The position numbers and the translations under genes were made by a program. A stretch of 64,000 nucleotides of DNA, from assembly GCA_021604705.1 (NCBI GenBank), contig BQJM01000004.1, forward strand, positions 502 through 64,501, in the 5' to 3' direction. Origin of the DNA: a marine bacterium B5-7 (GTDB taxonomy: Bacteria; Pseudomonadota; Gammaproteobacteria; BQJM01). This document shows, one piece after another, positions 1 through 64,000 of the stretch (positions within the stretch are counted from its first letter, which is position 1; every line of letters begins with the position of its first letter). The notes under the pieces are model-generated. The model saw only the letters and a list, made by a program, of their open reading frames with translations, was not told the origin of the DNA and searched no databases.

Positions 1-20036: not shown

Positions 20037-21308
20037 ATGACAAACGCAGTATGTTTCAGAACCTTAGACCAAGAAAAGCCTTGGTCCTTAGCTGCCTACG
20101 AGAAAGTAGGGGGCTATACTGCATGGCGTAAAATTTTAAAAGAAAAAACACCGCCGGCAGAAATTATCGACGCGGTGAAGACTGCAGTGTTGCGCGGACG
20201 TGGTGGCGCGGGCTTTCCCGCTGGCATGAAGTGGAGCTTCATTAAGCGTGACACGCCTGGGCAAAAGTATGTGGTTTGTAATTCCGATGAGGGAGAGCCA
20301 GGTACCTGTAAAGATCGCGACATCATGCGCTTTAATCCGCACCAACTGATCGAAGGTATGGCCATTGCGGCATATGCCATGGGTGCAACCGTGGGCTTCA
20401 ACTATATTCGAGGCGAGTTTTACGAACCTTTTGCACGTTGCGAAGCAGCGATTGAAGAGGCGCGGGCCGCAGGATTATTGGGTGACAACTTATTAGGTTC
20501 CGGCTTTGATTTTGATTTGCATAACACCGTGGGTGCGGGTGCGTATATTTGCGGTGAAGAAACCGCGTTGATGGAATCCCTTGAAGGCAAGCGCGGTATG
20601 CCACGCTTTAAGCCACCATTCCCAGCAAACTACGGGGTTTACGGCAAGCCGACCACGATTAATAACACAGAAACATTTGCATCTGTGCCGCCAATTATGG
20701 AAAAGGGCGCCGATTGGTTTTTAGGTTTAAGCAAAACTAAAAATGGTGGCGAAAAACTATTTAGCATTAGTGGTCACGTGAACAAACCTTGTAACCTTGA
20801 AATACCTTTGGGCACACCCTTCAAGGATGTGCTTGAAATGGCAGGCGGGGTGCGTGATGGTAACAAATTAAAAGCGGTGATCCCTGGTGGTTCCTCTATG
20901 CCAATGTTGCCAGCTGATGTCATTATGCAGTGCGACATGGACTATGAAAGTTTACAAGAAGCGGGTTCCGCATTGGGTACTGGCGCCATCATTGTGATGG
21001 ATGATAAGACGTGCATGGTCAGTGCTGCGCGTACCATGATGCGTTTTTACGATGAAGAATCCTGTGGGCAGTGCACGCCATGCCGTGAAGGTAGTGGCTG
21101 GGTGTATCGCATTATCGATAAAATTTACCGTGGCGAAGGTGAGCCGGGTGATGTGGATTTATTAGCGCGCGTCGCTAAAAATATTGAAGGTCGTACGATT
21201 TGTGCTTTCGGTGAAGCGATTGCATGGCCTGTGGCGGGCTTGTTAAAACATTTCCGCCATGAATTTGATTATATGGTTGAACACAAAAAATCAATGGTTA
21301 ACGCATGA
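20037..21308 (+). CDS. nuoF: NADH-quinone oxidoreductase subunit F
   Basis: 423 aa. NADH/FMN site GRGGAGFP, [4Fe-4S] [10 protein letters not shown]. Confidence 0.97.
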
Positions 21309-23659
21309 TAGAAATTGAAATTGATGGACAAACGCATGAGGCCGAACCTGGCAGCATGATCATCGAAGTTGCGGATAAAGCCGGTGTGCATATTCCGCGG
21401 TTTTGTTATCACAAAAAATTATCCGTTGCGGCAAATTGCCGTATGTGTCTGGTTGATGTAGAGAAAGCGCCCAAAGCACTACCCGCCTGCGCAACCCCGG
21501 TTGCGCCTGGCATGGTGGTTAAGACACAAAGTAAGCGTGCCTTAGATGCACAAAAAGCGGTGATGGAATTTTTATTAATTAACCATCCCTTGGATTGCCC
21601 CATTTGCGATCAAGGTGGGCAATGTGAGTTACAAGATGTGGCCATGGGCTATGGACAGACGGACTCTTCTTACACGCAACGTAAACGTTCAGTTGAAGAT
21701 GAAGATATTGGCCCCTTGGTTTACACGGAAATGACACGCTGTATTCATTGCACGCGTTGTGTGCGTTTTGGTGAAGAAATTGCCGGTGTGCGAGAAATAG
21801 GTTTAACGCAGCGTGGCGAGTCCGCTAAAATTAGCACGTACATTAAACACAGTTTACAGTCTGAAATTTCAGCAAACATTATTGATTTATGTCCGGTGGG
21901 TGCGTTGACGGCAAAGCCATCGCGCTTCGAAGCACGTGCTTGGGAAGTAGAACGTCATGCGGCGATTTCTCCCCACGATTGTTTGGGATCGAATATGTAT
22001 TTCCAAACGCGTCGACACCAAGTCATGGCTGCGACGCCACGTGACAATGAGTCAATTAATCAGACTTGGTTAGCCGATCGCGATCGTTTTTCACATATGG
22101 CGATACATAGTGACAAGCGTTTGCAAAAGCCAATGATTAAAGAAGGCGGGCAATGGCGAGAAGTTGAATGGCAAGTCGCATTGAATTATACCGCAGACGC
22201 TTTGTCAAAAATCAAAGCAGCGCATGGCGCGGAACAAATCGGTTTCTTGGCTGCAACGCATAGCACGGTAGAAGAGGGTTATTTGTTAGCGAAGCTTGCG
22301 CGCGCAATGGGATCGAACAACATTGATTACCGCTTGCAGCAAACAGATTTCACCGACCAAAAAACGTCTTCTTTTGCGCCAAAACTGGGCTTAAGTTCTG
22401 TTGCTGACATTGCTGATGCAGATCGCCTCTTATTAATTGGTAGCAATATTCGTCAAGAGCAACCTTTAGCTGGGTTGCGTGTGCGTGAAGCGGCACAGAA
22501 TGGCGCAGAGGTAAGCTGCGTCAATATGCAAGCCTACGATACGCATTTTGATGTGAAACATGATTGTGTTGTGGCACCCCAAGATTTTGTTCAGCAATTG
22601 GCGGGCATTGCGCAAGCGCTTGCGCAAAATAACCGAGATGCGGTGCCAGATGCCGCCAAGAAACTACTTACAACGGTTTCGCCTTATGCGATTCATCAAG
22701 ATATCGCTAAGAGTTTAACCTCAGGGAAACAAGCGCTGATTATTCTCGGTCCATCAGCCTGGAATCATCCTAGCTCATCTGTTGTTCGTCAGCTTTCACA
22801 CCTCATTGCCGATTTAAGTGGTGCACGTATTGGTGCATTGATGTCGGGAGCAAACTCCAATGGCTTAAGTATGGTAGGTGTGTTGCCGCACCGTACGATT
22901 GGTGGTGAGCCAGTTGAAGATGCTGGGCTTCCATCTGCAGCTATGTTGGCGGATGCACGAAAAGCCTATGTGCTCTTACACACTGAACCCCATAAAGATG
23001 CGGCGAATCCTGCGCAAGCAAAAGCAGCATTAGCGGCGGCAGATTTTGTGGTGGCGTTTACGCCATTCCGTGATGACGCCTTGATGAAAGATGCGACTGT
23101 CTTGTTGCCAATTGGTACGCATGCCGAAACAGCGGGAACGTTTGTCAATGCAACCGGTGTATGGCAAACATTCCAAGGTGTGATTAAGCCAGTAGGCGAA
23201 GCGCGGCCAGCATGGAAAGTATTGCGTGTATTAGCGAATGTTTTATCACTGGAAGGATTTGAGTTTGAGTCGGCTGGCGATGTGCTAGCAGATGTAAACA
23301 ATCAACTTAATGAAAAGTCGGGCCCGCCATTTAATTATACGTGGCCAGCTCAATTGCCAGTGATGACGACAGGTAAATTAATGCGTATTGGCGAATGGCC
23401 GATTTATCAGGGCGATGCGCAGGTTCGTCGTGCAGATGCCTTGCAGCAAAGCCAGTGGCATCACCCTACAGGGTTGCGTGTCCATCCTGAAACAGCGGCT
23501 GAATTACAATTGACGCAAGCGCAGTCAGTGAATGTGAAACAAGCGGGTGAGACAATGGCGTTAACGGTTATTTTTGATGAGCGTGTTCCTAAGGGTTGTG
23601 CAGCTGTTGCAGCAACCGCTGGTTTGGGTGAATTATACGGAGAGTTAGAACTGGTCTAG
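21305..23659 (+). CDS. nuoG: NADH-quinone oxidoreductase subunit G
   Basis: 784 aa. N-terminal 2Fe-2S ([17 protein letters not shown]), 4Fe-4S ([23 protein letters not shown]), molybdopterin-like domain. Confidence 0.97.
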
Positions 23660-23676
23660 CTGTTGCTACGGCCCAG

Positions 23677-23900
23677 TTGTCATCCCGCACTTGATGCGAG
23701 ATCTTCTGATGTCACTATGGTGTCTGATGGAGATTCCGGCTCAAGGCCGGAATGACAAGAGGGCTGTCATCCCGCACTTGATGCGGGATCTTCTGATGTC
23801 ACTATGGTGTCTGATGGAGATTCCGGCTCAAGGCCGGAATGACAAGAGGGCTGTCATCCCGCACTTGATGCGGGATCTCCTGAGTGCACTGCGGTGCTGG
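23677..23900. repeat. Tandem amplification (about 2.5 copies of a 92-bp unit) of the composite element, nuoG/nuoH spacer
   Basis: The unit gtcatcccgcacttgatgcgRgatcttctgatgtcactatggtgtctgatggagattccggctcaaggccggaatgacaagagggct occurs twice, then a partial third copy. This produces the artefactual 70-aa ORF 23691-23903. Confidence 0.9.
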
Positions 23901-23912
23901 TAAACGAAACGA

Positions 23913-24959
23913 GTGATTGAAACTATGATAGAAAAGTTACTTCAGCCCTTATTGCCACTCCTCTGGATTATAGGCAAAATCTTATTGGTTGCTGTGCCCT
24001 TGATCGGCATTGTGGCATTCCTTACGTTAGCTGAACGTAAAGTGATTGGCTTTATGCAAGTTCGTATTGGCCCCAATCGTGTAGGGCCACGTGGTTTGTT
24101 CCAACCGATTGCTGATGGGATCAAACTGTTAACCAAAGAAATTATTTTTCCGACGGTATCTAATAAATATTTATTTATTATTGCGCCGGTACTGACCATT
24201 GCGCCTTCGTTGGCGGCTTGGGCTGTTGTGCCCTTTGGCGATGGTTTAAGTATTGCAAACATTAATGCCGGCGTACTCTATATCTTAGCGATGACCTCGT
24301 TGGCGGTATACGGTATTCTGATTGCGGGCTGGGCATCTAACTCTAAGTATGCGTTTTTGAGTGCGATGCGCTCTGCGGCACAAACCATTTCCTATGAAAT
24401 TGCGATGGGTTTTGCGTTGGTCTGTGTTTTGATGGCAGCAGGCTCCATGAATCTTGGTAAAATTGTTATGGCTCAGCAGGGCGGTATTGTGCATTGGTAT
24501 TGGTTGCCGCTTTTACCCGCCTTTGTCGTCTACTGGATTTCTGGCGTAGCAGAAACTAACCGTGCACCATTCGATGTTGCAGAAGGTGAGTCAGAAATTG
24601 TGGCGGGCTTTCACGTTGAATATTCAGGCATAGCCTTTGCTGTATTTTTCTTGGCGGAATACGCCAACATGATTTTAGTCTCTGCGCTTGCTGCCTTATT
24701 TTTCTTAGGTGGTTGGCTATCTCCGTTTGAAGGGACTGTGTTGCAACAGTATGTGGCATTTGTACCGGGTATGGTTTGGTTTTTTGCGAAGATTGCGTTC
24801 TTCCTTTATGTTTATTTATGGCTCCGTGCGACATTTCCACGTTATCGATATGATCAGATTATGCGGTTGGGCTGGAAAGTACTCATTCCTGTCACGATTG
24901 TGTGGATTGCAGTAGAAGCGGTGATGATTCAAGCCCATGTGGCACCTTGGTTTGGGTAA
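23913..24959 (+). CDS. nuoH: NADH-quinone oxidoreductase subunit H
   Basis: 348 aa. Polytopic NuoH/ND1 ([42 protein letters not shown]). Confidence 0.96.
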
Positions 24960-24965
24960 AAACAA

Positions 24966-25457
24966 ATGAGAAAATTACTTCATTGGATACAAAGTTTTAC
25001 GTTATGGGAATTACTGAGAGGTATGTCCTTAACGGGACGCTATTTCTTTAAGCGGAAATTTACCGTACAATTTCCGGAAGAAAAGACGCCGACCTCTGCG
25101 CGTTTTCGTGGATTGCATGCCTTACGCCGTTACCCTAATGGTGAAGAGCGCTGTATTGCGTGTAAATTGTGTGAGGCGGTTTGTCCAGCAGCTGCGATTA
25201 CGATTGAGGCAGGGCCTCGTGATAAAGATGGTCAGCGTCGGACAACGAAATACGAAATTGATATGTTTAAATGTATTTACTGTGGGTTCTGTGAAGAATC
25301 TTGTCCAGTAGATTCGATTGTAGAAACTGACATGATGCATTATCACTTTGAAGAGCGCGGTCAAAATATTTTGACCAAAGAACAATTGTTGGCGATTGGC
25401 GATCAATATGAGTCACAGATTGCTGCTACCAAAGCAGAAGATGCGGAGTATAGATAA
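24966..25457 (+). CDS. nuoI: NADH-quinone oxidoreductase subunit I
   Basis: 163 aa. Two CxxCxxCxxxCP ferredoxin motifs ([24 protein letters not shown]). Confidence 0.96.
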
Positions 25458-25461
25458 CAGC

Positions 25462-25617
25462 TGTCATCCCGCGCGGATGTGTGTCTGCCGGGGGAATAGC
25501 TGTCATCCCGCACTTGATGCGGGATTTCAGGTGACTTAGTCATCCCGCACTTGATGCGGGATCTCCTGAAAGCACTATGGTGTTAGACGGGGATTCCGGG
25601 TCAGGCCCGGAATGACA
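25462..25617. repeat. Array of palindromic modules including a third module type C, nuoI/nuoJ spacer
   Basis: tgtcatcccgcgcggatgtgtgtctgccgggggaata (module C) + two module A copies + spacer + ggggattccgggtcaggcccggaatgaca. Overlaps the upstream part of the tool's nuoJ ORF. Confidence 0.85.
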
Positions 25618-25635
25618 CCGAAAATAGAGGAAATT

Positions 25636-26214
25636 ATGATACCGTTTATTGACATTATTTTTTATGTTTTTGCAGCCATCACAGTGATTTCTGCGACGAT
25701 GGTTGTTTGCGTTCGCAACCCCGTTTACGGCGCGTTGTTTTTGGTGCTGGCCTTTGTTGCTAGTAGCGGTATTTGGTTGCTGAATCAAGCAGAGTTTTTA
25801 GCGTTAGCACTTATTCTTGTTTACGTGGGTGCGGTGATGACGCTGTTCTTATTCGTGGTGATGATGTTAAACATTCACATCGAAGCCGGCAAACGTAAAT
25901 TTGTACGTTACTTTCCCATTGGCTTGGCCATTGTGGGCTTGATTATTGCGGGTTTCTTGATGATTTTAAAGCAAACACACTTTGGTGGCGCCTCGGGCGG
26001 TGCAGTCTCAACAGGCAGTAACGTTGCGGCCTTGGGCCATGTGCTGTACACCAAATATGTCATTCCATTTGAATTGGCAGCCATGTTGTTGTTAGCAGCG
26101 ATTGTTGCTGCGATTGCATTGGCGTTACCGGCGGAGCGCAATCGTAAGATGCAAGATCCGGGTAAGCAAGTACAAGTGAAGAAAGGCGATCGATTAAAGA
26201 TTATTAAGATGTGA
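25636..26214 (+). CDS. nuoJ: NADH-quinone oxidoreductase subunit J
   Basis: Start moved to MIPFIDII (ATG 25636, RBS agagga upstream). The tool's start at 25612 lies inside the repeat. Polytopic NuoJ. Confidence 0.9.
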   Translation: MIPFIDIIFYVFAAITVISATMVVCVRNPVYGALFLVLAFVASSGIWLLNQAEFLALALILVYVGAVMTLFLFVVMMLNIHIEAGKRKFVRYFPIGLAIVGLIIAGFLMILKQTHFGGASGGAVSTGSNVAALGHVLYTKYVIPFELAAMLLLAAIVAAIALALPAERNRKMQDPGKQVQVKKGDRLKIIKM

Positions 26215-26221
26215 CAGCGGC

Positions 26222-26372
26222 TGTCATCCCGCGCGGCTGTGTGTCTGCCGGGGGAATACAGCCGTCACCCCGCGCTTGACGCGGGGTCTCCTGATAGTAC
26301 TAGCAAGTACGCTAGCATCTGATGGAGGTCCCGCGTCAAGCGCGGGATGACAATCTCAAGCCCGGAATGATA
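26222..26372. repeat. Array: module C + variant A + spacer + A' + half module, nuoJ/nuoK spacer
   Basis: tgtcatcccgcgcggctgtgtgtctgccgggggaatacagccgtcaccccgcgcttgacgcggggtctcctgatagtactagcaagtacgctagcatctgatggaggtcccgcgtcaagcgcgggatgacaatctcaagcccggaatga. Confidence 0.85.
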
Positions 26373-26393
26373 GGACAGAATAGGAAAACGAAT

Positions 26394-26696
26394 ATGAACT
26401 TACATAACATGCTTATACTTTCCGCGATTTTATTCGCGATCAGCGTGGTTGGCATTATGCTTAACCGCCGTAATGTGATCACATTGCTGATGTGCATTGA
26501 GTTGCTATTGCTAGCGGTAAACACCAATTTCATTGCCTTTTCACATGCCGCACATAATTTGTCTGGCCAAGTGTTTGTTTTCTTTGTGCTGACCGTTGCT
26601 GCTGCTGAAACAGCAATTGGTTTAGCCATTATCATTGGTTTACACCGCCTGCGCGGCCATATCAATATCGAACAACTGGATACATTGAAGGGTTAA
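26394..26696 (+). CDS. nuoK: NADH-quinone oxidoreductase subunit K
   Basis: Start moved to [23 protein letters not shown] (ATG 26394), about 100 aa as in NuoK. The tool's start at 26322 lies within the repeat. Confidence 0.9.
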
Positions 26697-26697
26697 C

Positions 26698-28719
26698 ATG
26701 ATCACGATGACCATTTTACATATGAGTTTGCTCATCGCGCTGTTGCCGCTGATGGGTTCTATGATTGCTGGATTTTTTGGCCAACGCCTCGGCCGCATGA
26801 TGACGCACCGTATTACGATAGGCTTAATGTGGATGTCTTTTGCTTTGGCGCTTTTTGTGCTGAAGTTTGTGATTGTTGATGGTGCGCATGTGAATGCGAC
26901 GATCTATCAGTGGGTGGCATCAGGTAAAATCACCTTTGCGGTGGGCTTTCTCATTGATCATTTATCCGCATGGATGATGGTGATTGTGACCTTTGTCTCA
27001 ACCTTGGTGCATATCTACAGTATTGGTTATATGCATGATGATGAGGGTTACCAACGTTTCTTTAGTTACATTTCTTTGTTTACCTTCATGATGTTGATGT
27101 TGGTTACAGCCAATAATTTCATGCAATTATTTTTCGGTTGGGAAGGGGTTGGCTTAGTCTCTTACTTGCTCATCGGTTTCTGGTTTAAAAAACCAACGGC
27201 GATTCTTGGTAGCATGAAAGCCTTTTTGGTTAACCGTGTCGGTGACTTTGGGTTTTTATTAGGTATTGCTGCCGTGCTGTATTATTTTGGCACCTTAGAT
27301 TATTCCTTGGTTTTTGCAAAATTACCGATGCTTGCAAAAACAGCGCCTACGATTTCTTTGTTACCAGGCACTAGCTGGTCGATATTTACCGTCATGGGCT
27401 TATGTATGTTTGTCGGCGCCATGGGTAAATCAGCACAAATTCCTTTGCATGTGTGGTTGCCAGAATCCATGGAAGGTCCAACGCCGATTTCCGCGTTGAT
27501 TCACGCAGCGACGATGGTGACTGCGGGTATTTACATGGTGTCGCGTTTGTCGCCGATATTTGAACTCTCGACAACCGCATTGAGTGTTATTTTAGTGATT
27601 GGTGCGACCGGTGCATTATTTTTGGGGATACTGGGTATCTTCCAGCATGACATTAAACGTGTCGTTGCTTATTCTACTTTATCTCAACTCGGTTACATGA
27701 CGGCTGCTTTAGGTGCATCTGCATTTTCTGCGGCGATGTTTCACATGATGATGCATGCTTGCTTTAAAGCCTTGTTATTCTTGGGCGCAGGGTCAGTGAT
27801 TATTGCCATGCACCATGAACAAGACATGCGTAAAATGGGTGGCTTGCGTCACGCGATGCCGATTACTTATATTACGTTCTTAATTGGTGGCTTGTCGCTA
27901 AGTGCTATTCCGCCATTTTCAGGCTTCTATTCTAAAGACGCGATTATCGAAGCGGTTGGCTTAACGCAAATCCCAGGGGCCAGTTATGCCTATGCTTGTG
28001 TGTTAATCGGTGCTTTTGTGACGGCGGTTTATACTTTTCGTGCTTTCTTTCTCACCTTCCATGGTAAACCGCGTATGGATAAACATACGCAAGATCATCT
28101 CAAAGAATCACCTTGGGTGGTTACGTTGCCGTTGGTGTTGTTAGCGATCCCTTCTGTGATAGCAGGCTTATTTACGGTGAAGAGTGCGTTGTATAGTACG
28201 CCGGGCGGTTATGGTCATGCACTATTCATGCTGCCGCATTTGAATGTCATGAAAGAGATGGCTTTGGATTATCATGGTTGGCTGGCATCAGCATTGCATG
28301 CTGTTTCTACTGTACCATTTTGGTTGGCGATGGCCGGGATTGCGACCGCTTATTACTTCACTTTGATTTTATCCGTCGAGCGACGTGAGCGGCTGCTGCA
28401 GCGCATGGGATGGTTAGGCATGGCTATCGATCATAAGTTTGGTTTTGATGATTTCAATGAAAAAGTGATTGTGCGTGCAAGCAAAGGTTTGGCGAATACT
28501 TTTTTCAAGGTGGGCGATCGTTTTGTGATTGAAACCTTAGTGATTAATGGCAGTGCTAAACTCACGCAGTGTGCAGCGTCGATTATGCGTCGTTGTCAGT
28601 CTGGTTATTTAACCCATTATGCTTTCGTCATGGTGGTTGGCCTGATGGCCTTGGTTGCATGGATGGTGTTTGGCGCACCGCATGTGGATGTTCTTCAGTG
28701 GTTTTCCGCAAATTATTAG
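26698..28719 (+). CDS. nuoL: NADH-quinone oxidoreductase subunit L
   Basis: 673 aa antiporter-like subunit (WLPESMEGPTPISALIHAATMVTAG). Confidence 0.95.
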   Translation: MITMTILHMSLLIALLPLMGSMIAGFFGQRLGRMMTHRITIGLMWMSFALALFVLKFVIVDGAHVNATIYQWVASGKITFAVGFLIDHLSAWMMVIVTFVSTLVHIYSIGYMHDDEGYQRFFSYISLFTFMMLMLVTANNFMQLFFGWEGVGLVSYLLIGFWFKKPTAILGSMKAFLVNRVGDFGFLLGIAAVLYYFGTLDYSLVFAKLPMLAKTAPTISLLPGTSWSIFTVMGLCMFVGAMGKSAQIPLHVWLPESMEGPTPISALIHAATMVTAGIYMVSRLSPIFELSTTALSVILVIGATGALFLGILGIFQHDIKRVVAYSTLSQLGYMTAALGASAFSAAMFHMMMHACFKALLFLGAGSVIIAMHHEQDMRKMGGLRHAMPITYITFLIGGLSLSAIPPFSGFYSKDAIIEAVGLTQIPGASYAYACVLIGAFVTAVYTFRAFFLTFHGKPRMDKHTQDHLKESPWVVTLPLVLLAIPSVIAGLFTVKSALYSTPGGYGHALFMLPHLNVMKEMALDYHGWLASALHAVSTVPFWLAMAGIATAYYFTLILSVERRERLLQRMGWLGMAIDHKFGFDDFNEKVIVRASKGLANTFFKVGDRFVIETLVINGSAKLTQCAASIMRRCQSGYLTHYAFVMVVGLMALVAWMVFGAPHVDVLQWFSANY

Positions 28720-28725
28720 GGCTGA

Positions 28726-30243
28726 GTGATGATGCATTTGCCGATACTTTCGTTATTGATTTGGCTGCCGATACTTGGGGCAGTCGCTATCTTATGCTTG
28801 TGTAAAGAAGACAAGGCGACTTTGGCGCGTTTGATTGCCTTAGGCGTTGCTTTAATCAGTCTAGTCTTATGCATTCCATTATGGTGTGAATTTAACACCT
28901 CGCAATATGCGATGCAGTTTGTTGAAATGCATACTTGGATCCCAGCGCTCAGCATTCATTACAACTTGGGGGTCGATGGTATTTCAATGCCATTGGTGGT
29001 GTTGTCGACCTTTACGACCTTGATTGTGGTGTTAGCCGCAGGGACGACCGTCAAACAAAAAGTGTCCCAGTACATGGCCGCGTTTTTAGTGTTGCAGGGC
29101 ATGATGGTCGGTGTGTTTGCCGCGCTTGATGCGATGTTATTTTATGTGTTCTGGGAAGGTATGTTGATACCGATGTATTTGTGTATTGGGATTTGGGGTA
29201 GTAACAATCGTAATTATGCCTCGGTTAAATTCTTTTTGTATACCTTTATTGGTTCTATTCTGATGTTAGTGGCGTTCTTATACTTAGGGATGCATGCACA
29301 CAGTTTTGATATCCGTCACTTGTATCAAGTCCATATTCCTTACACCGCACAGGTGCTGGTGTTCTTTGCTTTTTTATTAGGCTTTGCGGTGAAAGTACCG
29401 ATGTGGCCAGTACATACCTGGTTACCGGATGCGCATACCGAAGCGCCTGCTGGCGGCTCTGTCATACTGGCGGCCTTGATGTTAAAAATGGGTGCCTATG
29501 GTTTCTTGCGCTTTAGTATGCCGATTGTGCCGGATGCTTGTCAGCATTGGTATCCATTAATGATTGCGCTATCACTGATTGCGATTGTTTACATTGGCTT
29601 TGTGGCCATTGTGCAAAAAGACATGAAACGTTTGATTGCGTATTCTTCTGTGGCACACATGGGTTTTGCGACCTTGGGTTGCTTCATGCTGTATTTGATT
29701 GTTGCGCGCACCTCGAATCACGCGGCGGCGATGTTAGGTATCGAAGGTTCGATGGTACAAATGATTTCGCATGCCTTTAGTACCGGCGCTTTGTTTGTTG
29801 GCATCGGCATTATCTACGAACAAATGCATACGCGTTTAATTAAAGATTACGGCGGCATTGTGAATACCATGCCTATTTTCGCAAGCTTTTTAGTCTTGTT
29901 TGCGATGGCGAATGTAGGCTTGCCGGGCACTTCTGGTTTCGTCGGCGAGTTTATGGTGCTACTCAGTAGCTTTCAGGCGAGCCCTTGGATTACGTTTGCT
30001 GCAGCAAGCACCTTGATTTTATCCGCTGCGTACACCTTATGGATGGTGAAGCGCGTTGTGTGGGGGGACATCGCAAACCCACAAGTGGCAAAATTAAAAG
30101 ATATTGGTTGTGCTGATGTGATCGTAATGAGTTTGCTCGCTGTCGGTGTGATCGGTTTGGGTGTCTATCCCAATGTCTTATTAAACGTTTTCCATTCTTC
30201 CGTCGGCCATTTAATGCAATTGGCACTGGCCCATAAGGTGTAA
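28726..30243 (+). CDS. nuoM: NADH-quinone oxidoreductase subunit M
   Basis: 505 aa antiporter-like subunit (WLPDAHTEAPAGGSVILAALMLKMG). Confidence 0.95.
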   Translation: MMMHLPILSLLIWLPILGAVAILCLCKEDKATLARLIALGVALISLVLCIPLWCEFNTSQYAMQFVEMHTWIPALSIHYNLGVDGISMPLVVLSTFTTLIVVLAAGTTVKQKVSQYMAAFLVLQGMMVGVFAALDAMLFYVFWEGMLIPMYLCIGIWGSNNRNYASVKFFLYTFIGSILMLVAFLYLGMHAHSFDIRHLYQVHIPYTAQVLVFFAFLLGFAVKVPMWPVHTWLPDAHTEAPAGGSVILAALMLKMGAYGFLRFSMPIVPDACQHWYPLMIALSLIAIVYIGFVAIVQKDMKRLIAYSSVAHMGFATLGCFMLYLIVARTSNHAAAMLGIEGSMVQMISHAFSTGALFVGIGIIYEQMHTRLIKDYGGIVNTMPIFASFLVLFAMANVGLPGTSGFVGEFMVLLSSFQASPWITFAAASTLILSAAYTLWMVKRVVWGDIANPQVAKLKDIGCADVIVMSLLAVGVIGLGVYPNVLLNVFHSSVGHLMQLALAHKV

Positions 30244-30249
30244 TGAATC

Positions 30250-31680
30250 ATGATGCAAGCGCTAGCCCCCATATTTCCTGAAATCATATTAAGTGTCACG
30301 CTGTGCGTGGCATTGTTGGCAACTGTTTATGGGCAGCGAGTGTGTCGTTGTATGCCGCTTGGTTTAACCATGATTGGTCTTGCGGCAACGTTTGCCATGA
30401 TTTGTTTATTTTACCCTCATCATTTGAAATTTGGTTTTGACCAAATGCTGGTGTTTGATCCTTTGTCCGGTTTATTAAAAGCAGTGATGGTTTTGTTCAC
30501 GGGTTTTGTGTTTGTCTTATCGCGTCGTTATGTGGCTGATCGCGAAATGCCTTCTGGCGAGTTCTACGTGCTAGCGAGTTTATCGTTGCTTGGCATGATG
30601 TTCATGGTCTCATCGAATCATTTCTTGGTTTTATACCTTGGTTTAGAACTACATACCTTGCCGTTAATGGCGATGGTGGCGTTGCGTCGTGATAGTGCGA
30701 ATGCACACGAAGCTGCGATTAAATATTTTGCTTTATCTGCTTTAGCATCAGGGATGTTGCTATATGGTGTGTCTTTATTATATGGCGCGACAGGGCATTT
30801 GGATTTTGTTTCTATTGCGCAGTTCTTGCAGCAGCAAGGCGCGCACAACGGTATGTTATTGTCGATGTCCTTGGTGTTTATTGTTGTGAGCTTGGCGTTC
30901 AAGCTAGGCATGGTGCCATTCCATATGTGGGTGCCGGATGTTTACGACGGCGCACCGACTGCGGTGACTTTATTCATGAGTTCTGTACCCAAAATCGCAG
31001 GTTTAGGTTTAGCAATGCGCGTATTAGGCGCGGCGATGCCGAGTATGGCAGCGCACTGGCAAAGTTTATTTATTATTATGGCGGTGTTGTCGATGTTACT
31101 GGGTAACTTGATTGCGATCGCACAAACCAATATTCGTCGATTGTTGGCGTACTCATCGATTGCCCACATGGGTTATTTAAGTTTAGGTTTGATTGCGGCG
31201 ACACCTGAAGGTTTCCGCGCATCGGTATATTACGGCATTGTTTATGCTCTGATGAGTTTGTCTGCCTTTGGCGTGTTGGTTGTGATGAGCAAGCAGGGCG
31301 TTGAGATTAACAACGTGAGTGATTTAAAAGGCTTGGCGCAACGCAATCGTTGGTTAGCCTTGTTGATGTTATTTATTGTCTTCTCCATGGCGGGTATTCC
31401 ACCGTTCGTGGGCTTCTTCGCGAAGCTAACGGTCTTAATGGCATTGGTCCACGCACACTTTGTGTGGCTTGCCGTCTTCGCACTCGCCTGCGCGATCATC
31501 GGCGCGTATTACTACTTACGCTTGATCCGTGTCATGTATTTTGAAGCCCCAGCAGAAAACACGTTTGATACACCTATCCATTGCAGTGAGCAGGGGGTTC
31601 TCAACATTTCTGCTGTGGCGTTGTTGGTGCTGGGTGTGATGCCTAGCCTGCTGTTGCCTTTTGTGCAGGGTTTATTTTGA
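30250..31680 (+). CDS. nuoN: NADH-quinone oxidoreductase subunit N
   Basis: 476 aa antiporter-like subunit. Last gene of the operon. Confidence 0.94.
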   Translation: MMQALAPIFPEIILSVTLCVALLATVYGQRVCRCMPLGLTMIGLAATFAMICLFYPHHLKFGFDQMLVFDPLSGLLKAVMVLFTGFVFVLSRRYVADREMPSGEFYVLASLSLLGMMFMVSSNHFLVLYLGLELHTLPLMAMVALRRDSANAHEAAIKYFALSALASGMLLYGVSLLYGATGHLDFVSIAQFLQQQGAHNGMLLSMSLVFIVVSLAFKLGMVPFHMWVPDVYDGAPTAVTLFMSSVPKIAGLGLAMRVLGAAMPSMAAHWQSLFIIMAVLSMLLGNLIAIAQTNIRRLLAYSSIAHMGYLSLGLIAATPEGFRASVYYGIVYALMSLSAFGVLVVMSKQGVEINNVSDLKGLAQRNRWLALLMLFIVFSMAGIPPFVGFFAKLTVLMALVHAHFVWLAVFALACAIIGAYYYLRLIRVMYFEAPAENTFDTPIHCSEQGVLNISAVALLVLGVMPSLLLPFVQGLF

Positions 31681-31783
31681 GCGCGCTATTTAATTCTTGC
31701 ACCCCTTATTCACGAGCTAACTGGACAACCTAGGTGTTTTGGTTCACAGTTCGTATCAATTTTTTCGGACAAGGAGGACTCTA

Positions 31784-32533
31784 ATGAAAAATCTCACCGC
31801 TTTTATAGGTGTTGTGCTGACGGCGAGCCTTTTGTTTTCTAGCCAAGCTGAGGCTTATGGCTTATTTTTCAATGCTGGCGCAGGTCTTCAAACCCAAACA
31901 AATAAGGTGGCTCCCAATATTTCCCTCACTTATACTGAAAGTGGTGCTACAACAGCTGCTTCAGCAAAAAGCATGCTAGAGGCGATCCAACCAGCAGCAG
32001 AATTTCAGTTTGGTTACGATGCACTAATCGGCAAACACCTTTACTGGGGTAGTAACCTTTTTTTGAATACCTCAACGGGACAAAAAAGAACATACAGCAC
32101 GCACGCAACGGATACGGAAGGTAGCTCGGTAACTAACTTGGCTGTGAATCTTAAAAATAAGTTTGATCCTCTTGCTGGTGGTATTGATTTTAGGTTGGGT
32201 TATGGTACAGAAAATACCGCGATTTTCAGCATCTTGGGTATGAGCGTTACCGGCATCGATACAAGTGTCGAAGTAAGTTATAACATTACTGGCGATTATC
32301 CTGATAGTGATTATGCCGTTGGCAACTTTAGGAAAATCGTTGCTGGTGTTCGTGCCGGTGTTGGCTTGCAACATATGTTTACAGAAAATTGGGGTGTTTA
32401 CATGCGCTATGTTTATACTCAATACCAAAAATATTCAAAACATATTGAAACTAGCGATCCAGTTTCAACATTTGATAAACATGATGCGCCATATACGCAA
32501 TCCAGTATGGTAAGTGTCGTATATTCTTTTTAG
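31784..32533 (+). CDS. Outer-membrane beta-barrel protein (OmpA/OmpW-like family, uncertain)
   Basis: Start set at MKNLTAFIGVVLTASLLFSSQAEA|YG (signal peptide, AGGAGG RBS). Alternating hydrophobic beta-strand pattern. The C-terminal ...VVYSF aromatic terminus is typical of OMPs. Confidence 0.65.
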   Translation: MKNLTAFIGVVLTASLLFSSQAEAYGLFFNAGAGLQTQTNKVAPNISLTYTESGATTAASAKSMLEAIQPAAEFQFGYDALIGKHLYWGSNLFLNTSTGQKRTYSTHATDTEGSSVTNLAVNLKNKFDPLAGGIDFRLGYGTENTAIFSILGMSVTGIDTSVEVSYNITGDYPDSDYAVGNFRKIVAGVRAGVGLQHMFTENWGVYMRYVYTQYQKYSKHIETSDPVSTFDKHDAPYTQSSMVSVVYSF

Positions 32534-32593
32534 ATAATGCAGTTTTCTCTGGCTGTGTAATATTTGCGCTAGATCTGCGTTTTTATCACGCCC

Positions 32594-32613
32594 CTTAATA
32601 CTTCCTTAAGAAT
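32594..32613 (+). promoter_or_regulatory. PmrA-like tandem box (cTTAATAcT-tc-cTTAAGAaT) upstream of the 32673 gene
   Basis: Two direct repeats with 11-bp periodicity. Resembles the Legionella/Coxiella PmrA regulatory element cTTAATatT-N2-cTTAATatT found upstream of Dot/Icm effector genes. Confidence 0.35.
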
Positions 32614-32672
32614 CGCTTGATATCCTGATCGGAATACTAATTAAAAAGCATCATTTTAGCAGGAGGTATACC

Positions 32673-33434
32673 ATGGGTAGCACAGCAGTAGCACAGAAAT
32701 CAGGTTCATCTAAGAAAGATCTAGAACATACTGTTGGTACAATGCTGACCTCTATTGAGCTGATGCAGCATTTGATGGGGGATGAGCTAACAACAGCGAA
32801 AGATAAACTTATCGAGCAGCTTAAAGAATATACTGCTGATGTGGACATGGCCTTGGGCTCAAAACAAGTAAGTATGCTCATGTTGGCTGTTCAAATACGT
32901 GACCTCGTAAAAGATTCACAAAAGCAAGCATTCAATGATGTCATTGCAGCACTTGTTGATAAAGGTGCAGATCTCACCGCAAGACAGTTTGAAGCCTTGC
33001 ACAGAAAAGAGGTGAAAAATTTTCTCGGATTGGGAGATGAAAATAGGGCGCAGCTAAAGAGTTTGTTGTTTTCCTATGTGAAGCCAACAAAAAATTTCTT
33101 GGGCCTGAAGGTTGAAAAACCCAATGAAGCTATTGTCTTGGAGATACTGAGGGACCTACATTCTTGGGATTGCGGAATCTATAATAAAAAACCGGCGAGT
33201 AACAGAGCGCTTTCGGAAGAGGTAGAACAGGATGAACTACAAGAGACGCTGAATCTTATGCATAAAGGCGCTTCACCAGTAAATATTATTACAAAACTGC
33301 ACCAGGCCATGCAGGGATGTAGTAAACAGGATGCATTTACTCTGCTTGTTCAGGAATGTATGAAGTTAATGGATGACAGCGCACCTGCACCAACCCCGCC
33401 AGTGAAGAGTGTTGATACAAGGTTTATCCTTTGA
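32673..33434 (+). CDS. Hypothetical protein, candidate type IV effector
   Basis: 253 aa, hydrophilic, no recognised domain. Internal KNFLGL repeat. Preceded by the PmrA-like box and an AGGAGG RBS. Confidence 0.7.
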   Translation: MGSTAVAQKSGSSKKDLEHTVGTMLTSIELMQHLMGDELTTAKDKLIEQLKEYTADVDMALGSKQVSMLMLAVQIRDLVKDSQKQAFNDVIAALVDKGADLTARQFEALHRKEVKNFLGLGDENRAQLKSLLFSYVKPTKNFLGLKVEKPNEAIVLEILRDLHSWDCGIYNKKPASNRALSEEVEQDELQETLNLMHKGASPVNIITKLHQAMQGCSKQDAFTLLVQECMKLMDDSAPAPTPPVKSVDTRFIL

Positions 33435-33435
33435 G

Positions 33436-33588
33436 TGTCATCCCGCGCTTGACGCGGGATCTCCATCTATAACCGCAGTACTACCAGGAGATTCCGGCTT
33501 TCGCCGGAATGACGGCGGTGACACCAGGCGGTCCCAGATAAGTGCTCCGCATGTTTCTGGGATGACAAGCTCAAGACCGGGATGACAT
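33436..33588. repeat. Array of palindromic modules (A + spacer + A' + degenerate copies)
   Basis: tgtcatcccgcgcttgacgcgggatctccatctataaccgcagtactaccaggagattccggctttcgccggaatgacggcggtgacacc...gggatgacaagctcaagaccgggatgaca. Confidence 0.85.
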
Positions 33589-33595
33589 CTTTTTT

Positions 33596-34204
33596 TCAAA
33601 CATTCAAATAAACCACATAACCTGCACTAAACAGCATGATCATCGCAGCGATGTGATTAATATGGCGAGCAATAAAGCCTTTGTTTTCCCTGGCGCCAAC
33701 AATACGACCCAACACGGTCATACTAATAAACCATAACCATGATGTGAGAATGCACCCTGTCGTAAATAACATGCGATCATGACGATGATAACTCATGGCT
33801 GCGGTACCAATCACGCCAATTGTATCTAAATAAGCATAGGGATTTAATAAAGAGACTGAACAAGCAAACAGAATTTGTTTTTGCCAGGACATACGTTGCC
33901 GCGGGGCATTATTTTTGTTATCAGCCGGTGTTTTCCAGAGTTGCCATGCGATAAAGAGTAAGAAACAGACGCCAACGATGACCATGGCCATCTTAATCGT
34001 GGGAACTTCCAGTAACACGGCCGAAACACCTAGGACAGCTAAGAGAATCAGTAGGGTATCGCAAATGCCGGCGGTGATCACCGCTGGGGCGGCTTGCCAG
34101 AGGCGTGGCTGAGTCGCACCTTGCGATAAAATAAACGCATTTTGCGGTCCAAGTGGCAAAATTAGACCAAATGCTAACAACATTCCCTGAATGAATGCTT
34201 CCAT
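33596..34204 (-). CDS. LysE/RhtB-family amino-acid exporter
   Basis: 202 aa. MEAFIQGMLLAFGLILPLGPQNAFIL N-terminus typical of the LysE/ArgO family. Six TM segments. Confidence 0.85.
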   Translation of the reverse strand: MEAFIQGMLLAFGLILPLGPQNAFILSQGATQPRLWQAAPAVITAGICDTLLILLAVLGVSAVLLEVPTIKMAMVIVGVCFLLFIAWQLWKTPADNKNNAPRQRMSWQKQILFACSVSLLNPYAYLDTIGVIGTAAMSYHRHDRMLFTTGCILTSWLWFISMTVLGRIVGARENKGFIARHINHIAAMIMLFSAGYVVYLNV

Positions 34205-34280
34205 ACCAGTTTACTCACGATTGCTATATATCTCTATGCTACAATGTTCTTCTTAATAAGCAACCAAGGAATGGGTCGCT

Positions 34281-35927
34281 ATGAAAGCATCCGATCTTTT
34301 TTTGAAATGTCTTGAGGCACAAGGCGTTGATACTATTTATGGTGTGCCTGGCGAAGAAAATGCCGACATCATGATTTCTCTACTCGATTCACCCATTGAT
34401 TTTGTGACTTGTCGTCATGAACAAACGGCCTCTTTCATGGCAGACATGCATGGTCGTTTAACCGGTAAGCCGGCGGTGTGTTTAGCAACCTTGGGTCCCG
34501 GCGCAACTAATTTATTAACCGGTGTTGCGAATGCAAACATGGATTATGTACCACTGGTTGCCGTGATTGGGCAAGCGGACACGCATCGTTTGCACAAAGA
34601 GTCGCATCAAAACATGGATTCTGTTTCCATGTTTGAACCCGTCACTAAATGGTCGGCAACGATTCGTGAAGCCGAAGCGATCCCGGAAATTATTGAAAAA
34701 GCCTTTAAAGTTGCTTGTACAGGAAAACCTGGTGCCGTGTTAATTGAATTGCCGGAAGATATTGCAAAGCATGACACGAAAGTAAAAGCATTGCCGCATG
34801 TCAATGCGGGGATTGAATCTGGTGTTGACCGCGCCCACTTAGATAAAGTGCTGGAGCTCATTGCTAAGGCGAAAAAAGGCATTGTGTTAGTCGGTAACAG
34901 TGCTGCACGCGAACATTGCGACGAAGCGCTTACGCATTTTGTTGATAAGACTGGCTTTTATGGTGCCTGTACGTTTATGGGTAAAGGCACGCTATCTGCA
35001 AATCATCCGCGATCACTCTACACTGTAGGCCTCGGGATGAAAGACATTGCGGTGCAAGCATTTGATGAAGCCGACTTGGTGATTTGTGTGGGTTATGACA
35101 TGGTGGAATGGGGGCCAGACAAATGGAATGGCCGTGATGACAAAACCATTATTCATATTAGTGATTCTGCGGCGGAAGTGGATAAACATTATTTGCCGAC
35201 GGTAGAAATCGTGGGGCATATGCCAACGATCTTGCGACAGTTGTCCGATGTGTTGCCGAGCAAGCCGGCAGCAGATTCAAAAGACTGGAAGAAACTACGC
35301 GATCAGATTACAGAAGAATTACATGCACATGATAAGGATGCGGGATTTCCTGTTAAACCGCAACGTATCTTGAGTGACTTGCGTGAAGCGATGGGCGAGC
35401 ATGATATCTTAATTAGTGATGTAGGTGCGCACAAAATGTGGGTGGCGCGCCATTATCCTGCTTATCATTCCAAGACCTGCTTTATTCATAATGGTTTTTG
35501 TTCCATGGGTGGTGCGATGCCAGGTGGAATAGTCGCTAAGCAACAGCATCCTGAACGTAATGTTGTCGCACTTTGTGGTGACGGTGGTTTCATGATGAGC
35601 ATTCAAGCTTTGGTGACTGCGGTGCAGTATAAAATCCCGATGACAGTTTTAGTTTGGGAAGATAATGAATATGGTTTAATTAAGTGGAAGCAGGAAATGG
35701 CTTATCATCAGCATTCACATATTGATTTAGATAATCCAGATTTGCTGGCCCTCTCAACAGCATTTGGTGCGAATGCGATTGCCGTTGATTCTGCCGAAGG
35801 CTTAAAGCCTGCGTTAGAAGCCGCGTTTGCAGAAAAAACAAAGCCATCCGTGATTATTGTCCCGGTGGATTACAGAGAGAATATGAAGTTGACAGCACAT
35901 TTGGGTGAGATTATTTGCCACTCTTAA
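34281..35927 (+). CDS. TPP-dependent acetolactate-synthase-like enzyme (catabolic AlsS-like)
   Basis: 548 aa. N-terminal Pyr domain (GVPGEEN...RHEQTASFMADMHGRLTGKPAVCLATLGPGATNL), KESHQNMD motif, TPP-binding GDGGFMMS...N. Confidence 0.85.
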   Translation: MKASDLFLKCLEAQGVDTIYGVPGEENADIMISLLDSPIDFVTCRHEQTASFMADMHGRLTGKPAVCLATLGPGATNLLTGVANANMDYVPLVAVIGQADTHRLHKESHQNMDSVSMFEPVTKWSATIREAEAIPEIIEKAFKVACTGKPGAVLIELPEDIAKHDTKVKALPHVNAGIESGVDRAHLDKVLELIAKAKKGIVLVGNSAAREHCDEALTHFVDKTGFYGACTFMGKGTLSANHPRSLYTVGLGMKDIAVQAFDEADLVICVGYDMVEWGPDKWNGRDDKTIIHISDSAAEVDKHYLPTVEIVGHMPTILRQLSDVLPSKPAADSKDWKKLRDQITEELHAHDKDAGFPVKPQRILSDLREAMGEHDILISDVGAHKMWVARHYPAYHSKTCFIHNGFCSMGGAMPGGIVAKQQHPERNVVALCGDGGFMMSIQALVTAVQYKIPMTVLVWEDNEYGLIKWKQEMAYHQHSHIDLDNPDLLALSTAFGANAIAVDSAEGLKPALEAAFAEKTKPSVIIVPVDYRENMKLTAHLGEIICHS

Positions 35928-35939
35928 TTGTGTGCGCGC

Positions 35940-36019
35940 CGTCATCCCGCGCTTGACGCGGGATCTCCTGATGGAGATGCGGTGATAGATGGAGATCCCG
36001 GCTCAAGGCCGGGATGACA
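35940..36019. repeat. Composite palindromic element
   Basis: gtcatcccgcgcttgacgcgggatctcctgatggagatgcggtgatagatggagatcccggctcaaggccgggatgaca. Confidence 0.85.
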
Positions 36020-36038
36020 GGATGTTAAACAAGGAGTA

Positions 36039-37625
36039 ATGCGTATGTGGCGTAAAGTATTTTGGATAGTATCATTGATTATGTTTGCACTCGCAGCCGC
36101 GATGTATGACGCAAACCCGATCGCCACTCATGCCATGTTATATGTGCTAACGCCGTTATTTATCGTTGGCCTCTACGACATGTTTCAAAAAAACAATAAC
36201 GTATTGCGAAATTATCCTGTCGTTGGGCATATGCGTTTTATTTTAATTGGATTGCGCCCTGAAATTCAGCAGTATTTTATTGAAACTAACCAAGACGGTA
36301 TGCCATTCAGTGATGAATTGCGTCATCTCGTTTATGCACGTGCAGAAGGCTATGATGAGACCTTGCCGTTTGGTACGCAACGCGATACCTACCAAGAAGG
36401 TTTTGCTTTTGCCATGCATTCTATGAGTCCGACCAAGCTAGGTGATGAGCATGCGCGTGTGACAGTTGGCGGAGAGGCCTGCACACAACCTTACGATGCA
36501 TCTCGTTTAAATATTTCTGCGATGAGTTTTGGTGCCTTAAGTGCGAACGCTATTCGATCTTTAAATATGGGCGCGAAAATTGGTGGGTTTGCACATAACA
36601 CGGGTGAGGGAGGCTTGTCGCCCTATCATCAAGGACCTGGCGGTGATTTGTTTTGGCAGTTAGGCACGGGTTATTTTGGCTGCCGCACGCCAGAAGGTAA
36701 TTTTGATGAAGCACAATTTAAAGCGAAAGTGGTATTGCCGCAAGTGAGAATGATTGAGATTAAATTGTCGCAAGGTGCGAAGCCAGCGCATGGCGGTTTA
36801 TTGCCGGGCGCTAAAGTCGATAAAGAGATTGCAACGATTCGTGGGATCCCTGAAGGGAAAGATTGTTTGTCGCCACCTACGCACTCAGCTTTTTCAACGC
36901 CACGCGAGTTATTACACTTTGTGCAACACTTACGAGAATTGTCAGGCGGCAAGCCCGTTGGCTTTAAATTATGTTTGGGTTGCCCCACTAATTTTATGGG
37001 AATATGTAAAGCGATGATAGAGACTGGCATTAAGCCTGATTTTATTACCGTTGATGGTGCTGAGGGCGGCACAGGTGCTGCGCCCTTAGAGTTTACTGAT
37101 TTCTTGGGCGTACCATTAAATGAGGCGCTAGCATTTATTCATAACACCTTGGTCGGTTTAAACTTGCGTGAAAACATCCGCATTATTTCTAGCGGAAAAG
37201 TCGTGAGTGGTTTTGATATGTTGAGCAAGATGGCTTTAGGTGCCGATATGTGTAACTCAGCACGTGCGATGATGTTCGCATTAGGTTGCATTCAGTCACG
37301 CCGCTGTAATACGAACATGTGTCCGACAGGGATTGCGACACAAGATCCTTCTCGCTCATATGCGGTGGTACCCGAGAGTAAGGGACAGAAAGTGGCGAAC
37401 TTTCATCAACGCACGGTTGAAAGTTTCTTAGAGGTTTTGGGTGCGACAGGCGTGCATAGCGTTGATGAGCTAACACCTGATCACGTATTTCGCCGGACTA
37501 GCTTGACGGAGATTTTGCCTTTCCGATTGATTTATCAGTTTTTAGAGCCGGGTGATATTTTGGCGGGCAAAGCAACACTGCGGTATAGTATTTACTGGGA
37601 AAAAGCCAGTGCAGATAAATTTTAA
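36039..37625 (+). CDS. Membrane-anchored FMN-binding glutamate-synthase-domain (GltB FMN domain-like) oxidoreductase
   Basis: 528 aa. N-terminal TM helix, then a GltS FMN-domain signature (GAKPAHGGLLPGAKV..., cysteine-rich CNTNMCPTGIATQD 4Fe-4S-like loop). Confidence 0.8.
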   Translation: MRMWRKVFWIVSLIMFALAAAMYDANPIATHAMLYVLTPLFIVGLYDMFQKNNNVLRNYPVVGHMRFILIGLRPEIQQYFIETNQDGMPFSDELRHLVYARAEGYDETLPFGTQRDTYQEGFAFAMHSMSPTKLGDEHARVTVGGEACTQPYDASRLNISAMSFGALSANAIRSLNMGAKIGGFAHNTGEGGLSPYHQGPGGDLFWQLGTGYFGCRTPEGNFDEAQFKAKVVLPQVRMIEIKLSQGAKPAHGGLLPGAKVDKEIATIRGIPEGKDCLSPPTHSAFSTPRELLHFVQHLRELSGGKPVGFKLCLGCPTNFMGICKAMIETGIKPDFITVDGAEGGTGAAPLEFTDFLGVPLNEALAFIHNTLVGLNLRENIRIISSGKVVSGFDMLSKMALGADMCNSARAMMFALGCIQSRRCNTNMCPTGIATQDPSRSYAVVPESKGQKVANFHQRTVESFLEVLGATGVHSVDELTPDHVFRRTSLTEILPFRLIYQFLEPGDILAGKATLRYSIYWEKASADKF

Positions 37626-37639
37626 CGGAGAATAACCAG

Positions 37640-39007
37640 ATGACGATCCAAACGACGAATCCAGCAACAGGGGCATCAATCAAAACGTATCGTGGGATGA
37701 ACGATAAAAACATTGATGATGCGGTTGCTGAAGTGCATGGTGCTTTTTTACAGTGGCGAGAAACAGACTTCGCGACGCGTCGCCATCATATGCAACGTGT
37801 AGTCGATGCACTGGTGAAACAAAAAGAAGATTTTGCGCGTTTAATTACGCAAGAAATGGGAAAACCCATTACGCAGTCACGCGCTGAGATTGATAAATGC
37901 GTCAACCTATGCGAACACTACATGCAGCATGCTGAAACTTATTTGGCATCACGTCACGTTGATACGCAGTACTCGAAAAGTTACGTGACTTACGAGCCGA
38001 TGGGGATTGTCTTTGCGATCATGCCGTGGAACTTTCCTTTCTGGCAAGTCTTTCGTTTTATTGTGCCTACTTTAATGGCCGGGAATGTGGGCATTTTAAG
38101 TCATGCTGAAATTTCTACGGGTACGGGCTTTGCGATTGAAACGATTTTCGAACATGCGGGCTTTCCGCATCATGCTTTTCGTCATGTAGCGATTGAAAAC
38201 GCACAAGCTGCAAAAATCATTGCAGATGAACGTGTGACTGCAGTGACTTTAACGGGTAGCGAGGGTGCAGGACGTGCGGTAGCAGCACAAGCGGGGCAGG
38301 CCTTAAAACCCATCGTACTAGAGTTAGGTGGTTGTGATGCTTATGTGATTTTAGAAGATGCGGATTTAGATCTAGCCGCGGAAGCTTGCGTTAAGTCACG
38401 CTTAAATAATTCGGGGCAGGTGTGTATTGCGGCAAAACGCATGATTGTCGTGGATGCTGTGCGTGAAGAATTCCAGCGCTTAGTCATTGAGAAGGCGCAA
38501 GCCTATGTGCCTGGCGATCCGATGGATGAAGCATGCACCATGGGGCCTATGGCGCGCGCAGATTTGCGTGAGGGCTTGCATAAACAAGTCTTGGCATCAG
38601 TAGAAGCGGGCGCGACCTTAGTGCAAGGTGGTGAAATACCTGAGCATCGCGGCTTTTACTATCCAGTAACAATCTTAAAAGACATTCCACCTGAAGCGCC
38701 AGCCTATTACGACGAATTATTTGGGCCTGTCGTTGCTTTTATCGATGCCAAAGATGAAGAAGAAGCATTGACGATTGCAAACAGTGTGCACCTTGGTTTA
38801 GGCGCCGCTGTCTTTACGCAAGATTTAGAAAAGGGCGAGCATATTGCCAAGCATGTTTTACAAGCGGGCGCAGTATTCGTGAATGCGTATGTGGGATCGG
38901 ATCCGCGTTTACCATTTGGCGGTGTTTATAACTCAGGCTTTGGTCGCGAACTCTCAGAAGAAGGCATTCGTGCTTTTGTAAATACGAAGACGGTTTGTGT
39001 GAAATGA
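37640..39007 (+). CDS. NAD(P)-dependent aldehyde dehydrogenase (succinate-semialdehyde dehydrogenase-like)
   Basis: 455 aa. FPFWQV, ELGG (VLELGGCDA) and catalytic-Cys NNSGQVCIAAKR motifs. Confidence 0.9.
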   Translation: MTIQTTNPATGASIKTYRGMNDKNIDDAVAEVHGAFLQWRETDFATRRHHMQRVVDALVKQKEDFARLITQEMGKPITQSRAEIDKCVNLCEHYMQHAETYLASRHVDTQYSKSYVTYEPMGIVFAIMPWNFPFWQVFRFIVPTLMAGNVGILSHAEISTGTGFAIETIFEHAGFPHHAFRHVAIENAQAAKIIADERVTAVTLTGSEGAGRAVAAQAGQALKPIVLELGGCDAYVILEDADLDLAAEACVKSRLNNSGQVCIAAKRMIVVDAVREEFQRLVIEKAQAYVPGDPMDEACTMGPMARADLREGLHKQVLASVEAGATLVQGGEIPEHRGFYYPVTILKDIPPEAPAYYDELFGPVVAFIDAKDEEEALTIANSVHLGLGAAVFTQDLEKGEHIAKHVLQAGAVFVNAYVGSDPRLPFGGVYNSGFGRELSEEGIRAFVNTKTVCVK

Positions 39008-40173
39008 GTATGAATAACAACCACAAAATACTCATTATAGGTGCTGGCATAGCCGGACCTATGGTTTGCTATTGGCTAAAAAAATATGGTTTCAATCCAA
39101 CCCTAATAGAAAGAAGCGAACAATTAAGAACGGGTGGATACGCCATAGACATTCGCGGTATTGCGACAGATATTGTCAAAAAAATGGGTGTATATGATGA
39201 TATCTATGCAAAACGCACATCGCTATTGTCAGCGCGCTATGTGGATGCTGATGGTCAAACACTATCAGAGGAACACGGTGAAAAAGCTAGTTTCAGAGAC
39301 GGCGATGATGTTGAGATCGTTCGCGGTGAATTAGTTAATATTTTATTACAAGCCATCCCTGACGTACCGTGCCATTTCCATAAAGAAATCATAAGCCTTA
39401 CGCAAAAGGAACAATTTGTCGACGTGACTTTTAGAGATGGCCAAATCGATCGCTATGATCTAGTGATGGCGGCCGATGGTTTGCACTCGTCGACTAGAGG
39501 GATGACCTTTTCAGACGAAGATTTTCAGCTCTTCAATCTAAACGCTTACATCAGCGTTTCTGGTATACCCAATTATTTAAATCTTAATAGAACTCAAGTT
39601 GCATTCGAAAAAAACCAAAAATTCATTGGCATACATAGCGATAAAGATCCTAATAAAGCATTGGTCACTTTTGCGTTTCGAGCAAAGAAAGTGTTAAGTG
39701 GTCTAGCCAATGAGAAAGGGCAAAAAGAATGTCTTAAAGACGTGTTCTATGATCTGGGATGGGAGTCGAATAAGATACTCGATCTTATGAATGACTGTGA
39801 CGACTTCTACTTTGATGCTATTGCCCAGATAAAAATGGACTCATGGACTAAAGGTCGTGTCGCATTGCTGGGCGATGCCGGTTATTGTGCTTCGCCATTG
39901 TCTGGCCAGGGAACTAATTTGGCCATTGTCGGCGCTTATATCTTAGCGAGCGAACTAAAGGCAGCAGAAGGTAATTATCCCGTGGCCTTTAAGCGTTACA
40001 ACGAACTCATGCGTCCCTTTGTTGATCCTAATCAAGACTTGGGGATTTGGGTAGCAGAGAGTTTTCTGACGGATGGTGACGTCTCGAAAGAGATAATAGA
40101 ACAGCGTTCAAGTATGATTATGGAAAAAATTAAAATGGCGGCGAATGCGATTTCACTACCTGATTATGGGTGA
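38995..40173 (+). CDS. FAD-dependent aromatic-ring monooxygenase (salicylate/UbiH-like class A flavoprotein)
   Basis: 392 aa. GxGxxG (ILIIGAGIAGP), DG motif, GDAGYCASPLSGQGTNLAIVGA fingerprint. Confidence 0.85.
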   Translation: MCEMSMNNNHKILIIGAGIAGPMVCYWLKKYGFNPTLIERSEQLRTGGYAIDIRGIATDIVKKMGVYDDIYAKRTSLLSARYVDADGQTLSEEHGEKASFRDGDDVEIVRGELVNILLQAIPDVPCHFHKEIISLTQKEQFVDVTFRDGQIDRYDLVMAADGLHSSTRGMTFSDEDFQLFNLNAYISVSGIPNYLNLNRTQVAFEKNQKFIGIHSDKDPNKALVTFAFRAKKVLSGLANEKGQKECLKDVFYDLGWESNKILDLMNDCDDFYFDAIAQIKMDSWTKGRVALLGDAGYCASPLSGQGTNLAIVGAYILASELKAAEGNYPVAFKRYNELMRPFVDPNQDLGIWVAESFLTDGDVSKEIIEQRSSMIMEKIKMAANAISLPDYG

Positions 40174-40179
40174 GGAAGC

Positions 40180-40208
40180 TGTCATCCCGCATTTGATGCG
40201 GGATCTCC
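40180..40208. repeat. Single module-A palindrome
   Basis: tgtcatcccgcatttgatgcgggatctcc. Confidence 0.8.
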
Positions 40209-40216
40209 ATCTATTT

Positions 40217-41017
40217 CTAACATAGTTTATGCGACTGCCGATATAAAAATTCTGTCGCGTGCACTAGCGTTGCTTGAGCCAGCATGAGGTCGTTGGATTT
40301 AGCATTTTTCATCGCAGCTGTTAATGGTTCATCTAGATCATTATATAACTCATAATCATTTACCTTCAGCGCCGCGAATTGCAAGCTTGCAATTAACCAA
40401 GCCGGATAATCATCAGCAGGAAGTGCTGCAAATACTTGTTCGAGTGAGCGTTCGCCGCGAACTTCATTCAATGTGGTTTTTGCATAAGCCTTATAACACG
40501 CATCATCATTCGCCAAAGCCGAAGCAAAAGCGCCCATGACAGTCGTCCACATTTTCTCAGTTAAGCTGGCATCAGCAGATAGATATTCCCCCGCAGTTGC
40601 CATGGCTGAAATAGCTTGAATATAAGAAGCTTCAGTACTCGCATCATAAGATGCCACGAGATACGCCCATGCCCACGCGCGCATCGCTGCATTGTCTTTT
40701 TGTTCATTGAGCGGCTCAAGTATTTTTCGCATCTCATCGCGATATTTTTCTAACACGCTATCATCTGCATCCATCATTTTTGCAGCAATTAATAATCGTC
40801 CTAACATCCACGCTTTTTCTGCATTATCAGGGGAGCAAGATATGGCCCCTTTAAACTTGGGAAGCATCAGTACGTATTGTTTAGCATCCCCAGCGAGTGC
40901 AGCAGCAAAAACAGGCATGCTAAGTGCATAAGCGCGTTTAGCAGCATATTCAGGGTTAAAATTAGACGTTGTATCTTGCTGAGCCTGAGCGTAAGCAGTT
41001 TGAATAAATGAGTGCAT
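40217..41017 (-). CDS. Hypothetical protein (possibly frameshifted secreted protein)
   Basis: 266 aa, Ala-rich, no recognised domain. An upstream overlapping frame (to 41153) encodes a signal-peptide-like MRQQMFVLVCPP...LLISAAALA. The two frames are joined by a T7 homopolymer at about 41034-41040. Confidence 0.6.
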   Translation of the reverse strand: MHSFIQTAYAQAQQDTTSNFNPEYAAKRAYALSMPVFAAALAGDAKQYVLMLPKFKGAISCSPDNAEKAWMLGRLLIAAKMMDADDSVLEKYRDEMRKILEPLNEQKDNAAMRAWAWAYLVASYDASTEASYIQAISAMATAGEYLSADASLTEKMWTTVMGAFASALANDDACYKAYAKTTLNEVRGERSLEQVFAALPADDYPAWLIASLQFAALKVNDYELYNDLDEPLTAAMKNAKSNDLMLAQATLVHATEFLYRQSHKLC

Positions 41018-41205
41018 AGTCGAGTAACCTGTGTTTTTTTATATTACTAGGTGTTGCTAGCGCGGCAGCAGATATCAATAAAGAAATAAGGCCGACGCTG
41101 ACAAATTGAATTTTTATCGGGGGGCATACTAACACAAACATTTGCTGACGCAATGTTCAGCAGATACCCCAGCCATCAATTAATAGGAAAAATCCTAAAA
41201 AAGGC

Positions 41206-41234
41206 TTGAACCAATGTGTGTAGTTTGTTAAGAT
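41206..41234 (+). promoter_or_regulatory. metY (tRNA-fMet) promoter
   Basis: TTGAAC-17 nt-TAAGAT followed by a GC-rich discriminator ccgccctc, typical of stringently controlled tRNA promoters. Confidence 0.5.
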
Positions 41235-41246
41235 TCCGCCCTCTGA

Positions 41247-41323
<77 letters not shown>

Positions 41324-41375
41324 TTTTTTGAGAGGCCCATAGAGGTCTCTATTTTTGCAGATAAGAACAATGAGG

Positions 41376-41400
41376 ATGGGCTATATGCCCATTTTTTATT
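41376..41400 (+). terminator. Intrinsic terminator/attenuator between metY and rimP
   Basis: atgggc-tatat-gcccat followed by tttttatt. Confidence 0.45.
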
Positions 41401-41405
41401 ACTAA

Positions 41406-41870
41406 TTGATTAATATGACAGAAAAAAAGACAGATTTATTGGCCTTACTGCAAACAGCGAGCGAGACGGTGGCGCTTAGTCTTTGGGGACACGAGTTTGT
41501 CCAAGAAGATGGGCAAAGAATCTTGCGAGTTTATGTCGATAAGCCCGGTGGTGTTGATTTAGATGACTGTGCTCGTGCTAGTCGCCAAATGAGCCGCTTA
41601 CTCGATGTAGAAGAAGCCTTGGAAGGGCGCTTTAATTTAGAAGTGTCTTCACCAGGTATTGAGCGACCTTTATTTAACGTAGCGCAATATACGCAGTTTC
41701 TTGGGGAAATGATTGCGATCAAAACCCAAGAGCCGTTAGATAAACGCCGACGATTTAAGGGTGTGTTGCGTACAGTGGACGAAACACAGGTAACGATGGA
41801 CATTGATGGGCAATCGTTTACGATTCCTTTTGCGATGATTGATAAGGCGCATGCGGTAAGCACGTCCTGA
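41406..41870 (+). CDS. rimP: Ribosome maturation factor RimP
   Basis: 154 aa, matches RimP/YhbC (ILRVYVDKPGGVDLDDCARASRQMSRLLDVE). Confidence 0.9.
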   Translation: MINMTEKKTDLLALLQTASETVALSLWGHEFVQEDGQRILRVYVDKPGGVDLDDCARASRQMSRLLDVEEALEGRFNLEVSSPGIERPLFNVAQYTQFLGEMIAIKTQEPLDKRRRFKGVLRTVDETQVTMDIDGQSFTIPFAMIDKAHAVSTS

Positions 41871-41891
41871 TATTAACAGAGAGAAGATCCG

Positions 41892-43394
41892 ATGATTAAC
41901 AAAGATATACTTGTTTTGGCAGAAACTCTATCTAACGAGAAAGGCTTAGAGAAACAGGTGGTTTTTGAAGCGCTAGAAGCCGCATTGGCTATGGCGTCTC
42001 GTAAAGCCAGCGATATTCCTAATATGGATGCGCGTGTTTCAATTGATCAAGAAACTGGGGATTACGAAACTTTCCGTATATGGACTGTGGTTAACGAAGA
42101 AGACTACGAGTTTATTGAGCGTCACTATACTTTAGAAGAAGCAAAAGAAGTTCAATCAGATTTAGATCTCGGCGATACTATCGAAGAGCCTATCGAATCT
42201 TGCAAGTTTGGTCGCATTGAAGCGCAAGCAGCAAAACAAGTGATTCTACAAGAAGTTCGCAAAGCGGTGCGCGCAAAAATGGTGAAAGACTATGAAGATC
42301 GCGTAGGTGAGTTAGTCAATGGTACGGTTAAACGTGTTACGCGCGAAGCTATCTATGTTGATTTGGGTGGTAATGCGGAAGCCGTGATTCGTCGCGAAGA
42401 TATGTTGCCACGTGAAATTGTTCGCGTGAATGATCGCATTCGTGCTTATCTTTTTGAAGTGAATACAGAATCTCGCTCGCCACAGATTTTATTAAGTCGC
42501 ACACACCCTGACATGTTAAAAGCCTTGTTTGAGGTGGAAGTGCCAGAAATCGGCGAAGGTGTTATTAGCGTGAAAGCGTGTGCACGTGATCCAGGTAATC
42601 GCGCGAAAGTTGCGGTAAAAACCAATGATGGTCGTATCGATCCAATTGGTGCTTGTGTTGGTATGCGTGGTGCACGTGTGCAGGCCGTATCAAGTGAGTT
42701 ATCTGGTGAGCGCATCGATATTGTGCAGTGGGATAGTAATCCTGCGCAGTTTGTTATTAATATTTTGGCACCCGCAGAGGTCACATCGATTGTTGTTGAT
42801 GAAGAAAAACATTCAATGGATGTTGCCGTAGCGGATGAACAACTTGCGCTAACGATTGGTCGCAATGGTCAAAACATTCGTTTGGCCGCAGAGTTAAGTG
42901 GTTGGACATTAAATGTAATGAATGCTGAAGATGCTCAAGCAAAATCTGAGTCTGAAGCAGAAAAAACAGTGGCTCAATTTGTTGAAGAGCTTGAAATTGA
43001 AGCTGACTTGGCCGCTTTATTGGTGCAAGAAGGCTTTATTTCAATAGAAGAAATTGCATATGTTGATGAAGCGGAATTGCTAAATTTAGAAGGCTTGGAT
43101 GAAGAATCCGTTGCTGAATTACGTAACCGTGCTAAAGATGTGATGTTGACCAAAGCCTTAGTGAGTGATGCGGCAGAGCAACCGCAAGATGACTTATTAA
43201 ATATGGATGGCATGACAGAAGAAATGGCGGAGAAATTGGCGAAACATAGTATTTTGTCAATGGAAGATTTGGCAGAGCAAGCTGTTGATGAATTATTAGA
43301 AATTGAAGAGCTGGGGCTAAATGAACAAAAAGCGGCGCAATTGATTATGACTGCGCGAGCACCTTGGTTTGAAGAAGAGGATTCCACAAAGTAA
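41892..43394 (+). CDS. nusA: Transcription termination/antitermination factor NusA
   Basis: 500 aa. S1 and KH domains and C-terminal acidic repeats. Confidence 0.96.
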   Translation: MINKDILVLAETLSNEKGLEKQVVFEALEAALAMASRKASDIPNMDARVSIDQETGDYETFRIWTVVNEEDYEFIERHYTLEEAKEVQSDLDLGDTIEEPIESCKFGRIEAQAAKQVILQEVRKAVRAKMVKDYEDRVGELVNGTVKRVTREAIYVDLGGNAEAVIRREDMLPREIVRVNDRIRAYLFEVNTESRSPQILLSRTHPDMLKALFEVEVPEIGEGVISVKACARDPGNRAKVAVKTNDGRIDPIGACVGMRGARVQAVSSELSGERIDIVQWDSNPAQFVINILAPAEVTSIVVDEEKHSMDVAVADEQLALTIGRNGQNIRLAAELSGWTLNVMNAEDAQAKSESEAEKTVAQFVEELEIEADLAALLVQEGFISIEEIAYVDEAELLNLEGLDEESVAELRNRAKDVMLTKALVSDAAEQPQDDLLNMDGMTEEMAEKLAKHSILSMEDLAEQAVDELLEIEELGLNEQKAAQLIMTARAPWFEEEDSTK

Positions 43395-43437
43395 TCATTT
43401 GCGGAAGGTCTTTTTAAGTTAATTGGATATATAAAGT

Positions 43438-45942
43438 ATGGCTGTCAAAACAACAGTAGAACAACTCGCTAAATTGGTCGGCATGTCGGCTACGCGTTTG
43501 CTAAAACAAATGCAGGAAGCTGGCATTGATTTGAATAAAGCAGATCAAGAAGTGTCAAGTGCACAAAAAGCGCAGTTACTCAAGTATTTGCAAAGCGGTA
43601 AAAAACCTACGAAAACAGCGGCTGCGTCAGCCGAAGATCAAGCTGAAAAGAAACCCGTGGTAAAAAAACCAGTCTTACGTCGTCGTGAAGAAGTTAGCCA
43701 GATGAAAACGGGTGACAGCGGACGTAAAACCGTGACGGTTAAAGTACGTAAGCGGACAATCATCAAACCTGTAGAAGAAGAGGTCCCCGTTGAAGAACCA
43801 GCACCAGTTCAGGAAGCGCCAGAGACACCAGTAGAAGCAGAAGCAACAACAACAGTAAAAACAGATAAGCCTGCGGACAAACCTGCAGGCAACAAGCCAA
43901 GTGCCGAACCAAAGAAAACAAAGCCGAAAGCTGCAACACCTGCGAGTAAGCCAAAAATTGAAGAAGCACAGCGAAAAAAACCTAAGTCACGCTTAGCTGG
44001 CACAAGCAGCAAAGAAAAATATCGCTTAACGACAGCCGCTGCAATGAGCAATGCTGAACGCGAAGCCAGCGTAGCCGTTGCAGAAACACCCGCATCGCGT
44101 CGTCGCAAACGGGGCAAAGTGGACCTTGGTTCAACTGTCTTAACTGAGCATGCATTTGAAAGACCTACGGCGCCAGTAACGCATGAAGTTGTTGTGCCAG
44201 AATCTATTACTGTGGCCGAGCTTGCTGTGAAAATGTCAGTGAAAGCTGCCGCAGTCATCAAAGTCATGATGGGCATGGGCTCAATGGCGACGATTAATCA
44301 AGTGATTGATCAAGACACTGCAACACTGATTGTTGAAGAAATGGGGCACAAAGCTCGTCGTGTTAGTGACAATGCAGTGGAAGAATCTCTAGATGATCAC
44401 CTCGATAATGCGGCAGAAAAAATATCGCGCCCACCGGTGGTTACGATTATGGGGCATGTCGATCACGGTAAAACTTCTTTATTAGATTACATTCGTCGTA
44501 CCAAAGTCGCTTCAGGTGAAGCGGGTGGTATTACACAACATATTGGTGCGTATCACGTTGAAACAGAGCGTGGCACAATTACTTTCTTAGACACACCAGG
44601 TCACGAAGCGTTTACTGCGATGCGAGCACGGGGTGCGCAATGTACTGATATTGTGATTTTGATTGTGGCTGCCGATGATGGTGTGATGCCGCAAACAGTC
44701 GAAGCGGTGCAGCACGCGAAAGCAGCGGGTGTGCCGATGATTGTGGCTGTTAATAAAATCGATAAACCAGACGCTGATCCTGACCGTGTTAAAACTGAAT
44801 TATCTCAACATGATGTTCTCCCAGAAGACTGGGGTGGTGACGTCATGTTCCAGCATGTTTCTGCTAAAACCGGTGACGGTGTAGATGACTTACTAGAAGC
44901 TATTTTGGTCTTGTCGGAGATGCAAGAATTTACTGCGGTGGCCAGTGGTTCCGCGAAAGGTATTATTATTGAGTCGCGTTTAGATAAAGGACGTGGTTCT
45001 GTTGCAACGATGTTGGTGCAACAAGGCACCTTGAGAAAAGGTGATATTGTTTTGGCGGGCCGTTATTATGGTCGTGTACGTGCTTTAGTCGGTGAGGCGG
45101 GCAAAGAAATATCTTCTGCTGGCCCATCTATTCCTGCTGAAATTCTTGGTTTGAATGGCACGCCTAATGCAGGTGACGATGTTTTTGTTGTTCCTACTGA
45201 GCGCAGGGCGCGTGAAGTAGCGATGTTCCGCGAAGGAAAATATCGTGACGTAAAACTTGCAAGGCAAGGGCCAACGACACTAGAAGATATCTTCTCTGTT
45301 GGCAAAGAAGACGTGAAAACGCTGAACTTAGTATTGAAAGCAGATGTGCAAGGTTCTGCTGAAGCGATTACAGAATCGCTCGCAAAATTAAATAATGATG
45401 AAGTAGCCGTGAACATTGTTTCAGTGGGTGTTGGTGGTATTAATGCCTCTGATGTCCATTTGGCGATTGCCTCACACGCTATCATGATTGGTTTCAATGT
45501 GCGTGCGGATAACTCCGCGCGTAAGCTAGTCGAAGACAATGCTGTAATGCTGCATTATCACAGCATTATTTACGACGTTATCGATGAAGTAAAACAAGTG
45601 TTGTCTGGCATGTTATCGCCTGCATTGCATGAAAAAATTATCGGTTTAGCGGAAGTGAGAGATGTTTTCCGCTCACCGAAATTGGGTGCAATTGCTGGGT
45701 GCATGGTGTTAGAGGGCGCAGTAAAACGCAATAAGCCTATTCGTGTGTTGCGTGACAATGTTGTGATCTATGAAGGTGAGTTAGAGTCGCTGCGTCGTTT
45801 CAAAGAAGATGTTGGCGACGTAACACATGGGAAAGAATGCGGTATTGGCGTTAAAAATTATAATGACGTGAAGGTTGGTGATCAGATTGAAGTATTTGAA
45901 ACAATCGAAGTCGCACGCACCATCGATGATAAGAAAGAGTAA
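43438..45942 (+). CDS. infB: Translation initiation factor IF-2
   Basis: 834 aa. GTPase motifs [17 protein letters not shown]. Confidence 0.97.
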
Positions 45943-45951
45943 CGTCTTCCT

Positions 45952-46311
45952 ATGAAATTAAACATTCAGAAAGAAAGCCATCGCGTGGCTCGGATTAACG
46001 ATCTGATCCTAAAAGAACTTGCTGTTATCTTACAGCAAGAGATGAAAGACCCACGGTTAGAGATGGTAACCATTACAGAAGTGGATGTGGCGCCTAACTT
46101 GGCGCATGCAAAGGTATATTTTACGGTAATGGCGGAGAAGGGTACTGCTAGCGAACAGCAATTGGCGCTTTTAAATAAAGCTGCCGGCTTTTTAAGAAGT
46201 CAGCTGGGATCTCGCATAGTATTAAGGTACGTTCCGGCATTGCGATTTTTTTTGGATACGTCTATGGATCGTGGTAACAAACTAGATACGTTACTCGATC
46301 AAATAGATTAA
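45952..46311 (+). CDS. rbfA: Ribosome-binding factor A
   Basis: 119 aa. KH-like RbfA (RVARINDLILKELAVILQQEMKDPRL...AKVYFTV). Confidence 0.92.
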   Translation: MKLNIQKESHRVARINDLILKELAVILQQEMKDPRLEMVTITEVDVAPNLAHAKVYFTVMAEKGTASEQQLALLNKAAGFLRSQLGSRIVLRYVPALRFFLDTSMDRGNKLDTLLDQID

Positions 46312-46324
46312 AGGAGTTATCAAC

Positions 46325-47284
46325 GTGGCACATTTACGTCGATTTCGTGGTCGTGATGTTCATGGCATTTTACTACTAGATAAGCCGCTCGGTTTGTCAT
46401 CTAATGAAGCGTTACAAGAAGCAAAGCGGATTGTAAATGCGCGTAAAGCAGGGCATACCGGATCTTTAGATCCACTTGCTACAGGTATGTTGCCGATTTG
46501 TTTTGGTGAGGCGACCAAGTTTTCACAGTTTTTACTGGATGCAGATAAGTGTTATTACACGGAAATGCAACTGGGTATAAAAACCACCACGGGTGATGCC
46601 GAAGGTGAAACTGTCGAGCAAAAATCCTTTGAAGGGATTGATAAAGCCAAGTTGCAACAAGTGATGGAAAAATTTCGTGGTCACAGCAAGCAAGTGCCAT
46701 CGATGTATTCCGCCTTAAAATATGAAGGTCAGCCGCTGTATAAGTTAGCGCGCGAAGGTATTGAGGTAGAGCGTGAGCCGCGTGATATTCATGTTTATGA
46801 AATTGAATTATTGGATTTTGATGCGGCATCAGGTATTGCGGCGGTGCGCATACACTGTAGCAAGGGTACCTATATTCGTACGCTGACCGAAGATATCGGT
46901 GAGCAGTTAGGCTGCGGCGCACATGTTGCGGCATTACGACGTGAGTCTGTCGGTCCCTTTGAGATGGATGATATGATTAGTTTGGAAACCTTGGCAGAAG
47001 CCAAGGATTTCAACATGACCGGCGCTGATGGCTATTTAAAGCCTATCCAAACCTGCATTGATGCTTACCCCAAGATTAAACTGACGGCAGAAAATACCCA
47101 GGCATTACAATTTGGGCAGGTCGTTCAGTTAGATAGAGTCATTGAACCCGGCATGATTCAATTATATGCCCCTGATGACACTTTTATTGGCATTGGTGAG
47201 GTTTCAGAAGACAATGAGCTGACCTCAAAACGGCTGGTCTCGGAGCGCCACGTGAAGCGCAGTATTTCGGACGAGAACTATTAA
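46325..47284 (+). CDS. truB: tRNA pseudouridine-55 synthase TruB
   Basis: 319 aa with a GTG start. GILLLDKPLGLSSNEALQEAKRI...GHTGSLDPLATGMLPICFGEATK catalytic-Asp motif. Confidence 0.94.
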   Translation: MAHLRRFRGRDVHGILLLDKPLGLSSNEALQEAKRIVNARKAGHTGSLDPLATGMLPICFGEATKFSQFLLDADKCYYTEMQLGIKTTTGDAEGETVEQKSFEGIDKAKLQQVMEKFRGHSKQVPSMYSALKYEGQPLYKLAREGIEVEREPRDIHVYEIELLDFDAASGIAAVRIHCSKGTYIRTLTEDIGEQLGCGAHVAALRRESVGPFEMDDMISLETLAEAKDFNMTGADGYLKPIQTCIDAYPKIKLTAENTQALQFGQVVQLDRVIEPGMIQLYAPDDTFIGIGEVSEDNELTSKRLVSERHVKRSISDENY

Positions 47285-47289
47285 TGTTG

Positions 47290-47320
47290 GCAAATTATGC
47301 GTATAATCCGCCACTTAACT
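47290..47320 (+). promoter_or_regulatory. Candidate rpsO promoter (perfect TATAAT -10)
   Basis: tgcgTATAATc about 35 nt upstream of the rpsO RBS AAGGAG. The -35 is weak or ambiguous. Confidence 0.35.
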
Positions 47321-47356
47321 AAGATGATATAAATTTACCCACTAAGGAGTGTTAAC

Positions 47357-47611
47357 ATGACAACAACCGTTGCACTAGATGACTTCCGTCAATCTGCAAA
47401 CGACACAGGTTCACCTGAATATCAGGTGGCAATTTTTACCAAGAGAATCACCCACTTAACCACCCATCTTAAGGCAAACCCTAAAGATGCGCATACGCGT
47501 CGTGGCTTAACCCGTTTGGTGAGCAAGCGCCGTAAATCGTTGGATTATCTCAAAGGTAAAAACTTCGATCGCTACCAGAAATTAATTAAAGCACTAGGCA
47601 TCCGCCGTTAA
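47357..47611 (+). CDS. rpsO: 30S ribosomal protein S15
   Basis: 84 aa. [24 protein letters not shown]...[18 protein letters not shown] matches S15. Confidence 0.95.
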
Positions 47612-47619
47612 GGAATATT

Positions 47620-49716
47620 ATGTTTAAGCAAGTTACGAAAACGTTTCAATTTGGGGCACATGAAGTCAGCATAGAGACGGGTTATATTGCTCGTCAGGCG
47701 ACTGCGTCCGTGATGGTGAATATGGCTGATACAATGGTATTGGTTACCGTTGTGGGTAAAGACGATGCTGATCCAATGCGTCCATTCTTCCCGTTAACTG
47801 TTAACTACCAAGAGCGTCAATATGCGGCTGGTAGTATTCCTGGCGGTTATTTGAAACGTGAAGGTCGTCCATCTGAGCGTGAAACATTAACATCACGTTT
47901 AATTGATAGACCGATTCGTCCCTTGTTCCCTGATGGCTTTAAAAATACAGTGCAAGTTGTTGCTACGGTTATGTCTCTAAACCCAGAAGTGGGTGGTGAC
48001 ATTCCTGCAATGATTGGTGCGTCTGCTGCGTTGGCATTATCAGGCATTCCATTTGGCGGCCCGATTGGTGCGGCGAAAGTGGGTTGTATTGGTAATCAAT
48101 TAGTACTTAACCCAACGCCTGAGCAACTCGAACAATCTGATTTAGAAATGACAGTTGCTGGTACAGACAAAGCGGTATTAATGGTGGAATCACAAGCAAA
48201 AGAATTGCCTGAATCTACTATGCGTCAAGCAGTGATGTTTGCCCACAAAGAAATGCAGGTCATTATCAAGGCCGTTAACGAATTAGTTGCGGAAGCGGGT
48301 AAACCTCGTTGGGATTGGACAGCACCGGCATTAGATACAGACCTTTGGGGTAAGTTAACAGGCTTGGCGGAAGCACCGTTGGTCGATGCTTACAAAACCA
48401 AAGACAAAGTTGCTCGTCAAGTTAAAATTGCTGAGATTCAAGATACGGTGATGCAAGCACTTTGCCCCGAAGATCAAGAAGCCGCATATACTGATAAAGA
48501 TGTTGTACCTTTATTTAAAAAGCTGGAAAAACAAATTGTTCGTAGCAGTGTCTTACGTGGCGAACCACGTATTGACGGTCGCGACACAAAAACCGTGCGT
48601 CCTATTCATGTGAAAGTGGGTGCTTTACCACGTGCACATGGCTCAGCCGTATTCACTCGTGGTGAAACACAAGCAATTGTGACGACCACCTTGGGTTCTG
48701 GTCGTGATGCGCAAATCGTTGATTTGCCTGAAACGGAAACCAAAGATCAATTCATGTTGCATTACAACTTCCCTCCTTATTGTGTGGGTGAGACTGGCAT
48801 GATGGGTTCTCCAAAACGTCGTGAAATCGGTCATGGTCGTTTGGCACGTCGCGCGTTAGAAGCCGTATTGCCTAGCCAAGAAGATTTCCCTTATGTATTA
48901 CGATTGGTGTCTGAAATTACTGAGTCAAATGGCTCAAGCTCCATGGCTTCTGTCTGTGGTTCAAGCTTGGCGATGATGGACGCAGGTGTGAAATTGAAAG
49001 CACCGGTTGCGGGTATCGCGATGGGCTTGATTAAAGACGGCGATAAGTACGCAGTCTTGACAGATATCTTGGGTGATGAAGATCACTTAGGTGATATGGA
49101 CTTTAAAGTAGCGGGTACCGAGCAAGGTATTACGGCTTTACAAATGGATATCAAAATCGATGGTATCACTGAAGAAATTATGGATATCGCATTGGCGCAA
49201 GCGCACGATGCACGTAAACATATTTTAGGTGTGATGAACGAAGTGATTAGTGCGCCACGTGAAGAAATGTCTGATTTTGCACCGCGTATTCATACTTTCA
49301 AAATCAACCCAGAAAAAATCCGTGACGTGATTGGTAAAGGTGGTGCGGTAATTCGTTCCATCACAGAAGAAACTGGCGTGACTATCGACATCGACGATGA
49401 TGGTACGATTAAAATTGCGGCAGTGGATGGTGAAGCAGCGAAAGCAGCAATCCAGCGCATTGATGACATCACAGCAGATTTAGAAATTGGTAAAGTCTAC
49501 GAAGGTAAAGTGGTTAAAATCACAGACTTCGGCGCATTTGTTAGCGTGTTAGCTGACAAGCAAGGGCTGGTTCACATTTCTCAAATCAAAGAAGAGCGTA
49601 TCGAGAATGTTAGCGACCACGTTTCTGAAGGCCAAGAAGTTAAAGTGAAAGTGGTTGAAATCGATCGTCAAGGTCGTGTCCGCTTGAGCATGAAAGAAGT
49701 TGAGCAAGACGCTTAA
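47620..49716 (+). CDS. pnp: Polyribonucleotide nucleotidyltransferase (PNPase)
   Basis: 698 aa. Two RNase PH domains, KH, S1. Begins only 8 nt after the rpsO stop. Confidence 0.97.
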
Positions 49717-49733
49717 CAACTAGTGTAATGAAA

Positions 49734-49760
49734 AATGGGGCTAACGCCCCATTTTTTTTG
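49734..49760 (+). terminator. Rho-independent terminator of the nusA-pnp operon
   Basis: aaaaatggggc-taac-gccccattttttttt: a perfect 7-bp GC stem with a T9 run. Confidence 0.8.
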
Positions 49761-49836
49761 GAAGCAAGTGAATACACTAGCAAATATGTAGTAGGATATA
49801 CTACACTTGACCTCTCTATATACGGATGTGAATGTG

Positions 49837-50250
49837 ATGACGGATACAGACAGCAAAAAGTTGGATTTTACTGCTTTTCCTAAAGCATTAGTCAGTTTGG
49901 AACGGGCGGCTGTACGTGCACAAGCAGCAAGGAACGACGAAGAGCTACGGGATGCCGTTATTCTGCGTTTCGAATAAAGCTATGAACTCTCCTGGAAAAT
50001 GCTAAAACGCCAGTTAGAACTTGAGTCACCTAACCCAACAGCAGTGGATGCATTTTCATTCAAGCAACTTATCCGAGAGGGGGCTGAAAAGCAGCTACTT
50101 TCCTCACCAGCGCAATGGTTTGTGTATCGAGAGCAGCGCAATATCACCTCACATACCTATGATGCAAAAAAAGCGGAATCAGTGTTCCTAACAGCCTTAC
50201 AATTTTTGCCGGATGCACAACAATTATTGTCTGCATTAACTAAGCGTTAA
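49837..50250 (+). pseudogene. HEPN-domain protein, HI0074 (nucleotidyltransferase substrate-binding) family, interrupted by an in-frame TAA
   Basis: The frame MTDTDSKKLDFTAFPKALVSLERAAVRAQAARNDEELRDAVILRFE*SYELSWKMLKRQLE... is a single reading frame. The TAA at 49975-49977 replaces the conserved aromatic of the RFE-[FY]-[ST]-[FY]-EL-[AS]-WK family motif (TAT/TAC to TAA). Confidence 0.6.
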
Positions 50251-50253
50251 CAT

Positions 50254-50565
50254 ATGATTACGCTTGAGCCACACTCTCTTTTGCTTGTTCAATCGATACT
50301 TGAGCAATACATTCCTACGAAGAAGGTTCTATTATTTGGGTCTCGCGCAAATAATACGGCTAAGCCATACTCTGATATCGATTTAGCGGTATTGAGCGAT
50401 GTACCGCTGCCTGTGGAGACGCTGGCACAGCTGAGGCTCGCGTTCGAAGAATCTGACTTACCTTATAAAGTTGATCTCGTCGAATGGTGTACACTGACAG
50501 AGGCCTTTCAGCAAATTATTAAATCCGCCCCAGTAGAGGTTGTTCACCCTGAAAATCTCAGCTAA
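50254..50565 (+). CDS. Minimal nucleotidyltransferase (MNT), cognate partner of the HI0074 HEPN protein
   Basis: 103 aa. LLFGSRANNTAKPYSDIDLAVL = GSx10DxD pol-beta nucleotidyltransferase motif. A 3-nt gap separates it from the HEPN gene. Confidence 0.8.
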   Translation: MITLEPHSLLLVQSILEQYIPTKKVLLFGSRANNTAKPYSDIDLAVLSDVPLPVETLAQLRLAFEESDLPYKVDLVEWCTLTEAFQQIIKSAPVEVVHPENLS

Positions 50566-51391
50566 ACCCGTATTTATGGGCAACTAACAACGCTGCGGTC
50601 TTCACCCAAATTGCCTGATTTGCTGGAGAATCCAGCGCGGGATGGGTCTTTGCAAAGGCTTGCCAGGTTTGTTTCGGGTGCGCATGCCAATAGGTTTTTC
50701 CGGCATTAACAGCAAGCATGAACTTTTCAGCAAGCCTTTTATCCAGCGGTTTATGCATGATGATAACCAATGCGGGGTAGGGTTTTACACCGTAATCTTC
50801 TGGGTAAAACAAGCGTGTCTTAATCCCTTTTAATTTTAGCTCAAGCGGTTCAACATTTCGAAAGACATCAGATGACGCATCGACGCCTCGTGTTAGCAAA
50901 GCTTGCGCAATATTGTAATGTACTTGAATGAGTTGCACATCTTGCAGCGTCAACCCAACGTGTGCCAGCATGGTTTGTAAATGTTGGCTAGGCTTGCTGC
51001 CAGAGATGGCGATGCGCTTTCCCTTTAAATCCTGCAGTTTTTTAACAGGGCTGTCTGCTAATACCATCACAGTACTTAATGGGGTATCAATTAAATTGCC
51101 AATGACCTGAATCGGTAAATGCTGCTTTCGCGCGAGTCTCACACTATGTTGATAACTTATCCCAATATCAAACTGCCCAGCTGCAACGAGCTTTAAAGGA
51201 TCCGTCGGATCCGCGGGTGCCGTGAGGTTTACGGCTAAGCCTTCACGCTGAAAAAAACCTTGCTGCTGTGCAACAAAAAGAGCGGCATGGTTAGGATTAG
51301 CCGCCCAGTCTAGTAATACATTAATTTTCTGCAGCGGTGCAGCTACTGCGAGTTGGTAGCAACAGAGAAAGAGGTACAGCCATTTTTTCAT
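50558..51391 (-). CDS. ABC transporter periplasmic substrate-binding protein (NMT1/THI5/SsuA-like)
   Basis: 277 aa. Signal peptide MKKWLYLFLCCYQLAVAAP, then an SsuA/TauA/ThiY-like fold (INVLLDWAANPNHAALFVAQQQGFFQREGL). Confidence 0.8.
   Translation of the reverse strand: MKKWLYLFLCCYQLAVAAPLQKINVLLDWAANPNHAALFVAQQQGFFQREGLAVNLTAPADPTDPLKLVAAGQFDIGISYQHSVRLARKQHLPIQVIGNLIDTPLSTVMVLADSPVKKLQDLKGKRIAISGSKPSQHLQTMLAHVGLTLQDVQLIQVHYNIAQALLTRGVDASSDVFRNVEPLELKLKGIKTRLFYPEDYGVKPYPALVIIMHKPLDKRLAEKFMLAVNAGKTYWHAHPKQTWQAFAKTHPALDSPANQAIWVKTAALLVAHKYGFS

Positions 51392-64000: not shown

Follow-up and report, generated by a model that had tools for sequence, protein, structure and literature searches.

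A PmrA/BasR-like box with an extended -10 element upstream of an orphan gene in the marine bacterium B5-7

What kind of signal could control a gene whose product resembles no other protein, and does the DNA in front of such a gene tell anything about the lineage that carries it? This question is raised by the region upstream of position 32673 in a 64-kb stretch of DNA (hereafter, the window) from marine bacterium B5-7, a MAG that NCBI places under unclassified Gammaproteobacteria. The gene starting at this position (32673..33434, + strand; GenBank GJM06603.1, DHS20C10_03370) encodes a 253-aa ORFan, and its record bears the title 'MAG: hypothetical protein DHS20C10_03370 [marine bacterium B5-7]'. 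An initial annotation of this DNA had pointed to a tandem repeat in front of the gene, described as a close match to the PmrA element of Legionella, and had taken it as support for a Legionellales origin.

The repeat is located in an intergenic region of 139 bp with 37% GC, between an OMP beta-barrel gene (31739-32533, +) and the 253-codon ORF. On the + strand, the box is formed by CTTAATACT (32594-32602), TC and CTTAAGAAT (32605-32613), two direct 9-nt units with a period of 11 bp; the two 9-nt half-sites with 11-bp spacing that had been described are therefore borne out by direct reading at 32594-32613. The hexamers contained in these units, CTTAAT-ACTTC-CTTAAG (32594-32610), make up a direct YTTAAK pair with 5 bp between them, as is required of a PmrA/BasR box. 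The G at position 6, present in the CTTAAG of the second half-site, is a common enterobacterial variant (PMC3973317). Seven nucleotides downstream of the box there is a TATCCT (32621-32626), and the TG at 32618-19 converts it into the extended -10 element TGaTATCCT (32618..32626, +), in which T1, A2, T3 and T6 of the hexamer match and the N7 spacing of the matrix is kept. The whole is in sense orientation with respect to the gene, with the site 79 nt upstream of the ATG and the end of the box 59 nt from it, in agreement with the earlier placement about 60 nt upstream of the ATG and before a plausible -10. A degenerate third 11-bp unit, CTTGATATC (32616-24), overlaps the -10 element. Membership of the box in a repeat or mobile element was ruled out, as no repeat family extends over 32534-32672. 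Rfam showed no RNA family within the intergenic region, and only two tRNAs over the whole window.

From the position of the -10 alone, transcription is predicted to start at 32633 (+/-2 nt, + strand), which would leave a leader of approximately 40 nt and would put the first half-site at about -39 to -31 and the second one at about -28 to -20. A promoter scan found no sigma-70 -35/-10 pair on the + strand of the region, which fits an activator-dependent promoter; the box lies over the -35 position, with N7 to the -10 hexamer, the TG extension and no -35. A Shine-Dalgarno sequence, AGGAGG (32661..32666, +), can be read 6 nt upstream of the ATG. Within the predicted leader (32630-32666) there are two GGA motifs, one in CGGAAT near 32631 and the other in the Shine-Dalgarno AGGAGG, both read from the sequence only; arrangements with two GGA motifs are of the kind bound by CsrA in Legionella effector mRNAs. 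At the other end of the intergenic region, a hairpin followed by UUUUUAU (32537..32586, +) may be a weak terminator of the OMP beta-barrel gene; its folding energy (MFE -14.2 kcal/mol, z-score -1.47) is not significant, and it was not called by the terminator scan.

To score the site we used the published L. pneumophila PmrA PSSM, a matrix built from promoters whose regulation by PmrA is experimentally established and taken from the supplement (Burstein 2009, PMC2701608 Table S5), which describes a 33-nt object composed of a 9-mer, N2, a second 9-mer, N7 and a -10 hexamer (PMC2701608). The window site is in register with this matrix and obtains 25.5 of 35.0 bits over the 33 nt, and 22.3 of 25.9 bits for the box alone; it outscores 79% of the sites drawn from the PSSM, a value that rises to 93% when the box is taken alone. 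Both half-sites together agree with the matrix at 16 of 18 informative positions (the first one follows PSSM positions 1-9 except for the C at 8). The -10 TATCCT is mediocre, its 3.2 bits falling in the lower quartile of the model. The second-best position in the window, considering both strands, reaches 18.1 bits and is inside nuoG, on the wrong strand. The claim of a close match to the Legionella PmrA element holds well: the match is real and strong, with 25.5 bits and an exact N7 to the -10.

The score was compared with several expectations. In 300 nulls generated from the window with a first-order Markov model, the highest score was 20.7 bits, and 25.5 was never reached. By exact convolution under an iid model, the probability is 1.3e-9 per position, equivalent to 1.6e-4 sites expected per window; the expectation increases to 1.5e-3 per window with a background of 37% GC, and is about 0.006 per 2.5-Mb genome at P = 1.3e-9. 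With a threshold of 18-20 bits, some 0.01-0.1 chance sites would be expected in a genome. The pattern TTAANANT-N3-TTAANANT has one match in the window against 0.02 expected. A looser test, in which the 18-base consensus may be missed at as many as 3 positions, is weak: it has an expectation of 0.15 and found a match in 14 of 100 shuffles. It should be noted that all these figures concern a motif selected after the fact among many possible known motifs. The observation stands, and its statistical basis is robust.

When 23 upstream regions of the window were scored, the site turned up solely in the one preceding the 32673 gene, and the other 22, which include those of ANK, LRR, Fic and orphan genes, gave nothing above 4.5 bits. 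An enrichment of the motif in front of ANK/LRR genes, which had been suggested as a check on the initial annotation, was consequently not seen in the window, where the ANK, LRR and Fic genes are without it. The presence of a single site, with ANK, LRR, Fic and other orphan genes nearby that lack one, weighs against the reading that we propose.

That reading, which we hold to be probable though far from assured on the basis of its sequence features, is that the site is a functional PmrA-family box within a class II promoter activated by a regulator of the PmrA/BasR family. We infer that a PmrA-like regulator is present in the B5-7 genome, that it binds here and that the site activates transcription. 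The mechanism that we propose involves an OmpR-family response regulator of the PmrA/BasR/QseB subfamily, which would bind CTTAAT and CTTAAG head-to-tail as a phosphorylated dimer (at about -39 to -20). The repeats would take the place of the absent -35, making the promoter activator-dependent and of class II, with the dimer bringing RNA polymerase to the extended -10 element, TGaTATCCT. Transcription from around 32633 would then give a monocistronic mRNA in which the coding region of the 253-aa ORFan is preceded by a leader of about 40 nt and has a strong Shine-Dalgarno sequence.

The strongest argument in favor of a functional site comes from the recurrence of its layout in at least three uncultured genomes. 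One example is contig L121 (ENA ERZ23497388 scaffold_20), which belongs to the nearest relative, whose PNPase is 74% identical to that of B5-7; the contig keeps the gene order of the window from rimP through coaE, at approximately 70% nucleotide identity. L121 was searched as part of all the fetched loci, and one matching site was found in its 22 kb, at 2374-2406 on the minus strand: TTTAAGATT-CT-CTTAAGATT-TCTATGA-TAACAT, with 22.4 bits and an E of 7e-4 to 5e-3 for the locus. This site also has a TGn before the -10, and, just as in the window, 46 nt separate the end of the -10 from the ATG, which here is that of a gene for a 1579-aa ankyrin-repeat protein (1-2327, -). A word-indexed search with the N-terminal 775 aa of this protein gave no match, not even to itself, probably as a result of swamping by ankyrin and low-complexity sequence. 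The comparison of L121 with the window also showed that the gene for the substrate-binding component of an ABC transporter and its permease/ATPase genes, adjacent in L121, are separated in the window by about 5 kb (51392-56500); this insert contains a DUF4172-Fic gene and several Pfam-less ORFs, and looks like an island of host-interaction genes.

A further example is L071, a contig of 8.5 kb binned as Nitrosomonas sp. NMNS01 (BQJA01000120.1), which carries three PmrA-like boxes (1513-1545, 1625-1657 and 4230-4262) together with the same REP element that is found in the window. The box at 1513 has no -10. One site of this contig, with 30.1 bits, shows the N7/-10 layout 42 nt before an 844-aa Pfam-less ORF, and another, with 15.6 bits, has the same N7/-10 layout with TGaTACAAT and precedes a 268-aa Pfam-less ORF by 41 nt. 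This contig may have been mis-binned from a host-associated bacterium. With the exception of L071, no site of 19 bits or more was found in about 810 kb of loci from unrelated phyla that had been retrieved as matches to a REP probe. Taken together, a box followed by N7, an often TG-extended -10 and a leader of 41-46 nt is found before lineage-specific genes in at least three uncultured genomes.

Regarding the gene itself, no Pfam match was obtained for the 253-aa ORFan, and searches for homologs, one among 5.8 billion clustered proteins and one with phmmer among 1.84 billion representatives, gave the self match only. Since there are no orthologs, conservation analysis or phylogenetic footprinting of its promoter is impossible. 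The codon-usage index is best in the annotated frame, and the product is hydrophilic (GRAVY -0.27, pI 5.9; gene GC 42%) and predicted to be soluble and all-alpha; a single-sequence AlphaFold2 model is all-helical, with a pLDDT of 37 that makes it unusable. By inspection, neither a signal peptide nor a transmembrane segment was seen. Directly after the stop codon there is a cluster of REP-like palindromic elements (33436..33590), followed by a convergent LysE gene (33596-34204, -), and for this reason the transcription unit is considered monocistronic.

These REP-like palindromes deserve a separate comment. The element, an abundant intergenic palindrome with the sequence GTCATCCCGCRCTTGAYGCGGGATCTCC, occurs at least 14 times in the window, and its copies frequently come in pairs that form units of about 85 nt; besides the cluster at 33436-33590, copies are located at 2162-2248, 4586-4614, 7988-8052, 16515-16601, 19363-20012, 23678-23915 (three tandem units), 25488-25624, 26257-26353, 35940-36026, 40180-40208 and 61978-62070. 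A 28-nt pattern derived from it, degenerate at two positions, is matched exactly in at least 120 genome stretches from very distant phyla, including Balneolaceae, Bacteroidales, Saccharibacteria/Patescibacteria, Alpha- and Gammaproteobacteria, Sulfurimonas and Dependentiae, and none of the matches listed is from B5-7.

Could the ORFan be an effector? By analogy with Legionella and Coxiella, it may be secreted, act on a host and share its regulation with a secretion system, an interpretation that we regard as tentative. The C-terminal signal of Dot/Icm substrates consists of a Glu-rich E-block lying about 10-17 residues from the C-terminus, together with residues that are small or polar and a hydrophobic one at -3 or -4. 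The tail of the ORFan, DDSAPAPTPPVKSVDTRFIL, is rich in Pro, Ser and Thr, ends in ...VDTRFIL with F at -3 and has many small or polar residues, and there is no Glu at positions 9-17 from the end, that is, no E-block, which weakens the effector interpretation. Neither homology nor a eukaryote-like domain links the protein to known effectors, in view of the absence of Pfam matches and of any match other than itself.

The genomic surroundings provide the context for this interpretation. The window carries housekeeping operons (dnaK, ftsH, nuoA-N, nusA-infB-pnp and secA) and also eukaryote-like genes, namely LRR+ANK (8123-9202), ANK (13692-14687) and DUF4172-Fic (52202-53356), apart from several Pfam-less ORFs; the eukaryote-like genes suggest a host-associated lifestyle. 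Among the proteins encoded in the 64 kb there is no response regulator, histidine kinase, PmrB or dot/icm gene product, and tblastn with E. coli BasR gave no match in the window. One of the ANK genes is also adjacent to a direct repeat of about 62 nt (families D7 and D10), with copies at 14677-14738 and 15281-15343: one copy spans the region of the tpiA start codon, and the other follows directly on the stop codon of the ANK gene at 13692-14687. Such an arrangement suggests that the duplication arose on insertion of the ANK gene or of the intervening ~540 bp.

As for the origin of the lineage, the support for Legionellales that had been seen in the motif was not borne out. The best relatives of the PNPase are two ENA proteins, P0004 (74% identity) and P0003 (slightly higher score); the latter was dropped as a useful relative, its contig L123 having 64% GC. 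The remaining PNPase matches, from Woeseia, Chromatiales and generic Gammaproteobacteria MAGs, plateau at 69% identity, and there is no member of the Legionellales among the best 120. The CoaE protein is more similar to PDB 1VHL (156 bits) than to 4TTP (126 bits), which we take to be the E. coli and the L. pneumophila CoaE, respectively. These PNPase and CoaE comparisons, which are single-marker best matches and not a phylogeny, give no support to a Legionellales origin.

The motif leads to the same conclusion when the Legionella matrix is applied to E. coli K-12. The box just before eptA, CTTAAGGTT-GG-CTTAATTTT, obtains 21.8 bits, and the one before pmrR, CTTAAGGTT-CA-CTTAATCTC followed by N7 and CATACT, obtains 17.3 bits; both keep the N7 spacing, and their scores are near the 22.3 bits of the window box. 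Both eptA and pmrR are known PmrA/BasR targets. Since these boxes score alike with the Legionella matrix, the motif is no indicator of Legionellales: the box and the N7 spacing belong to the whole PmrA/BasR subfamily, and judged by these scores they are neither Legionellales-specific nor effector-specific. As a caution, then, the box alone should not be used as a taxonomic marker for Legionellales, given that E. coli BasR sites look alike.

This similarity also bears on the alternative that survives best, although we consider it unlikely: the site could be a genuine PmrA/BasR-type box belonging to an ordinary envelope or stress regulon, as in the case of eptA, arn and pmrR, and the ORFan could be a cytoplasmic or envelope-related protein with no role in secretion or in the interaction with a host. 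Not only are the E. coli BasR boxes indistinguishable by the Legionella matrix, with a like N7 spacing, but neither PNPase nor CoaE shows any sign of Legionellales affinity, the window has no dot/icm gene and the tail of the ORFan lacks an E-block. However, the ORFan has no envelope features, having neither a signal peptide nor a transmembrane segment by inspection and a GRAVY of -0.27; eukaryote-like genes (ANK, LRR and Fic) are numerous in the genome, and the sole further site found in this lineage, that of L121, stands before the gene of a giant ANK protein.

Less probable still is that the repeats are bound by something else, either another OmpR-family regulator with TTAA half-sites or a nucleoid protein, possibly acting as a repressor that occludes the promoter. 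Direct repeats with an 11-bp period are generic for regulators of the OmpR/PhoB family, the third degenerate unit over the -10 could mean that this element is occluded, and the cognate regulator is itself only predicted. Against another binder, it is the sequence of the half-sites, beyond their spacing, that fits the PmrA matrix at 16 of the 18 informative positions, and against a repressor speaks the absence of a -35, which argues for activation. Finally, it is very improbable that we are dealing with a chance resemblance in AT-rich intergenic DNA, with the promoter elsewhere or with read-through from the upstream OMP gene: the region has 37% GC, the motif was picked post hoc, the loose consensus test was matched in 14% of the shuffles and the OMP terminator is weak, but the PSSM predicts 1.6e-4 to 1.5e-3 chance sites per window, the score was attained by none of the 300 nulls, the box is correctly oriented, correctly spaced (N7) from a TG-extended -10 and at the right distance from the ATG, and the layout is seen again before the ANK gene of the relative L121.

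Returning to the reading of the site as a PmrA-family box that activates transcription, its implications depend on how far it is carried. PmrA/BasR-type boxes are already a known kind of regulatory site, to which the site before the 32673 ORFan would probably be added. If a PmrA-like regulator binds here, the site would offer the first functional handle on a protein without detectable relatives, and the ORFan would belong to a regulon under signal control in an uncultured marine bacterium that is associated with a host. If that regulon also turns out to be linked to a secretion system, the box would serve as an inexpensive way to predict orphan effectors outside Legionella and Coxiella, comparable to its use with the ceg genes of L. 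pneumophila. Going one step further, the box layout, with N7, a TG-extended -10 and a leader of about 45 nt, may mark a host-interaction regulon composed of ORFan and ankyrin proteins, in an uncultured marine gammaproteobacterial lineage outside or at the very base of the known Legionellales, a proposal that we put forward as doubtful. Were it true, the control of effectors by PmrA would predate Legionella and Coxiella and reach beyond them, and effectors without homologs in uncultured host-associated bacteria could be recognized by the box.

In enterobacteria such as Salmonella and Klebsiella, the PmrA box, which has been characterised structurally, is CTTAAG/T-N5-xTTAAT and PmrA binds head-to-tail (PMC3973317). 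With the enterobacterial PmrA/BasR boxes of eptA/pmrC, pbgP/arn and pmrR, the window site has in common identical hexamers, a 5-bp spacer and N7 to a -10-like hexamer; the enterobacterial targets are LPS-modification genes, whereas the window site precedes an ORFan, and the genome around it abounds in eukaryote-like genes. A more distant likeness is found in the class II activation by PhoB/OmpR regulators, in which a tandem winged-helix dimer occupies 11-bp direct repeats over the -35, the pho box replacing the -35. The general mechanism would be the same, with TGTCA as the half-site in PhoB and CTTAAT here.

The closest resemblance is to the PmrA element of L. pneumophila, reportedly described by Zusman in 2007 as cTTAATatT-N2-cTTAATatT-N7-TAtaaT before ceg/effector genes. 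The traits in common are two 9-nt direct repeats, the N2, the N7 to the -10, the lack of a -35 and a short leader; also as in L. pneumophila, the downstream gene encodes a small hydrophilic protein of unknown function, and the score is above that of a typical site of the model. Unlike the L. pneumophila element, the second half-site has a G at position 6 and the -10 is TATCCT with a TG extension, and the host is an unclassified marine gammaproteobacterium whose affinity with the Legionellales is not demonstrated and whose 64-kb window contains no PmrA, PmrB or Dot/Icm. Direct activation by PmrA extends to about 42 effector genes in L. pneumophila. The PmrA site of C. burnetii is present at 68 or more promoters, five dot/icm operons among them (PMC4117601). 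While C. burnetii has dot/icm operons under the site and our window has neither dot/icm nor pmrAB, the site belongs to the same family, which in that bacterium co-regulates the secretion system and many lineage-specific ORFan effectors.

What the first reader, a model, noticed from the sequence alone, without database searches (positions are those of the whole stretch)
49837..50565. HI0074-type HEPN/MNT pair with the HEPN partner knocked out by a single TAT-to-TAA nonsense codon
The HEPN (nucleotidyltransferase substrate-binding) gene is intact except for one in-frame TAA at 49975-49977. It falls exactly where the family has a conserved Tyr/Phe (RFE-Y-S-YELSWK). The MNT gene 3 nt downstream is intact. 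This is either recent inactivation of one component with retention of its partner, or stop-codon readthrough. A palindrome, tgtagtaggatatactaca, at about 49787-49805 upstream is a plausible autoregulatory operator.
Basis: partly seen in the sequence, partly recalled or inferred. Interest (0 to 1): 0.55.

Follow-up and report, generated by a model that had tools for sequence, protein, structure and literature searches.

The report
Toxin gene broken, antitoxin kept
A small two-gene toxin-antitoxin module next to the pnp gene has had its toxin (HEPN) gene cut short by one stop codon, while a 98%-identical strain still has the intact gene; this is ordinary, recent gene decay.

Summary
ATG 49837 to TAA 50250 is one 137-codon frame broken only by TAA at 49975-49977. 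With Tyr restored it is a full-length HI0074-family HEPN protein (PF08780 3e-34; TIGR01987 88.7 bits) carrying RX4HXY. Three nt downstream lies an intact 103-aa MNT nucleotidyltransferase with GSX10DXD.

The stop replaces a Tyr/Phe that is conserved in 41 of 42 related loci. An 876-bp public contig (L046) is 98.3% identical and in the same pnp context. It has TAC (Tyr) there, and its HEPN differs by only one further, synonymous base. A second assembly (Logan, run DRR328265) reproduces the TAA exactly.

So this is a recent, strain-specific nonsense mutation in the toxin of a type VII-like HEPN/MNT module. The change is C-to-A against the nearest allele, not TAT-to-TAA. Nothing supports readthrough. 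The upstream palindrome is real but weak (11 of 300 shuffles match it) and has no counterpart in homologous loci.

Three extras:
- Both alleles carry Leu at a near-invariant Gln, which aligns with a Mg2+ ligand of the Legionella HEPN RNase.
- A second MNT/HepT module 5.3 kb away has also lost its toxin's catalytic part.
- Among 33 related pairs, HEPN is disrupted in 4 and MNT in 0.

Ordinary toxin-antitoxin decay; low interest.

The parts
49731..49759 (+). Intrinsic terminator of pnp (stem AAAAATGGGGC / GCCCCATTTTT, then a T run). It separates the pnp operon from the module.
   Evidence: Inverted repeat I2. RNA fold -17.2 kcal/mol, z = -4.1. pnp ORF 47620-49716.
49787..49805 (.). Perfect 7-nt inverted repeat with a 5-nt spacer, 32-50 nt upstream of the HEPN start. 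It overlaps a -10-like TATACT (49797-49802). Function unproven.
   Evidence: I6. 11 of 300 shuffles reach 7-nt arms, and homologous loci have no conserved counterpart. Identical in L046. The scan found no sigma-70 promoter on the + strand.
49837..49974 (+). HEPN (HI0074 family) 5' fragment, codons 1-46: helix 1 and the first third of helix 2. It ends with E46.
   Evidence: Helix boundaries come from the AlphaFold model of the intact allele.
49963..49965 (+). Codon 43, CTG (Leu), at a near-invariant Gln position. It aligns with Mg2+ ligand Q44 of L. pneumophila HEPN.
   Evidence: Gln in 39 of 41 loci and 37 of 40 proteins. Alignment to 8XDJ. Q44A lowers RNase activity and toxicity (PMC11586414). 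The intact allele P0122 also has Leu.
49975..49977 (+). Premature stop TAA at codon 47. The closest allele has TAC (Tyr).
49978..50250 (+). HEPN 3' remainder, in frame (codons 48-137 plus TAA). It contains an 83-aa ORF from ATG 49999 (Met55), which GenBank annotates as hypothetical protein GJM06618.1.
   Evidence: (P0014).
50137..50160 (+). RX4HXY motif (RNITSHTY: R101, H106, Y108). Y108 is the predicted AMP acceptor.
   Evidence: Sequence. Motif definition in PMC7641770 and PMC11586414. Conservation.
50254..50565 (+). Intact MNT (minimal nucleotidyltransferase) gene of 103 aa. It has no Shine-Dalgarno sequence of its own, so it is probably translationally coupled to HEPN.
   Evidence: PF18765 2e-13 and PF01909 5.6e-13. 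PDB HI0073 1.8e-21. The coupling is inferred from the 3-nt spacer.
50338..50382 (+). GSX10DXD catalytic motif of MNT (GSRANNTAKPYSDID).
   Evidence: Sequence. Motif shown to be essential in PMC7641770 and PMC11586414.

Best explanation
This is a two-gene HEPN/MNT toxin-antitoxin module of the HI0073/HI0074 subfamily (class I, type VII-like), sitting just after the pnp terminator. In intact relatives, HEPN is a small helical RNase toxin. MNT uses its GSX10DXD site to add AMP to the Tyr of the toxin's RX4HXY motif and so neutralises it.

In this strain a single C-to-A change turned Tyr codon 47 (TAC) into TAA, in the middle of helix 2 and directly after the conserved Glu46. The toxin is therefore made as a 46-residue stub. 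At most, an 83-residue C-terminal piece is also made; it would lack helix 1, most of helix 2 and the Gln/Glu site. Neither piece can form the helical bundle, so the toxin is dead.

The antitoxin gene is still intact because the event is recent and because losing the toxin first is the only harmless order of decay.

Shown: family, motifs, position of the stop, existence of an intact near-identical allele. Inferred: RNase toxicity, AMPylation, loss of function, translational coupling.
For: - Family and fold. The AlphaFold model of the intact allele has pLDDT 88.8, and its Foldseek top hit is 1JOG (HI0074) at TM 0.82/0.88, followed by the Legionella HEPN toxin 8XDJ/8XEH.
- Motifs RX4HXY and GSX10DXD are both present. 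PF08780/PF01909 pairs with these motifs are class I HEPN/MNT pairs in PMC7641770.
- The stop lies at a Tyr/Phe conserved in 41 of 42 loci.
- Intact allele P0122/L046: same context, 15 differences in 876 nt, TAC at the site, and one further synonymous difference within HEPN.
- The Logan assembly has the identical TAA.
- All 16 invariant positions of alignment A1 are kept.
- The same direction of decay is seen elsewhere. HEPN is disrupted in 4 of 33 complete pairs (L023 nonsense, L039 and L043 frameshifts, L036 23-aa deletion) and MNT in 0 of 33.
- The second module at 55539-56203 has lost the HepT catalytic part but keeps its MNT.
Against: - No reads were available. The Logan contig probably comes from the same run, so a within-population polymorphism cannot be excluded.
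- Toxicity and AMPylation have never been tested for this protein. The closest characterised systems are distant (Legionella HEPN about 23% identical).
- The 4-versus-0 asymmetry is not significant on its own (about 0.1 after allowing for gene length), and some frameshifts in low-coverage metagenome contigs may be errors.
- Leu43, shared with the intact allele, suggests the toxin may already have been weakened. In that case the stop inactivated little.
Confidence: 0.8

Rival explanations
1. The TAA is not fixed. It is a sequencing or consensus artefact, or a minor allele in the population from which the MAG was binned, and the organism's gene is really intact (TAC).
For: The source is a metagenome-assembled genome (GJM06617/18, 'marine bacterium B5-7'). 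An intact TAC allele exists in another assembly. The only confirming assembly is identical over 4.5 kb and so probably uses the same reads.
Against: Two different assemblers give TAA. The intact protein P0122 is on record only from the NCBI contig, not from the Logan assembly of DRR328265. A substitution in a long contig (81.8 kb) is an unlikely consensus error. The TAC contig differs at 14 other positions, so it is another strain and not the same population.
Confidence: 0.1
2. The stop does not abolish function. Either it is read through, or translation restarts at Met55 (ATG 49999, 21 nt downstream). The resulting 83-aa fragment, alone or with the 46-aa stub, would act as a HEPN protein or keep MNT translation coupled.
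For: The 83-aa ORF keeps RX4HXY and starts at a Met that is invariant in alignment A1. MNT lacks its own Shine-Dalgarno sequence and sits 3 nt after the HEPN stop, so restarting would preserve coupling (sequence).
Against: - None of 42 related loci has a stop at this codon.
- TAA ends pnp, HEPN and MNT normally.
- There is no SD-like sequence at proper spacing before ATG 49999 (GGA only 2 nt from the ATG).
- The stop and Met55 both lie inside helix 2.
- A restart skips residues 47-54, which include nearly invariant Y47, Y49, E50, L51, W53 and K54.
- The restart fragment also lacks the positions aligned with the Mg2+ ligands Q44/E47 of Legionella HEPN.
Confidence: 0.05
3. After toxin loss, selection keeps the orphan MNT as protection against related HEPN toxins brought in by mobile elements or phages. 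It is not simply awaiting decay.
For: Two modules in the same 6 kb each keep an MNT with an intact GSX10DXD beside a dead toxin. The family shows 0 of 33 MNT disruptions. Six of ten MNT differences from L046 are synonymous, a rough dN/dS near 0.2. MNT matches candidate defence models PDC-S09 in PADLOC.
Against: The nonsense mutation is too recent for any decay of MNT to be expected. The counts are small. The premature stop may itself lower MNT expression through lost coupling or polarity. No other HEPN gene was found in the window.
Confidence: 0.15

Closest known systems
HI0073/HI0074 of Haemophilus influenzae (PDB 1NO5 / 1JOG), the founding pair of TIGR01987 and PF08780
   Same: Best PDB sequence matches for both proteins (HEPN 1.6e-20, MNT 1.8e-21). 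Best structural match, TM 0.82/0.88. Same small two-gene module, and the RNITSHTY motif is identical.
   Different: HI0074 has Phe where this family branch has Tyr47. The window gene carries a stop there and Leu instead of Gln at codon 43. No toxicity or AMPylation data for HI0073/74 turned up in the papers searched.
Legionella pneumophila HEPN-MNT type VII toxin-antitoxin (PDB 8XDJ, 8XEH, 8YUF; PMC11586414)
   Same: Closest relative with biochemistry (HEPN 2.3e-06, MNT 2.5e-04; TM 0.72-0.85). The short MNT with GSX10DXD poly-AMPylates the Tyr of RX4HXY. The RNase site is built from a Gln and a Glu of helix 2, which align with codons 43 and 46 here.
   Different: Only about 23% identical. Here the Gln is Leu, and the protein stops right after the Glu.
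Shewanella oneidensis HepT/MntA (SO_3165/SO_3166), the type VII prototype (PMC7641770)
   Same: Same motif logic, RX4HXY plus GSX10DXD. That paper groups PF08780/PF01909 pairs with PF01934/PF01909 pairs as class I.
   Different: A different HEPN family (PF01934; here only 19.8 bits, below its cutoff). The MntA equivalog model scores 47.2 against a cutoff of 60. In this subfamily HEPN usually comes first: of the loci where both genes were found, only L011 has MNT upstream. Fold similarity is weaker (TM 0.53-0.62).
Degenerate toxin-antitoxin loci with an inactivated toxin and a surviving antitoxin (general knowledge, not a curated family)
   Same: One disabling lesion in the toxin and an intact antitoxin. 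The same pattern recurs in related loci and in the neighbouring module.
   Different: Nothing distinctive. Here the intact ancestor allele is directly observable in a sister strain.

Membership tests
HI0074-family HEPN (TIGR01987 / Pfam PF08780 NTase_sub_bind) | Full-length profile match above the curated cutoff | tested here: met
   With Tyr put at codon 47: PF08780 118.2 bits (cutoff 31.8), profile positions 2-125 of 126. TIGR01987 88.7 bits (cutoff 55.8).
HI0074-family HEPN (TIGR01987 / Pfam PF08780 NTase_sub_bind) | Helical-bundle fold of HI0074 | tested here: met
   AlphaFold model of the intact allele P0122 has pLDDT 88.8. Foldseek top hit 1jog at TM 0.82/0.88, rmsd 1.6.
HI0074-family HEPN (TIGR01987 / Pfam PF08780 NTase_sub_bind) | Uninterrupted reading frame encoding the whole domain | tested here: not met
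   TAA at codon 47. It is a pseudogene of the family.
Class I HEPN/MNT (type VII) toxin-antitoxin pair, as defined in PMC7641770 | RX4HXY in the HEPN and GSX10DXD in an adjacent MNT | tested here: met
   RNITSHTY at 50137-50160 and GSRANNTAKPYSDID at 50338-50382. The genes are 3 nt apart.
Class I HEPN/MNT (type VII) toxin-antitoxin pair, as defined in PMC7641770 | HEPN is a growth-arresting RNase; MNT AMPylates the motif Tyr and neutralises it | not testable with these tools
   Needs expression of the reconstructed TAC gene with and without MNT. Shown only for distant relatives.
Class I HEPN/MNT (type VII) toxin-antitoxin pair, as defined in PMC7641770 | Match to the NCBIfam MntA antitoxin equivalog (NF047752) | tested here: not met
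   47.2 bits against a cutoff of 60. The MNT belongs to the HI0073 branch, not the MntA branch.
Legionella-type Mg2+-dependent HEPN RNase (PMC11586414) | Gln and Glu of helix 2 that bind Mg2+ (Q44, E47) | tested here: not met
   E46 is present but the Gln position is Leu43, in both the window and the intact allele. Gln occurs in 39 of 41 loci.
Programmed stop-codon readthrough or recoding | The in-frame stop is conserved among relatives, or the codon is reassigned in the genome | tested here: not met
   0 of 42 related loci have a stop at this codon. The nearest allele has TAC. TAA ends pnp, HEPN and MNT. No Rfam element in 47000-57000.
Autoregulated TA operon with a palindromic operator | A palindrome overlapping the promoter, conserved among homologues, and a DNA-binding domain in one partner | tested here: inconclusive
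   A palindrome is present, but 11 of 300 shuffles equal it and 23 homologous upstream regions have none conserved. The scan found no promoter on the + strand. Pfam finds no DNA-binding domain.

The most novel reading that the evidence does not exclude
This lineage is repeatedly shedding HEPN toxins while keeping their MNT nucleotidyltransferases under selection. Two neighbouring modules, disabled by different lesions, each retain an MNT with an intact catalytic motif. The orphan MNTs would then serve as standing immunity against incoming HEPN toxins, or would have taken on another AMPylation target. The Q43L change followed by the nonsense mutation would record stepwise disarming of the toxin.
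Probability: 0.12. Interest if true: 0.45.

Novelty: new member of a known kind. Interest (0 to 1): 0.2.

Why it matters
Mostly as a curation point. GenBank lists the two halves as separate hypothetical proteins (GJM06617.1, GJM06618.1). They are one HI0074-family pseudogene.

Biologically it gives a clean, dated snapshot of how a type VII toxin-antitoxin module decays. The toxin goes first, the ancestral allele is still visible in a sister strain, and a second module nearby has gone the same way. The Leu at the Gln position that binds Mg2+ in the Legionella enzyme offers a cheap test of whether that alternative active site applies across the HI0074 family.

Tried and rejected
- Scans of genome contigs and metagenome contigs with the reconstructed protein found 14 and 27 loci. 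None came from the same species; the best was 62-63% identical. The source MAG is not among the species representatives.
- The sister allele came only from the 90% cluster listing.
- Clusters of pnp, the NMT1-like neighbour and MNT hold no other members, so no further strains could be found.
- A literature search for DHS20C, DRR328265 and 'marine bacterium B5-7' found nothing.
- A mechanical census of in-frame stops in the window was too noisy to show whether pseudogenes are common.
- The promoter/terminator scan found no + strand promoter. It also missed the obvious pnp terminator, which was confirmed by folding instead.
- The palindrome comparison across 23 homologous upstream regions showed no shared operator.
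- Pfam (E up to 10) and PDB searches could not classify the 125-aa ORF at 55826-56203. A database search then linked its first 43 residues to a HepT protein.
- Rfam found nothing in 47000-57000.
- I first read the catalytic R-to-H change in the closest homologue (L001) as another toxin knock-out, then dropped that reading. In the Legionella enzyme, R98A does not reduce activity.

Full report
**Observation.** The window reads ATG at 49837 and TAA at 50248-50250 in one frame of 137 codons. The frame holds a single internal stop, TAA at 49975-49977, which is codon 47. After a 3-nt spacer, a 103-codon ORF runs from 50254 to 50565. The palindrome TGTAGTA-ggata-TACTACA lies at 49787-49805.

**Family.**
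- With Tyr placed at codon 47, the upstream protein matches Pfam PF08780 (NTase_sub_bind) over the whole profile at 3e-34. It also matches NCBIfam TIGR01987 (HI0074 family) at 88.7 bits against a cutoff of 55.8.
- Its best solved relatives are HI0074 (1JOG, 1.6e-20), TTHA0048, and the Legionella pneumophila HEPN toxin (8XDJ, 2.3e-06).
- The downstream protein is a minimal nucleotidyltransferase (PF18765, PF01909). It is closest to HI0073 (1NO5, 1.8e-21) and more distantly related to the Legionella MNT.
- It scores below the cutoff of the MntA equivalog model (47.2 against 60), so it belongs to the HI0073 branch rather than the MntA branch.
- The HEPN carries RNITSHTY (RX4HXY) and the MNT carries GSRANNTAKPYSDID (GSX10DXD). 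Yao et al. (PMC7641770) use exactly these two motifs to define class I HEPN/MNT pairs, and they explicitly include PF08780/PF01909 pairs.

**Position of the stop.**
- The codon is Tyr in all 28 full-length proteins of alignment A1.
- In 42 related genomic loci it is Tyr in 30 (TAC 16, TAT 14), Phe in 11 and Leu in 1. None has a stop.
- An AlphaFold model of the intact allele (pLDDT 88.8) places helices at residues 23-40, 45-73, 85-94, 101-111 and 120-146, in numbering that is +10 relative to the ATG at 49837.
- The stop therefore lies in the middle of helix 2, as does the next in-frame Met (Met55, ATG 49999).
- The model superposes on HI0074 at TM 0.82/0.88 and on the Legionella HEPN at 0.72-0.85.

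**Is the base call real, and how old is the lesion?**
- The protein search identified the 83-aa C-terminal ORF as GenBank GJM06618.1 of the MAG 'marine bacterium B5-7', an unclassified gammaproteobacterium.
- A Logan assembly of run DRR328265 is an exact substring of window 49080-53565, TAA included. A second assembler thus gives the same base, though probably from the same reads.
- The 90% cluster of these fragments also holds P0122, a 147-aa uninterrupted protein. It is identical to the window translation except for Tyr at the stop.
- The contig encoding P0122, L046 (GCA_041166445.1, JBFPED010591420.1, 876 bp), aligns without gaps to window 49629-50504. It covers the pnp 3' end, the terminator, the palindrome, HEPN and most of MNT.
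- It differs at 15 positions (98.3% identity). The codon is TAC, and the only other HEPN difference is a synonymous CGA/AGA at 50128.
- The nonsense mutation is therefore specific to this strain and recent, and relative to the nearest allele it is C-to-A.
- No further strains were found: the genome and metagenome scans returned nothing above 63% identity, and the clusters of the neighbouring genes have no other members.

**Mechanism (inferred from relatives).**
- In Shewanella HepT/MntA and in the Legionella pair, MNT uses GSX10DXD and Mg2+/ATP to add several AMPs to the Tyr of RX4HXY. This blocks the RNase toxin.
- In the Legionella enzyme the RNase site is not RX4H. It is a Mg2+ site formed by Q44 and E47 of helix 2; Q44A and E47A reduce activity and rescue growth, whereas R98A and H103A do not.
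- In the alignment, Q44 and E47 correspond to codons 43 and 46 here. The window protein ends exactly after E46.
- Any restart at Met55 would lack helix 1, two thirds of helix 2, both ligand positions and the nearly invariant residues 47-54.
- I therefore regard the toxin as non-functional. Readthrough has no support: relatives have no conserved stop, TAA ends pnp, HEPN and MNT, and Rfam finds no element.

- Codon 43 is Leu in both the window and the intact allele. It is Gln in 39 of 41 loci and 37 of 40 proteins.
- If the Legionella active site holds for this family, the toxin may already have been weakened before the stop arose. This rests on a 23%-identical relative and is only a lead.

**Direction of decay.**
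- Of 33 related loci with both genes complete, HEPN is disrupted in four: L023 by a nonsense codon just before the motif Arg, L039 and L043 by frameshifts, and L036 by a 23-residue deletion. MNT is disrupted in none.
- Allowing for gene length, four of four falling in HEPN has a probability of about 0.1. It is suggestive only, and some lesions could be assembly errors.

**A second module in the window.**
- At 55539-55829 lies a second MNT (PF01909, GSX10DXD intact). It overlaps a 125-aa ORF (55826-56203) that has no Pfam match.
- The first 43 residues of this ORF are nearly identical to P0127, a 117-aa PF01934 HepT-like protein on a syntenic contig, L047.
- The DNA is 96.3% and 95.0% identical to L047 on either side. 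Window 55959-56300, however, is unrelated to the 309 nt that encode the rest of HepT in L047, and no RX4-6H motif remains in any frame.
- Both HEPN/MNT modules in this 6-kb stretch thus have a dead toxin and an intact MNT.

**Palindrome.**
- Seven-nt arms occur in 11 of 300 shuffles of the 100-nt upstream region.
- 23 homologous upstream regions show no comparable palindrome at a consistent position.
- The scan found no + strand promoter. By eye, a -10-like TATACT overlaps the right arm.
- Neither protein has a DNA-binding domain.
- The two type VII papers searched for these terms (PMC7641770, PMC11586414) describe no transcriptional autoregulation.
- The operator idea is not excluded, but it is unsupported.

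**Context.** The module follows the nusA-infB-rbfA-truB-pnp block and a strong pnp terminator (-17.2 kcal/mol). It converges on an NMT1-like binding-protein gene. G+C content matches the flanks. The closest homologous pair (74% identical, L001) sits in a different place, upstream of thrS, as expected for a mobile two-gene module.

**Verdict.** This is a real but ordinary feature: a recently pseudogenised toxin in a known toxin-antitoxin family. Confidence is 0.8 that it is a genuine strain-specific nonsense mutation. The main residual doubt (0.1) is polymorphism or error in the MAG, which read mapping would settle. Interest is 0.2.

Noticed in passing
window 55539-56300: A second HEPN/MNT-type module. 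The MNT is intact (55539-55829, GSX10DXD present). It is followed by a 125-aa ORF (55826-56203) whose first 43 residues match a HepT-like PF01934 protein (P0127). In the window, a 342-nt segment (55959-56300) unrelated to the 95-96%-identical contig L047 replaces the rest, so the catalytic part of the toxin is gone.
   Followed up: yes
window 49963-49965: Codon 43 of the HEPN gene is Leu where the family almost always has Gln. That Gln aligns with Mg2+ ligand Q44 of the Legionella HEPN RNase. The intact sister allele also has Leu, so the toxin may have been attenuated before the stop arose. P0003 and P0004 also have Leu.
   Followed up: partly
window 50254-50504 versus L046: Differences from the sister strain are unevenly spread: 10 in 251 nt of MNT, nine of them within 50358-50437, against 2 in 414 nt of HEPN (Fisher p = 7e-4). 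This suggests a recombination tract or a strain-mixed assembly in L046.
   Followed up: partly
L001 3250-3275 (protein P0001): The closest full-length homologue (74% identical) has His instead of the motif Arg (HNITSHTY), the only such case among 39 loci. It may or may not matter, since R98A has little effect in the Legionella enzyme.
   Followed up: no
L013 4001-4390: A HEPN homologue on a contig whose record title is 'MAG: Francisella tularensis subsp. holarctica' has Asp in place of the AMP-acceptor Tyr (RAATSHLD) and no MNT gene downstream. It is a possible orphan HEPN that no longer needs AMPylation control.
   Followed up: no
window 52202-53356: A DUF4172 + Fic domain protein (a possible AMPylating enzyme) lies 1.6 kb downstream of the module. 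It sits between two ORFs without Pfam matches.
   Followed up: no
window 49807-50250 (GenBank GJM06617.1 and GJM06618.1): The public annotation lists the two halves of the HEPN pseudogene as separate hypothetical proteins of 56 and 83 aa. The 56-aa call starts at TTG 49807, whereas homologues point to ATG 49837.
   Followed up: yes
L047 1-67 versus window 56572-56638: The first 67 nt of contig L047 repeat a segment that also occurs further along the same contig, within the stretch (L047 898-3309) that aligns to window 56301-58697. This may be an assembly artefact or a short duplication next to the second module.
   Followed up: no
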